A stretch of DNA of 63,139 nt, counting the filler, from Bdellovibrionota bacterium (GTDB lineage: Bacteria; Bdellovibrionota; Bdellovibrionia; Bdellovibrionales; JAEYZS01), in NCBI GenBank assembly GCA_963169515.1. It is 7 parts of 7 records of this genome, joined end to end, with 100 filler letters (N's around TTAATTAATTAA, not from the genome) between each part and the next. Parts side by side here need not be neighbours in the genome. Positions count along the whole stretch, not along the records: positions 46,029 to 48,879 come from CAUJEF010000075.1; 6 more parts are not named here. One strand, given 5' to 3'. Each line of letters opens with the position of its first letter. The first letter of the stretch is position 1. The notes under the pieces were generated by a model. It made no database searches, had not been told where the DNA came from, and was given only the letters and a program-made list of their open reading frames with translations. The position numbers and the translations under genes are program-made. Below, one piece after another: positions 1-63,139 of the stretch.

Positions 1-621
1 TGTGCGGATTCCGGCAATGCATTCATTTAAAAATCGTTCTGCAGATACGTAGCGAATTCGAAGTTGTGGAAAATTATCTTGAATATGATTGCCAACCCCA
101 TTTAATAGATGAGTTTTTCCCATACCGGTCGGACCACATAAAAATAAAGGGTTGTATCCCCCGCCTGGATTTTTAGCGACGTTAAACGAAGCTGCATGGG
201 CAAATTCGTTGTTTCGCCCCACCACGAATGTGGAAAAAGTATACTCCGGATTTAAAACCTTTTGCTGAGTACTCAAATTGATGTGTGGTAATTGTGTATT
301 TTGCACAGGGACCACGGCCTCATTTAATGACTGAACTTTAAATTCCTTTTGGGGTGGGTCAAGATCGGGATTGACTATCAATTGAATTTGAAATGGCTCT
401 CGATGAACGGCTGAAATTTCAGCACAAATGCGGTCTAAAAAATTTTCTGAAATCCAATACTTATGTAAATCTGTAGGGACCCCAAGTTTGAAGATGGTAC
501 CGCTTGGGGCAAGCTCTGTTTCAATTAAAATAATAGGGTCAAACCATGTTTCAAGGTACTTATTTCCAGGATTCTTTGACTTTAGGTTTTCTTTAATAAC
601 GTCCCAGATTTGAGATTCCAT
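1..621 (-). CDS. dnaA: Chromosomal replication initiator DnaA, N-terminal part (runs off window start; missing from the ORF track)
   Basis: Manual translation from ATG 621 (RBS GAGGGGG): MESQIWDVIKENL...LNPEYTFSTFVVGRNNEFAHAA...YNPLFLCGPTGMGKTHLL (Walker A); divergent from rpmH. Confidence 0.97.
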   Translation of the reverse strand, partial: MESQIWDVIKENLKSKNPGNKYLETWFDPIILIETELAPSGTIFKLGVPTDLHKYWISENFLDRICAEISAVHREPFQIQLIVNPDLDPPQKEFKVQSLNEAVVPVQNTQLPHINLSTQQKVLNPEYTFSTFVVGRNNEFAHAASFNVAKNPGGGYNPLFLCGPTGMGKTHLLNGVGNHIQDNFPQLRIRYVSAERFLNECIAGIRT

Positions 622-686
622 TGGCCCCCTCAAGATTGACACCAACTATGATGATGTATGTCCCGCACCCACAAGCGAAAAACGAT

Positions 687-695
687 TGTGGATAA
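687..695. promoter_or_regulatory. Perfect DnaA box in the dnaA-rpmH intergenic region
   Basis: TGTGGATAA is the reverse complement of consensus TTATCCACA, directly upstream of dnaA. Confidence 0.8.
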
Positions 696-821
696 GTAAC
701 AAAAAATGCATAAAGCTTCAACGACTTGACAGGTATTGCTGCGTCATGCTTATTATGGCAAGCCGCTTTTTTAGCCGGATTGTTGAATAAAAACTCTATT
801 TAACCTAAGGAGCTTCAACGT

Positions 822-971
822 ATGAAAAGGACGTATCAACCAAGTCGTAAAAGTCGTAAATCGACACACGGATTTAGATCAAGAATGGCTACTCGTGGAG
901 GACAAAAGGTACTCTCCGCTCGCAGGCGCAAGGGGCGAAAAAGGCTCACGATTGCTTCCGGTGGCAAGTAA
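822..971 (+). CDS. rpmH: 50S ribosomal protein L34 (49 aa, below the ORF track cutoff)
   Basis: [51 protein letters not shown]. Confidence 0.98.
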
Positions 972-1305
972 TTTAATTGTTTTGACCCGTAAATCTGACT
1001 TCGAACATCTAAAAAAAAGGGGGAAGCGACTATACCCTTGCGACTGGATGATCGTTAATTATCTGCCTAACCCGTTAGATCAAATGCGTTGTGGGTGGGT
1101 CGTCTCAAAAAAAATAGGAAAGGCTACGGTTAGGAACAAAATAAAGCGATGGTGTCGAGAATTTTTTAGGGAAGTGGCAAAAGGGGATGACATAAAGTCG
1201 GTCGATATAAATGTCGTCTTAAAAGAAAAAGATGAGACTTTTTACAAAAAACGAACTTACAAAGAATTTAAAGGATATTTGCAAAAATCCTGGGACCGCA
1301 TTTAA
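961..1305 (+). CDS. rnpA: Ribonuclease P protein component
   Basis: [19 protein letters not shown] (RNR motif); position after rpmH; GTG 961 is the likely start. Confidence 0.93.
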
Positions 1306-1543
1306 TAATTGTGGGCAGGCCCTCCTTATTTTTTTTGTTTTATCATACAAAACTATTGGGTCCGTTTTTATGGGCGGAACATGTCGCTTTCATCCCACGT
1401 GCTCGGATTATGCAATGGTATGTTTAAAACAACACGGATTTTTGACGTCTATTAAATTAATTACGAAAAGGGTTTTGTCATGTCGGCCCGGCGGTCGCTT
1501 CGGATTTGACCCTGTTCCAGATAAGGGATGCATCCATGAATAA
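1232..1543 (+). CDS. yidD: Membrane protein insertion efficiency factor YidD (start uncertain)
   Basis: CRFHPTCSDYA...RVLSCRPGGRFGFDPVP signature; synteny. Confidence 0.92.
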   Translation: MRLFTKNELTKNLKDICKNPGTAFNNCGQALLIFFVLSYKTIGSVFMGGTCRFHPTCSDYAMVCLKQHGFLTSIKLITKRVLSCRPGGRFGFDPVPDKGCIHE

Positions 1544-3161
1544 ACAAGAACCCAGTTTTTTTGATAGCAAAACAATGATGGCAATTGGGCTTGTCATTGC
1601 AATTATTTTTGGGTGGCAAGCGTACCTGTCAAAAAAATACCCGCAACCCAATAAGCTTTCAGAGACAGGAACAGGCTCCACAACGGCGCAAACGGCTCCC
1701 GAAGCCAAAGACAAGCAAGACAGCAAGGTTTTTGTAGAGAATGCAGAAGAAAAAATCATCACTTACGAAAGTGGTCCTCTGAATTTAGAGATTTCCTCGA
1801 AAGGCATGGGAATCAAACGCGCAGATCTGAATCAATATAAAGACAGAAAGGGCGACAGGGTATCCATAGGAAATCAGAACACAGAAAGTTATTTGTTTGA
1901 AACGCAAGTCGCCGGGGCCAGGCTCAATTTTAATCTTGAAAAACGTGAAAATAATGTAATAGCCGGAGTTTTTAAAAAAGGCGATTTTGAAATCGAAAGA
2001 ATATTTACAATTAATCCCACAAAATATTTTATTGATGTAGAAACGAAGTATAAAAACATTCCGGGCGACGCAGTTGTTTTTATACCGGAAAAAATAATTC
2101 CGCATGAGGGAAGGGGCCCCCTTGTCCCCTCGGGCGAAAACCAGTCCGTATTTGTAAATCACGGGAATAATTCACACGAACGAGCAATTATCGATTCCAA
2201 AAAAACGGACAATCCGTTTTCTAAAGAACTTTCAACGGTCAGCGTTGTTTCGATGGGGAGCCTTTATTTTACAAGCGCACTGGTGGACTATTCTGAAATT
2301 TCTCCCTTTTTTTCTACCAGCATAAAAACCACCACGACAGACGGCGAACTCCATCTGGATACGGTCACGGGTAAGGTCATATATCGTTACTCTCAAGGCT
2401 CTGAGCACACAGCTAAAAATAAATTTTATATAGGCCCAAAAGATGTTGAAATATTAGGGGCCGTCGATGAACGCCTGACCCAAACCGTGAATTTCGGGTG
2501 GTTCAGCTGGATTTCAAAACCGCTGCTGATACTTATGAAGTTCTTTTATGCAATTTTTAAAAACTACGGCGTTGCCATTATACTTATGACAATAATCATC
2601 CGGCTGCTGATGCTTCCGCTTATGGTCTCTTCATACCGATCTATGAAGAAGATGCAAACTCTTCAGCCGCTGCTTTTAAAAATTAAAGAAAAACATAAGG
2701 AAAACCCGCAACAAATGCAGATTGAAACTATGGGCCTGTATAAGGCCCAAGGCGTAAATCCCGTTGCGGGATGTTTGCCGATGTTTCTACAGCTTCCTAT
2801 TTTTATGGCACTCTACAGTTTGCTCGGACATAGCATAGAGCTTTATCGTGCGCCATTCGTGTTTTGGATTCATGATCTTAGCTTTAAAGACCCATATTAT
2901 GTGTTACCGGTGATCATGGGCATAGCCATGTTTGTTCAACAAAAAATCACCCCATCGACGATGGACCCGACCCAGCAGAAGATTTTTTTATTCATGCCAA
3001 TTTTATTTACATTTTTCATGCTATCTCTGCCAAGCGGATTAACCTTATATATGGTGATCAGCTCGTTATTTGGAATTGCCCAACAACACTTTTTTTTAAA
3101 CGATAAATCTAAACAAACACAATCACCGATCGCGGCACAGAGTGTGTCGAGGGACGTATAG
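1536..3161 (+). CDS. yidC: Membrane protein insertase YidC
   Basis: N-terminal TM, periplasmic domain, NYGVAII, GCLPMFLQLPIF, DPYYVLP motifs. Confidence 0.97.
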   Translation: MNKQEPSFFDSKTMMAIGLVIAIIFGWQAYLSKKYPQPNKLSETGTGSTTAQTAPEAKDKQDSKVFVENAEEKIITYESGPLNLEISSKGMGIKRADLNQYKDRKGDRVSIGNQNTESYLFETQVAGARLNFNLEKRENNVIAGVFKKGDFEIERIFTINPTKYFIDVETKYKNIPGDAVVFIPEKIIPHEGRGPLVPSGENQSVFVNHGNNSHERAIIDSKKTDNPFSKELSTVSVVSMGSLYFTSALVDYSEISPFFSTSIKTTTTDGELHLDTVTGKVIYRYSQGSEHTAKNKFYIGPKDVEILGAVDERLTQTVNFGWFSWISKPLLILMKFFYAIFKNYGVAIILMTIIIRLLMLPLMVSSYRSMKKMQTLQPLLLKIKEKHKENPQQMQIETMGLYKAQGVNPVAGCLPMFLQLPIFMALYSLLGHSIELYRAPFVFWIHDLSFKDPYYVLPVIMGIAMFVQQKITPSTMDPTQQKIFLFMPILFTFFMLSLPSGLTLYMVISSLFGIAQQHFFLNDKSKQTQSPIAAQSVSRDV

Positions 3162-3178
3162 TAGAGGAGAAATTTAAT

Positions 3179-3739
3179 ATGGGACTTCTAAGTAAAATGT
3201 TTGGCGGAGGAAAAGACAAAGCGGGCGACGGAGTTGCTCTTGATATCATTGAGAACACCCTTAAGGGCCTTTTCGAGATTGGCCAGTTCAATTTGAACTA
3301 TGAAATTTCTGACGATGAAAAGGGAAATATCAATGTCGAGCTTTATGGGGAAGATGAAAAAAACCTGACCGAAAGAGAGGGACAATTGTTGGATGCTTTT
3401 CAGCTTTATCTAAAGCGAGTTCTCCAACATAATTTACCAGAACTTAAAGTGAATTTAAACTGTGATGCAAACGGCTTTCGTGAAGAGGCCAACGACGAAC
3501 TTCTGGAAATTGCGGAAAAGTTAAAAAACATAGCGCTTGATAAAAATCGATCTGTATATGTCCGCGCGCTTCCCCCGAAAGACAGAAAAGTAATTCATCA
3601 ATACCTTGCGGAAGACGGTAGAGTAAAAAGTAAATCTGTTGGCGAAGGGCACTTCAAGAAAATTAAAATTTTCCCAGCCAAAGGCGGGCCCAAGAATCGA
3701 GACGGTCACGGGAATCAGGATAGCGAAGAGCTGAACTAG
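3179..3739 (+). CDS. jag: Jag/KhpB (EloR) KH-R3H RNA-binding protein
   Basis: GQLLDAFQL KH-like segment, RKVIH R3H motif; between yidC and mnmE. Confidence 0.88.
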   Translation: MGLLSKMFGGGKDKAGDGVALDIIENTLKGLFEIGQFNLNYEISDDEKGNINVELYGEDEKNLTEREGQLLDAFQLYLKRVLQHNLPELKVNLNCDANGFREEANDELLEIAEKLKNIALDKNRSVYVRALPPKDRKVIHQYLAEDGRVKSKSVGEGHFKKIKIFPAKGGPKNRDGHGNQDSEELN

Positions 3740-3764
3740 CTCAAAATACATGGGGTTGTGAGCA

Positions 3765-4027
3765 ATGGCATTTCGAAACATTGAAGACACGATATGTGCC
3801 ATTGCCACGCCGCCAGGCCAGGGGGGCATATCTGTTATTCGCATAAGCGGAGGAAGGGCAAGAACGCTCATTCGTAAATTCTGTTCATTTTTGCCAGAAA
3901 ACTTAGAGTCTCACAGAGTGTATTACGGTACATTTAAAAATGATAAGGACGTGGACGAGGTCCTGGTGACCTTCTTTCAAAAGGGAAAGTCATTTACAGG
4001 GGAAGACACCTGCGAAGTTTCCTGCCA
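3765..4027 (+). CDS. mnmE: tRNA modification GTPase MnmE, N-terminal part (contig end)
   Basis: DTICAIATPPGQGGISVIRISG...SFTGEDTCEVSCH. Confidence 0.96.
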
Positions 4028-4127
4028 NNNNNNNNNNNNNNNNNNNNNNNNNNNNNNNNNNNNNNNNNNNNTTAATTAATTAANNNNNNNNNNNNNNNNN
4101 NNNNNNNNNNNNNNNNNNNNNNNNNNN
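4028..4127. other. Artificial contig linker
   Basis: 100-nt N run with central TTAATTAATTAA (stop codons in all six frames); identical at six places. Confidence 0.98.
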
Positions 4128-4565
4128 TTTTTTGTTTGATGATGGTGCGCCTTGAACTTTTGATCTTAAATAGTGAGCGATATCCCAACGGTCTTCATCT
4201 GAAATATACATGAATTTGCCTCGAACATTTTCTAACATTCCGTTCGTTACAAAATTAAAAGTTCCAACCTCCGTTGCTTTGTTTTTTAAGTCTCCATTTA
4301 AAGCCGCAACCACGTCACTTTCATTGACTAAAAAACTCAAATGAACTTGAAAAAGCTTTTTCCCGCGTTCAATTTTTTCTGGAGTCGAAGTCGCCCAGTC
4401 TTGCCGAACCTTAATAAATGCATCTTTTGTCAGCCCACCAGGGGGATACTTGATGGTATCAATAGGCCCTGGCTGAAAAGCCATTACATACGCGAAAAAA
4501 ACTACTGAAAAGGCCATGCAAAATACAAAAACGATCATACCGCCGCGATTGGCTGCTTCGTTCAT
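4128..4565 (-). CDS. Membrane-anchored cytochrome-c-like protein lacking CxxCH (3' end at contig break)
   Basis: N-terminal TM, then IERGKKLFQ and ISDEDRWDIAHYLRS helices typical of class I cytochrome c. Confidence 0.55.
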
Positions 4566-4683
4566 AGGTGTTTCCTTTGTGTCTGAATATCGATTTATTT
4601 TTAAAAGTAATGGGTGCTGGTGGCTAATGTTTTCTGATATCGTGCGCCGCAAAATAATCGCGTATTATTTCAGCATGTCTCAC

Positions 4684-5466
4684 TCACCTCCACCGAGAAG
4701 AATGTAAAGCCGGAATCTCTGTCAGAAAATCTAGAGTGTAATGATGCTTTCGCAACCAAGTTGCATAGATCTTATAGTCCGGGATGTAGCGCCCAACCAT
4801 TTTCCAGAATTTAACGCCGTGGTTTGGATGCGCCAAATGGGCGAGCTCGTGAACAACAACGTAATCGATAGCTTTCAATGGCGCCCCCATCAACTTCCAA
4901 TTTAAACTGATGGTACCCTGCTCGTTGCAGCTCCCCCACCGGGACGTGTTACCTCGAAAAATAAGCCTTTTGGGGACCAGCCCCATTTCCTTCGATCGAA
5001 TTTTCACAATTTCAGGAAAAACTTTTTTTGCCTCGCGGCTATAGTAGTCACGAATCTTAATCAGGCGTCCATGGCAGTTCAATTTTGGATTACCAATTAA
5101 CAGTTGGGCTCCCCGCACCGCTACAGTTTCTTCGAATGGTTGGATCGCAAGCTTTCGCTTCTCTCCTAAAAAAATAAACTCTTCCCCAGGCAATCCCACT
5201 TGAATTTGTTGCCCTTGGAGCAATCGATCTGATTTTTCAAGCCGGTCGCGAACCCATTGTTCATTTTTCAAAAGAAATTGATCTATATGGCTTTTTTTTT
5301 CTTTGATGGCTGTCGACAGACGAAGGGTTTTATTTTTTTCTATGGTAACTTTAATTCTTCGATATCGAGGAATACGTTCGTGTTTAAATGTCCAGCCTTT
5401 ATAATAATAAACAGACGAAACCTGTGTTTCGGTCTGCTGAAATAAAAATCGAGGGATTTCTAACAT
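4684..5466 (-). CDS. YgjP/DUF45-family (M48-like) metal-dependent hydrolase
   Basis: SRWGSC...ISLNWKL...DYVVVHELAHLAHPNHG..FW. Confidence 0.9.
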   Translation of the reverse strand: MLEIPRFLFQQTETQVSSVYYYKGWTFKHERIPRYRRIKVTIEKNKTLRLSTAIKEKKSHIDQFLLKNEQWVRDRLEKSDRLLQGQQIQVGLPGEEFIFLGEKRKLAIQPFEETVAVRGAQLLIGNPKLNCHGRLIKIRDYYSREAKKVFPEIVKIRSKEMGLVPKRLIFRGNTSRWGSCNEQGTISLNWKLMGAPLKAIDYVVVHELAHLAHPNHGVKFWKMVGRYIPDYKIYATWLRKHHYTLDFLTEIPALHSSRWR

Positions 5467-5580
5467 TTTCCAGATATCATATCAGATATTTTTTCATAGC
5501 CCTTAGATGTTACGCTCTAACACCGTGCTCCGGTGGCCCTTTACCTTGCTAAATTTGGTGGCTACAGACTACAAATATCT

Positions 5581-5674
5581 GGTCAGAGCCCATACAATAG
5601 AGACCTCGCGAATCCCGCCAGGACCGGAAGGTAGCAACGGTAACTTGGAACCTATGTGATATGGGTTTCTGACC
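5581..5674 (+). ncRNA. ffs: Signal recognition particle RNA (small bacterial SRP)
   Basis: Conserved CAGGACCGGAAGGTAGCA core; ends pair (GGTCAGAG/TTCTGACC); immediately upstream of dnaX. Confidence 0.93.
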
Positions 5675-5693
5675 TTAGTGCTTGGAGATAAAA

Positions 5694-7265
5694 ATGTCTT
5701 ATCAGGTGACCGCCCGAAAGTGGCGCCCAAAAACATTTAAAGACTTAATCGGGCAGGATCATATTACCCAAACATTGATCAATGCACTTCGTTCTGATCG
5801 ACTGCCACACGCCCTTCTTTTTTCGGGTACCCGCGGCGTTGGCAAAACCTCGTCCGCCCGCGTTTTGGCTAAAACAATTTTATGTCCAAATGTTCAAGAT
5901 TTTGTTCCATGCAGCCAGTGTTCTGTTTGCGAAGAAATCGCGGCAGGAAACCACGTCGACGTGATCGAGATCGATGGAGCCAGCAATAACGGTGTCGATG
6001 CAATCCGCGAGCTGCGCGAAACTGTGGGCTATATGCCCGCCGGCGGAAAATACAAAGTTTATATCATCGATGAAGTGCATATGCTTACGACCAGCGCATT
6101 CAACGCGCTATTGAAGACCTTGGAAGAGCCCCCTCCACACGTGATTTTCGTTATGGCAACGACAGAGCCGCAAAAAATCCCCGTGACTATTTTGTCCCGT
6201 TGTCAGCGGTTTGATTTCAGAAGGATTTCAACCCGTATTTTAAAGGCGCAAATTGAAAATATCTGCAAAACCGACGGCGTGGAGTTTGAACCTGAAGCTC
6301 TGTGGCTGATTTCACGTTTAGCAGATGGATCAAGCCGTGATGGCTTAAGCATTCTGGATCAGGTAATCAACTTTACTGGCGCACGGTTGACACAAAAAAA
6401 CATTGTTGAAGTTTTGGGACTTACTGACCGAAATTTATTGATACAGTCACTGCGAGCGTTCGTGGATCGCGATTTAGCATCCATTACGGACATCATCGAA
6501 AAAATATTTTCGGCAGGATACGATCCCTCCAATTTTATGAAAGATCTTTTGGAAGAAGTTCGGCATATGCTTCTTGCAAAATTGAATACGTCAAAAACCC
6601 CATTGCTGGATCTTGCCGATAGCGAAATTGAATCATTAAGGAAAACTGCAGAAACCCTGTCGCACGAAGATATTCACTTGCTATTTGATATGGCGCTAAA
6701 GGGATCTGCAGACGTTTTGCGGGCTCAAAGCCCACGCGTCGTTTTGGAAATGGTGCTCTTAAGAATGGCGCAGGCCCCACGCATTCAAGAAATTTCACAA
6801 TTGTTAGGTAGCCGCGACCCCAAAAACACCCAGAACGCGTCATCGCAAAGACAAGCGCCAGCACAACATTCGACCCCTGACACATGGGAATCGTTTGTTG
6901 AAAAGGCAAAAACAGAAAACCCCCTTCTGGCCGCACAATTGGTCAATGTTTCTCTAATTCAGATGACAGAACAAACAGTCACCCTGGGGGTCGCGTCCAA
7001 CCAAAAGTTTATGTACGAGCAATTAAATGTCCCAAAAACTCTGGAAAAGATTTCTCAGTTGCTTAAAAAGATTTGGGGCAAGACAGCGCGTGTTCAAATT
7101 CAACTCTCTGACGACGCCCCCCCATCACCCAACATGATAAAGCAAAAAATCCAGGTGGACAAAAAACGAGATATTGCAGAACGAGTTGAATCACATCCCA
7201 TGGTTCAAAATTTAAAAAATATTTTTAAAACAGAAGTAGCGTCAATTAAGGAGACCAAGCAATGA
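5694..7265 (+). CDS. dnaX: DNA polymerase III subunit gamma/tau
   Basis: MSYQVTARKWRP, GTRGVGKT, DEVHML, SRC motifs. Confidence 0.98.
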   Translation: MSYQVTARKWRPKTFKDLIGQDHITQTLINALRSDRLPHALLFSGTRGVGKTSSARVLAKTILCPNVQDFVPCSQCSVCEEIAAGNHVDVIEIDGASNNGVDAIRELRETVGYMPAGGKYKVYIIDEVHMLTTSAFNALLKTLEEPPPHVIFVMATTEPQKIPVTILSRCQRFDFRRISTRILKAQIENICKTDGVEFEPEALWLISRLADGSSRDGLSILDQVINFTGARLTQKNIVEVLGLTDRNLLIQSLRAFVDRDLASITDIIEKIFSAGYDPSNFMKDLLEEVRHMLLAKLNTSKTPLLDLADSEIESLRKTAETLSHEDIHLLFDMALKGSADVLRAQSPRVVLEMVLLRMAQAPRIQEISQLLGSRDPKNTQNASSQRQAPAQHSTPDTWESFVEKAKTENPLLAAQLVNVSLIQMTEQTVTLGVASNQKFMYEQLNVPKTLEKISQLLKKIWGKTARVQIQLSDDAPPSPNMIKQKIQVDKKRDIAERVESHPMVQNLKNIFKTEVASIKETKQ

Positions 7266-7585
7266 AACCATTCCCAGGCGGCCTGCAAAATTTTATGAAG
7301 CAAGTTACCCAAATTCAGGGGCGTGCAGAAAAGTTACAAACAGAATTGAAGGCCCGTACATTCACGAGCACAAGTGGCGGTGGCGCCGTGGCCGCCACGG
7401 TCAATGGCGATTATCAGCTTACACAGCTTGTGATTAAACCTGAGGTCATAAAGGATGGCGACGTAGAAATGATTCAAGATTTAGTCACGACGGCAGTTAA
7501 CGAAGCGTTAAAAGAGGCGCGGACAACATCAGAGCAAGAAATGAGCAAACTCACAGGCGGAATGAGTTTCCCGGGAATGTTTTAA
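7262..7585 (+). CDS. ybaB: YbaB/EbfC nucleoid-associated protein
   Basis: SGGGAVAATVNG...DVEMIQDLVTTAVNEA; dnaX-ybaB-recR synteny. Confidence 0.95.
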   Translation: MKPFPGGLQNFMKQVTQIQGRAEKLQTELKARTFTSTSGGGAVAATVNGDYQLTQLVIKPEVIKDGDVEMIQDLVTTAVNEALKEARTTSEQEMSKLTGGMSFPGMF

Positions 7586-8184
7586 TGACTGAAATTAAGT
7601 CTCTAAAAGCATTGACCCACGAATTATCTCGCTTACCCGGAATCGGAGAGCGATCGGCACAGCGTATGACCTATTTTTTATTGAAAAAAGGACCCGCCTT
7701 TATGGATCAACTGCAAGCGGCAATTCGAGACGTTCGGGATCGCGTGCGGTTATGCTCAGAGTGTTTCGCCTATACAGAACAGACAGATAGTTGTGAAATT
7801 TGTAAAGATCCAAGTCGACAATCCAATATTTTGTGCGTGGTTGAATCGCCATCGGACATTTTGAAAATAGATGCTTCGGGCGCCTACGCGGGGCGCTACC
7901 ATGTGCTCCACGGCGCAATTGCACCACTTGAGGGCGTTCATCCTGAGCATCTTAAAATCAAAGAGCTTGTAAATCGCTCAGAGCTGCACAACTTGAAAGA
8001 AATTATTCTAGCCTTAGATGCGGACCTTGAGGGTGACACGACCGCCCTGTACCTCTCTAGATTGCTCCAAAATAGGGGGATTAAGGTTACGAGGCTTGCT
8101 TATGGGGTTCCATTTGGATCAGATATTGATTATATTGATCGCAGAACCCTTGGAAAAGCGATTGAAAACAGGGTTGAGGTTTAA
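7585..8184 (+). CDS. recR: Recombination mediator RecR
   Basis: LPGIGERSAQR HhH, C4 zinc finger, Toprim domain. Confidence 0.97.
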   Translation: MTEIKSLKALTHELSRLPGIGERSAQRMTYFLLKKGPAFMDQLQAAIRDVRDRVRLCSECFAYTEQTDSCEICKDPSRQSNILCVVESPSDILKIDASGAYAGRYHVLHGAIAPLEGVHPEHLKIKELVNRSELHNLKEIILALDADLEGDTTALYLSRLLQNRGIKVTRLAYGVPFGSDIDYIDRRTLGKAIENRVEV

Positions 8185-8192
8185 AAGGCCAA

Positions 8193-8786
8193 ATGTCGTT
8201 TATCAATAAAAATGCAAAAGAAATCCACTGCAAGATTGTGTATTACGGCCCATCACTAGGCGGTAAAACGACAAATGTTCAATGGATCTATCAAAAAACA
8301 GCCCAAGACCAAAAATCCAAATTGGTTGCGCTGAATCCCAACAATGAACGTACGATTTTTTTTGATTTTTTGCCGCTTTTTTTGGGCGACGTTCGTGGAT
8401 TTCAAACCCGATTTCATCTTTACAGCGTTCCTGGGCAGATCGTTTACGACGCATCAAGGAAGTTGATTTTGAAGGGCCTGGATGGAGTCATTTTTGTTGC
8501 GGATTCACAAAAAGAACGTATGGAAGAAAACTTAGAATCAATTAAAAATTTGAAAGTCAATCTGTCACAACAAGGTTACGACATCGAAAAGGTGCCATTA
8601 ATTTTTCAATACAATAAACGTGACCTGCCAAACGCAGTTCCACTAAAGGAGTTGCGCGAGAAATTGAACCTCTACAACGCCCCCGATTTCGAAGCCATAG
8701 CCTCTGAGGGAACAGGCGTTTCTGAGTCTTTCCAAACAATGGCAAAAAAAATTGTGACAATTCTTAAGGGTGGAGTTGTTGCGTAA
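8193..8786 (+). CDS. mglA: Ras-like GTPase MglA
   Basis: MSFINKNAKEIHCKIVYYGPSLGGKTTN, RTIFFDF, VPGQ, QYNKRDL. Confidence 0.95.
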   Translation: MSFINKNAKEIHCKIVYYGPSLGGKTTNVQWIYQKTAQDQKSKLVALNPNNERTIFFDFLPLFLGDVRGFQTRFHLYSVPGQIVYDASRKLILKGLDGVIFVADSQKERMEENLESIKNLKVNLSQQGYDIEKVPLIFQYNKRDLPNAVPLKELREKLNLYNAPDFEAIASEGTGVSESFQTMAKKIVTILKGGVVA

Positions 8787-8794
8787 GGAGCCCC

Positions 8795-9742
8795 ATGCTC
8801 ACACTAATTGAAAAAGAAATTTTAGACCTTAAGCAAAAACATAATGCATTGATTTTAGCTCACTACTATGAAGACAGTGCAATTCAAAATATCGCCGATT
8901 TTGTCGGCGACAGCTTGTTCCTAGCCCAAAAAGGAAGTGAGTCCAATTGTGACGTCGTCCTTCTTGCAGGCGTTTTATTTATGGCTGAAAGTGTAAAAAT
9001 ACTCTCACCTAAAAAAACTGTTCTGATACCGGACATGAATGCGGGCTGTAGCTTAGTCAATGAATCCCCCTTTAGCGAGTACAAAAAATGGAAGAATTCC
9101 TTTCCAAATTCTGTGATGGTTACTTACGTTAATAGCTCAGCCGAGGTAAAATCCATTTCCGATGTGGTTTGCACTTCGAGTAATGTAGAAAAAATTATCC
9201 AATCCATACCAAAGGATAAAAAGATATTGTTTGGGCCAGATAAACACCTGGGACGGTGGGTGAAAAAGATCACTGGACGGGATATGGAGTTTTGGAATGG
9301 TTCATGCCAAGTGCATATTTTGTTTTCTGCACAAAGGCTTTTTGAAATGAAGCAAGAACATCCTGACGCTCTTGTCATAGCACACCCTGAATGTGACGAT
9401 GGGGTTCTATCGCAATCAGATATCATTGGGTCTACATCGAAGTTGTTAGAAACTGTTCAAAAGGGTAAACATAAAAAGTATATCGTCGCAACTGAAGACG
9501 GCATTCTTTACCAAATGAAAAAATCCCGACCTGACGTCGAGTTAATCCAAGCCCCGTCAAATTCAAGCTGCGCGTGCAATCAGTGCCCATTTATGAAAAT
9601 GAATACGCTTGAAAAAATTAGAGACGCTTTGAAGAGGCTTAACCCCTGCATCGAGATCAGCCCTGACGTTCTTCAAAAAGCGCAAATTCCACTGCAAAGA
9701 ATGATGAAAATCAGTCGAAATGAAACGGTCGTTTGGAACTGA
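8795..9742 (+). CDS. nadA: Quinolinate synthase
   Basis: ILAHYY, GDSL, FMAE, GCSL, YVNS, AHPEC, CxCNxCPFMK. Confidence 0.96.
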   Translation: MLTLIEKEILDLKQKHNALILAHYYEDSAIQNIADFVGDSLFLAQKGSESNCDVVLLAGVLFMAESVKILSPKKTVLIPDMNAGCSLVNESPFSEYKKWKNSFPNSVMVTYVNSSAEVKSISDVVCTSSNVEKIIQSIPKDKKILFGPDKHLGRWVKKITGRDMEFWNGSCQVHILFSAQRLFEMKQEHPDALVIAHPECDDGVLSQSDIIGSTSKLLETVQKGKHKKYIVATEDGILYQMKKSRPDVELIQAPSNSSCACNQCPFMKMNTLEKIRDALKRLNPCIEISPDVLQKAQIPLQRMMKISRNETVVWN

Positions 9743-9845
9743 AAAATAGTTCATTTTAGGTCAGAATCGACTTTAGTCTTATATTTAAAATTTTATAAGC
9801 ATCTGAAACTATTTGATTTTATAGCTAAGCCCTGCTTTTGACACT

Positions 9846-9871
9846 TAAACAAAGGTTAAGCTGGCCGATAA
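9846..9871 (+). promoter_or_regulatory. Putative sigma-28 (FliA) promoter
   Basis: TAAA-N14-GCCGATAA (TTAA-N15 from 9845), about 30 nt upstream of ATG 9902. Confidence 0.65.
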
Positions 9872-9901
9872 GCCTTATGATTGGATAAACAAGGAAAAAC
9901 T

Positions 9902-10273
9902 ATGAATAGTCCAGCAAAGAAAAGAGTCGCAAAACGCAAGTCGGTCGAAAGAATTTCTTTAACAAACATTACGACGCTGCTTCATTTTGAGAAAATTGCA
10001 GGGAAAGCAAGTTTGGTAGATGCATCGAGCACAGGGTTTTTGTTGCAAATTGAACGCAAAGATTTGCTCCCTGAACACCTCAGACAAAACTTGAGCATTG
10101 AAAGCGTAGAGGGCGAACCGGTGGTTATGGTAATAGAACAAATGGATTTAGAGCTCAGCGGCCGGATTGCCCGCACAAAATATATTGGGAAGGGTATTTT
10201 TGAAGTAGCCGTAGACTTTTCTGATGATGCCCCAGAATACTGGCGCGAATGTCTCTTTGACCTTTTGTCTTAA
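9902..10273 (+). CDS. PilZ-like domain protein
   Basis: KRVAKR (RxxxR-like) and DASSTG (D/NxSxxG) motifs; beta-rich. Confidence 0.65.
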   Translation: MNSPAKKRVAKRKSVERISLTNITTLLHFEKIAGKASLVDASSTGFLLQIERKDLLPEHLRQNLSIESVEGEPVVMVIEQMDLELSGRIARTKYIGKGIFEVAVDFSDDAPEYWRECLFDLLS

Positions 10274-10311
10274 AGCTTGATAATGTGCCTTTCAAAACTT
10301 GAGAGGCTCTT

Positions 10312-10938
10312 TTGTCCACACAATTTCAAGGCTTATTATCCGTGGCCGACAACAAACGAGATTCTGTATGGGAACAGAACTTTTTAGAACTTTTCCCAAC
10401 GGTCAAAATCAACCTATTGAAAGAAACCCCACAAAGCGGTCCAGACAATTTTCCATATCTTTTAATAGAAACCTCAGAAAAGGCAGCCGAGCCCGCCAAA
10501 GACGTTCTTGCTTGGCTATCTGATAAGGGGATTGGTTTGGTCTTAAACCCGCAGAAAGAGTTTCCAGATTACATTTGGTCCTATGGAATGATTTGGAATT
10601 ACGCTCAAACTGGAAAGTTCATAACCGAAACTTCCGAAATGGATGAATCCGCTTCGGATCAGTTCTTTGTGGGAACTCCGAGCGAATCCTATTTACCCCG
10701 AACTGTCCGTACCTTGATCAAACAATTTTGTAGCGATCAGGGAATCATGAAGCCGAAGATAACAATGCTCTCAAAGGACCAAAGGAATTTTGATTTATGC
10801 TTTTCCATAGAGTCTTTTGGCAGCCCAAGTGAAAAGGAACATGACGGCATCCTTCGTGCCCTTGCTTGGTTTTTGCCAAACCACTACAGCCTAGCAATGG
10901 TATCAGAATCCGATTTCAGCCAGTTCATAGATCTTTAG
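10312..10938 (+). CDS. Hypothetical protein
   Basis: 208-aa ORF, RBS GAGAGG, no recognisable motif. Confidence 0.75.
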   Translation: MSTQFQGLLSVADNKRDSVWEQNFLELFPTVKINLLKETPQSGPDNFPYLLIETSEKAAEPAKDVLAWLSDKGIGLVLNPQKEFPDYIWSYGMIWNYAQTGKFITETSEMDESASDQFFVGTPSESYLPRTVRTLIKQFCSDQGIMKPKITMLSKDQRNFDLCFSIESFGSPSEKEHDGILRALAWFLPNHYSLAMVSESDFSQFIDL

Positions 10939-10953
10939 TTTGTGGGTATTCCG

Positions 10954-11027
10954 TTTTCTAATAAGACGGGCGGACCAATTTTTGCAATGTACTTAATTAA
11001 AACTGGCCTGCCCGTCTTATTAGAAAA
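10954..11027. repeat. Long inverted repeat upstream of the Y1 transposase
   Basis: TTTTCTAATAAGACGGGC (10954-10971) is perfectly complementary to 11010-11027; imperfect pairing continues inward. Confidence 0.85.
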
Positions 11028-11252
11028 GCGAAGAAGGCTCTTGTCACAGAACAAGAGCCTTAAGAATACAAGACTTTTCAGAGCGCTGGGGGGCGACCTT
11101 GCGACAATGCTCCAAAGTACGTCACACTTTCACTTTAGTACGCATCTTCATTAGTAAGTCTCTTCACTGTCAAAAGCTATGTCCCAGAAAAAACTGTTAA
11201 TATTGTGCGTTCAGTGTTGCAATAATTTTGAATAATATGTACCTTCGTTCGC

Positions 11253-11798
11253 ATGCAAAAAGAACTTTTTAAAAAACAAGAGCTCGCTTATGGCGGTGAA
11301 CTTCTTAAAAAAAGAAAAGGACGGGTTTCGGGCAGGCCCCTTGTTACAAGACAAACCATGCATTTGGTCCTTCGCTCTACGCATGCCAAGGGCAGATGGT
11401 CCTTTCTTGAACCTAAGAATAAAGAAAATGTCAGAGCTATTTTAAGGAAATTTGCTGAAAAATACGGCGTCAAATTGCTTTTTGGAGCCAATGTCGGAAA
11501 CCATATTCACTTAGAAATAAAGCTTACAAATCGATATACCTACAAGCCTTTTATCCGCGCTGTGACAGCGGCGATTGCCATGAAGGTGACTGGTGTTAGC
11601 CGCTGGAAGACAAAGGAAAAGGTGGGGATAAAGAGGTTTTGGGATTTGCGCCCTTTTACCCGAGTCGTGGTGGGATGGAAATCCCGGTTAACTTTAAAGG
11701 ATTATATCAAAGTAAACCGCTTAGAAGGACAGGGAGTCAGACGTGACATTGCAAGGGTTCTGATTCAGAGGCAAAAAGAGTTACTGCAACCCGGTTAA
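11253..11798 (+). CDS. Y1 (IS200/REP-associated, RAYT-like) HUH tyrosine transposase
   Basis: HLVLRS, NHIHL (HUH), FWDLRPFTRVV, YIKVN catalytic-Tyr helix. Confidence 0.82.
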   Translation: MQKELFKKQELAYGGELLKKRKGRVSGRPLVTRQTMHLVLRSTHAKGRWSFLEPKNKENVRAILRKFAEKYGVKLLFGANVGNHIHLEIKLTNRYTYKPFIRAVTAAIAMKVTGVSRWKTKEKVGIKRFWDLRPFTRVVVGWKSRLTLKDYIKVNRLEGQGVRRDIARVLIQRQKELLQPG

Positions 11799-12040
11799 CT
11801 TTCAGCGCACATACACATAAGGTACTTACGTACGAAAATTATACATAAAATCGCTCAAACGCAGTTTATTGAGTTATTGCTATAGACGGAACTGACAATT
11901 TTGGGAACCCAATTTGGACAAATTTCCATAGATCTCATTTCATTTTCAATTAATACGCCCAAGCAATAAAATCTGGCTATTGCAGCTAAGGAGTGAGCAC
12001 ATGAATATTCCTGTCCCTGTCCTGTAAGGAGTGTACACGA

Positions 12041-12523
12041 GTGAAAAAGATATTGTTTGTCCTATTGTTTTCTTTAAGTGCGTTTGCAGATCGTCCAGTT
12101 GACGATAAAGAACAACTGGCAAAACTGAATGACCCTATGGTGAGCTATTCCTTAAAGCTAAACTCGCCGATTTCAGTTACTGAGTCTTATGCAATGAAGA
12201 GTCCCGACCATGGCATAATTTATGTGAGCATCCATATGTCTGACAATGCTGGGTGCTACATATACTGGCAAAAACGACAAAGCGCCACCGCCGAAAATCC
12301 GTATATTTTGTCGGCTGGAAATTACAAGTTGATGGAAATTGAACCAGGTTCAACAGCTCGCTCGATTAGCTTTCTAGTTCAAGATGATAGCATAGAAAAA
12401 ATCCAATGTGATATATCTGGCCAGAATATCCAAGCACTCACCCACAAGGACCTTAAAAAATCGATCCGCCATGGCTCAGTGATTCTTGAAGAATCAAGAG
12501 AGTTGAACGCGTTCGCAAAATGA
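12041..12523 (+). CDS. Secreted hypothetical protein
   Basis: Signal peptide MKKILFVLLFSLSAFA; RBS AAGGAG. Confidence 0.8.
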   Translation: MKKILFVLLFSLSAFADRPVDDKEQLAKLNDPMVSYSLKLNSPISVTESYAMKSPDHGIIYVSIHMSDNAGCYIYWQKRQSATAENPYILSAGNYKLMEIEPGSTARSISFLVQDDSIEKIQCDISGQNIQALTHKDLKKSIRHGSVILEESRELNAFAK

Positions 12524-12525
12524 CC

Positions 12526-12559
12526 ACAGAGGCCTGCGCACAAATGCGAAGGCCTTTGT
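12526..12559. terminator. Probable bidirectional terminator hairpin
   Basis: ACAGAGGCCT-GCGCA/TGCG-AAGGCCTTTGT between convergent genes. Confidence 0.6.
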
Positions 12560-12581
12560 TATATTTTAAAGTTTTTAAAAA

Positions 12582-12870
12582 TTAAGAAATTATAATTGTA
12601 CTACCGCTACCAAGGTTCCAGTGAATTTGGGCGTTTGGGCGCGGGGGCCGACCTGGATTCGGGTTCGGGCGCGGCCCGGGTCCACCACCTGGATCTGGTC
12701 GTGGGGCCGGAGGCGCGGGACGCGGTGGTGGTGGCTGCGGGCGCGGAGCTGGTGGTGGCTGCGGACGCGGAGCTGGTGGTGGCTGCGGACGTGGAGCTGG
12801 TGGTGGCTGCGGACGTGGAGCTGGTGGTGGCTGCGGACGTGGAGCTGGTGGTGGCTGCGGGCGCGGAGCT
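12582..12870 (-). CDS. C-terminus of a proline-rich repeat protein (5' part lost at contig break)
   Basis: Minus-strand frame reads (APRPQPPP)n-PRPAPPAPRPDPGGGPGPRPNPNPGRPPRPNAQIHWNLGSGSTIIIS*; repeat differences are synonymous in this frame. Confidence 0.75.
12726..12870. repeat. 24-bp tandem repeat, about 6 copies up to the contig end
   Basis: Unit TGGTGGTGGCTGCGG(A/G)CG(C/T)GGAGC. Confidence 0.95.
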
Positions 12871-12970
12871 NNNNNNNNNNNNNNNNNNNNNNNNNNNNNN
12901 NNNNNNNNNNNNNNTTAATTAATTAANNNNNNNNNNNNNNNNNNNNNNNNNNNNNNNNNNNNNNNNNNNN
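12871..12970. other. Artificial contig linker
   Basis: N run with TTAATTAATTAA. Confidence 0.98.
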
Positions 12971-13988
12971 GCTTTCGCAGGTTTTATTTGATAAGCTAAA
13001 GCTGGATCCGATTCGCAAAACAAAAACTGGATATTCGACGGATTCAGACGTTCTGGAAAAGCTTTCCAAGTCGCATCCGATCTGCCAGCTTATTATTGAT
13101 TATCGTGAACTTTCAAAATTGAAATCTACCTATGTTGATGTGTTGCCGATGTTGATTCATAAAAAAACGGAACGTATTCATACGACCTTTCATCAAGGGC
13201 TGACGGCAACAGGACGGCTTTCGAGCTCAAATCCAAATTTACAGAATATTCCAATCCGAACCGAACGTGGTTTCGCAATCCGTGAAGCGTTTGTCGCAGC
13301 CAAGGGTAAACAATTTATATCATCGGATTATAGCCAGATCGAGCTGCGTATTTTAGCGCACATTACTCAAGATAAAGGTCTGGTGACTGCCTTCGAACAA
13401 AACTTAGACATCCATCGTGCAACAGCGTCTGAAGTTTTTGGTGTTTCATTGGATGATGTAACTCCAGATATGCGACGGATGGCGAAAGCCGTGAATTTTG
13501 GATTAGCGTATGGCATGAGCGCCCACGGGCTAGCCGAAAACGTAGGTGTTTCCCGTGAAGAAGCTACTGAAATTATTAAAAGATATTTTACCAAGTTCTC
13601 TATGGTGCAAGAGTATATGACAGACACGGTTGAGTTTGCAAAAAAGCATGGTTATGTTGAAAATCAAATGGGGCGACGACGTTATATTGACGAATTGAAA
13701 TCGACCAATCACGCTATTCGAAAGTTTGGCGAGCGCGCCGCTATCAATGCCCCGATGCAGGGAACAGCAAGCGACATTGTAAAGAAAGCGATGATAGATC
13801 TTTATCAAAAATCAGAAATTCCAATGCTTCTACAGGTACATGACGAGTTATTATTTGAAGTAACTACGTCAGAAACCGCTGCAGCGACCTCAAAGATCAG
13901 AGATTTGATGGAAAATGTTGTAACGCTTCGGGTGCCGTTACGGGTAAATATTGCCTCGGGTTTAAATTGGGCCGAAGCACATTCGTAA
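12971..13988 (+). CDS. polA: DNA polymerase I, C-terminal part
   Basis: TATGRLSSSNPNLQNIP, DYSQIELR, KAVNFGLAYG, LQVHDEL. Confidence 0.98.
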
Positions 13989-14609
13989 CTATTTTTTGGT
14001 TTGCCAACCAACGACTTTGCCCCTTTCGAAATAAACTATCCGCTCTTGCACCTTGAAGCCGTCCGACGTGGCAATAGATTCTATGAACTTCCAGCGTTCG
14101 TTCCCACTTGAAACATTTCCTGCGATTTCTAAGACGTCGGGGTCACCCCAGCTATCTTTAACGGCAAGGCGATTCATTCCAATGGCGATATCATTTTTTT
14201 CTATAAGAGATGCTACCTCACGAGAGTGTCTTTTTTCCGGTGTCGAAAAACCATTTTCGTCCAGCCAACGGTCACGCGAATAAATGTCATTGATGTTTAA
14301 AAACTCTGCGCGTTCTGCGTCTGACATGAGCGATTTAAACTGTTGGTATTGTCTCTTTTCCTCAAGTCCTTTAAGCCTTTTTTCCAATCCAATGCGGATC
14401 ATTCGCTTTTCGAAAGAGAGAGGGTCAAGCCCGTTGACATTGCGATCCTCATAGGATTCTTCATAAACATTTTGTTCAAGGTTATTGTATGCAACTTCGG
14501 CGTAGCGGCTTTCAGAATTTGCGTACCCACTGCTTGGGCTTCTTTGGAAAAGGGCGCATCCACAGAGGGATAGTGACATTAAAATTAATCCTAATGTATG
14601 CATCGACAA
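13989..14609 (-). CDS. Lipoprotein with SmpA/BamE-like C-terminal domain
   Basis: Lipobox LCGC; IAIGMNRLAVKDSWGDP...ERW...VYFERGKVVGW. Confidence 0.7.
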   Translation of the reverse strand: MSMHTLGLILMSLSLCGCALFQRSPSSGYANSESRYAEVAYNNLEQNVYEESYEDRNVNGLDPLSFEKRMIRIGLEKRLKGLEEKRQYQQFKSLMSDAERAEFLNINDIYSRDRWLDENGFSTPEKRHSREVASLIEKNDIAIGMNRLAVKDSWGDPDVLEIAGNVSSGNERWKFIESIATSDGFKVQERIVYFERGKVVGWQTKK

Positions 14610-14628
14610 ATCCTTTGGTCTATATACT

Positions 14629-14654
14629 AGATCGGTAGATTTTGTATCAATTTA
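14629..14654 (-). promoter_or_regulatory. Putative sigma-28 (FliA) promoter
   Basis: Minus strand TAAA-N14-ACCGATCT, about 20 nt upstream of the lipoprotein start. Confidence 0.45.
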
Positions 14655-14716
14655 AGAACTTTTTGTTTGAACGAAGTAAAGAATTTGCCATAATCGTTTT
14701 AAGGAGTTAGAAACCC

Positions 14717-15520
14717 GTGGCCGACGAAATCAAAGATAAAAACGTAGATTTACCTGGACCTCCGCCAGATCCAGACGAGGTAAATCCAAATGCAGTACCA
14801 ACACAGGCCGCCGCGCCCAAAACCGTAACGGCCCCGCCCCCAGATATTCCGCCTGCGCTTGATATCGGATCTATTGATCTGAACGAGGCCGACACCAAAC
14901 TTGGAAAAATTATTTCAAAGTTGGGGGATTTTGCGGCAACCGTTCAGGGACAGGCAGCCGATTTTTTCCAAGACTTTCAAAATCCATTTTCGGGAATAAA
15001 GAACCTCAGTCTGATTGGCAAACTAAAATTGTCATCGATAATTTTATTGCTCGCCCTGTTTGGCGTAATTATTCATTATTGGGGTGGTCGATGGACTACA
15101 TTTTTTGAAGACCATACCGTTTATTCGCTTACAGACAAAGCGACTCAAATTATCCAACTGAACCCAGAAGAACCACCTGTTGAATTTGGAAATGATTTGT
15201 TGGTCCCGCAGCATATTGTTTTATTAAACAAAGTGGTGGTGAACCTGAAACCGTCGGCAAGATCTGGCGATAATCCCATGGCGGCATTTAATATTTTTTT
15301 GCACGCTACAAACCAAGAGGCTGCCATTGAAATCAAAGACCGTGAGCGAGAGCTTCAAGATTTTGTCCAACGAATCACAGAAGATTTTTCTTACGACCAG
15401 TTACAGAGCGAGGGGGGGAAACGAAAATGGAAAATCGCCCTTAAATCGGAACTCAATTTGGTTTTAACCCAAGGTAAAATCAAAGATATTTATTTCAATA
15501 CACTTTTGATAAAACCTTAG
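14717..15520 (+). CDS. fliL: FliL-family protein with long Pro-rich N-terminal extension
   Basis: Single TM followed by VVVNLK...ELQDFV...SYDQLQSEGGK...LNLVLTQGKIKDIYF (FliL pattern). Confidence 0.75.
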   Translation: MADEIKDKNVDLPGPPPDPDEVNPNAVPTQAAAPKTVTAPPPDIPPALDIGSIDLNEADTKLGKIISKLGDFAATVQGQAADFFQDFQNPFSGIKNLSLIGKLKLSSIILLLALFGVIIHYWGGRWTTFFEDHTVYSLTDKATQIIQLNPEEPPVEFGNDLLVPQHIVLLNKVVVNLKPSARSGDNPMAAFNIFLHATNQEAAIEIKDRERELQDFVQRITEDFSYDQLQSEGGKRKWKIALKSELNLVLTQGKIKDIYFNTLLIKP

Positions 15521-16758
15521 ATCGCTGCGCCACGAGTTTTCAATAGCGCCGCTATATCAATATTATACTGACGAATGCGATCGTTCAGTGTGCTTTTAGG
15601 TAAGCCGAGATCGGCGGCCGTCTTTCGTTGGTTGCCATGGTTTGCAATAAGCCCCTGAACGATAAGATCCCTTTCAACATCTTGCAGTAAGGGCACAGAG
15701 ACTGCATTTCCAAGTGCCTCGCCCAGAGCGAAGGGCTCTATAAGATGGTTTAGGTGTTCAGGACCGATGTATTCGTTTGGAAAAATTGCAGACGTTCGGG
15801 AAATAAGATTTCGGAGCTCTCTGATATTTCCAGGCCAAGTGTAGTTTTTTAATACTTGAACGGCGTTTTCAGAAAATCGAACTTTATATTCTTTTGCAAA
15901 TGTATATAGGAGCTGTTCAAAGTCTTCGCGGCGGTCGCGAAGCTTTGGCAGATTCATTTGGATTACATTAAGGCGGTAAAATAGATCTTTTCGAAATTGG
16001 CCATCATTAATTGCTTTTTTTAGGTTCTGGTGGGTTGCTGCAATGATTCGGACATTTGTTTTTAAGTTTTTATCACTCCCGACGGGGCGAATTTCTCTGT
16101 TTTCCAATGCCCGTAGCAGTTTAGGTTGAAGGGAAATCGGAAGATCTCCAATTTCATCCAAAAACAAGGTTCCACCGCGTGCGGCCTCGAATGCGCCCTT
16201 GCGGTCTTGGGTTGAACCAGTAAAGCTGCCGCGAATATGACCGAAAAGCTCACTTTCCACAAGAGACTCACTTAGGGCGCTGCAATTGACGGTAACAAAA
16301 GGTCCCATCCGTCGGAAGGAATTTTTATGAATATTGGCAGCAAGGACTTCTTTTCCTGTGCCTGAAGCGCCCAGGAGCAAGACGGGAAGATCTGTTTTTG
16401 CAAAGTAAGGAACGCGACAAAGCTGTTCATTCCATTTTTTAGATTTGCTTGTCAGTAAATGATTCTCATTCAGAGTGTCTTCGTTTTCTATTCGGAATCC
16501 GAAGGGGCCAATTTGGATGTGGTCCCCTTCTTTTAGCAGCGCTTCGAGTATTCGTGTTTGATTAACATATGTTCCTTCGGCTGACCGCAGGTCTCGCAGA
16601 ATAAAATTTTTTTCTAGCCTTTCGATGCGAGCGTGGCGTTCGTTGACCAATGGGCTTGCCAGTGGGACGGTATTTTCTTTATTCCGTCCAAGGGTTATTA
16701 GGTTTTCCATTTTTATGGGTTGGTTAGGACATTCAAACGGCAGTAAGTATAACTCCAC
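15517..16758 (-). CDS. FHA-domain sigma-54-dependent transcriptional activator
   Basis: FHA (LGR..., HARI, DLRSAEGTYVN), GASGTGKE, ESELFGH..GSFTGS, WPGNIREL, Fis-type HTH. Confidence 0.93.
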   Translation of the reverse strand: MELYLLPFECPNQPIKMENLITLGRNKENTVPLASPLVNERHARIERLEKNFILRDLRSAEGTYVNQTRILEALLKEGDHIQIGPFGFRIENEDTLNENHLLTSKSKKWNEQLCRVPYFAKTDLPVLLLGASGTGKEVLAANIHKNSFRRMGPFVTVNCSALSESLVESELFGHIRGSFTGSTQDRKGAFEAARGGTLFLDEIGDLPISLQPKLLRALENREIRPVGSDKNLKTNVRIIAATHQNLKKAINDGQFRKDLFYRLNVIQMNLPKLRDRREDFEQLLYTFAKEYKVRFSENAVQVLKNYTWPGNIRELRNLISRTSAIFPNEYIGPEHLNHLIEPFALGEALGNAVSVPLLQDVERDLIVQGLIANHGNQRKTAADLGLPKSTLNDRIRQYNIDIAALLKTRGAAI

Positions 16759-16918
16759 TGGGCTCCCTCCTTTTTAAAATCGTGGGTTTGAAGTTTCAAA
16801 GGTTGTGCCCTTATATAATGCGTTTTAGAGTGTACCGGATGATGAGTTCGTATCTAAAAACTTGGATTTTTACGAATTTTGGGATTCCCATCTTGTTGAA
16901 AATCTAATATATTCACTC

Positions 16919-17505
16919 ATGCCTCTGAAGCCTCAGACACAACACTCTGAGTTTTTGATAAGTGCTGTAAAGCCTGATGGCTACCCTCCCCCAGAAAAGC
17001 CCGAAATTGCAATGGCTGGCAGATCAAATGCCGGTAAGTCCACGCTTTTAAATCAGTTTTTGGGCAGATCCCTTGCGCGGGTAAGCAACACCCCAGGAAA
17101 AACACAGTTGTTGAACTTTTACAGCTGCGGGGACCATTATCGCTTGGTTGACCTGCCTGGATATGGTTTTTCCAAACAAACCCAAAAGAAAATGTACGAA
17201 TGGGATCGAATGATTCAGGCCTATTTAAAAAATCGGGAGAATCTTGCCGGCGTTATTATTGTTATGGACATACGCAGAGATTGGGAAGATTTCGAAGAGA
17301 TGTTGGCGCAGTGGTTGAAGGGTCAGAAGCGTCCCTACCTATTGGCGCTTACAAAGGCTGACAAGCTATCAGAAAAAAAGAAAAATGACAGAGTGAAACA
17401 GATAAAAATTGATTCCATGGTGGATGATATTTTTGTATGCTCGAGCTTAAGGCAAGAAGGCATCAAAGAGATAGAAAATTTTGTTTTTAACGAATGGGTT
17501 AAAAA

Positions 17506-17509
<4 letters not shown>
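16919..17509 (+). CDS. engB: Ribosome biogenesis GTP-binding protein EngB/YsxC
   Basis: GRSNAGKS, PGKTQ, DLPGYG, TKADK. Confidence 0.96.
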
Positions 17510-20945
<3,436 letters not shown>

Positions 20946-20949
<4 letters not shown>

Positions 20950-21527
20950 TGCCGTGTCGTTGGAAGTCCGTCGGCAAGAAAAATAACATAGGTAGTTCCA
21001 TCGCTTGCTTTGACTTCGGCTTGAACAATGTCCCTTGTCCCGGTAGAGATGATAAGATAGCCATCGTCGCCATGGGACAAGTCAAATTTTAGTATATACG
21101 TATCATAGGTTTCGTCGTTGAGCGATATAGAGTTGTTTTCGATCTCCAGAGGTTTGTGTCCACGCGGATAGGCCAATTCCATTTCGTATTCATCGAGCTT
21201 TTGATAGATTTTCAATTTCCCACCAATAATTCGAAATCGAATTTGTCCAAGCAGTGTTCCGGCAGGGTCAACTGTTTCACGCGTCTGTGCTTCTGGGAAA
21301 ATGGTTTTAAGAACATTTATATTGTCAAAGTGGACTTTAAATCTCAGAGGTTCGAGCGCTCTATCCAAGTATGCAAGTTTTTGATAGCTTTGAAAATCAA
21401 GCACAACCCCGTCTTTTTGAGTGATGTCTTCGAAAATGGCCGGGCATCGACTTTTTGAGGCAGCTAAAGTCGAAGATGCAATAAAAAATAAACAAAAAAA
21501 TACACATGCCGTAAGCCGCAAAATCAT
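20946..21527 (-). CDS. Secreted hypothetical protein
   Basis: Signal peptide-like N-terminus; no known motif. Confidence 0.7.
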
Positions 21528-21800
21528 GGGAGCAGACTACATCAAAATTTTTCTTAAACATATTCTGTGACGATATTGCGAATTGGGAAGCGTTGTCTGA
21601 TGAAATAATTTCAGCAAAAACCGAGTAGAGCTGTTTTAAATTTAGTCATATCAGTTCCAAGGGTTGGCTAGCGCATCGACCAAGGCCCTATCGAACCTAG
21701 CCCTAGGTCAAGGCATGGAGAGGAAATCATTCCCCCCTTTTGCAAATCTGGCTACGATGTAAGTAGTTAAAAGTATTCAACTTCGATGGGGTCCAACAAA

Positions 21801-22526
21801 ATGAATTGGCTTCTAAGTTTATCCACCGTTTTTTTTATCGCAACAAATGCGCACGCGGTAAAAGTTGAATTCCCTGATGAGGAATTGGCACAAGAATCTG
21901 TCTATCCGGTTTTTGATACCTCAACGTCTGTGAAAAAGAAAAATGTAGTGACTGAAAATCGTTTTGAGGCCGAGCTCTTTGCTGGGTGGACACTTAACGA
22001 TTCCATGGTTGAGCCTTTCAATTACGGTGGGGCAATCACTTACCACCTGAGCGACATAACTGGGATCGAATTATTTTTTACGACATTTTCATCCAAGATC
22101 AGCGGTTATGCTGAAGAGCTCAAATCAAAACCAGGTTATGGAATGAATTTTGTCGATCAAGTTCCAAAGCCGCAGTATGCATTTCTGGGCTCATATCATA
22201 TTACGCCATATTATGGAAAAATCAGTCTCACAAAACAAACCGTATGGAACATTATGATTTATGGTACAGCAGGCATCGGTCTTATTTCATTTGATACGGG
22301 TGACTTAACAAATGCAACATGGAACGGTGGCGATTCAAGCCTTACATTTAGCGCGGGGCTCGGGTTAAAGATATATTTTACAAATAAACTCAGCTTGGTT
22401 TCAGACTTACGATACCTTTTTTATCAAGGACCTAATCCAGTCTATAAAAGCCCAAGCACTCCAGCTTTCGAAGCACATTCAGTCCTAAATAGCATAATCA
22501 CTGTTGGGATGGGATATATCCTGTGA
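21801..22526 (+). CDS. Outer-membrane beta-barrel protein (GltA/B/H-like)
   Basis: Signal peptide, alternating beta strands, PYYGKISL motif; paralogous to 59109-59828. Confidence 0.8.
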   Translation: MNWLLSLSTVFFIATNAHAVKVEFPDEELAQESVYPVFDTSTSVKKKNVVTENRFEAELFAGWTLNDSMVEPFNYGGAITYHLSDITGIELFFTTFSSKISGYAEELKSKPGYGMNFVDQVPKPQYAFLGSYHITPYYGKISLTKQTVWNIMIYGTAGIGLISFDTGDLTNATWNGGDSSLTFSAGLGLKIYFTNKLSLVSDLRYLFYQGPNPVYKSPSTPAFEAHSVLNSIITVGMGYIL

Positions 22527-22985
22527 AAAGGCTAAGCGTTTTCATTCTGCTATTTTCGGTTTCGGTGGCCCTGGCTCAGCAGGGCGATGATGTTGAAGTG
22601 CCGCTGAAAGAGGGCAATAATGCTGCCGATAAATTAGAAAATGCGGCAGGCTCTGATGAAGGCGAACTCAGGCTTGAAGAACCACTACTGGATCCCATTG
22701 AAGAAGCTCAAAAAAGACCACCGCGAAAGAAAAAAGAAAAATTAGACTTTAAAGAGGACAAGGATGACTTAAGCGACATATCAGAACTTGGAAACTTTGC
22801 CCCGTTCAGTGACATCGCCGTAATTCAACGACGGTATCTGCCAAAAACATCTCGGTTTGAATTTTTCCCAAGCGTTGGAGCAATGGTGAATAATCCATTT
22901 TTCTTTAACTCCATGATTGGCTTGCGCTTGGGATATAACTTGACAGAAAAATGGGGTATCGAAGCCAATTTTGGATACATCATGC
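22523..22985 (+). CDS. Outer-membrane beta-barrel protein (GltA/B-like), N-terminal part
   Basis: IAVIQRRYLPKTSRFE...NNPFF...LGYNLTEKWGIE. Confidence 0.75.
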
Positions 22986-23085
22986 NNNNNNNNNNNNNNN
23001 NNNNNNNNNNNNNNNNNNNNNNNNNNNNNTTAATTAATTAANNNNNNNNNNNNNNNNNNNNNNNNNNNNNNNNNNNNNNNNNNNN
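22986..23085. other. Artificial contig linker
   Basis: N run with TTAATTAATTAA. Confidence 0.98.
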
Positions 23086-23415
23086 GCCAGCGCTGACAGT
23101 ATCCCAACTAATGCTGATAAAGAGGATCATGTGTCGATGGGAACAATCGCCGCACGAAAGTTGGGGCAAGTGGTTCGAAACTCAGAAAATGTTGTGGCGA
23201 TGGAATTTTTGGCGGCTTGCCAAGGATTAGATTTGAGAAAACCTTTGGAGCCAGCCGCCGGAGTGCTTGCGGCACATCAGTTTATTCGTAAGCACGTATC
23301 TTATGCCAAAGAAGATCGTTTTTTTGCGGAAGACATTTGGGCAATCGGTGATTTGATCCGAGACAATTCTTTGATGAATGTATTAAAGAAAAGCATTGGG
23401 GAACTGGAGTTCTAA
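23086..23415 (+). CDS. hutH: Histidine ammonia-lyase, C-terminal part
   Basis: [25 protein letters not shown]; precedes hutU. Confidence 0.93.
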
Positions 23416-25055
23416 TGAAGCGAAGTATAAAAGCTCCAACTGGCACCAAGCTACACTGCAAAGGTTGGTTGCAAGAAGCAGCTTACCGGATGATACAAAA
23501 TAATTTGGATCCATCGGTTGCTGAGCGGCCTGAAGATCTGGTTGTTTATGGTGGGATTGGAAAAGCGGCTAGGAACTGGGAAGCGTTTGATAAGATTTTA
23601 GATGTTTTGAAAAAATTAGAAAATAATGAAACACTATTAATTCAATCCGGGAAGCCTGTTGGGATTATTCGTACACATGAAGACGCTCCACGAGTCTTAT
23701 TGGCAAATTCTAATCTTGTTCCCAAGTGGGCAACATGGGAAAAGTTCCACGAACTCGATCAAAAAGGCTTAATGATGTATGGTCAAATGACTGCCGGATC
23801 TTGGATTTATATCGGCACTCAAGGAATTGTCCAGGGGACTTACGAAACATTTGTTGAGGCAGGTCGAAAGCATTTTAACGGTGACCTTAAGGGTAAAGTC
23901 ATTCTAACTGCGGGTTTGGGCGGAATGGGCGGGGCGCAAACATTGGCCGGTGTTTTTGCGGGTGCTGTCGTTTTAGCAGTAGAGGTGGATGAGACTCGAA
24001 TTCAAAAACGGCTTGAAACAGGTTATGTAGACGAAGCTGTGGATAATATTGACGAAGCACTGACCTTGATAAAAAAATATAAGGATAAAAAAACCGCAAA
24101 ATCAATCGCACTTAAGGGCAATATGGCGACTGTAATTCATCAGTTGATTGATCGACACTTTTTGCCAGATCTATTGACGGATCAGACGTCAGCTCATGAC
24201 CCGCTGAACGGATATATTCCGGAAGGATATACAGTCACTGAGGCTACAGCGCTGAGAAAGCATGATCCCAAAGCCTATGTTGATTTATCTAAAAAAAGTA
24301 TGGCGAAGCATGTTCGAGGAATGCTTGAAATGCAAAGTCGAGGCGCGATTACATTTGATTATGGAAACAATATTCGTGCCATTGCTTTTGACGAGGGTGT
24401 GAAAGATGCCTTTAAAATTAAAGGTTTTGTTCCTGAGTATATTCGCCCTCTGTTTTGTAAAGGCAGCGGGCCGTTTCGTTGGGTAGCCCTTTCGGGTGAT
24501 CCTTCTGATATTCAGGTCACAGACGATGCAATACGTGAATTGTTCCCCCAAAAAAGCCATTTGCTGAACTGGCTGGATATGGCCGAACAACGAATTAAAT
24601 TTCAAGGCTTGCCAGCCCGTATTTGCTGGTTGGAATACGGCGAGCGAGCGAAAGCTGGAAAAAAATTTAATGAATTGGTCAAAACAGGCAAAGTCAAAGC
24701 GCCGATCGTAATTGGGCGGGACCATTTAGACTGTGGAAGCGTGGCGTCCCCTAACCGTGAAACAGAGTCGATGAAAGATGGGTCTGATGCGATCGCCGAT
24801 TGGCCAATACTAAATGCTCTATCAAACACAGCCTGTGGTGCGACCTGGGTGAGCTTTCATCATGGCGGTGGCGTTGGGATGGGGTACAGCCTTCATGCGG
24901 GCCAAGTCATCGTAGCTGATGGAACCATGGCGGCAGAAAAACGTCTGGAACGGGTTCTTACCTGTGATCCAGCGATGGGTTTATATCGACATATAGACGC
25001 TGGATATGAAGACGCACGAGAAACAGCTCTGGAGCGTGGTGTAGCTGTTTTATGA
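23415..25055 (+). CDS. hutU: Urocanate hydratase
   Basis: [40 protein letters not shown]. Confidence 0.98.
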
Positions 25056-26278
25056 AAAATATCTTTCTGTTCACGGATGTTGCTGAACTTGTAACGCTTG
25101 AAAGTGTTCGCAATCAAGATGGGCGTCGCATTCGAGAAAAAGATTTGAGTATCTTGAAAAATGCAGCATTTGTTGTTCGTGATGGAAAAATCGTTTGGGT
25201 GGGCAGCTCAAAAAAAGTCCCCAAAGACTTCACAAAATTAAGGCCTCAAAAGATATCGCTGGGTAAACAAATTGTATTGCCAGGCCTTGTCGATTGCCAC
25301 ACACACATGGTTTTTGCAGGGGATCGCGCTTTTGAATTTGAAATGAGAAATCAAGGCGCTACTTACCAGGACATTGCAAAAGCGGGTGGCGGGATTATTT
25401 CTACAGTTAAAGAAACTCGAAGGACCTCGCACGAGAGGCTCTTAAAGTTGAGCCAGGTTCGAGTTAACGAACATATTCGTCAGGGTGCTACCACCATAGA
25501 AATCAAGAGTGGATATGGTTTAACATTAAAAGACGAAGTAAAAATTTTAAAAGTAATCAAAGGATTAAAAAAGGCGCGAATTGTTCCAACCTACTTGGGC
25601 CCTCACACTCTTCCCCCCGAATTTACAAACAATGTACAGTACATTGATAGTATCTTAAGTGATCTTTCAAAAATTAAAAAACTCACACGTCGCTGCGATA
25701 TTTTTATCGAAGATATGGCATTTTCAGCCTCCGATTCGCAAAGGTATTTTGAAAAAGCAAAAGCGCTGGGATTTGACATTGTAGCTCATACGAACCAGCT
25801 AACGGCATCCCAGGGTGTCTTGGTTGCTATTGCCCAAGGTGCTCGGTCTATTGACCACGTCAATTTTATCAATGAGGCCGACATACGTAGCATTTCAAAT
25901 TCAAGCACAACGGCCGTATTGACTCCCGGAGCAGATCTATTTTTAAAAAACCCGTATGCTCCAGCCCGACGGCTTCTGGATTCTGGTGCTAGGGTAGCTA
26001 TTGCTAGTAACTTCAACCCAGGGAGTTGTCCGACACAAGATTTGCAAATGATTGGTGCGTTGGCGCGCTTGGAACTTAAGATGACCTATTTTGAAGTTCT
26101 GTCTGCGTTTACGGTGAACGCGGGCTTTGCTCTTGGGCTTGAAGATGAAGTGGGAAGCCTTCAGGTTGGGCTGTCTGCAGACTTTTTGACCACCAATACG
26201 TCCCTTACTGGAATTTTCTATCAACCAGGATCTTCTCCGTTTACAGGTATTTGGCGTGATGGGCTTCAAATTTCTTAA
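25052..26278 (+). CDS. hutI: Imidazolonepropionase
   Basis: [27 protein letters not shown]. Confidence 0.95.
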
Positions 26279-26374
26279 ATTCTTTCAAAAAAAATGAAAA
26301 AAAGTGAAATTTTAGTTTGATTTTTACCCCTAATCTTTTTTAGGCTTGAAGCAAGCACTGGGGGGATTCGCATC

Positions 26375-26776
26375 ATGGAGATTACATCGGCACGCATATT
26401 AGAATCAAAATATTTTAGTCCAGCATTCAATACGGCTATTTTCGACGGGCCAGTCAGACTTTATTTTTCTCAAGCGCAAGAGTCAGATGCACTAAAAATT
26501 TATTTCAAGCTACAAAATCACTTCAAGCCAGGGGCAGAAACGACCCCGGGCGCAAATACGGCTTTTCGGGACCAGTCAGCAAAAAAAACCATTTTTGTCA
26601 TGATTTATCCAAACAAGGAAGCGTTCTTACAGTCATTCGACCTAGACAAAGATCTAGCAGTGGAAAATTTAGACAATGACATTGTAATTGGAATTCAATC
26701 GCCGATATCAGAACCGGTTCAAGATAAAATTTTGAACAATATCGAATTTATTTTGGGTGATCGCGATTTTTCATAA
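26375..26776 (+). CDS. Hypothetical protein
   Basis: 133-aa ORF with G-rich RBS. Confidence 0.75.
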   Translation: MEITSARILESKYFSPAFNTAIFDGPVRLYFSQAQESDALKIYFKLQNHFKPGAETTPGANTAFRDQSAKKTIFVMIYPNKEAFLQSFDLDKDLAVENLDNDIVIGIQSPISEPVQDKILNNIEFILGDRDFS

Positions 26777-26855
26777 AGGTTCCAGGTTCAAGATGATAAC
26801 TCATGCGAAATCCATAAAGCGGACAAAGTTGCTCCGAAAAAGAACCTGGAACCTT
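26776..26855. repeat. REP-like inverted doublet
   Basis: AAGGTTCCAGGTTC (26776-26789) / GAACCTGGAACCTT (26842-26855); same arms as at 51841-51889. Confidence 0.7.
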
Positions 26856-27041
26856 AGGAATCAGGGGGGGCAGCTTGTCCTTGAGTATGTTTTGCTTCTT
26901 GTTGTGGTTGTTTCGCTGGCGGAAATTATAGTTAAGGGCCTTATATCCCGAGAACAAAATGAGCCCGGTGCGATTATTAAAGTTTGGGATACAATCATTA
27001 AAAAAATTGGTTCTGACCAAGCCGGGGAGATTGAACCCTAA
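26793..27041 (+). CDS. Small class III signal peptide (Flp/TadE-like pilin) protein; start uncertain
   Basis: RNQGG|QLVLEYVLLLVVVVSLA: G cleavage site, E+5, hydrophobic helix. Confidence 0.7.
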   Translation: MITHAKSIKRTKLLRKRTWNLRNQGGQLVLEYVLLLVVVVSLAEIIVKGLISREQNEPGAIIKVWDTIIKKIGSDQAGEIEP

Positions 27042-27820
27042 AGCCTCTTTCCAAGATACACCCACTCACGCTTTGCCAATTCTTTATTAAGCTCCAATTG
27101 CATCATTTCGCGCAAGTCCGACGCAATTTCGTGTACCAGCTCGACGTCATTGGCGGATTCTGGTCTGAACGGAAGCTTTATCGGAGGTAAAAATTTAATT
27201 TTCCATTTTGCAGGGAGCGGGATCACATTCAAGGGAAGTGGGAGCACTCCGCCAGTCAGGTATTTTGCGAGCTTAATTTGTTTTAAATTAATATGAGTTT
27301 CTTCAGCGCCGATTACAAGTGCAGGAACAATCGGTGCGCCGGTCTTAATTGCCATACGAATGAAACCACGCTTAAATTCCTGTAGACGATAGCGGCGGGT
27401 TGTAGGTTTGAAATTTCCTTGTTCGCCCTCAGGGAATAGCACAACAGCGTTGTTTTTGTTTAGTAATTTCATTCCCATTTCAGTAGTTGCCTCAAAAAAA
27501 CCTAACTTATTTGCCGGAATTGCTGTCGCTTTAGTTAAAAACCAAAGGTGGTGGGTTAAGACTCGGGGAATTCTTTTTGTTTGAGTGAAAATTTCATTGC
27601 CTAAAATAATTGCATCAAAACCACTGTAACCAGAGTGGTTGGGCGTAATTAAGGTGCGCCCCTTTTTAGGAATATGCTCAACTCCCTCCACTGTAAGCCT
27701 AAGATATTTCTTAACCACGGTGAGAAGTAGCTTTGGCATGACTCGATACAGCAGCACATCCTCAGGAAGATTTTTGAGGCCAAACAATTTGTCTGCTGAT
27801 TTTTCGAAAAAGTTTTTCAT
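27038..27820 (-). CDS. Lysophospholipid/PlsC-family acyltransferase
   Basis: NHSGYSGFD (HX4-5D), FPEG, GAPIVP. Confidence 0.9.
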   Translation of the reverse strand: MKNFFEKSADKLFGLKNLPEDVLLYRVMPKLLLTVVKKYLRLTVEGVEHIPKKGRTLITPNHSGYSGFDAIILGNEIFTQTKRIPRVLTHHLWFLTKATAIPANKLGFFEATTEMGMKLLNKNNAVVLFPEGEQGNFKPTTRRYRLQEFKRGFIRMAIKTGAPIVPALVIGAEETHINLKQIKLAKYLTGGVLPLPLNVIPLPAKWKIKFLPPIKLPFRPESANDVELVHEIASDLREMMQLELNKELAKREWVYLGKRL

Positions 27821-27891
27821 GTCGCTTTAATGATTATATAACAATTCTAATAAATAAAAATACAGGCCAATGATCTAAAACGAGGTTCTCC

Positions 27892-28380
27892 GTGCCAAAT
27901 TATGTGCTCTCAATCGATCAAGGAACAACAGGGTCACAAGTTACAATTCTCAATGAAGAGGGTCAGGCCCTATATAACGCAAAAAAAGAGTTTAAGCAGC
28001 TTTATCCTAAGCCAGGGTGGGTCGAGCATGACCCCGAAGATATTTGGAAGAGTGTAACGGATTCCATTAGCGAGGCTTTGGTCAAATCACAAATTTCTGT
28101 GCACGACATTGCTGCGATCGGCATTACGAACCAACGGGAAACGACTGTGATTTGGGACCGCGAAACCGGAAAGCCCGTTTACAATGCCATCGTTTGGCAG
28201 TGCCGGCGAACATCTGATTTCTGCGATAAGATTCGAAAAAAACATTTGAAAACAATTAAAACAAAAACAGGTCTGGTGATTGATCCTTACTTTTCGGGTT
28301 CCAAAGTGCGCTGGATTTTGGAAAATGATAAAAATCTGCGGCGACGGGCCGAGAGAGGCGAGCTTGCATTTGGAACGATT
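27892..28380 (+). CDS. glpK: Glycerol kinase, N-terminal part
   Basis: IDQGTTGS, GITNQRETT, AIVWQCRRT, DPYFSG. Confidence 0.96.
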
Positions 28381-28480
28381 NNNNNNNNNNNNNNNNNNNN
28401 NNNNNNNNNNNNNNNNNNNNNNNNTTAATTAATTAANNNNNNNNNNNNNNNNNNNNNNNNNNNNNNNNNNNNNNNNNNNN
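28381..28480. other. Artificial contig linker
   Basis: N run with TTAATTAATTAA. Confidence 0.98.
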
Positions 28481-29167
28481 CGGCATCCAAAGGTGCCGGT
28501 GTACATATCTCCGGATCGAGTAAAGGGTGTCTTGGCGATTGAAAAAGAATTTTCGCCAGAGATCATAATTGCAGATGATGCCTTTCAACATCGTAGATTA
28601 TTGCGGGATCGAGACATCGTGGTTATCGACGCGACAGAGGAGAAAGAAAACTATAGACTTCTTCCGATGGGGCGAGCGCGCGAGAGCTTTGATTCGTTAA
28701 GGCGGGCCCACGCAATCTTTTTGACGAAAACAAACCTTGTTACTTCGGACGTTTTGCGTTGGGTACACGGGAATATTCGATTTAATAAAAATATTTTTAA
28801 CTTCGAAATGATCGTCGATAAAATATACAATTTCAGTAACGTGAATTTAGCTCGAGATTTCTCTGGTCAGGCGGTTGCACTGGTCAGTGGTATTGGAAAA
28901 CCACAGAATTTTGAAAAAATTCTGAATCGATACAAAATTGAAAGGCATTTGAAATACCCCGACCACGCCCGCTATGATGAGCACAAGGTGCGAGAGATAT
29001 TGAGCCTTCAGGAAAAGATGCCAGTGATTACAACCGAAAAGGACTATATAAAGCTAAAATCTTATCCTGTTCTGGAGGGTAAAAACATTTGGGTCTGTGG
29101 GCTGCAATATAGATCTCAGGCTGATTTGGAAACTGTATATGAATGTATTCGTCCGAATCATAATTAA
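28481..29167 (+). CDS. lpxK: Tetraacyldisaccharide 4'-kinase, C-terminal part
   Basis: DDAFQHRRL, LLPMGRARE, GIGKP, PDH, TTEKD. Confidence 0.93.
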   Translation, partial: RHPKVPVYISPDRVKGVLAIEKEFSPEIIIADDAFQHRRLLRDRDIVVIDATEEKENYRLLPMGRARESFDSLRRAHAIFLTKTNLVTSDVLRWVHGNIRFNKNIFNFEMIVDKIYNFSNVNLARDFSGQAVALVSGIGKPQNFEKILNRYKIERHLKYPDHARYDEHKVREILSLQEKMPVITTEKDYIKLKSYPVLEGKNIWVCGLQYRSQADLETVYECIRPNHN

Positions 29168-30014
29168 AGCAATAACCTATTTTATATATATTCTTCCACG
29201 CAAAGTTCAGCTTTTGCTGGGGCGGATCTTGGGCGTTTTATGGTTTGATATCGTGCGAATCAGAAGAAATGTAGTTTTGCAAAACCTGAGGCTTGCGTAC
29301 CCCGCTTTGACAGAGCAAGAGCGCGTTTTTATTGGCCGAAAAAGTGTTATTGGTCTTTGCCATACATTGGTCGAATTTTGTGTCATTGTTCACTTTAAAG
29401 GTCGTGATTTTAATAAGTATTTTATTAGTGGCGATCTGAGCAAGCTGCAAAGTGAATATCAAAAAGGAAAGGGTGTTTTATTGCTGTCCTTGCATACGGG
29501 AAATGGGGATCTTGCAACTCTTGGACTTACAAAACTTGGCTACAAAGTTAATTTAATTTCGAAACATTTTAAATCAAAATGGTTAAATGATCTGTGGTTT
29601 GGGATTAGAGGTGAGCAGGGAACAAAGTTCATTCATTTTGAGAAAAGCACATTTGAAATTCTGCGCGCACTGAAGAGGGGCGAAGTTGTTATCTTTGTTT
29701 TAGATCAATTTATGGGGCCCCCAGTGGGAGCGCGAACTCATTTTTTTGGGGTAGAAACGGGAACGGCTAAGGGCCTTGCCGTATTTGCGCAAAAAAGCGG
29801 CGCACCTGTGGTGCCTGTTTATAACTTTCGTCGAGAGGATGGTCGTATCGTCATTCTTGCAGATCCCAAAATTCCTTTTGAAGAAAGTGGCGAACGCGAT
29901 GACAATATCAAGTACATGACTCAGAAGTATACGGGCCAATTGGAGCAAATTATAAGAAAATCTCCGGATCAGTGGATGTGGGTCCACCGGCGGTGGAAGA
30001 AGTTTAATGACTAG
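29139..30014 (+). CDS. lpxL: Lipid A late acyltransferase (HtrB/MsbB family)
   Basis: HTGNGD, LDQ, FFG, PDQWMWVHRRWK. Confidence 0.88.
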   Translation: MNVFVRIIIKAITYFIYILPRKVQLLLGRILGVLWFDIVRIRRNVVLQNLRLAYPALTEQERVFIGRKSVIGLCHTLVEFCVIVHFKGRDFNKYFISGDLSKLQSEYQKGKGVLLLSLHTGNGDLATLGLTKLGYKVNLISKHFKSKWLNDLWFGIRGEQGTKFIHFEKSTFEILRALKRGEVVIFVLDQFMGPPVGARTHFFGVETGTAKGLAVFAQKSGAPVVPVYNFRREDGRIVILADPKIPFEESGERDDNIKYMTQKYTGQLEQIIRKSPDQWMWVHRRWKKFND

Positions 30015-30987
30015 ATATTTTTTTGTTTTGCTTGCCATCGCAGGTTGTGCTTCAAGAGGCTATTTAAAAGTCGACAATGCGGAAAAAGTCTTAAAAATTG
30101 AAGAATATGAAAAAGGAATTCAAGTTACAGAGATTCCAGGCCAAGTTTTACCCACCCCGTCCCCGATAGAGGTAAAAGAAGCCAAGCGAAAAGTGGCTCC
30201 TCTTGTCAAAAAAGAAGTTATCAAGCCAACCAAAATTTTAAAAAAAGAACCTAGTTTAGAGGACGCCGAAGGATTTAATGGCCGACGTCCCATTCTTGAT
30301 CCATTCAAAGTCGGCGAAAAGGTCACTTTAAAAATAACTTACTTTAATATGGCCGCAGGTGAAATTACGCTTGAGGTGCGGCCGTTTGTTCAGGTGAATA
30401 AAAGGAAATCCTATCATTTTTTTATGACAGCGAAAACAAATTCGTTATTTTCCAGCTTCTATAGCGTTAATGATAGTGCGGAGACTTTTGTCGATTATGA
30501 AAAATTGATTCCGTATAATATGGCCGTACATATCCAGGAAAGTAAGCAACTGCGCGAAGTGCGCGCATTATTTGATTGGAAAATCAAAGAGGCCAATTTT
30601 TGGGATAAGAAGATATCAACGAAGGGTGTTGAGGAAAAAAGTAAAATTTGGTCAATCCCAGATTTTTCGCAGAACATAATAAGCGCTGCTTACTATCTTC
30701 GAGCATTTGTGCTCGTTCCCGGAAAAGAAGTGAAATTCAGGCTGGCTGATGAAAAGAAAAATATGGTTGTTACAGGGAAAGTACTGCGCAGAGAAAAGCT
30801 TGAAACAGATATCGGGAAGTTGGATACGGTTGTTGTGCGGCCTGAAATCGCAATAGAGGGTGTGTTTAAACCTATGGGTGAAGTTTTCTTTTGGCTAACG
30901 GACGACGACAGGAAGTTTATTGTTCGAATTGAATCTAAAATAAAAATTGGCACAATCGTCGCTAAGCTTAAAGAGATAGTGCCGTAG
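30007..30987 (+). CDS. DUF3108-like lipoprotein
   Basis: Lipobox IAGC; FKVGEKVTL...WLTDDDRKFIVRIE pattern. Confidence 0.7.
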   Translation: MTRYFFVLLAIAGCASRGYLKVDNAEKVLKIEEYEKGIQVTEIPGQVLPTPSPIEVKEAKRKVAPLVKKEVIKPTKILKKEPSLEDAEGFNGRRPILDPFKVGEKVTLKITYFNMAAGEITLEVRPFVQVNKRKSYHFFMTAKTNSLFSSFYSVNDSAETFVDYEKLIPYNMAVHIQESKQLREVRALFDWKIKEANFWDKKISTKGVEEKSKIWSIPDFSQNIISAAYYLRAFVLVPGKEVKFRLADEKKNMVVTGKVLRREKLETDIGKLDTVVVRPEIAIEGVFKPMGEVFFWLTDDDRKFIVRIESKIKIGTIVAKLKEIVP

Positions 30988-31083
30988 TGAATAGTGTCGT
31001 AATGTCCTGCTGTTATGGCGACCTTGGTCCAGTTCTTTCTTTAATCTGTCCCTTTTGCAAAAAGCTTTTTGTTTAATAAATGT

Positions 31084-32253
31084 ATGTACCAAACGCGCTG
31101 CCGACATTTTTCGGGATATAAACCATGCTCAAAAAATGCAGATTGCAATGAGAACTGTTCCTCACGTGATATCCCTGAAAAGCATATTTTAATTATCCAC
31201 CTGGAAGCCATCGGTGCAGTTTTACGATCAACAGCGCTTTTGCCTTCGATCAAAAGAAAATATCCGTCTTCACATATAACCTGGGTAACTCGTGCGCCAG
31301 CACATTTCATATTAAAAAATAATCCAATGATTGATCGAATTTTAACGACTTCAAATGGAGATCTTTTAGCTTTGCGAGCCCTCAGATTTGATGTTGGGTT
31401 TGTGGTCGATAAAGACTTAGGCAGCGCTGGAATTGCTCAGTATGCAAAGATCAAAGAAACTTACGGATTCCTTGCAGATCCAGTAAACGGAGCCATTCTT
31501 CCAGCTAATGAAAAGGCCTATTCGCTTTGGGAGCTGGGGATCAACAATCATAAGAAATTTTTTGAGAATAAAAAGACCGAGACTCAATTGATCTGTGAGG
31601 CATTAGAGCTTCCGTATTGCCGGGACGAATATTCATATTCGTTTTTATTCGAAGAAATAGAGGAAGCTAAAAGGCGCCGCAAAGTTTGGGGGCGTGGTAA
31701 AAAAATGATTGTCGGAATCAGTACCGGCTGCAGTGCTAAAATGCGGGCAAGAAAGTTATCAGTCGAAGGGCATAAAAAATTGATTGATAAAATTTATAAG
31801 AGGCTTAAGGGCAAGGTTCAAATTGTTCTTTTGGGCGGGCCAACGGAAACCGAATTTAATAAAAAAATAGGCGACAAAAATGTTATTTTAAGCCCGACTG
31901 AATCCGGATTAAGGGATGGGATGATTAGTATCGAGGCTTGCGATGTCATAATTTCGGGTGACAGTTTGGGAATGCATATGGGTATTGCTTTAAAGAAATG
32001 GGTTATTGCTTGGTTTGGACCAACATGTCATCAAGAGATCGATCTTTTTGGCCGTGGTGAAAAGATATTGACCCAAGCCACGTGTAGCCCCTGCTGGAAA
32101 AGAGAATGTGAAAAAACAATAATGTGTTATGATCTGGTGTCTTTAGACAGTATTTCGGCTGAGGTTGAAAAAGTATGGCTCAGAAGGTTCTTATCATCCA
32201 AACGGCATTCCTCGGGGATGCTCTCCTCGCCATCCCCCTCCTCCGCAGTGTAA
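31084..32253 (+). CDS. Glycosyltransferase family 9 with Cys-rich N-terminus
   Basis: AIGAVLRS, GDSLGMH, FGPT, CSPC. Confidence 0.88.
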   Translation: MYQTRCRHFSGYKPCSKNADCNENCSSRDIPEKHILIIHLEAIGAVLRSTALLPSIKRKYPSSHITWVTRAPAHFILKNNPMIDRILTTSNGDLLALRALRFDVGFVVDKDLGSAGIAQYAKIKETYGFLADPVNGAILPANEKAYSLWELGINNHKKFFENKKTETQLICEALELPYCRDEYSYSFLFEEIEEAKRRRKVWGRGKKMIVGISTGCSAKMRARKLSVEGHKKLIDKIYKRLKGKVQIVLLGGPTETEFNKKIGDKNVILSPTESGLRDGMISIEACDVIISGDSLGMHMGIALKKWVIAWFGPTCHQEIDLFGRGEKILTQATCSPCWKRECEKTIMCYDLVSLDSISAEVEKVWLRRFLSSKRHSSGMLSSPSPSSAV

Positions 32254-33206
32254 GAAAAATCTACCCTGCACATGAGATACATTTTCTTTGTAGAAAAGGC
32301 TTTGCAGAATTTTTTGAACGGATGCAATTGGCAGATTGTGTATGGGAAATAAACAAAAAAAATTCCAACAGTCGCTCCCAAATTTTGAACGGTCTTAAAG
32401 GGCACGAATATGATTTTATTTTCTGCCCACACGAATCGATTCGATCTGCGGCTTGGGTTTTACAGCTTAAAAGCAAAGAAAAAATTGGATTTAAAAAATG
32501 GTGGAACTTTTTTGTCTTTACAAAGCGTGTACAAAAAAATAAAAAACTTCCCGATGCGCTAAGACAATTGTCCTTGCTGCAAACCGTGAGTATCGACATT
32601 ACGGATAAAATTAAAAATTATTCGGGTGGCGTTCCCGAATGGGCAAGTATGTCGCTGGTTAATGAAATCAACAAAACAGTGCATCCATTAAAGTGGCAAT
32701 TGAAGCAGCCCGTACTGTTTCTTGCTCCCGGTAGCGTTTGGGCAACAAAGCGTTGGACAAGGGACGGCTATAAAAAGGTCGCACAAGAATTTGGAAAAAC
32801 CCATACAGTGGTATTCGTTGGCACCTCTGATGAAAGGGAGCTGTGTGCTTCGCTCCAAGAAGAATTGCCAAATTCTTTAAATTTGGCAGGGCAAACCTCA
32901 GTTTTGGATTTGTTGTTTTTGTTTAAAAATGGAAAGCTATTAATTTGTAATGATAGCGGGGCAATGCATGTGGCATCGGCGGCGGGCCTTCCAACGGCTG
33001 CTGTATTTGGCCCTACCGTATTGGGTTTTGGGTATCAACCATGGCAAACAAAATCTACCGTTATTGAAAAAAAAATGTCTTGCCGTCCCTGTGGAAAACA
33101 TGGGCATCAAGTTTGTCCGATTGGCACCCATGCGTGTATGAAAGATATTTCTGCAGACGAGGTTTTGGAAAAGGCCCGTAAGCTTATACAAGATCCTTCA
33201 CATTAA
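32175..33206 (+). CDS. Glycosyltransferase family 9 (LPS heptosyltransferase WaaF-like)
   Basis: TAFLGD, APGSVWATKRW, NDSGAMH, FGPT, CRPC. Confidence 0.92.
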   Translation: MAQKVLIIQTAFLGDALLAIPLLRSVRKIYPAHEIHFLCRKGFAEFFERMQLADCVWEINKKNSNSRSQILNGLKGHEYDFIFCPHESIRSAAWVLQLKSKEKIGFKKWWNFFVFTKRVQKNKKLPDALRQLSLLQTVSIDITDKIKNYSGGVPEWASMSLVNEINKTVHPLKWQLKQPVLFLAPGSVWATKRWTRDGYKKVAQEFGKTHTVVFVGTSDERELCASLQEELPNSLNLAGQTSVLDLLFLFKNGKLLICNDSGAMHVASAAGLPTAAVFGPTVLGFGYQPWQTKSTVIEKKMSCRPCGKHGHQVCPIGTHACMKDISADEVLEKARKLIQDPSH

Positions 33207-34584
33207 TATTGTATTTTTTTATTTTTCGCAAAAGCGTATTTTTGGGAATATTCGCTTGTGCAACGGTTTGGTTAATTCGTCCTTGATTTGCCTTCAAGGC
33301 ACTGATGATGAATTCTTTTTCCATTTTTTCTTTGAAAAGTTCAAAATCAAGAGGGCTTGAAACCTTCATTCCGGCATCCACTGTGATTTTTTTTTGTGCG
33401 TCGCGCACGTTTTGCGGTAAGCTCGAAATTTGGATCTGATCTGAATTTTCAATGACAAATGTATGTTCAATGACATTTTCCAGCTCTCGGATATTCCCAG
33501 GCCAAGGGTAATGTTTTAGAATTTCTAAAGTTTCCTTACGTATGCCGCGAATACTACGTTTATGCAATTTTTCAAATTTTTTAATAAAATGCTCAACAAG
33601 CGCGGGAATATCGTCCATCCGTTCGCGCAAGGGTGGCAAAAAGATGGGCATAACATTAAGACGATAAAACAAATCTTCCCGGAACCGACCATCTTGAATC
33701 AGTTTTTCTAAATTTCTGTTTGTTGCGGCAATAATTCGTGCGCTTGTTTTAATCTCTCGATTGCTTCCCACTGGAACAAAGGCACGTTCTTGCAATACGC
33801 GAAGCAGTTTTACCTGCATATCAGGTTTTAATTCACCGATTTCATCCAAAAATATAGTACCTTGGTTTGCCAATTGGAATTTTCCAATTTTTCGTTCGCT
33901 TGCACCAGTAAATGCGCCCTTTTCATGGCCGAACAGCTCGCTTTCCATGAGTGTCTCCGGTATCGCACCACAGTTGATGGCAACAAAGGGCCCCGACTTA
34001 CGGGAAGAGTTGTAATGGATTGCACGCGCAACCAGTTCTTTGCCCGTTCCATTCTCACCGCGAACGAGAACCGTGGTGTCAACATTGCAAAGCTTATAAA
34101 TCAAATCAAAAATGTCCCTCATTTTTTGTGTTCGTCCGACAAACTCGCTATCAATATCATCATCGAAAATAGGATTTGAAATCGCCAAAGTTGACACCAT
34201 ATCCTGTGCTTCGACAGCCTTTGCAACGATTTGGTTCAGCTTTTCACCCTCGACAGGTTTAGGTAAATAGTCATATGCCCCGTGTTTAATTGCTTCGACT
34301 GCATCTTGCAAATTACTGTGAGCGGTCATCAGAACAACGAATGTGCGTGGATTTTTTTCTTTGATTGCGTTAAGCGCATCAAGCCCGTTCATTTCTGGCA
34401 TACGAACGTCCATCAATACAAGATCCCAATCCTCATTGTGAACTTTTTCAAGAGCTTGCAGGCCGTTTTCGGCTTCATGAATATCGAAATTGAACGCTTC
34501 CGAAAGCATCAGATTTGAAGTGACGGACTTCCGCAGTTCGGGTTCATCATCGACGATAAGAACTTTTATTTTTTTCTTGCTCAT
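33184..34584 (-). CDS. NtrC-family sigma-54 response regulator
   Basis: Receiver (VDDE, DVRMP), GENGTGKE, GAFTGA, HTH. Confidence 0.95.
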   Translation of the reverse strand: MSKKKIKVLIVDDEPELRKSVTSNLMLSEAFNFDIHEAENGLQALEKVHNEDWDLVLMDVRMPEMNGLDALNAIKEKNPRTFVVLMTAHSNLQDAVEAIKHGAYDYLPKPVEGEKLNQIVAKAVEAQDMVSTLAISNPIFDDDIDSEFVGRTQKMRDIFDLIYKLCNVDTTVLVRGENGTGKELVARAIHYNSSRKSGPFVAINCGAIPETLMESELFGHEKGAFTGASERKIGKFQLANQGTIFLDEIGELKPDMQVKLLRVLQERAFVPVGSNREIKTSARIIAATNRNLEKLIQDGRFREDLFYRLNVMPIFLPPLRERMDDIPALVEHFIKKFEKLHKRSIRGIRKETLEILKHYPWPGNIRELENVIEHTFVIENSDQIQISSLPQNVRDAQKKITVDAGMKVSSPLDFELFKEKMEKEFIISALKANQGRINQTVAQANIPKNTLLRKIKKYNINVKDLV

Positions 34585-36461
34585 TGTGATCGCTCCATTC
34601 CAGTTCCAGCAACCAGGCTACTAACTTGTGCATCAACAAACGGAATTTTAAAGCCGATTGTTGTTCCCACGCCTTCTTTGCTATTCATAAATACGCTTCC
34701 GCCATGTAGTTCAATAAAGTATTTGACTAAATAAAGACCAAGCCCCGTTCCCTTGGTAACAAGGTTATGCTTTTTGCCTCGATAGAACTTTTCCCATATA
34801 TGTTCTGATTCGTCGATGGGAATGCCGTCCCCCGTGTCTGTAACGCGAACCACAATTCCGTCTTCAACTTCTTCCGATACCACGACGATGCGCCCGTTTT
34901 TGGATGTGTATTTGATTGCATTTTCAATCATATTAACAATCACTTCTTGAATAAGCGTCCCGTCGATTTCAACCGAAAACAGAGGTTCTAATTTTTTATC
35001 TATTGCAATAGATTTTTCCAGGGCAAGTGGATTCAGTTGGCTCAATACATCTTCTATAATTTGATTGATATCACGAGCCTCTTTCTTGACTTTGAAGTCA
35101 GAGGATTCAATTCGGCTCACTTGCAAAATGGATTGGATATATTTCTGCAAATCTTGGCTTGAGCTTTTAAGGGTGTTTAAGTCGTAAGCCAAGGTCTCAT
35201 TTTGAGTGGTTTTCATCAACCGCTCAACAATACCTTGGATTTTTGCTATTGGTGTTTTTAGATCATGGCTGATAAGGCTGATAAAGTTATTTTTTAATTG
35301 CTCCAATTCAAATAAATATTTTTTTTCTTGTTCGAGTCGCCATGATTTTCTTTCATTTTTTGTTAGTTTGTAACCGATGAAAATGGTGTAAACGGCCAGC
35401 ACCTGTACGATGGTTGAGACTATGGGGATCCAAACATTGAAATGATCAAAAATCCAAGTCGAAATGCTAACTATCAGGCCCGTGAATGCCGTGGTGATTG
35501 CTAGTGCCAGGGATTGTGGGTAATAGTTCACAATGGTAACAGTTACTGCGATCAAGAAGATAAAAAATAAAATATAAGCTTGAAGAGGCAGTTTGATTGG
35601 CCAACGGTGGTGGTTTGCATTGTCGACGATATTGGCTACGATTTCAGCCTTGGACATAAATCCCAACGGGGTCGGAAGCATATGGTTTGGAGAATCTTTT
35701 GATCCAATGATAACTATTTTGCCCTCAACCATTTTGGGATTGATTCTATTGTTTAGAATATCTTTGAGCTGGACGGTCTTAAACGATTGTGGCAGCCCCT
35801 GGTAGTTGATCAACACATTTTTGGGATCAGCAACATGAAGTACAGCGTCCTTTTCGTTTGAGATTTTAAGCCCCAAGTGTGGAATTGAAAAAAATGGGGA
35901 ACTGAAGCGCCTCACCGTACCGTCGTAATCCGGGGGTAAATTGATGATCCCTGGATTGTTGGAAAATAGGGGCATTTGTGGGCGCCCCTCAGAGTCTGTT
36001 AGGGCGGCCCAGGCAATTTTATTGTTTTCAAATAATTTTTGATTTTCCGATTTCACAGAAATTTTTCCTAAGTTTTTACCAAAGAAAAATGTCACCCCGA
36101 TGCGCTTTGGGTTGTATTCCAAGAGCGTTGAAATCAACCTTGCCCATACGTCTTCGTCCCAATAATAAAAATCTGTAAGAGTGTCAGCTTCCGTGATGCC
36201 TTTCATTACTTGAAATGATTCGATTGGGTTTTTTTTGAATGTCCGCCATTCACTGTCAGAAATAAGTACGAGCAAAATTTCATCTGAGGAGTGAATCGTC
36301 CCCCGAAATTTAAATCTCAGGTCATAATTTGTTTGAAAATCATTTAAAAGAAACCCAACGCCGATAGACAGCGCGAGCAAAACACGCAGAAGGAATGCGC
36401 GAGCACCCCACAACGACAAAACAAGATTTTGAAAGCGAAGGAAGGTCTTGGAAAGTGGCAT
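34581..36461 (-). CDS. CHASE2-domain sensor histidine kinase
   Basis: DYDGTVRR, GKIVIIG, three TMs, SHDLKTP, NAIKY, GTGLGL. Confidence 0.92.
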   Translation of the reverse strand: MPLSKTFLRFQNLVLSLWGARAFLLRVLLALSIGVGFLLNDFQTNYDLRFKFRGTIHSSDEILLVLISDSEWRTFKKNPIESFQVMKGITEADTLTDFYYWDEDVWARLISTLLEYNPKRIGVTFFFGKNLGKISVKSENQKLFENNKIAWAALTDSEGRPQMPLFSNNPGIINLPPDYDGTVRRFSSPFFSIPHLGLKISNEKDAVLHVADPKNVLINYQGLPQSFKTVQLKDILNNRINPKMVEGKIVIIGSKDSPNHMLPTPLGFMSKAEIVANIVDNANHHRWPIKLPLQAYILFFIFLIAVTVTIVNYYPQSLALAITTAFTGLIVSISTWIFDHFNVWIPIVSTIVQVLAVYTIFIGYKLTKNERKSWRLEQEKKYLFELEQLKNNFISLISHDLKTPIAKIQGIVERLMKTTQNETLAYDLNTLKSSSQDLQKYIQSILQVSRIESSDFKVKKEARDINQIIEDVLSQLNPLALEKSIAIDKKLEPLFSVEIDGTLIQEVIVNMIENAIKYTSKNGRIVVVSEEVEDGIVVRVTDTGDGIPIDESEHIWEKFYRGKKHNLVTKGTGLGLYLVKYFIELHGGSVFMNSKEGVGTTIGFKIPFVDAQVSSLVAGTGMERSQ

Positions 36462-36549
36462 AACGCACCGTACTAAAAACTTTCAAAAATGGCAAGGATT
36501 TCCAGAAGGTGCCTGACACCGAAAGCTTCTCGGTTTACGAAGTGTTTCG

Positions 36550-37473
36550 ATGCAAATTTTGAATGGTGTTTCTGAAATTAAATCGATTTTAAAAGACTCT
36601 GTGGTCACCATTGGGAACTTTGACGGGGTTCATCTGGGCCACCGTGAAATAATTTCACGGGTGGTAGAGTCCAGCCGCAGAGTTGGCGGACCGGCGATTC
36701 TTATGACCTTTGACCCGCATCCGCGGAAAGTATTGCAGCCAGAAAAAAACTTGAAGACCATTTTCCCCAGGGAAGATCTTGAAAATGAAATTAAAAAACT
36801 GGGAATAGATATTTTAATTTTTGAACCGTTCTCGCGGGAACTGTCGCAAATGTCCCCTGACGATTTTATCCAGACACGCATTTATAAGCCGTTGTCGCCA
36901 CATTCGCTGATCGTAGGTTATGATTTTCATTTTGGGGCAAACCGTGAAGGCAATTTGGAAAAACTGAAAGAGCTAACTGACAGGTTAAAAATTAATCTGG
37001 AAATTGTTTCACCAGTAAAAACGGACCATATGCTGGTATCAAGCTCACAAATTCGATTGGCACTGGCGAATGGAGATGTAGCCGCAGCAAAGCAAATGTT
37101 GGGTCGTTCGTTTTATCTGAAGGGGCTTATTGTCAAAGGCAAAGGTCGAGGGAAAACGATTGGCTTTCCAACCGCGAACCTTTCTGCCCGCGCAGAAACT
37201 TTTCCAAAACTGGGTGTCTACGCAACACAAATAAAAGTGCGCGGTAAGTTTTTAAAATCCATTACCAATGTCGGCTTTAATCCGACATTTGCAGATGCTC
37301 CGCTGGCAATTCAAGTCGAGACCTATATATTTAATTTTAGTGAGCAGATCTACGGAGAAGAAGCTGTGGTCCAGTTTGATAGTTTTGTGCGCGACGAAAA
37401 GAAGTTTAAGAGTGTTACTGAATTAGTCGAACAGATTCGTCTTGATGTCGAAATGGTAAAAGCGCAACATTAA
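36550..37473 (+). CDS. ribF: Bifunctional riboflavin kinase/FAD synthetase
   Basis: IGNFDGVHLGH, GYDFHFG, SSSQIR, IGFPTAN. Confidence 0.97.
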   Translation: MQILNGVSEIKSILKDSVVTIGNFDGVHLGHREIISRVVESSRRVGGPAILMTFDPHPRKVLQPEKNLKTIFPREDLENEIKKLGIDILIFEPFSRELSQMSPDDFIQTRIYKPLSPHSLIVGYDFHFGANREGNLEKLKELTDRLKINLEIVSPVKTDHMLVSSSQIRLALANGDVAAAKQMLGRSFYLKGLIVKGKGRGKTIGFPTANLSARAETFPKLGVYATQIKVRGKFLKSITNVGFNPTFADAPLAIQVETYIFNFSEQIYGEEAVVQFDSFVRDEKKFKSVTELVEQIRLDVEMVKAQH

Positions 37474-37477
37474 CCTA

Positions 37478-38365
37478 GTGGAGGTTAATGTGAAGTGGTG
37501 CGTACTTTCGGAAAGCGATGATAGCGATCACTATCGAATGGTTTCAGCACAGTTGACTTCTTATTCCCAAAAAAATATTTTTGAATTTGTTAAAGCAACG
37601 GCTGTGGATTTCGATTCGAAATTGAAGGTCGCATCTGCAAAGTTTGACTTTGTCCTTGTCGGATCAGACCTTTCGGCTCTTGTAGCGCCGCTTGTGCCTA
37701 AAATGTACGTTGACATCGGAAATCTAAATTTTGTTGATGGTTTAATCAAAGAAAAAGACGGATCGTTTTGGCCAGCCCAATTTGCTGACCAGGCAATTGT
37801 TAAATGGATATCGACTGAATGTAAAGACGTTGGCGTCACAAACCCGGCATTCGTTGTTGGCTCAGGGGGGCTTGCTCGGGCCGTGGTTTCGGGTCTGATA
37901 AAGGCAGGATTCACGACGATTGTGGTGACGGATTCCAAGGTGGAAGAAGCTCAAAGTATGGTGGAAGAAATGAAGAAAGTTTTTTTCAACATCAACATTC
38001 AAGTATGCCAAAAAGAACACATAACATTGCTGCCGGGAATTCACTCTTTGTGCGTTAATACGGTTTCGATATTTGACGATTTAGAGTTATTTAAAGAACT
38101 TTTTTATTGTAATTTTATTAAGCGGGGTGGGGTGGTGATGGATCTCAATCGACATCCAATCGAAACACCGCTTTTGAAGTTATCAAGGGGAATCGCAGGG
38201 AAGCTTTATTCGGGCTTTCAATTTTGGGCCTACCATGATGCCGAGTGGATTGAAAAGGTATTCTCTTATCGCATCGATGTTGCAAAACATGGCGAAGAGT
38301 TAAAGAAGGTCTTCGGCCTTCGCCCCTTTGATGAAACAAAAGTAAGTCAAATCCTAGACCTCTGA
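37478..38365 (+). CDS. Divergent shikimate dehydrogenase-like Rossmann protein
   Basis: VVGSGGLARAV and VNT/DL...ETPLL of the AroE C-domain; N-domain catalytic motifs not visible. Confidence 0.6.
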   Translation: MEVNVKWCVLSESDDSDHYRMVSAQLTSYSQKNIFEFVKATAVDFDSKLKVASAKFDFVLVGSDLSALVAPLVPKMYVDIGNLNFVDGLIKEKDGSFWPAQFADQAIVKWISTECKDVGVTNPAFVVGSGGLARAVVSGLIKAGFTTIVVTDSKVEEAQSMVEEMKKVFFNINIQVCQKEHITLLPGIHSLCVNTVSIFDDLELFKELFYCNFIKRGGVVMDLNRHPIETPLLKLSRGIAGKLYSGFQFWAYHDAEWIEKVFSYRIDVAKHGEELKKVFGLRPFDETKVSQILDL

Positions 38366-38442
38366 CGAGTTACAAAAATCGTCACTCGATAGTATTCTGT
38401 GTATAGAAAATCCGGAAATTTTTGACTTACGGGGAGTGGTGC

Positions 38443-40137
38443 GTGGCAAAGGGTTTAGGCGAACTTTTAGTAAAAGAAAATTTAATTGATATCAAACAGT
38501 TAGAAGCCGCGAAGAAAGTACAAAAAAATGGTGGCGGAAGGCTAAGTTCGTCGCTTGTAAAGCTCGGTTATATTTCAGAAGGTCAGCTGGCAGAGTTTTT
38601 ATCCAAGCAATATCAGATACCCTCCATTGATCTTAGTAATTTTGAAATCGACGCAGATGCTATCAAGCTCGTCCCCAGAAAAATGTGTGACAAGCACATT
38701 GTGATTCCCGTTTCAAAAGCAGGTGACACAATCGTTATTGCCATGTCTGATCCAAGCAATATTTATGTTTTAGACGACTTGGCCCATGTTACACGATGCA
38801 AAGTAAAGCCCGTGGTGGCATCAGAAAATGCGATTCTTAAAGCCATCGACAGATACTATCAATCATCCGTGAACTACGAATCGATCATGACCGAGATCGA
38901 AAAAGACCACACGGTCACAAATTTTGATTCCGAAGGCACAAGCATCATCGACGTCGATACCAAAGACGATTCACCGGTCGTGCGGTTCGTGAATATGATG
39001 TTGACCCAAGCGATTAAGCTCGGGGCATCGGATATTCACGTCGAACCGTATGAAAAGCGTTTCAGGGTCAGATTCCGCATTGACGGTTCCTTGTATGAAA
39101 AGGTTCAGCCACCTGCCGGGATTGCGGCTGCAATTTCAAGCCGCATTAAGGTTATGTGTAACCTGGATATTTCTGAAAAGCGCAGGCCCCAGGACGGTCG
39201 TTTAAAAATTCAAACCAGCAAGGGACAAGAGATCGATTTTCGGGTCAGTATTTTGCCCACATTATTTGGCGAAAAAGTGGTGATGAGGATTTTGGATAAA
39301 AGCAATTTACAGCTTGATCTTACAAAACTGGGGTTTGACAACCAACAGCTGGAATTGTTCAAAGACGCCCTTGCACAGCCCAATGGGATTTTGCTTATTA
39401 CAGGTCCTACGGGTTCTGGGAAAACGACGACGATTTATTCGGGCCTTGCAGAGCTAAATAAACCGGACGTAAATATTTCTACGATCGAAGACCCAGTCGA
39501 ATTCAACCTTGAGGGGATCAATCAGGTGCAGGCAAATTTTGAAATTAATCTCACGTTTGCAGCAGCTCTTCGCTCGTTCCTACGCCAAGATCCAGACGTT
39601 ATCATGGTGGGTGAGATTCGAGATTTGGAAACCGCTGAAATTGCGTTCAAAGCAGCTCTAACGGGTCACTTGGTTGTAAGCACACTCCATACAAACGATG
39701 CTCCGCTGACAATTAACCGCTTGCTTAATATGGGCGTAGAGCCCTTCTTGATCACCTCAGCCGTGAATCTGGTTATTGCACAACGGCTGGTCAGAAAAAT
39801 CTGCTCTAATTGCAAGATTCCAATGACTGTGGAAAAAGCCGTGTTGCTCGATATGGGTCTATCGCCGGAAGAAGCGGAAACTGTTCAGCCGATGAAAGGT
39901 GAGGGTTGCGATGTCTGCAACGGTATCGGATACAAGGGCCGACTGGCCGTCCACGAAGTGATGAAGCTTACCGATCAGTTAAAGATTAAAGTTTTTCAGA
40001 ACGCATCCCCATTGGAGCTAAAAAAAGCGGCTATCGAGGGTGGGATGACAACCCTTCGAAGAAGTGCGATCAATAAGATGATTGCCGGTGTAACGACAAT
40101 CGAAGAGGTTTTGGGAGTAACAGCCGCCGATAATTAA
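38443..40137 (+). CDS. pilB: Type IV pilus assembly ATPase PilB
   Basis: MshEN-like LGELL, ASDIHVEP, GPTGSGKT, LRQDPD, Zn motif CSNC/CDVC. Confidence 0.97.
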   Translation: MAKGLGELLVKENLIDIKQLEAAKKVQKNGGGRLSSSLVKLGYISEGQLAEFLSKQYQIPSIDLSNFEIDADAIKLVPRKMCDKHIVIPVSKAGDTIVIAMSDPSNIYVLDDLAHVTRCKVKPVVASENAILKAIDRYYQSSVNYESIMTEIEKDHTVTNFDSEGTSIIDVDTKDDSPVVRFVNMMLTQAIKLGASDIHVEPYEKRFRVRFRIDGSLYEKVQPPAGIAAAISSRIKVMCNLDISEKRRPQDGRLKIQTSKGQEIDFRVSILPTLFGEKVVMRILDKSNLQLDLTKLGFDNQQLELFKDALAQPNGILLITGPTGSGKTTTIYSGLAELNKPDVNISTIEDPVEFNLEGINQVQANFEINLTFAAALRSFLRQDPDVIMVGEIRDLETAEIAFKAALTGHLVVSTLHTNDAPLTINRLLNMGVEPFLITSAVNLVIAQRLVRKICSNCKIPMTVEKAVLLDMGLSPEEAETVQPMKGEGCDVCNGIGYKGRLAVHEVMKLTDQLKIKVFQNASPLELKKAAIEGGMTTLRRSAINKMIAGVTTIEEVLGVTAADN

Positions 40138-40163
40138 TCGTCTTGTCAACCGAGTAAGGCAGA

Positions 40164-41228
40164 ATGAAGAATTTAAAACAACTTTTAGAACTCGTGGTGA
40201 TGAAGAAAGCGACGGATCTTCATATTGTGGTCGGCGCCCCGCCTGTTATCCGCGTAAATGGAAATATAGTTCCAGTGGATCATCAAATACTTTCCCCTCA
40301 GCAGGCGGAAGAAATTTGTCTTTCAGCATTGAAGGATAGCGACCGAACATTTGACGGCCGAAATGAAATTGATATTGGATTCGGCATTCGGGGCTTTGGC
40401 CGCTTTCGTGCAAATTTGTTCAAACAAAAAGGATGCTATTCGGGAGCCTTCCGTTTTATTCCAGAAAAAATACCTGCCTTTAATTCTTTGGGTCTTCCAC
40501 CCATTGTGGGTGATCTTACGATGAAAAAGGATGGTTTGATTTTAGTCACGGGCCCTACCGGTTCGGGAAAATCAACCACGATCGCATCCCTGATCGACAA
40601 AATTAACGAAGAACATAGCGCACATATCGTAACAATTGAAGACCCGATCGAGTACGTGCACGCCCATAAAAAATGTATTGTGAATCAGCGGGAAGTGGGG
40701 CTGGACACAGAAGATTTTCACATCGCGATGAAATACATGCTTCGCCAAGATCCTGATTTTTGTTTAGTGGGTGAGGTTAGGGATCTGGATACTGCGCTGA
40801 CGTGCCTGAAGTTGTCAGAAACAGGGCACTTGGTTTTTGCAACATTACATACGAATTCGGCAGCAGAAACTGTCGATAGAGTTTTATCCATGGTTGATGA
40901 CAAGGATAAACGGGTCATTCAGCATCAATTGGCGTCTGTCTTAAAGGGCATTTTATCACAACAACTTTTACCTGGTCTTGATGGAAATTTAGTTTTGGCA
41001 TACGAGCTTTTGATTCCAACGCCAGGCATTCGCGCACTTATTCGAGACGGAAAAATTTATCAGGTTTATAGCATGATGCAAGTGGGACAAACCCATTCAG
41101 GGATGGTCACCATGAACCAGTGTCTGATGAACCTGATGATCAAAAGAAAAATTGATATGCGAGTTGGATTTGAGGCTAGCCCGGACCCAGATGAGCTTAA
41201 TGATATGTTGGCTAAGGCAGGTCTATAG
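40164..41228 (+). CDS. pilT: Type IV pilus retraction ATPase PilT
   Basis: TDLH, GPTGSGKS, EDPIE, QREVG, GIRALIR. Confidence 0.93.
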   Translation: MKNLKQLLELVVMKKATDLHIVVGAPPVIRVNGNIVPVDHQILSPQQAEEICLSALKDSDRTFDGRNEIDIGFGIRGFGRFRANLFKQKGCYSGAFRFIPEKIPAFNSLGLPPIVGDLTMKKDGLILVTGPTGSGKSTTIASLIDKINEEHSAHIVTIEDPIEYVHAHKKCIVNQREVGLDTEDFHIAMKYMLRQDPDFCLVGEVRDLDTALTCLKLSETGHLVFATLHTNSAAETVDRVLSMVDDKDKRVIQHQLASVLKGILSQQLLPGLDGNLVLAYELLIPTPGIRALIRDGKIYQVYSMMQVGQTHSGMVTMNQCLMNLMIKRKIDMRVGFEASPDPDELNDMLAKAGL

Positions 41229-42442
41229 TGGCGTTGTTCCAGTATCAGGCAAAATCGTTAAATGGAACCGTTGTTCGAGGTGAGCTTGAGGCCGAATCGG
41301 ACAACGAAGCTCGGATTAAACTACGAGCAAATCGGCTTATCCCACTCAAGGTCGCGCCAAAGCAAAAAGCAGGCGATCTTTTCAAAGGGATGAAAACTTC
41401 GGGTGGAAAAGTTAAATCAAAAGATTTACAAATTTTCACCCGGCAATTCGCCACCCTTGTGAATGCAGGTATTCCGATTGTGCAGTCAATTGAAATTCTA
41501 GGTGGATCCACAAAGAATCTTGCTTTGAAAAGAACCATATTGAAAATTAAAGAAGACGTAGAAGGCGGGAAAAAGCTTGCGGATGCAATTGCAGTACACA
41601 AGACAGTTTTCGATACCCTTTATGTGAACTTGGTCAAGGCGGGTGAAGAGTCTGGCGCCCTGGATAAAATCTTAGACCGTCTGGCGGGTTATATTGAAAA
41701 GTCTGAAAAAATTAAAAACAAAGTGACGGGGGCTTTGTACTATCCCGCGGGTATTTTGGCTGTGGCATTTTTAGTTATGTTTGCGATTTTAACATTTGTG
41801 ATTCCAAAATTTGAAGAGATGTTTAAATCTTCAAAGCAGGAATTACCCGGGCTCACAGTTATGGTCATTAATGCCAGTCACCTGATGAGAGACTATTGGT
41901 ACGTTGTGATCGGTGGGATCGTATTGATGGGTTATAGTTTTAAGAGCTACTATTCAACCCCGGCCGGAAAGGCCATGTTTGATCACTTGTTTCTTCAGGC
42001 GCCTTTGTTCGGTCCCCTTATTCAAAAAAATGCAATTGCTCGGTTCAGTCGAACCCTGGGGACCATGATTGAGTGTGGTGTTTCAATTGTTGAAGGTCTG
42101 ACAATTGCAGCAAAAGTCGTTGGTAATCGATCTTTAGAAAAAACATTTTTGCAATCAAAAGAGGTCATTGTTCAGGGTCAGAGTATTGTGGGTCCATTAT
42201 CAAAAGATCCATTCATCCCGGACATGGTTGTGCAAATGATTGGCGTGGGTGAACAAACGGGTGCGCTTGATACAATGCTGAGTAAGATCGGTGATTTTTA
42301 TGAAGAGGAAGTGGATTATGCCGTGGGTGCACTGACTAGTATGATCGAACCCGTTATGATGATTTTCTTAGGGGGTATGATCGCCACACTCGTCATCGCT
42401 ATGTATCTTCCGGTATTCAAGCTTGCGGGAAGCGCAGGATAG
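41228..42442 (+). CDS. pilC: Type IV pilus platform protein PilC
   Basis: FTRQFATL, GEESGALD, GEQTGALD, IEP..AMYLP. Confidence 0.96.
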   Translation: MALFQYQAKSLNGTVVRGELEAESDNEARIKLRANRLIPLKVAPKQKAGDLFKGMKTSGGKVKSKDLQIFTRQFATLVNAGIPIVQSIEILGGSTKNLALKRTILKIKEDVEGGKKLADAIAVHKTVFDTLYVNLVKAGEESGALDKILDRLAGYIEKSEKIKNKVTGALYYPAGILAVAFLVMFAILTFVIPKFEEMFKSSKQELPGLTVMVINASHLMRDYWYVVIGGIVLMGYSFKSYYSTPAGKAMFDHLFLQAPLFGPLIQKNAIARFSRTLGTMIECGVSIVEGLTIAAKVVGNRSLEKTFLQSKEVIVQGQSIVGPLSKDPFIPDMVVQMIGVGEQTGALDTMLSKIGDFYEEEVDYAVGALTSMIEPVMMIFLGGMIATLVIAMYLPVFKLAGSAG

Positions 42443-42445
42443 TTC

Positions 42446-44122
42446 ATGATCAAAAGCAGTGAGCTTTTTCAAGACCAGGATAAAATCATAGAGCTCGCAC
42501 GCACGGCGCGAGTTGCGATGTATGTTTTGATTTTAGTAATGGCGCTGTTTTATCAACTGCAGTTTCTATCTTTTTTAAACTTTGAGCTTCTTTACCCGAT
42601 ATACATCGTTCTAGCGCTTGCATTTCTAAGCGAATTCGCCGTCCAGTGGCTTACCCATGAAAGTTCTAAGTATCTGAAGACAACTTTGAAATTCACTTTC
42701 CCGCTTGATGTTGCGCTTATCAGCGCGATTCTTTATTCCACACAAATCCAGAATTCATTATTTTTATTTCTTTACCTTTATATTATCTTTTTTTGTGGTC
42801 TCGTGTTTCGGGCAAAGGGCGCAATCAGCCTTGCCATTTTTACCTCTATACTTTTTAGCTTCTATCTTACGGGCCAGCATCAGATCGAAGGTCAAACCCG
42901 GATGTTGGTTTTTGGAATAAATAACATGGCATTTATTGTTGTTGCCGCATTAAGCGGATATTTGAGCGAGCAGTTGTACACATTGAGTAGCGAAATCCTG
43001 GTCCAAAAAAAGAATTTGAGTGTGCTTAAAAATATCAATGAGCTGATCATTAATAATATGCAAAGCGGTCTGATGACGCTCAGTCTTGATTATGAAATAA
43101 TTCAGGTGAATCCGTCGGCAGCGACGATACTGGGGGCAAAGCCATCCCATTTAAACTCTCTTGGTACTCTTGGCAGTGAGCTTATTTTCATTTTGAAAAC
43201 CTTCAGGGATCAATCGGACAGATCCAAACAAAACATTGAAATCAAATATGATTTCAAGGGCAGCGAAAAGCTTTTGGATTTTTCAATTTCAAAGCTCTTT
43301 AGAGGTTACGATGGATTGTCGGCATTTGTAGTCATTTTTCAGGACGTTTCAGAACGAAAACGGCTCGAGGAAAAAATAAAGCAAAAAGAAAAATTAGCAG
43401 CGATCGGGCAATTGGCGGCCGGGATTGCCCATGAAATTCGAAATCCGTTAGCCAGTATGAGCGGAAGTATCCAAATGCTGAGCCAATACGTTCAAAAAAT
43501 GGATGAAGAACAAGTGAAGCTTATGAATATAGCATTGCGCGAGACTGACCGATTGAACGACCTTATCACAGAGTTTTTGGAGTACGTGCGACCAGATATT
43601 GCGTGCGATGAAAAAGTCAATGTTACAAACCTGTTGGAAGATGTTTTGGAAATGGCCAGAATGAATAAAAATTTGAATAAAAATATTATCCAAGAAAAAA
43701 ATATGGATTCAGAAATTTACATCAAAGGTAATTTTGACAAATTAAAGCAGGTTTTTTTAAATATCATCATCAATGCATACCACGCGATTGATCAACGGAT
43801 AAATGGAAAAATTATAGTAAGCGCTCTGAGACACGGTGACGATGTCGAGGTAAAAATAAAGGATAACGGAGCAGGTATGTCCGAAGACGTAAAGGTTCGC
43901 ATTTTTGAACCCTTTTTTACGACAAAACCAAAAGGCTCTGGTTTGGGATTAGCAATCGTGCATAAAATTTTAGAAGCGCACAAAGCTGATATCAGTATCC
44001 AGAGCGTGGAAAATCAAGGAACCGAATTTACTATTCGATTTCAAAAGTGGAGTGGTAGCAATCTTACCAGCAATGATAGCAGCAAGGGTAAAACAGCAAT
44101 TTTTGCGAGGAGAGTCACATGA
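42446..44122 (+). CDS. pilS: Sensor histidine kinase PilS
   Basis: Multi-TM N-terminus, PAS, AHEIRNPL, GSGLGL; synteny. Confidence 0.88.
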   Translation: MIKSSELFQDQDKIIELARTARVAMYVLILVMALFYQLQFLSFLNFELLYPIYIVLALAFLSEFAVQWLTHESSKYLKTTLKFTFPLDVALISAILYSTQIQNSLFLFLYLYIIFFCGLVFRAKGAISLAIFTSILFSFYLTGQHQIEGQTRMLVFGINNMAFIVVAALSGYLSEQLYTLSSEILVQKKNLSVLKNINELIINNMQSGLMTLSLDYEIIQVNPSAATILGAKPSHLNSLGTLGSELIFILKTFRDQSDRSKQNIEIKYDFKGSEKLLDFSISKLFRGYDGLSAFVVIFQDVSERKRLEEKIKQKEKLAAIGQLAAGIAHEIRNPLASMSGSIQMLSQYVQKMDEEQVKLMNIALRETDRLNDLITEFLEYVRPDIACDEKVNVTNLLEDVLEMARMNKNLNKNIIQEKNMDSEIYIKGNFDKLKQVFLNIIINAYHAIDQRINGKIIVSALRHGDDVEVKIKDNGAGMSEDVKVRIFEPFFTTKPKGSGLGLAIVHKILEAHKADISIQSVENQGTEFTIRFQKWSGSNLTSNDSSKGKTAIFARRVT

Positions 44123-45525
44123 AACCCAGAATTTTGGCGGTCGACGATGAGGAATCCATCCGCGAGTTTTTAGAAATCATGTTGAAAAAAGAAGGTTATG
44201 ACGTTGCAACAGCTGTAGATGGGCAGCAAGCCGCCGACATTTTGAAAAAACGAAGCTTCGATATGATCATTTCGGATTTGCAAATGCCGAATATGACGGG
44301 GATGCAATTACTGAAGCACGTAAAAGATAACCATCCTGATGTGGTATTTATGATTATTACCGCATTTGGAACAACCGAATCCGCAGTCGAAGCAATGAAA
44401 ATGGGTGCTTATGATTATATAACGAAACCTTTTAAAATTGACGAGGTTCGTTTAAATATTGCCAACGCACTTCGCAGTAAATCACTTGAGGTGGAAAACA
44501 GATCTTTAAAACGCGAGATGCAGAAGGAATACAATTTCCAAAATCTCGTTGGTAATTCGGATAAGATGCATCAAATATATGAACTGGTAAAGCGCGTTTC
44601 TGAATCGCCAACCAATGTGCTGATCACTGGGGAAAGCGGCACAGGTAAAGAGATGGTCGCAAAAGCAATCCATCTTAACGGTCCGCTAAAAAATAAACCG
44701 TTTGTGACTGTAAACTGTGGTGCAATTCCAGAGTCCTTGATGGAAAGCGAAATGTTCGGTCACAAAAAGGGATCGTTTACAGGTGCAATTGCAGATAAGA
44801 CAGGTTTATTTGAAGTTGCCGACCAAGGGACGCTTTTTCTGGACGAAGTGGGTGAATTGCCCCTGTCAATCCAAGTAAAGCTTTTGCGAGCGATCCAGGA
44901 AAAGGTCATTCGCAAGGTCGGTGGCGTTGATGACCAAAAAGTCGACGTTCGAATTATGGCAGCGACAAATCGTGAACTGGAAGATATGGTCGCAAAGGGC
45001 GAATTTCGTGAAGATTTGTATTATCGCTTGAACGTGATTCAAATTCGCATGCCATCCTTGCGCGAGCGTCCGGATGACGTTCCTTTGTTGGCAAAGCATT
45101 TTTTGCAGAAATATAACAATAAGCTTGCCAAAGGGATTCAAGGAATATCCGACGAAGCGATGCAAACCCTAAAAAAGTATGACTACCCAGGTAACGTGCG
45201 TGAACTTGAAAATATCATTGAACGCACGGTTGCCTTGGAAGCGGGCGCCACAATTTTGCCAGAGAGCTTGCCGCCTTTTGTAAATACACCGCAGGGGCGC
45301 AAGCTTGCATCGAGCTATGAAATCGAGATCACGGATGAAGGTATTGACCTTGAGCGGATCGTTGGCCAGATCGAAAAAGAGCTGTTAATAAAAGCAATCC
45401 ATCGCGCAAACGGAGTGAAAAAGAAGGCCTCAAAGCTATTGGGTATTACATTTCGATCCATGCGCTACCGCTGTGACAAATACGGTCTGTCATCGGGCGG
45501 AGATGATGAAGAATTAGACGAATAA
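44119..45525 (+). CDS. pilR: Sigma-54 response regulator PilR
   Basis: Receiver + AAA + LGITFRSMRYR HTH; upstream of pilA. Confidence 0.92.
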   Translation: MKPRILAVDDEESIREFLEIMLKKEGYDVATAVDGQQAADILKKRSFDMIISDLQMPNMTGMQLLKHVKDNHPDVVFMIITAFGTTESAVEAMKMGAYDYITKPFKIDEVRLNIANALRSKSLEVENRSLKREMQKEYNFQNLVGNSDKMHQIYELVKRVSESPTNVLITGESGTGKEMVAKAIHLNGPLKNKPFVTVNCGAIPESLMESEMFGHKKGSFTGAIADKTGLFEVADQGTLFLDEVGELPLSIQVKLLRAIQEKVIRKVGGVDDQKVDVRIMAATNRELEDMVAKGEFREDLYYRLNVIQIRMPSLRERPDDVPLLAKHFLQKYNNKLAKGIQGISDEAMQTLKKYDYPGNVRELENIIERTVALEAGATILPESLPPFVNTPQGRKLASSYEIEITDEGIDLERIVGQIEKELLIKAIHRANGVKKKASKLLGITFRSMRYRCDKYGLSSGGDDEELDE

Positions 45526-45715
45526 TCCATTTTGCGTAACATAAAAATTCGAAGTAGAATTTTTATGCATATACGGTATAGGGATTTGAAAAATCAGTAT
45601 TTTTTTAATTCTTCGAGCTTGAGTGTTAAAAAAAATGTCTTTAGACTTAAATAGTCTATTTTTGACAAAACCATTAATATTAAACGACAAAACTGTACGT
45701 TTAAGGAGGATTTCA

Positions 45716-45928
45716 ATGACCAACCAAAAAGGTTTCTCACTCATCGAACTGATGATTGTGGTAGCCATTATCGGTATCCTTGCCGCTATCGCTATCCCAA
45801 ACTACCAAAACTTTCAGAAAAAAGCTCGACAATCAGAGGCAAAGAATCAGCTTAGCGGTATTTACACTGCAGAAAAAGCGTACTTTGCGGATGCACTTGG
45901 ATATTCTGATAATTTGATTCGCGTAAAC
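45716..45928 (+). CDS. pilA: Type IVa major pilin, N-terminal part
   Basis: [38 protein letters not shown]. Confidence 0.93.
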
Positions 45929-46028
45929 NNNNNNNNNNNNNNNNNNNNNNNNNNNNNNNNNNNNNNNNNNNNTTAATTAATTAANNNNNNNNNNNNNNNN
46001 NNNNNNNNNNNNNNNNNNNNNNNNNNNN
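45929..46028. other. Artificial contig linker
   Basis: N run with TTAATTAATTAA. Confidence 0.98.
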
Positions 46029-46398
46029 GTAGTGTTATCGATACAGGTTCAAAATTAAAAAATTGAAAATCCCTAAGCGATTTAAATAGGTAACGACACT
46101 TTTTCTCAGCAGCAATCGAGCAACTCACTTTCGGAATTTACATTTCTTCGGCGCATTCGTGGGCACCGATTTTTTAGAAATGTAAAGCGAATTTAAGAAC
46201 GCTAAATTTGTGCATGATTTTTTAATCAAGTGAATTCCGCTACTCATCAAATCTATTCCTCTTTGATTTTTAAACGAAAAAATACACTGAGATTGATTTT
46301 ATCAAATCCAAAAAATAAAAAATATAATGGCGGCGAATACTCTTTACCCATGTTCAGGAATTCTAGTAAATCAAAACAAGTGGACTGTGAAATAATAG

Positions 46399-46791
46399 CA
46401 TCGGGTCACTCGCCCGAAAGAGAGACGAGGCCCGCCGGGGTCAGCAATCTCAAGGATGATTGGTTGTCGCATGAGAATTGTTACGGCCACTCCAGTTTAA
46501 ACACGAAGGCCAGAAGACTGGAGCAGAACGCCACGAATTTATAGTGTGAGGCTATATACCATAAACCTGTGCAAAAGTGGTAAGTCCCTATATGGGCAGA
46601 AGTAGCGCAGCGGCGGCACAAAATTTTAGAAAACAGCAGTCAGTGCTATGATCATATAAGCGTTGGCTTCTGTTTCTGCTTAATGATAGGTTTGTCGACC
46701 ATTCAGAAATTTGGTCGGCCGGATTTTCATTGCAGAATAGTCAGAGTTTCTCCGCCAAACAAGTGGTTCTGGAGACTTTAGATAATTGATG
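46399..46791 (+). ncRNA. Candidate large structured non-coding RNA (~390 nt), family not recognised
   Basis: About nine hand-identified helices with many G-U pairs on the + strand, 5'/3' closure (CATCGG/TTGATG), nested multiloop and possible pseudoknot; GC-richer than the AT-rich upstream flank. Confidence 0.65.
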
Positions 46792-46796
46792 ATTTT

Positions 46797-47606
46797 TTAA
46801 AGTAAGAGTTCATAAAGAGCAGATTTAATAAACTCACTTGCTGATGCCACGTCAGCAAACTGAAAGGGTACACCGATTTCACCGTTCTGCCGTCCATTGG
46901 CTAAAGGGCTATACGGGCCCGACACTATCCCAAGCACCTGCAATTTTTGATTAACGATCACAAGTGCGGGTGAACCAGAGTCACCACTGCAAATGCCGAC
47001 TTGATCCGATCCCAGAATAAGGGGAGCGCCCCAGCGCCCTGGTTCATTTAAAACATCAATCACTGTTAATTTTGCGATATTGAGTTGTGAAGAATCACCA
47101 CCATAACATTTATTGTCCAGTATCTGATATCGGCCGTAACCGCCGAATATAACCTCAGTGCCAATTAACTTTGCGCTACTTCCAGAATAAAGTGGAATTG
47201 GAGGCGTAAATGAGATGGGCTCCTCCAGCAAAAGCAAAGAAAGATCCTGACCTGAATGGTCTAAATAGCGGGTTTCGAAAATCCCTTTTGAAACTGATTT
47301 TATCTTTACCACTCTCGAAACTTTGTCAGATTGGCTGCTATTGGGAAAAGAAATGTTTATTAAAGAGGGATCTTTTGAGCCAAATTCCGTACAATGACCT
47401 GCGCTCAAGACAATTTTTGAATGGATAAGTACACCACCACAGTCGATACTTAATTTTGCAATAGATGAGAGGCCGTCATTCAGAACTGATATTCTAACGG
47501 CATCGTTATGGCCAATTACCGCCAGCGGAGAGTTTAAAAAACAAAAGCTACTTGCAGCAAACAGGGCGAGCCTAAAAGTGCTTTTCGCTGTCAAAAGTTT
47601 ATACAC
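46797..47606 (-). CDS. Secreted trypsin-like (S1) serine protease
   Basis: CGGVLI, LSAGHC, DLSLLLL, CSGDSGSP catalytic triad; signal peptide. Confidence 0.92.
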   Translation of the reverse strand: MYKLLTAKSTFRLALFAASSFCFLNSPLAVIGHNDAVRISVLNDGLSSIAKLSIDCGGVLIHSKIVLSAGHCTEFGSKDPSLINISFPNSSQSDKVSRVVKIKSVSKGIFETRYLDHSGQDLSLLLLEEPISFTPPIPLYSGSSAKLIGTEVIFGGYGRYQILDNKCYGGDSSQLNIAKLTVIDVLNEPGRWGAPLILGSDQVGICSGDSGSPALVIVNQKLQVLGIVSGPYSPLANGRQNGEIGVPFQFADVASASEFIKSALYELLL

Positions 47607-47650
47607 TCATTGCCTCCTGGGACACTCTCATGTCTCTTTAGCTGATTATT

Positions 47651-47665
47651 GCAATATGAGGACCT
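47651..47665 (-). promoter_or_regulatory. Possible sigma-54 promoter of the protease
   Basis: Minus strand AGGTCCTCATATTGC = GG-N10-GC with TTGC. Confidence 0.4.
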
Positions 47666-47805
47666 CGGCTGCAAAAACCCAATCTTTGAAGGGTGGACGA
47701 AGCTTTGTTTAACACTGGGTTTAAATCTAATATATCGCTTTTGACCAAAAAAATGGGCTTAACGAGCATATAATCTCCTCCGCATGCCTTTAGTAACAAG
47801 CTTGT

Positions 47806-48471
47806 TCACGATGGTTCAGGTTTTGAGTTACATAAATCGGCTGGTTTATCAATGGCTGGAAAAACGACGGTTTTATCTTCGCTAACTACTTCAGGTACAA
47901 TTTGAGCCTCTTTTTGTCGCTGAAGTTCAATTTCCTTTTTTATTGCAACTACCTCGGCGTGAACACTTCCATGACTGCAACGACTAATCGTTGCAATTTG
48001 TCGATAAGTCATTCCCGCTTTAAGGAGCTTTCGAATTAAATCTGAATCCCGAAGCTTTTTTCGGCCAATAAGTTTTCCCTTGGCGCGAGCATTAGCAAGC
48101 CCTATTTTCACACGGTCGGCAATCAAATCACGTTCTAATTGCGATATAGAGGCAAGAATCGAAAAAATGGCCACGCCGACTGCAGAGTTAGTATCAATTT
48201 TTTCGGTAAGACTAACAAAATGCACATTCTTTTTCTTAAAAACTTGTAAAGCTGTGAGTAGATGCGTTGTGCTCCTCGCAAAGCGAGAGAATGAATAGAC
48301 AACAACTGAAGAAATCTCATCGTTATCAACAGCAGTCATCATTCTATCGAGGGCAGGACGGCTAGACTTAGTCCCACTGATGCCTTCATCAGTGAAAAAT
48401 TCTACATTCGTTATATTGTTTTGCTCGCAATACTGTTTTAGTACACGAACTTGAGATTCAAGACCGGTCGC
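47806..48471 (-). pseudogene. Serine recombinase (resolvase/invertase family), 5'-truncated
   Basis: Frame reads ATGLESQVRVLKQYC...FTDEGISGTKSSRPALDRM...SRFARS...ERDLIADRVKIGLANARAKG..GR; TGA directly upstream, so the YxRVS catalytic motif is missing. Confidence 0.8.
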
Positions 48472-48852
48472 TCACTACTCTTGAGAAATAGGCACAATCT
48501 AAAATATTTTGAAAAAACAGCTCTGGATCAATGGCTCGGTCTGTATCCCAAAATGAAAGAGATCTATTGTTACAAAGAGGCGCTCTACAAACTCTATCGT
48601 ACGAAGGGTTTTAATAAATCCTCAAAAGCGCTCATTAACCTAACGGATCGAATGGCTTTATCGGTGTTACCAGAAATAAAAAAACTCAGAAAAACCCTCA
48701 TGAGGTGGCGTAATGAAATATTAAATTATTTTAAATCCGGATTGACGAATGCAAAAACTGAAGGATACAACCGGCTTGCAAAGGGTGAGCAATACTCATC
48801 TTTTGGAGTTCGAAGTTTTACTAACTATAGACTTCGTTTGCTAAATATTTAA
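48468..48852 (+). mobile_element. ISL3-family transposase, C-terminal fragment
   Basis: KTLMRWRNEILNYF...TNAKTEGYNRLAK...FGVRSFTNYRLRLL, typical ISL3 C-terminus; N-terminal part absent. Confidence 0.88.
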
Positions 48853-48879
48853 GATGTTTGGGATTTTGGATGCACTTCC

Positions 48880-48979
48880 NNNNNNNNNNNNNNNNNNNNN
48901 NNNNNNNNNNNNNNNNNNNNNNNTTAATTAATTAANNNNNNNNNNNNNNNNNNNNNNNNNNNNNNNNNNNNNNNNNNNN
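48880..48979. other. Artificial contig linker
   Basis: N run with TTAATTAATTAA. Confidence 0.98.
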
Positions 48980-50060
48980 GGATATGCCTCATATGAATTT
49001 TGTCCACGCAATTGGCATCAAAAAAGCGGATTTGCCGTTAATGGCAAAACAACAAATGGGAATCATCTGGTCGCCGTTTTCAAATTTATTACTTTACAAT
49101 GAAACCCTTGATATCAAGGCAGCCCTTGAGGCCAACATAAATGTCGCTCTTGGATCGGATTGGACACCCACAGGATCACGGGCGGTTCTTGAAGAACTGA
49201 AGATCGCTAAAAAGTATATAGAGTTTTGTTCAAATCCGAGCAGAAGCCCAATTTGTCCAAAGACAGGCACCGCTGGTATTACAGATGAGCAGCTATACAA
49301 GATGGTAACAGAAAATCCGGCAAAGATGATTAATCATTTTGAAGAAAATGGTGTCTCAACCGATGGCAAAGAACACAGCGTTGGTACAATTAAAGTTGGA
49401 GCCATGGCATCTTTGATTGCTGTTTCCTTAAATGACACTAAAAATGCATTCACAAATTTGGTCGTGGCAAATGAAAAGGATGTAAATCTTGTTATTGTTG
49501 ATGGCAATGTAGTTTATGGGAACGAGACCTATCTGCGTGGGCAACTGAAGCTGGAAGACCTTGAAGATTTGTCGCAACATATTGTTGGCGTCAATAATCT
49601 GCAGGCGTCATTCAAAGACTTCAGCGTCATTGGATCAGAAACACCTGACATAGATTTGGGTCTAAAAATTCCAAAAGACTTACCTACGCAAGACAGCTGT
49701 AAATTTTCAATTCGAAAATTATTTGTTTCTAAAAGCTCGAATGAAGATACTGTTATAGAATATAAAAACAAAACAGGGTTGAACCTTGATCTTTTTAGGG
49801 ACATTCAAAAACTTCTTGGTGTTGCCGTTATGACCCAGTCGCGGAATTTAATTGAGCCGGAACATACAGCTTCTCGACCCGAGTACGTTACAAAATACTT
49901 TGCCCCGCTTTATTCCTGCAATGATCAGACATATTTAAATCGATTCAATCAATTTGTGACTGAAGAACTTGATAAGAACACGGCTGAACGAGATGAAACA
50001 ATCAGAAAAGCCAACCTTGGCCGAACCGCAGTCAAAATGGCGGAAGATTACCACGACTAG
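48980..50060 (+). CDS. Amidohydrolase-family protein, C-terminal part
   Basis: VHAIG, IWSPFSNLLLY, VALGSDW, VTENPA, GTIKVG. Confidence 0.85.
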
Positions 50061-50061
50061 G

Positions 50062-50652
50062 TTATTCTTCGATACGTTCTGTGGCTTGTTGGGCCTTTTC
50101 ATCCAGTCGAACCGCAAAGTTAATTCCGGTCCAGCCTTCAGATATTAAGGAATTCATTACGCGTTTGATATGCAAAATAGGAGTGTTCTCATCAGCTTGG
50201 ATGTTCACATTGCCCTTGAATGGTTTATCTGGGCGTTCCTGTTCTTGTTGAGCTTTAATGCGCGCAAGGGCTCGTCGCAATTGTTCCATATCGCCCGATC
50301 TTTCTTCCATGCTGATGTTGCGATTGCCAACATTTTGTGCATCAAGCGTCACAGTGGTCGGAGTGATTGTAATTAATGGATTGCTTTCAATCGGGCGTGA
50401 GTGTGACGCTTCCGGGAGCTTCAAGTTTTTAGAAATAAAAAAAACTTCCCCCGTTGAGGCAAAATTCATGAGTAGGAAAATACACAGCATCGAAAACATA
50501 TCGATCATTGACGTGAGTGGCAGATCACCAAGATGGCCTTTGTGCTTTCCACCGTGAAGACGTTTGCGTAGAGCCTTAAGATCATGTTTTGGGTGAATAT
50601 GATAACCAGGGGCCGCTACAATACGTCGAATTGATGTTTTAAATCCGCTCAT
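50062..50652 (-). CDS. ExbD/TolR-family protein (AglS-like)
   Basis: LTSMIDMFSMLCIFLL TM with conserved Asp; IQADEN. Confidence 0.88.
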   Translation of the reverse strand: MSGFKTSIRRIVAAPGYHIHPKHDLKALRKRLHGGKHKGHLGDLPLTSMIDMFSMLCIFLLMNFASTGEVFFISKNLKLPEASHSRPIESNPLITITPTTVTLDAQNVGNRNISMEERSGDMEQLRRALARIKAQQEQERPDKPFKGNVNIQADENTPILHIKRVMNSLISEGWTGINFAVRLDEKAQQATERIEE

Positions 50653-51083
50653 TACTGTGTATTTACTCCTACGTCGGACCACCCGTTACCAACGAGCGTA
50701 TCAAAAGTCGCGATCATATATTTATAGGGGATTTCATTTTCAGTGTTTAAAATCACATCTTTGCGGGCAGGATATTTTTCTCGCCAAACTTCAAGGCCGC
50801 GAATTACTTTATCCAACGGTAATTTATCGTTGATGATAGCAAATTTGTAAGCCGTTTCGTTTTCAGCCATTTCAATGCGATCACGCATAATTGTCACGGT
50901 AAGGTTAACTTTGTTTGGATCTGGTGGGGCAGGGGAATCGCTGGACGTGACGCTCTCAACATTGGTTGAAAGAGCCTCAATTTGGTTCCAAACTGCAGTC
51001 ATCAAAAGAAAGCAAATTAATGTCGAAAACAAATCGATAAATGGAACCAGGTTAAGATCTGCGTGCATTTGCCTACGAGCCAT
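50652..51083 (-). CDS. ExbD/TolR-family protein (AglQ-like)
   Basis: LNLVPFIDLFSTLICFLL. Confidence 0.88.
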   Translation of the reverse strand: MARRQMHADLNLVPFIDLFSTLICFLLMTAVWNQIEALSTNVESVTSSDSPAPPDPNKVNLTVTIMRDRIEMAENETAYKFAIINDKLPLDKVIRGLEVWREKYPARKDVILNTENEIPYKYMIATFDTLVGNGWSDVGVNTQ

Positions 51084-51088
51084 TGATT

Positions 51089-51733
51089 TTATCCTGCGAT
51101 TTTATCGCGATTAGATAGAATAAAGTTCAGCGTGGCGACACTGGCTTCATGGATATCATCCACAACATTTTGTGCCCAGCCCTGAAGCATACCGTAAACG
51201 CCCAATAGTGGGATTGCTACAAGAAGACCGAATGCTGTGCAGTTCATTGCCTCGGCAATTGCGCCAGCAAGCAGGGTGGCTTTTTCAGATGGCGAAACAT
51301 TCGCAACCGCGGCGAACGCACCAATCATACCCGTCACCGTACCAAGTAGCCCAAGCAGTGTTGCCAAGTTTGACATCATAAACAATAAAGGGATTCGCTT
51401 CTCAATTACGGGAACCTCTCGAAGGGCGACAGCATCCATAGCCGTTTGTACTTCTTCCTCGTTCTTGCCATTCATCACGGCGACAAGGCCTGCGCGAACG
51501 ATATTTGTTAGAGGGCTCTTAATTTGTGACGTTACAGAAAGGGCTTTGTCAATTTTGCCTTGAAGAATATATGAATTTATGTGGTTTAGCAGTTCTTCTT
51601 TGTTTATTGAAGAAGCTCCACGAATCACACGCCATCGTTCAAAAATAATTGCGATACCGATAGCTGAAACAGCTAAAATTGGAAACATGAAGAATCCACC
51701 GGCTTCGAATTTCTCTGCTATCCACTCTATCAT
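51089..51733 (-). CDS. MotA/TolQ/ExbB proton channel (AglR-like)
   Basis: ATLLGLLGTVTGMI, IAEAMNCTAFGL. Confidence 0.92.
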   Translation of the reverse strand: MIEWIAEKFEAGGFFMFPILAVSAIGIAIIFERWRVIRGASSINKEELLNHINSYILQGKIDKALSVTSQIKSPLTNIVRAGLVAVMNGKNEEEVQTAMDAVALREVPVIEKRIPLLFMMSNLATLLGLLGTVTGMIGAFAAVANVSPSEKATLLAGAIAEAMNCTAFGLLVAIPLLGVYGMLQGWAQNVVDDIHEASVATLNFILSNRDKIAG

Positions 51734-51840
51734 TTTCGTCCTCCAGACTTAATATTTAGACATATAAAAAACAGAAAATGGTTACTTGTATATTTTAGTG
51801 AGAAGTTGAGTAAATGGCATTGAGAACTCACCGAACTAGA

Positions 51841-51889
51841 CCAAGGTTCCAGGTTCTTTTTTTAGAAAAAAAAGAACCTGGAACCTTGG
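51841..51889. repeat. Perfect 23-bp hairpin of REP-like arms inside the operon
   Basis: CCAAGGTTCCAGGTTCTTTTTTT-aga-AAAAAAAGAACCTGGAACCTTGG. Confidence 0.88.
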
Positions 51890-51890
51890 A

Positions 51891-53972
51891 CTATAAGCGA
51901 CCAAATGGGAAGCCGATATTTGGCGTGGTCGTTTGTCCGTTTTTTGCAGTTGGAAATTTCATTTTTTTGAATACAGCAGTTACGCATGAATTTAATGCGT
52001 CCGCATCGGAAACTTCAGACTTTTGAACTTTTGCCCAATTTACTTTTCCAGAAGCTGCAATTTCCCACTCGTAGGAAACGCGGCCCGCAAGGCCCGGATT
52101 GTTGAAAAGGGCGCGTTCGTAGCATTGCTGGATTTCACCCATATGTCTTTTAACGACTTCCATAACGGCGGCTTTGCTTATGCCTTCTGTCTTTCCTGAT
52201 TGCATAAGCTGTGGGGTGCCCACGACTGAACCCGCAACGGCACGATTACCGGCGGTTCCTTTAAGGCCCTGAATACCATAACCGGTGCCTGTCCCATAAC
52301 CTAGACCTTTGGTCTTAACCCCCGGAAGTCCCCCTCCCGCAACAAGTTGCCCACCTTTGCTTTTTAATACCCCTATCACACCTCCGGTTGGATTTTTGGA
52401 AGTCATCCCACCGGCATTTGGATTGATATTAATTGCAACGGGCATATTTGTCGGAGCGGCCGCGGGCGAAAGCGCTGTGAGGGCGGCTAGCGCCCCAACG
52501 GCTTGGACGTTGACCTCTTTTTTCACTGGAAGTGTTGCCGTTTTGGTCGCAACAATAGGCTTTGTGAGTGTTACTTTTTGCGGAACTTTCTGCTGAGTTT
52601 TTACAACCTTGGGCTTATCCGGTTGCTTCTTTTGAACCACCTTCTCGGGCTCTTTCTTTTTAGGCTTCGGTTTTTTAGGTTCTATGATTTTGCGGGGGGG
52701 CTCTACCAGTAGGCGTGCGTACCGATCTTGGACGCCTCTTACTTTTGGGCCGTGGTGTTCTGGCGCATTAAGAAGAGCAATAGCCGCCAACAAAAAATGC
52801 ACCATGAGTGATACGATCGTGGCCTTTCGGAATTCCTCTGAGGCCTCGATCAGTTGTTTTTTTGAAAGCTGTCGGGGAGCCGGTGCGTAACGTAAGTGGA
52901 CCTGTACGTCGTCAGACAGTTTGACTGAACACAATTCTTTGTTTCCAAGTTTTAAAATATAACCGTTTCTCTTACTGACCAACGCTTGGCTTGCGAGAAG
53001 CTCAGACATTTTTATTTTTTTATCATCGCGTTGGACTTCAATATCGCAACCATTTGGGATGTAACATTCTGTTGCGCGACCATCATATTTTGCAATTCTC
53101 AGGTTTCTAGAGAGAATTGGAACCGCAAGACTTGCCCGATAGCCTTTGCCGAGAGTCACTTTTTCCCCCGGGCCGAACTGCTGAACGTCGTATATTACAT
53201 CCTTCCATGTAATATAGCCTTCAAGGACACGATGATGAGGTTTTAAATCACCAGCAAGCGGGTGCGGAGCAATTTGATCTGTTCCCGCAACATTGATAAT
53301 GGGTTCTGGTTTTTCGTAATGTATTGGCTCAAACGAAGCAGGGGAGTCGTTATTTGTACGAGCAGATCCATTAGCGTGTCCGCTGTGGTGTTTTTGTTCT
53401 TTTACAACTTGGATCTGATCAATTTTTAATTTACTGATTGATGGAACAGAGTTGGACTCGTTCAGTTTCAAATCGCCAGGCTTGTTTTTATTTCCTTTTA
53501 ATGTTTCCGGAACAATCTCTTTTTTGGGAATACGGGGTCTATTTTGCGGGGTGGTATCGTCTGGATCTTCTTGGGCCATCCGGAGATGACCTTTTTCATC
53601 AAGATCAATTTTCGAAGTACGTTCATCGACTTGGGTCGCATCGAGCACGTGGTCTGAAATTATAATGTGAAAAACAACCTCGCCAATAGTGATTTGAACT
53701 TCGTTTTCAATGGGAGCTTTTTTAAACTTTTGGCCTTGAAAAAATATTCCATTGGAACTGTTTAAATCTACAATATGCGCTTGTTTGTCTTCGACGGTGA
53801 TAACGGCATGCTGTCTAGAAATAAAGTCAAATTGCGTAAGGGGCACGTCGCATGCGGAACCACGACCGATGACAATCGGATATGAGTCAAAAATTTTCTC
53901 AAAAACCAATTGGTTTTTATGAAAAGCTTTGACTTGTATGGGCTTATCGAGTTGTTTCCGGTTACCTGTCAT
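51891..53972 (-). CDS. FHA + TM + TonB-C (AgmX/PglI, GltG-like) gliding-motility protein
   Basis: FHA (IGR, SRQH, SSNG), one TM, Lys/Pro/Gly linker, IQQCYERAL...GRV...CV...FP...FPF. Confidence 0.85.
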   Translation of the reverse strand: MTGNRKQLDKPIQVKAFHKNQLVFEKIFDSYPIVIGRGSACDVPLTQFDFISRQHAVITVEDKQAHIVDLNSSNGIFFQGQKFKKAPIENEVQITIGEVVFHIIISDHVLDATQVDERTSKIDLDEKGHLRMAQEDPDDTTPQNRPRIPKKEIVPETLKGNKNKPGDLKLNESNSVPSISKLKIDQIQVVKEQKHHSGHANGSARTNNDSPASFEPIHYEKPEPIINVAGTDQIAPHPLAGDLKPHHRVLEGYITWKDVIYDVQQFGPGEKVTLGKGYRASLAVPILSRNLRIAKYDGRATECYIPNGCDIEVQRDDKKIKMSELLASQALVSKRNGYILKLGNKELCSVKLSDDVQVHLRYAPAPRQLSKKQLIEASEEFRKATIVSLMVHFLLAAIALLNAPEHHGPKVRGVQDRYARLLVEPPRKIIEPKKPKPKKKEPEKVVQKKQPDKPKVVKTQQKVPQKVTLTKPIVATKTATLPVKKEVNVQAVGALAALTALSPAAAPTNMPVAININPNAGGMTSKNPTGGVIGVLKSKGGQLVAGGGLPGVKTKGLGYGTGTGYGIQGLKGTAGNRAVAGSVVGTPQLMQSGKTEGISKAAVMEVVKRHMGEIQQCYERALFNNPGLAGRVSYEWEIAASGKVNWAKVQKSEVSDADALNSCVTAVFKKMKFPTAKNGQTTTPNIGFPFGRL

Positions 53973-53997
53973 TAGCGCTTAGACCCTCTCGAATTTC

Positions 53998-54024
53998 TTA
54001 TCGGTTTCCCTCTCTACTTATTGA
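53998..54024 (-). promoter_or_regulatory. Putative internal sigma-28 (FliA) promoter
   Basis: Minus strand TCAA-N15-ACCGATAA, about 25 nt upstream of ATG 53972. Confidence 0.6.
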
Positions 54025-54110
54025 CTCAATTTGAGCAGACAAAGGCAAACAATTGGGGCGAAAATAGCACCAAGGTCGTGGGACTTTTTATAGGAATAAA
54101 AGTCCAGTTC

Positions 54111-57100
54111 TTAAAATCGAATCGCTCGCACCCAAGGATGCAGTGGCGGGCGAGGAGTCCCTGCGCGTTTGGCTTTCCGCAGGGTTGGACCGAGACGTCC
54201 TTTGAAATTAAAATTGTTATAAAGTGCTGCCATTCCCCAAAGCGCAGTTGCATTTTCAGGGTTGATTTTCAACGCTGTGCCAAATGCAGATTGGGCTGCT
54301 TCTAGATCATTCATAAATAAATAGTTCATTCCTTTTAATGCAATCGATGGGGCATGGTTTTTTTCAATTTCAAGAACGCGATCTAAAATCAAGATCGACA
54401 TAGGATAATCGGCGCCTTCTGTGTATGCTTGCGCAAGCTCGGTCAGAATTTCAACGCTGCGTGGTTTATCATACAATTTCTGGCGAATTTTATAAGTAGT
54501 TTCAGGTGGGTTTTGCGCGGCTTGTGCTAACACTTTTGATTCAGATTCTTCGTCTACCTGGATACTTCCGTTGGATTGGCAACCTTTTGTAAAATTTGTG
54601 AATACTTCAAACTTTTCAGAGTTATTCACACATTGTTTGAAGTAATTTCCAGCCACATCGTCGTATTGTTTTGCTTGCTGCTCGATGGCGGCACGGTATT
54701 GTTGCTGTTGTTGTCCATTGAGGCCTGCGGGCATCGGAGCTGCCTTAATAAAGTTTGCAAATTCACGATTAGCTTGTCCTATTCCGTAAAGGGCGGCAAT
54801 GGTCCAGCGCCCGTTGCCAAGATGGATCACTTGGTTCATCTGCTTTTGCAAACGATCGAGCATTTTAGTTTTTGCTTGAACCGCTTGTGCCTCTTTTCCA
54901 GCGACAAGTTGGATGCGCTTATATTCTTTCATGAACGCCATGGATACAAGATATAATGCATGTGCAGCCATGGTCTTATCTTCGAAGCTTTTACCGCCAG
55001 ACATTGCAACACGTTTTAAAATTGGATCTGCGGCTTTGATAGCGCCAGTTCGGTAAAGTGACAATCCTTCCCAATACATTGCTTTGATGCCGCCTGCTTT
55101 TCGCGCTGAAGAACGCAAACGCCCCCAGTTATTTGATAAATAATCGATGCGGGCCACGGCTGTGACATCACCCAATTTCGCATAGTTCTTTGAGGCCTGT
55201 GGCAAATCGCCCATCGTTTCGCGCATAGTGGCTGCTTGCTGTAACAGTTGCCGAGATTCAGGATCTTTTGGATATTTGCCGGAATAAATCTCAAAATAAC
55301 TTGCGGCTCGGCGGAAATCTGCTGTCAGAACTGCCATTTTTCCCATTTCAAACACTACAGACTTTGCATACTTTGAATTGGCGTGCTTAATTAAAAGCTC
55401 TTCACCAGGGACATAGGCACGCGGATCTTTTTTTGATTTTAGAGATGTAAAAGCTTCGTAAAGAGCTTGGTCGCCCAGATTTGACCCCTTATATTTTTTT
55501 GCAAAACTCAAAAGATCTTCGGCATATTTATTCGAGGTTAAATCCGCAGCATTGGTTTGAAGCTTACGGTAGTCCGCCTGTCGGCTGATTTCTTTCACAC
55601 TCGCGTAGATTGAAGGATTTAAACCTTTGATTTTAAGAATTCGGTTTCCCGCAATTGTCAAACCTGCAAAATCTTCCTTTTGATTATAGGCGTCCAAAAT
55701 TAAATCTGCGGCCAATTGTGAATTTTTTCCACGTGGAAATTTAGACAAATAACTGGTTAAGTGTTTTTCAGAATTTCTGAAATCTCGTTCGTCATAATAT
55801 GAGCGGCCTATATTAAATAATGTTTCTGGCACGGCCGGGTCTTTTGGGAAATCATTTACGTACATCATGCCCACATCACGCAGTCCGCCGCGGGCCCGCA
55901 CCAACTGTAAACGGCTTAAGCTTTCGGGATCTTTTAGCGCTTTTGTGTAAGATTCTAATGCAGAATCGAGAAAGTCTTTTTTCTTTTTGGCATCGTTTGC
56001 AGTCAAATTTGCGACGATCTCATACTCCATACCAGCAAGGACCCATTTTTTAATTTTAAAATAACTTTCTGCCAAATTTGAATGCATCAAGTATGCATAT
56101 CGGCCTTCAGGATAGACCCACAAATATTGTCGATAGGCTTGGATCGCCAGGGTGTAATCATCAAAAGAATGTGTTTCTTTTGCGCGTTCTTGCAGACGTG
56201 TAGCTCCATCCCGGGCATAAACTTCATAGTTAAACAGTGTCTTATTTAACAATGCCTCTGCTCCAGCGCGTGTTCCTGCGCACGATCCATCATCCTTGGT
56301 ATCAAGGTCTTTTTCGCTTTTTACAGCAATCTTATCTTTTTTATCTTCCTCAAATTCGTCGTCTTCGACTTTTTTCTTTTTCTTCTTAGTGATTTTTGGC
56401 TTTTCCGCTTGTTCTGGGCATTGGAAGCGGCTCAAATCTGGATTGTGTTTTACCCGATTCAAGGTTTCAGTGACAAGCTCAACAAAACCTTCAAGCGGCC
56501 ATCGTTTTTGTGTGTTTTTCATGTTGATGTAGAGATCGTCGATGGCGTCCATGCGTGTATCGAGATCTTGTGTGATTTTTACGAGTTCGTAATACACTCG
56601 TGTCGATGCGAGATAGCGCTGTTTTATGTTCAGACGACGCCCCAGCTTTGCCAGCGCTTTTTGATAGCTGACGACGTTATTGGAAAGTCGCTTGATATAT
56701 CTTACAGGATCGACACGCCATTCGCCCATTTTCATAAGTGTTGCGGGTGCGATCTCGCTATAGGGCCAAACAAGAGCGATGAGGGCGTCCCGGCGAACAT
56801 CAGTTTTTTTATAAATTTCCGGCAGCTCTTCGAGTGGAAGCTTTGAATCTTCGGTCAGAACTTTTTCAAACGAAAGAAGTGATTCTTTCCATTTGCCCTG
56901 GTTGACGTAGACCCATCCCATTTTGTAGCGCGCAAGAGCTTTAAATGGGCTTTCTTTTACGTTTAATATTTTTCCATAAACTTGTAATGCGTAATCATAG
57001 TCCTTTTTTTCTTCAAATGAATAGTTACCAAGGATCAGCTGAGCTTCAGCCCAAAACGGACTATTAGGGTATTGACCAGTCAGTTTTAAATAAACTTTCA

Positions 57101-57521
57101 CCATTTCTTCGAGTTGGCCCAGTTCACGATACTCGTGGGCCATAAAAAACATGGCCTTATCTCTTTGTTTGAAATTTGGAAATTTGTCGATCAGCTTCTG
57201 ATAGGTTTCAATGGCAAAGTTTTTTGGTCGTTTTTCATTGGCAAAGTCGATTTCTTCCATCGGAACGTCGCTGTTGCGTATGCGTTTGATGGAATACATA
57301 TAGCGTGCTTTGTCTACGTATAATTCCGCTAAAACCATGTAAAGATCTGGCAAAAAAGTAGCGTCGTTGATCGTTTTCAACTTACGTTGGGTTGTTTCAA
57401 TCGAGGCATTAATTTTTCTTAAATCTTGCTCCAGTTCGGCCAGGCTTTTTTGCCTTAACACCTGAGCAAAGCCACTGGAAGACACAAAGATAAGGATGAT
57501 GAATACAAATTTCTTCATCAT
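54111..57521 (-). CDS. Large secreted TPR protein (GltD/AgmU-like)
   Basis: Signal peptide, many YP/FP-type TPR repeats, RWTIAALY...APMPAGL motif. Confidence 0.82.
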   Translation of the reverse strand: MMKKFVFIILIFVSSSGFAQVLRQKSLAELEQDLRKINASIETTQRKLKTINDATFLPDLYMVLAELYVDKARYMYSIKRIRNSDVPMEEIDFANEKRPKNFAIETYQKLIDKFPNFKQRDKAMFFMAHEYRELGQLEEMVKVYLKLTGQYPNSPFWAEAQLILGNYSFEEKKDYDYALQVYGKILNVKESPFKALARYKMGWVYVNQGKWKESLLSFEKVLTEDSKLPLEELPEIYKKTDVRRDALIALVWPYSEIAPATLMKMGEWRVDPVRYIKRLSNNVVSYQKALAKLGRRLNIKQRYLASTRVYYELVKITQDLDTRMDAIDDLYINMKNTQKRWPLEGFVELVTETLNRVKHNPDLSRFQCPEQAEKPKITKKKKKKVEDDEFEEDKKDKIAVKSEKDLDTKDDGSCAGTRAGAEALLNKTLFNYEVYARDGATRLQERAKETHSFDDYTLAIQAYRQYLWVYPEGRYAYLMHSNLAESYFKIKKWVLAGMEYEIVANLTANDAKKKKDFLDSALESYTKALKDPESLSRLQLVRARGGLRDVGMMYVNDFPKDPAVPETLFNIGRSYYDERDFRNSEKHLTSYLSKFPRGKNSQLAADLILDAYNQKEDFAGLTIAGNRILKIKGLNPSIYASVKEISRQADYRKLQTNAADLTSNKYAEDLLSFAKKYKGSNLGDQALYEAFTSLKSKKDPRAYVPGEELLIKHANSKYAKSVVFEMGKMAVLTADFRRAASYFEIYSGKYPKDPESRQLLQQAATMRETMGDLPQASKNYAKLGDVTAVARIDYLSNNWGRLRSSARKAGGIKAMYWEGLSLYRTGAIKAADPILKRVAMSGGKSFEDKTMAAHALYLVSMAFMKEYKRIQLVAGKEAQAVQAKTKMLDRLQKQMNQVIHLGNGRWTIAALYGIGQANREFANFIKAAPMPAGLNGQQQQQYRAAIEQQAKQYDDVAGNYFKQCVNNSEKFEVFTNFTKGCQSNGSIQVDEESESKVLAQAAQNPPETTYKIRQKLYDKPRSVEILTELAQAYTEGADYPMSILILDRVLEIEKNHAPSIALKGMNYLFMNDLEAAQSAFGTALKINPENATALWGMAALYNNFNFKGRLGPTLRKAKRAGTPRPPLHPWVRAIRF

Positions 57522-59125
57522 TCAAATTCCTCGCCAAATTTTTTGATTAGATCACGATTCGTTGGTGGGGAAGGTAGCGAGCCGTCGCATTTACTGTCGA
57601 TTAGAATTTTGAGATCGTCAATTTCATCCATCCAAAATTCATCAACAACGGGCCAGTAGATTTTATCAAATTTGACAAAGGAAATACGCTCTGATTTGTA
57701 GTTGCGTTCTTCGCCTTTTGGAACAACCCGAAGCGCATCAAGGCGTGCAGTGTAGTCCAGGAATTTAACTTGTTCTTCAACATCAAGTACAAGATCGGCA
57801 ACGTCATTCATCCTTTCATCAATTTGGAGATACAACCGTTGCTGTAGCTCTCGGTCTTTTGACGCGTATGCGGCCATGATGTCTTTAAATCCAACGTAGG
57901 CATCAATGTCGAACTCTTTTATTTCATCATATTCAGTACGCAATTGGGTAATCAGATTTGCTGTATACTGAAGTTTCAGATCAAGCATAGCCATAGCTGA
58001 AAGTACAGGATCTGTTTTGAGCTCTTTCCGTTTTCGGATCAATTCAATAGAGGGGCCAAATTTTTTGGCGAATTCGTTAGCGGTTTTGCTGACCTCTTCA
58101 AAATAACAGAGCTGCTTGTATATAATCATTTCAAGAATATAACGCTCCGGCTGAATCGATGGATCAAACATTGGGGCCTTGAGACCTTTCAAAATTCCGA
58201 GGGCTTTTGAGTAGTCTTGCAGATAATATTTTGTCCAGGCAAATTCTAATAAAACGCGTCCCTTTTCACGGAGTGGGAATTCGGATTTCAGCGCTTCATA
58301 ATATTGGGCTGCGCGGCCGTATTCTTTCTTCTCGAAATTGAGTCGAGCAATTTGAAGATTTGCTAAATTTTTCAGGTTGCTGTCAGCGTTGGGGCTATTC
58401 GCGATATTTGTAAGTCTAATTTCTGCAGAATCGACCAAGCCCCGAGCCACTTCGGCCAACGATTTGTAATAATTTACTTTTTGTCCCCAGTAAGAATTAT
58501 CTTGAATCAAATTGAATTCACGTGCTGCCCATTCGCGATAGCCGTTAACAAGGTCATAAAACCCAACATGAAAGCTGATGAAATTCTGTATTTCAGGATG
58601 AACAATTCCGAACTCGTTACTGACCAGCAGATCGTCGCCAATTTCCAGTTTATCGTAGCCGTTATTTTGTGCAATAATGCTTAGCTCTTGAATCGCTTTT
58701 TGCGAAACCATTGAGCCCAGACGTTTTTTTATGATATTTGAAAAGACTTTTGTAGCGGCAAAATAGAGCTTCAGATTTCTTAAGCCCATTCCAACGGCAA
58801 GGTGTCCTTCCCAAGACTCTTCAGAGTCTTCGCCAAAATTTTTGATCTGTTTCGCACCTCGCACAATGAGTGATGCATAGTTTTCCGTCGAGAGATCGTC
58901 TTCGACAGTTTTCCAAAAGTCGGAATCGATGGACTCGTATCTAAATGGGGTTTGCTTTTTATCCTTCTGCGAAGGATCGATGAGCGTTGTATTTTGTGGG
59001 GCGACGTTTTCTTTTAGCTCAGAGACTGCATTGGTTTGCGCACGCGTGCTTTGCAATGCGCTGCTTGTAAGTGCAAGCACGACGGCAGCAGCGGGCCAAG
59101 TTCTAAAATTAGAACGATTTTTCAA
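57518..59125 (-). CDS. Secreted TPR protein (GltC-like)
   Basis: TTG 59125 with RBS GAGGGGG; LEFAW, PERY..IY..LC, YWP..DEFW.DE...SKC C-terminal motif. Confidence 0.75.
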   Translation of the reverse strand: MKNRSNFRTWPAAAVVLALTSSALQSTRAQTNAVSELKENVAPQNTTLIDPSQKDKKQTPFRYESIDSDFWKTVEDDLSTENYASLIVRGAKQIKNFGEDSEESWEGHLAVGMGLRNLKLYFAATKVFSNIIKKRLGSMVSQKAIQELSIIAQNNGYDKLEIGDDLLVSNEFGIVHPEIQNFISFHVGFYDLVNGYREWAAREFNLIQDNSYWGQKVNYYKSLAEVARGLVDSAEIRLTNIANSPNADSNLKNLANLQIARLNFEKKEYGRAAQYYEALKSEFPLREKGRVLLEFAWTKYYLQDYSKALGILKGLKAPMFDPSIQPERYILEMIIYKQLCYFEEVSKTANEFAKKFGPSIELIRKRKELKTDPVLSAMAMLDLKLQYTANLITQLRTEYDEIKEFDIDAYVGFKDIMAAYASKDRELQQRLYLQIDERMNDVADLVLDVEEQVKFLDYTARLDALRVVPKGEERNYKSERISFVKFDKIYWPVVDEFWMDEIDDLKILIDSKCDGSLPSPPTNRDLIKKFGEEFE

Positions 59126-59828
59126 GGTCGTCCCCCTCAATTGGTGAAGTCGAAGCTTCAGGGGCTTTGGCATCACCGAGTTGGAGTGTATAACCCAGGC
59201 CAATATAGAGGACTGCTTGAACCCCATCTGCGCCGCCGACAAATGCAATATGTTCACGAATGTCGAGCTTTAAAGACGTGCTTTCGGATAAAAAATAGCG
59301 CAAATTCAAACCACCTGAAATAATCGGGGTCAGCCCTGGATCATCGGCATCCACGCCCGTATTTCGGCTATAGTACGCAGCGCCTGCGCCGGCTAAAAAA
59401 GATGTTTCCCCCCAAACTACGGTTTTGTTAAAGAGTAAGCTCTTATTGTAAAATGGGGTATAAACGATGCTTGAGGTGACGTAGTACTTTGGAAAGGCAG
59501 GGACCATTGTCGGTTGCACGCCAAAACCTTGCAATTGATTTTTTAAGTCCGTTTCCATGCCGACAACGTAATTTGCACTTAAAACTTCCCATGCCGTAAA
59601 ATCACTGAAGTAGTGTGTGTATGATCCACCCAACACTAAACCTTTGGTGAAAGAATCGGTCGGCATATAACCAAGATTGAAGGTGAGTCCCTTGTTCAGA
59701 AAGTATTTTCGATTTTGAACGGCTACGACTTTTGGAACGTCAAAGATATCGGTCTTCTTTTCATCTGCGGCAGAAACGATTGAACAAAAAAGTCCAACTG
59801 CCACAAAGGATGCGAGTTTTCTTGTCAT
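59109..59828 (-). CDS. Outer-membrane beta-barrel protein (GltA/B-like)
   Basis: Signal peptide, VAVQNRKY, YTPFYNK, LRYFL...LKLDIR. Confidence 0.8.
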   Translation of the reverse strand: MTRKLASFVAVGLFCSIVSAADEKKTDIFDVPKVVAVQNRKYFLNKGLTFNLGYMPTDSFTKGLVLGGSYTHYFSDFTAWEVLSANYVVGMETDLKNQLQGFGVQPTMVPAFPKYYVTSSIVYTPFYNKSLLFNKTVVWGETSFLAGAGAAYYSRNTGVDADDPGLTPIISGGLNLRYFLSESTSLKLDIREHIAFVGGADGVQAVLYIGLGYTLQLGDAKAPEASTSPIEGDDLEKSF

Positions 59829-60039
59829 GCTTTATCCTTAAAGTCGCTTTGGCGACACCCTTCAAAAAAATTTTTGTCTTCGTAAATTAGAAGGTGTTTT
59901 TTGAGGATTGTCCAAAGAAATCCATGGATTAGACCTTCTTAAAGGGTGTTTGACTTTAGCTGTCCACTTTAAGTATTTCAGATAACTCAGCTTAATTTTT
60001 GAATAATTATCACGGCACCACAAAAAATAGGCATATCTT

Positions 60040-60054
60040 TGGCTTTATTATTGC
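60040..60054 (+). promoter_or_regulatory. Putative sigma-54 promoter
   Basis: TGGCTTTATTATTGC matches TGGC-N7-TTGC, about 50 nt upstream of ATG 60104. Confidence 0.55.
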
Positions 60055-60103
60055 TTTACAGTCTTGGGGAAACTCTGGTCTTGAAACTGTAATGAAGAGG
60101 GCA

Positions 60104-61033
60104 ATGAAATATTGTAATTTTCTCCCGGCGGCGGGCCTATTTACGGCGTTACTTTTACATGGAGCACTGGTCTTTGCAGACGATGCGATTTTACGAATTT
60201 CTTTTATCGATAATGAAGCCTTCGTTAGCAACCATATAGCTCGGCAGAATGAATATTTAAAACAATACTATGCTAACCGAAAACTGATTCAAGTATCGAT
60301 TCCCGACGATGGCCATATTGATGCCGATGTTGTTCGCTCTAAAATACTCGAACAGTTGGGACTTGCGGACCGAATTCGATTGTTGATTATTGACACCCAC
60401 GGCTCAACCAAAACCGTTGGGGTAGAAAAACTTACGTCTCTTTCATATATTGGACAGATTTTTGAATCCGCAGTTGATGATCAGGTGCAAGACATTTTTA
60501 ATCCAATTCGGGGACAGGTCTCATCTGATGTGCGTATTGTATTGAATTCGTGCAATGTTTTTTGTGGCTCAAAAGAATCGGCGGAGGCACGGGCTGAAAG
60601 TTTATTAAGGTATTTCAACGCACCGGATGGATCTATCTATGGGGCGGTTGTCCCTTCGGTGTCGATCCCCTCGTCCTATTTGACAAAGGATTTTATTCCA
60701 TCAAGAGATGCCTTTCTCGATTCATTGTCATTGTGGGGCGCTATCACTTTGGTAGGTGCTGCAATTACCCTTCCTTTTGAAGTTTTTGGATATCAACTCA
60801 GCCCGAACCCGGCAGCGGTTGCCTCATTGGTTACTTTGGCGTCGCCTGCAATTACGGTCGGAAAAGGCTTATTGCAGCCCCTCTTAAAAAAGTTAGGAAC
60901 GGACTTGGGTCTTATTAACAAGGGTTATTTGTTCGAATACCAAGGTGGTCGACTCCGATCATCCAATTTAGTGAATTCCATTCGGGAGCTCAATCGAATA
61001 TACGGAATTAATTTCTGCCAGGACCTATTTTAA
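60104..61033 (+). CDS. Secreted/membrane hypothetical protein
   Basis: Signal-like N-terminus; IIDTHG and VLNSC motifs (His/Cys dyad reminiscent of caspase-fold proteins); two hydrophobic helices. Confidence 0.7.
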   Translation: MKYCNFLPAAGLFTALLLHGALVFADDAILRISFIDNEAFVSNHIARQNEYLKQYYANRKLIQVSIPDDGHIDADVVRSKILEQLGLADRIRLLIIDTHGSTKTVGVEKLTSLSYIGQIFESAVDDQVQDIFNPIRGQVSSDVRIVLNSCNVFCGSKESAEARAESLLRYFNAPDGSIYGAVVPSVSIPSSYLTKDFIPSRDAFLDSLSLWGAITLVGAAITLPFEVFGYQLSPNPAAVASLVTLASPAITVGKGLLQPLLKKLGTDLGLINKGYLFEYQGGRLRSSNLVNSIRELNRIYGINFCQDLF

Positions 61034-61065
61034 TTCTGAACTCTGAAGGCAGGTAGACCAGTTAT

Positions 61066-61602
61066 TCAAAGAATAAGCTTCCGTAGCTCTGTTTGTGAAT
61101 AGACATAGTCAGCATAAATCATGGTGTTCATCACATTGCGGTGGCCCAGAGCGACCTGGACCAAGCGAATATCTTTTGTTTTTTTATAAAGCTGAATTGC
61201 AAAGGTGTGTCTTAAAGCGTGGAGTTTTTTTGGGATAGGGCGGTAGTGTTCCCATATCTGGCGCAAGCGGTTGTAGGTAATGGGGAACAGGGTTTCATCG
61301 GGAACAGTTTCAGCATACTGAGTTAGTTTTTTAAATAAAAGCGAGGGGATTGGAATTTCCCGATCGTTGCTGCCTTTTAGGCCATGAATCAAAATCGATT
61401 CTTCGTAAGGGTTTAAGCTCGATTTTTTCAAATTTAAAATTTCTTGTGCGCGCGCTCCTGTTTTTAATGCACGTAGCAGAGCCTGACAGTTTCGCGGTTC
61501 TGATTCTATGAAGTCGTCGAGGATTTTTTCGAGACGATCCAATTCATACGGTAAAAGATATTTATTTTTATTCAGAGAATATCTTTGTTGTTGTTGGGCC
61601 AT
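61066..61602 (-). CDS. Minimal tyrosine recombinase (catalytic domain only)
   Basis: TGARAQE (R), LKGS (K), HALRH (HxxR), LGH, TMIY (Y). Confidence 0.92.
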   Translation of the reverse strand: MAQQQQRYSLNKNKYLLPYELDRLEKILDDFIESEPRNCQALLRALKTGARAQEILNLKKSSLNPYEESILIHGLKGSNDREIPIPSLLFKKLTQYAETVPDETLFPITYNRLRQIWEHYRPIPKKLHALRHTFAIQLYKKTKDIRLVQVALGHRNVMNTMIYADYVYSQTELRKLIL

Positions 61603-61746
61603 GAGTGTCCTTTGTTTGTTGCGAATCCAATTTTAATTGTTCTGCATCAAGCGCGCGAGTTCAAAACTCAGCTTGCTAATACATTGAGCATACAGACGTT
61701 ATATTGAAATTGTCGCTAAATTAATTAGTAATTACAACATTTTAAT

Positions 61747-61774
61747 ACTGTGACTTATAACTAAAAGTCACAGT
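61747..61774. promoter_or_regulatory. Palindromic site: 10-bp arms around an 8-bp spacer
   Basis: ACTGTGACTT-ATAACTAA-AAGTCACAGT between the divergent recombinase and HTH genes. Confidence 0.6.
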
Positions 61775-61961
61775 TCGCTTTGAAAATCAGCAGACTTAAG
61801 GCAGCGACAAGAAAATCTTCAATATTTTTAATGCGTTGGAAGATTAAATTTTAAAATTCTAATTTATAAATAAAATAAATTGTGAAATACAAGATTTGAT
61901 GTTGTGATTTACATATCATAAACATTTAAAACACAATGTTTGAACATGGGGGGATATTTAA

Positions 61962-62615
61962 ATGGAAAAATCAAAGATTTTGATGCCTGCGGCGACCGAT
62001 GGTTTTTCGAATGAGGTTGAACCCACATTACCACGCACACTGCGTGAACAATATCTTTTGGAAAAAGAACGAATCAAATACGAAATCGGGGATCTGGAAC
62101 AAATCCGCATTTCATTGGGCTACAGCCAACGGCGCATGTGTCAATTGCTGTTAGTTGATCCATCGGCATGGACACGTTGGACCAAGACACTGGCAGGTGC
62201 ACCTCCACATGTGTATCAATCTTTAAGATGGCTTGTAGAACTAAAAAACATCAACCCGGATGCCGTTGCCCCCAATAACATAGCTAAGCGCATGGATTTT
62301 GTTCAAAGGTCGACCCATGATCAATTGAAAGCTCTAAAATCAGACATTGCGGCGCTAGAGCGGGCAGTGGCTCTAACATCAAATCAACCCGCATCGGATT
62401 TTGTGGTAGAAAGTATTTTGCGAATACAGGAGTCGAAGTGGGAAGAAAAATTCGCTCTACTAAAAGCAAAATTAGATGCACTATTATCGTCGTCGCGGAA
62501 TAAGCCTAGAAAAAATAAAAAAAGAACGAAAAAAATATATCGTAAGAAAAAAAATGGGCGTAAAGCAAAGAAAAAAACAAAGCAAAAAACTAAAAAGCGA
62601 AAATTCAAAAAGTGA
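61962..62615 (+). CDS. XRE-like HTH protein with coiled coil and Lys/Arg-rich tail
   Basis: LEQIRISLGYSQRRMCQLLLVDPSAWTRW; tail RNKPRKNKKRTKK...KRKFKK. Confidence 0.7.
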   Translation: MEKSKILMPAATDGFSNEVEPTLPRTLREQYLLEKERIKYEIGDLEQIRISLGYSQRRMCQLLLVDPSAWTRWTKTLAGAPPHVYQSLRWLVELKNINPDAVAPNNIAKRMDFVQRSTHDQLKALKSDIAALERAVALTSNQPASDFVVESILRIQESKWEEKFALLKAKLDALLSSSRNKPRKNKKRTKKIYRKKKNGRKAKKKTKQKTKKRKFKK

Positions 62616-62628
62616 ACTTAGTTTTGCT

Positions 62629-63139
62629 TTATGGCATACCGCAAATTCCAGCATCGTTAGGTACATCGATTGGAACAGCGTCCTGGGCGCCTACTTTTGC
62701 CCCGATGGGGCCCATAGTGCTCGAGAGTGTCAGAGTACCAGAGTGAGCAGACCGATCACAGGTGCGGACCTCGACAACGCCGGCTCCACCGACACCACTT
62801 TGGGCCGTCACCCCATTGCCACCATTGGCATTAACTGTGAATGTACCTGCGCCTAACACGTTTTTGGCATATATCAAAACATTACCACCGGCACCGCCAC
62901 CACTAGCAAAACTTCCAGAGGTACCGTTGCCCCCATTTGAATCTATAAGTAAACTTCCACCAGTAAGATTGATATTTTTTGCCAGTAAAATAACAACACC
63001 GCCGCCATTGCCGCCTTGAGTAGACATTCCGCCGCCGCCGCCACTGCCCATCATCATTTTTTCAGAAGGCCTGCACGGAATTACAGAGCACCATGTGACA
63101 GCCGCTCCTCTCGAGCCCGCAACAGTGCCATCGCCTCCG
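62629..63139 (-). CDS. C-terminus of a glycine-rich surface/adhesin-like protein (runs off window end)
   Basis: Frame open to 63139; GSGGGGG..GGNGGGVVIL..NGGNG..SGGGAGGNVLI repeats. Confidence 0.8.
   Translation of the reverse strand, partial: GGDGTVAGSRGAAVTWCSVIPCRPSEKMMMGSGGGGGMSTQGGNGGGVVILLAKNINLTGGSLLIDSNGGNGTSGSFASGGGAGGNVLIYAKNVLGAGTFTVNANGGNGVTAQSGVGGAGVVEVRTCDRSAHSGTLTLSSTMGPIGAKVGAQDAVPIDVPNDAGICGMP

Follow-up and report, generated by a model that had tools for sequence, protein, structure and literature searches.

The window, by which we mean the whole stretch of DNA analyzed (63,139 nucleotides), consists of contigs of one Bdellovibrionota genome set in a chain, with linkers of the form N...TTAATTAATTAA...N between them. 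The genome comprises 2.38 Mb in 173 contigs and holds a single copy of the RNA element described here, which lies on contig 75 (2.85 kb; window 46029-48879) together with a trypsin-like ORF and parts of two genes for mobility proteins. The features of this contig are as follows.

46214-25 (left) and 46789-800 (right), no strand assigned: perfect 12-nt direct repeat ATGATTTTTTAA, which may be a duplication around the whole insert
46299-46328, + strand: sigma-70-like promoter match (TTATCA, 18-nt spacer, TATAAT; 10/12), with a predicted start near 46335
46329-37, + strand: upstream copy of a bracketing direct repeat, GGCGGCGAA (GGCGGC type), 5' of the leader hairpin and core
46343-70, + strand: leader hairpin TTTAC...GTAAA, immediately 5' of the core
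46373-46614, + strand: conserved core
46428-32, + strand: variable 5-nt junction "tag" (AGGCC in the window), between the invariant GAGAGACG and helix 46434-37
46612-19, + strand: bracketing direct repeat, downstream copy GGCGGCAC, which follows the final core helix directly
46631-75, + strand: window-specific hairpin with 17-nt arms (76% complementary), which may be near the RNA 3' end
46676-735, + strand: second hairpin; in same-subtype copies this position also has a hairpin, but with another sequence
46748-66, + strand: inverted GGCGGC repeat (46748-57) and then AAACAAGTGG (46757-66), which together form the right end of the conserved unit; immediately beyond it related copies are no longer alike
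46797-47606, − strand: trypsin-like ORF
47806-48342, − strand: resolvase, truncated
48451-48852, + strand: ISL3 transposase, C-terminal part

A structure alignment of 36 non-identical copies of the element was analyzed with RNAalifold and by inspection, which gave eight helices with 37 base pairs; a covariance model, R1, was built from a shortened version of this alignment. The model matches the window at 46373-46614 (contig 75: 345-586) with 216.8 bits over its full length, and the core is ∼235 nt long. BLAST similarity extends from ∼46313 to 46628, returns at the short motif 46757-66, and ends after it. As judged by comparison of sequences, the + strand of 46373-46614 is one intact copy of a new, Bdellovibrionota-wide family of structured non-coding RNA-like elements. 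A sequence-only reading of the same DNA had placed a structured + strand element of ∼390 nt at 46399-46791; its existence, structured nature, and strand are borne out, whereas its extent and most of its helices are replaced by those of the core. The helices of the core are given below.

46380-83 with 46531-34, + strand: helix 1, covarying
46385-87 with 46524-26, + strand: helix 2, covarying
46401-05 with 46413-17, + strand: helix 3, covarying
46434-37 with 46484-87, + strand: helix 4, covarying
46490-95 with 46518-23, + strand: helix 5, covarying, with both-side changes in 4/6 pairs
46540-44 with 46552-56, + strand: helix 6, covarying
46567-72 with 46605-10, + strand: helix 7, covarying
46584-88 with 46594-97, + strand: helix 8, covarying

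The fold is organized as a multi-helix junction in which the long-range helices 1 and 2 close around helices 3 through 5; three further stem-loops complete it. The long unpaired stretches of the core are invariant in the 36-copy alignment. Across these homologues the 37 pairs are 97.0% paired, with changes on both sides in 26 of them; none of 500 column shuffles matched this covariation on any of five measures, and sliding the partners by 1 to 3 columns lowered pairing to 31 to 42%. Two further sets agree: pairing is 96.0% in 75 distinct metagenome sequences (both-side changes in 30/37 pairs) and 89.9% in 17 sequences whose families lie outside the order (29/37), although both alignments were fitted to R1 and are biased toward the model (slid controls, 30 to 41%). 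In the family alignment G-U or U-G fills 56 cells and A-C or C-A 12; this excess identifies the + strand as the folded one, and the argument for that strand previously made from G-U mismatches holds at the level of the family. The substitution pattern indicates that the interior of the units is under purifying selection as an eight-helix RNA.

Several of the helices drawn in the sequence-only reading recur in the homologues. CTCCAG/CTGGAG is helix 5, and GTCC/GGGC (46584-88/46594-97) is helix 8, which has support in the 36 homologues; a hairpin near 46540 is present as 46540-44/46552-56, although only 49.5% paired in the register that had been proposed. The outer GGTC/GGCC of the long hairpin is compatible with the alignment at 93.6% paired, but it shows zero double changes and is a rival register of a covarying helix. 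Other helices were not sustained: CTCG/CGAG is 67% paired; GC-CGCCG/CGGCGGC is 62 to 67% paired and clashes with the covarying helix 46434-37/46484-87; and GCCAC/GTGGT is 79% paired with zero double changes, GCCAC pairing instead with 46380-83. Two helices, the closing one (46399-404/46786-91) and the last (46743-79), extend past the unit end at 46766, while the hairpins at 46631-75 and 46676-735 do exist in the window but are specific to it and cannot be aligned across copies; together with the end of the unit, such hairpins make up the 3' third of the interval (46620-46791). As a group, the alternative core helices are 65.8% paired, compared with 97.0% for the structure derived from covariation. 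The long-range helix of that reading, in which the GGCGGC repeat would bind the 5' strand of helix 46434-37, found no support in the homologue test. The folding z-scores that had been suggested as a check are modest for the interval 46399-46791 (−2.75 on the + strand, with 3/100 shuffles as good; −1.24 on the − strand) and unremarkable for the core alone (−1.12 and +0.53, respectively), which makes a weak case by energy alone.

The core is not coding. Column entropy by phase (0.56, 0.53, and 0.61 in 36 sequences) shows no three-base periodicity, indels of 1, 2, 5, and 11 nt are frequent, and in all 36 sequences every + frame is interrupted within the core; 5/36 retain an open − frame. ORF 46230-46544, for which codon-like conservation had been raised as one counter-explanation, is therefore not conserved. 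In a scan of 45 copies, small ORFs with a ribosome-binding site did not recur at any position, and a type I toxin-antitoxin or small toxic peptide mRNA was rejected on the ground that the small ORF is not recurrent. The earlier call of a large non-coding RNA on the + strand is upheld by the compensatory changes in the 36 homologues and the two further sets, and by this lack of coding character.

Comparison of 46029-47000 with Rfam 15 up to an E value of 10 returned nine weak, unrelated matches, the best scoring 23.1 bits where the gathering score is 55. The sole Rfam 15 match at gathering scores in the whole window is the SRP RNA of this genome (5581-5677), and ARAGORN found no tRNA or tmRNA in the window. 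Contigs 39 and 170 carry the RNase P RNA and the tmRNA of the genome, respectively; a tRNA, tmRNA, RNase P, or SRP RNA identity was rejected, with the RNase P, tmRNA, and SRP RNAs of the genome all located elsewhere. A search of the literature found nothing on a structured or non-coding RNA motif of Bdellovibrio, or on a miniature inverted-repeat element, resembling these. The lack of known RNA signatures noted in the sequence-only reading is thus confirmed against Rfam 15, and within the literature searched the RNA is supported as a new family.

BLAST against 61 related genomes gave matches in 18, at up to four places each and often at contig ends. When one genome of each species was scanned with a pattern, 37 stretches were returned, of which 31 were labeled Bdellovibrio-type and 2 came from Chlamydiae/Rickettsiales bins; the remaining 4 either had no profile match (Desulfovibrio, Acidobacteriales, and Steroidobacteraceae) or a weak local one (Planctomycetota; E = 7.6e-4). 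A scan of the same type found 88 metagenome contigs. The strict pattern had 0 matches in viral contigs, and no phage record matched either. R1 gave 81 matches in 80 metagenome loci. It detected the RNA in 44/151 genomes of the order, spanning 31/69 genera and 11/13 families (the window's own family included), with at least 14 matches in each of two genomes, and in 28/151 genomes of the phylum set, 18 of them outside the order; both sets are samples, and the figures count presence and do not show absence elsewhere. Within the samples searched the family is limited to one phylum. Two plasmids of Bdellovibrio sp. HAGR004 carry the element.

Clustering of 611 neighboring ORFs from 44 loci produced only one cluster found at more than three loci, and this consists of antisense ORFs inside the RNA itself; antisense ORFs of 70 to 100 aa overlap the core at 13/44 loci. 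Pfam annotation of 137 ORFs from 33 loci and of 43 ORFs from 14 loci outside the order showed unrelated genes and no conserved neighbor protein. An integrase, resolvase, IS protein, or TraG-like protein lies within 2.5 kb at 8/33 loci, and toxin-antitoxin, Fic, HipA, Rhs, and AAA_14/DUF4143 genes recur as neighbors; chromosomal copies adjoin ordinary genes in both orientations. The neighborhood survey that had been proposed thus gives variable, mobile-rich surroundings, and the description of the element as mobile cargo stands on its patchy, multiple copies, its inverted-repeat units (see below), and its recombinase- and IS-rich variable neighborhoods.

Some individual arrangements were also seen. 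A catalase-peroxidase gene lies between two direct copies, and a methyltransferase gene between two inverted copies. One copy is situated just after a tRNA-Glu gene, and a 12-nt repeat of the tRNA 3' end is found on the far side of that copy.

In one complete genome, five copies are 97 to 99% alike and have exact common ends, giving a unit of 464 bp with 15-nt terminal inverted repeats. TA is found on both sides of 4/4 intact copies in this genome; other subfamilies are without a clear target-site duplication. A second genome has its own unit of ∼413 bp with 12-nt terminal repeats. Among 58 copies, the right-end 13-mer has an inverted copy upstream in 26 (3/58 in the reversed control), and the left repeat was not found in the other 32; the repeat-bounded units have a median length of 410 bp (range, 367 to 615). 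Most subfamilies form ∼0.4-kb units with terminal inverted repeats of 13 to 16 nt. The traits of miniature inverted-repeat elements (MITEs) are unevenly shared: several near-identical, transposase-less copies are present in two other genomes, compared with one copy in the window genome, and other subfamilies have terminal repeats where the window has only a 10-nt, 90% inverted pair (46328-37/46748-57). From their ends and copy patterns, these are short, protein-less mobile DNA units, and the RNA is their payload.

The window copy belongs to a subtype with the end motif GGCGGC...AAA and a variant domain within helix 4 that it shares with a few other copies. AAACAAGTGG occurs twice in it, at 46374-83 and at 46757-66. 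For the homologue L087, which comes from a complete genome, contigs of two sequencing runs diverge at the equivalent 3' boundary (position 1381). The upstream bracketing repeat is at the same time an arm of the 10-nt inverted pair. Across the family, a bracketing direct repeat of at least 10 nt is present in 30/140 copies compared with 3 in the control (50 distinct sequences); by eye, it is an additional inner copy of the unit's right end. The arms of the leader hairpin vary jointly between copies in the alignments and, again by eye, are like the terminal repeats of other subfamilies.

Other features around the window copy show no enrichment in the family. Sigma-70 matches lie upstream of 19/134 copies (22 on the opposite strand and 17 downstream), and intrinsic-terminator-like sites lie downstream of 7/137 (8 and 7 in controls). 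Long flanking direct repeats accompany 20/121 copies compared with 15 in the control, and because such repeats are not enriched, the 12-nt repeat around the window insert may be due to chance. The window copy is probably either passively carried or reliant on factors supplied in trans.

A variable part of the junction is linked to the unit ends in many copies. The tag comprises the five nucleotides after the invariant GAGAGNCG, in the junction before helix 4, and differs between subfamilies. We compared it with the right terminal repeat in 75 copies that have a GT-purine-rich motif 8 to 90 nt downstream of the core: in 45 of them the tag is identical (5/5) to the five nucleotides that end at the motif's G, the inner part of the right repeat. 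The matching tags represent 12 distinct pentamers, whereas permutations of the 39 distinct pairs averaged 0.68 identities and never exceeded 5 in 10,000 trials; the 12 pentamer types are a fairer figure than the copy counts because kin copies share both sites by descent, which inflates the latter. In most subfamilies, as the inner 5 nt of the right repeat, the tag is complementary to the top strand of the left repeat and to the bottom strand of the right repeat. Outside the window's subtype, 57/86 copies repeat the pentamer in the 100 nt downstream (control, 5.4), and 44/86 have its reverse complement in the 180 nt upstream (control, 11.4). In contrast, the window's own subtype is at control level, with recurrence downstream in 1/27 copies (control, 3.0) and the reverse complement upstream in 2/27. 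As this subtype keeps the whole core without a tag match, the function of the RNA cannot depend on the match everywhere. With respect to a bridge-like match of RNA loops to both element ends and target, there is a single 5-nt stretch in the junction that corresponds to the right repeat's inner end (45/75 copies), and no stretch matching a target site was noticed.

Partner domains were searched for in five carrier genomes, two of which hold at least 14 copies. The TnpB zinc ribbon domain and the IS630-type DDE domain were each found in 0/5. The IS110 (DEDD) domain is present in 2/5, and a DEDD recombinase is not adjacent to the RNA at any surveyed locus; Y1 transposase is present in 4/5 and is missing from one of the genomes with at least 14 copies. 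Reverse transcriptase (RVT_1) is not associated with the RNA (16/44 RNA-positive compared with 35/107 RNA-negative genomes) and is absent both from the window genome and from one genome with at least 14 copies. None of these domains follows the occurrence of the RNA. The complete genome with five fresh copies contains no autonomous element with the same repeats, which pair only at 417 to 470 bp; one larger repeat arrangement there holds an AAA_14/DUF4143 ATPase and not a transposase. A repeat search in a second genome was too noisy to be informative (controls, 15 and 19). For expression, the sequencing runs with the L087 homologue include none listed as RNA, apart from four wastewater runs labeled RNA-seq that are probably DNA.

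We give about an even chance to the interpretation that this is a new, phylum-wide RNA carried as the payload of protein-less mobile units, which is transcribed and whose tag pairs with the unit's ends. Transcribed from within the unit, the RNA would fold into a scaffold on which the tag, short, variable, and single-stranded, is exposed in the junction before helix 46434-37. Its most likely action would be to base-pair with its own element's ends, in the form of DNA or of a read-through transcript, and such pairing would serve the mobility of the element or the control of that mobility, with a factor encoded elsewhere. A guide-like role, in which the 5-nt tag is programmable, recognizes the terminal repeats, and directs or catalyzes a transposition step or end protection, either with an unrecognized host or trans enzyme or as a ribozyme, is a tentative proposal that we hold to be rather doubtful.

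A possible alternative, although one to which we lean less than to tag pairing, is that the units only spread a regulatory RNA whose targets in trans are the host or other mobile elements; it might, for instance, be a sponge for proteins or have a part in defense or counter-defense. In that case the tag identity would have arisen incidentally, as the units formed with additional copies of their right end inside them. The resemblance of the bracketing direct repeat to a second, inner right-end copy fits this, as it means that repeated end sequences occur within the unit anyway; so do neighborhoods like variable islands, with their toxin-antitoxin genes, Fic, HipA, integrases, and Rhs. Subtypes that lack a tag match or clear terminal repeats, the window's among them, retain the full core, and for that reason this remains a strong rival. 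What it does not explain is that 12 different pentamers in a conserved junction of the RNA track the terminal repeat.

The other explanations are weaker. That the + strand folds as single-stranded DNA, to serve for recognition or priming when the element is transferred, replicated, or transposed, would suit an element tied to mobile DNA and plasmids around which promoter or terminator enrichment was not seen, and neither covariation nor tolerance of G-T separates DNA from RNA. It is nevertheless improbable: multi-helix junctions and long invariant unpaired stretches are typical of folded RNAs, single-stranded DNA sites use simple hairpins, and here there are eight helices with such a junction and such stretches; chromosomal copies stand beside ordinary genes in both orientations. 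A large structured RNA in mobile DNA with a short variable segment matching the element ends invites assignment to a divergent member of a known family missed by the models, whether a TnpB/IscB/IsrB guide RNA, an IS110 bridge RNA, a group II intron without an ORF, or the RNA of a retron or defense reverse transcriptase. We regard this as quite improbable given the lack of an Rfam match to E 10, the lack of adjacent partner proteins at 33 + 14 loci, the count of TnpB (0/5) and IS110 (2/5) domains in carrier genomes, and the missing association with reverse transcriptase. Finally, the unremarkable single-sequence z-score of the core and the antisense ORFs over it at 13/44 loci could be taken as signs of chance pairing, a decayed repeat, or a coding remnant (ORF 46230-46544 or the antisense ORFs). 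Compensatory changes in three sets, the absence of periodicity, frames open in just 5/36 sequences and never on the + strand, and the frequent indels make a non-functional origin barely credible.

Few bacterial RNAs are both large and intricately folded, and several that were once orphans were later identified as ribozymes or as guides for programmable enzymes that cut or join DNA. The present family has covariation support, occurs across a whole phylum of predatory bacteria, and is carried in multiple copies on tiny, protein-less mobile units; the link between its variable tag and the unit ends provides a specific hypothesis open to laboratory experiment. Were that link functional, it would represent a new use of RNA by mobile DNA and possibly a new programmable system. 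Were the guide-like role true, this would be the first MITE-type element with RNA-dependent mobility and a new class of RNA-guided DNA recognition. If the link is not functional, there is still a new covariance model with which to annotate Bdellovibrionota genomes and plasmids.

Among known systems, GOLLD, ROOL, OLE, and raiA have large, complex, conserved folds whose biochemical function is unknown, and some are linked to mobile DNA. The Bdellovibrionota RNA is likewise large, complex, and well conserved; it differs in lacking a match to their Rfam models and a strict-pattern match in viral contigs, and in being limited to one phylum in our samples. Set beside bacterial MITEs, the units are similar in length (0.37 to 0.6 kb), in having terminal inverted repeats of 13 to 16 nt, in lacking a transposase, and in occurring as near-identical, scattered copies. 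However, ordinary MITEs are not known to have a phylum-wide conserved interior, whereas the interior of these units is a conserved eight-helix RNA, and the search for an autonomous element sharing their repeats was negative.

The IS110 bridge RNA is encoded in the non-coding part of its element, and short programmable stretches of it match the element ends. Both are RNAs of mobile DNA with an end-matching stretch; the Bdellovibrionota RNA is larger, has one matching stretch of 5 nt, and has no adjacent IS110 recombinase. HEARO and the guide RNAs of IsrB, IscB, and TnpB are large structured RNAs in multi-copy mobile DNA that combine a scaffold with a short variable segment, and were first seen as an orphan motif. 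The IsrB, IscB, and TnpB guide RNAs adjoin or overlap a nuclease gene, and IS200/IS605 elements are not known to have terminal inverted repeats. In contrast, the Bdellovibrionota RNA has no conserved protein nearby and does not match the HEARO Rfam model, and its units have terminal inverted repeats. It is like HEARO and the IS200/IS605 guide RNAs in being large and highly structured, in its residence in multi-copy mobile DNA, and in the combination of a scaffold with a variable segment.

The single copy of the RNA in the window lies on a 2.85-kb contig (46029-48879), which it shares with three ORFs. The window consists of several molecules rather than one, its contigs being linked by N runs around TTAATTAATTAA at 4028-4127, 12871-12970, 22986-23085, 28381-28480, 45929-46028, and 48880-48979; because these joins are artificial, the genes that flank a join are not true neighbors. 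Neither the PilR-like activator nor the pilin-like ORF, both located before 45929, has any relation to the contig that carries the RNA. The features of the window considered here are as follows:

5581-5677, plus strand: bacterial small SRP RNA, full length, scoring 60.7 bits where the gathering threshold is 40
46797-47606, minus strand: trypsin-like ORF, on the contig of the RNA
47806-48342, minus strand: resolvase lacking the first ~54 profile positions, same contig
48451-48852, plus strand: C-terminal fragment of an ISL3 transposase, same contig

In a second genome (locus L059), too, the RNA occurs together with a resolvase and an ISL3 fragment.

At three other loci, copies of the RNA stand next to single genes:

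L215, 3364-3574 and 6126-6336, both plus strand: two RNA copies flanking one catalase-peroxidase gene
L219, 4029-4240 (plus) and 5272-5498 (minus): two RNA copies flanking one methyltransferase gene
L201, 533-2393 (complete genome): an ATPase gene of the AAA_14/DUF4143 type, with a solitary terminal repeat on one side and a full RNA unit on the other

The paired copies at L215 and L219 are arranged as if the units could transport passenger genes; the array at L201 looks like a unit whose passenger, the ATPase gene, is enclosed by one spare end and one complete copy.

Some copies are interrupted or incomplete. At L075 the RNA is in two pieces on the minus strand (4934-5062 and 2704-2813), with ~2.1 kb of DNA inserted after model position 128, and the copy at L069 (4907-5063) is missing the central part of its core, profile positions 66 through 143. 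Two further copies, L050 and L071, are near-identical and come from bins labeled Chlamydiae and Rickettsiales; they represent either mis-binned Bdellovibrio-type contigs or transfer.

The complete genome G085, with at least 14 RNA copies, has 10 reverse-transcriptase matches, group II intron-like and in near-identical sets, some of them a few kilobases or less from RNA copies; a comparison of reverse-transcriptase and RNA presence across genomes revealed no association. On the Bdellovibrio plasmid AP029178.1 (L038), an annotated IS66-family element, comprising a TnpB-like accessory protein and a transposase, begins directly 3′ of an RNA copy (~6320 onward) and is probably a separate insertion. 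At L049 an RNA copy follows shortly downstream of a tRNA-Glu gene (4538-4613), and a 12-nt repeat of the tRNA 3′ end is found past the RNA (about 5434). Although the stretch so flanked spans just ~0.8 kb, this pattern is typical of integrase-mediated insertion.
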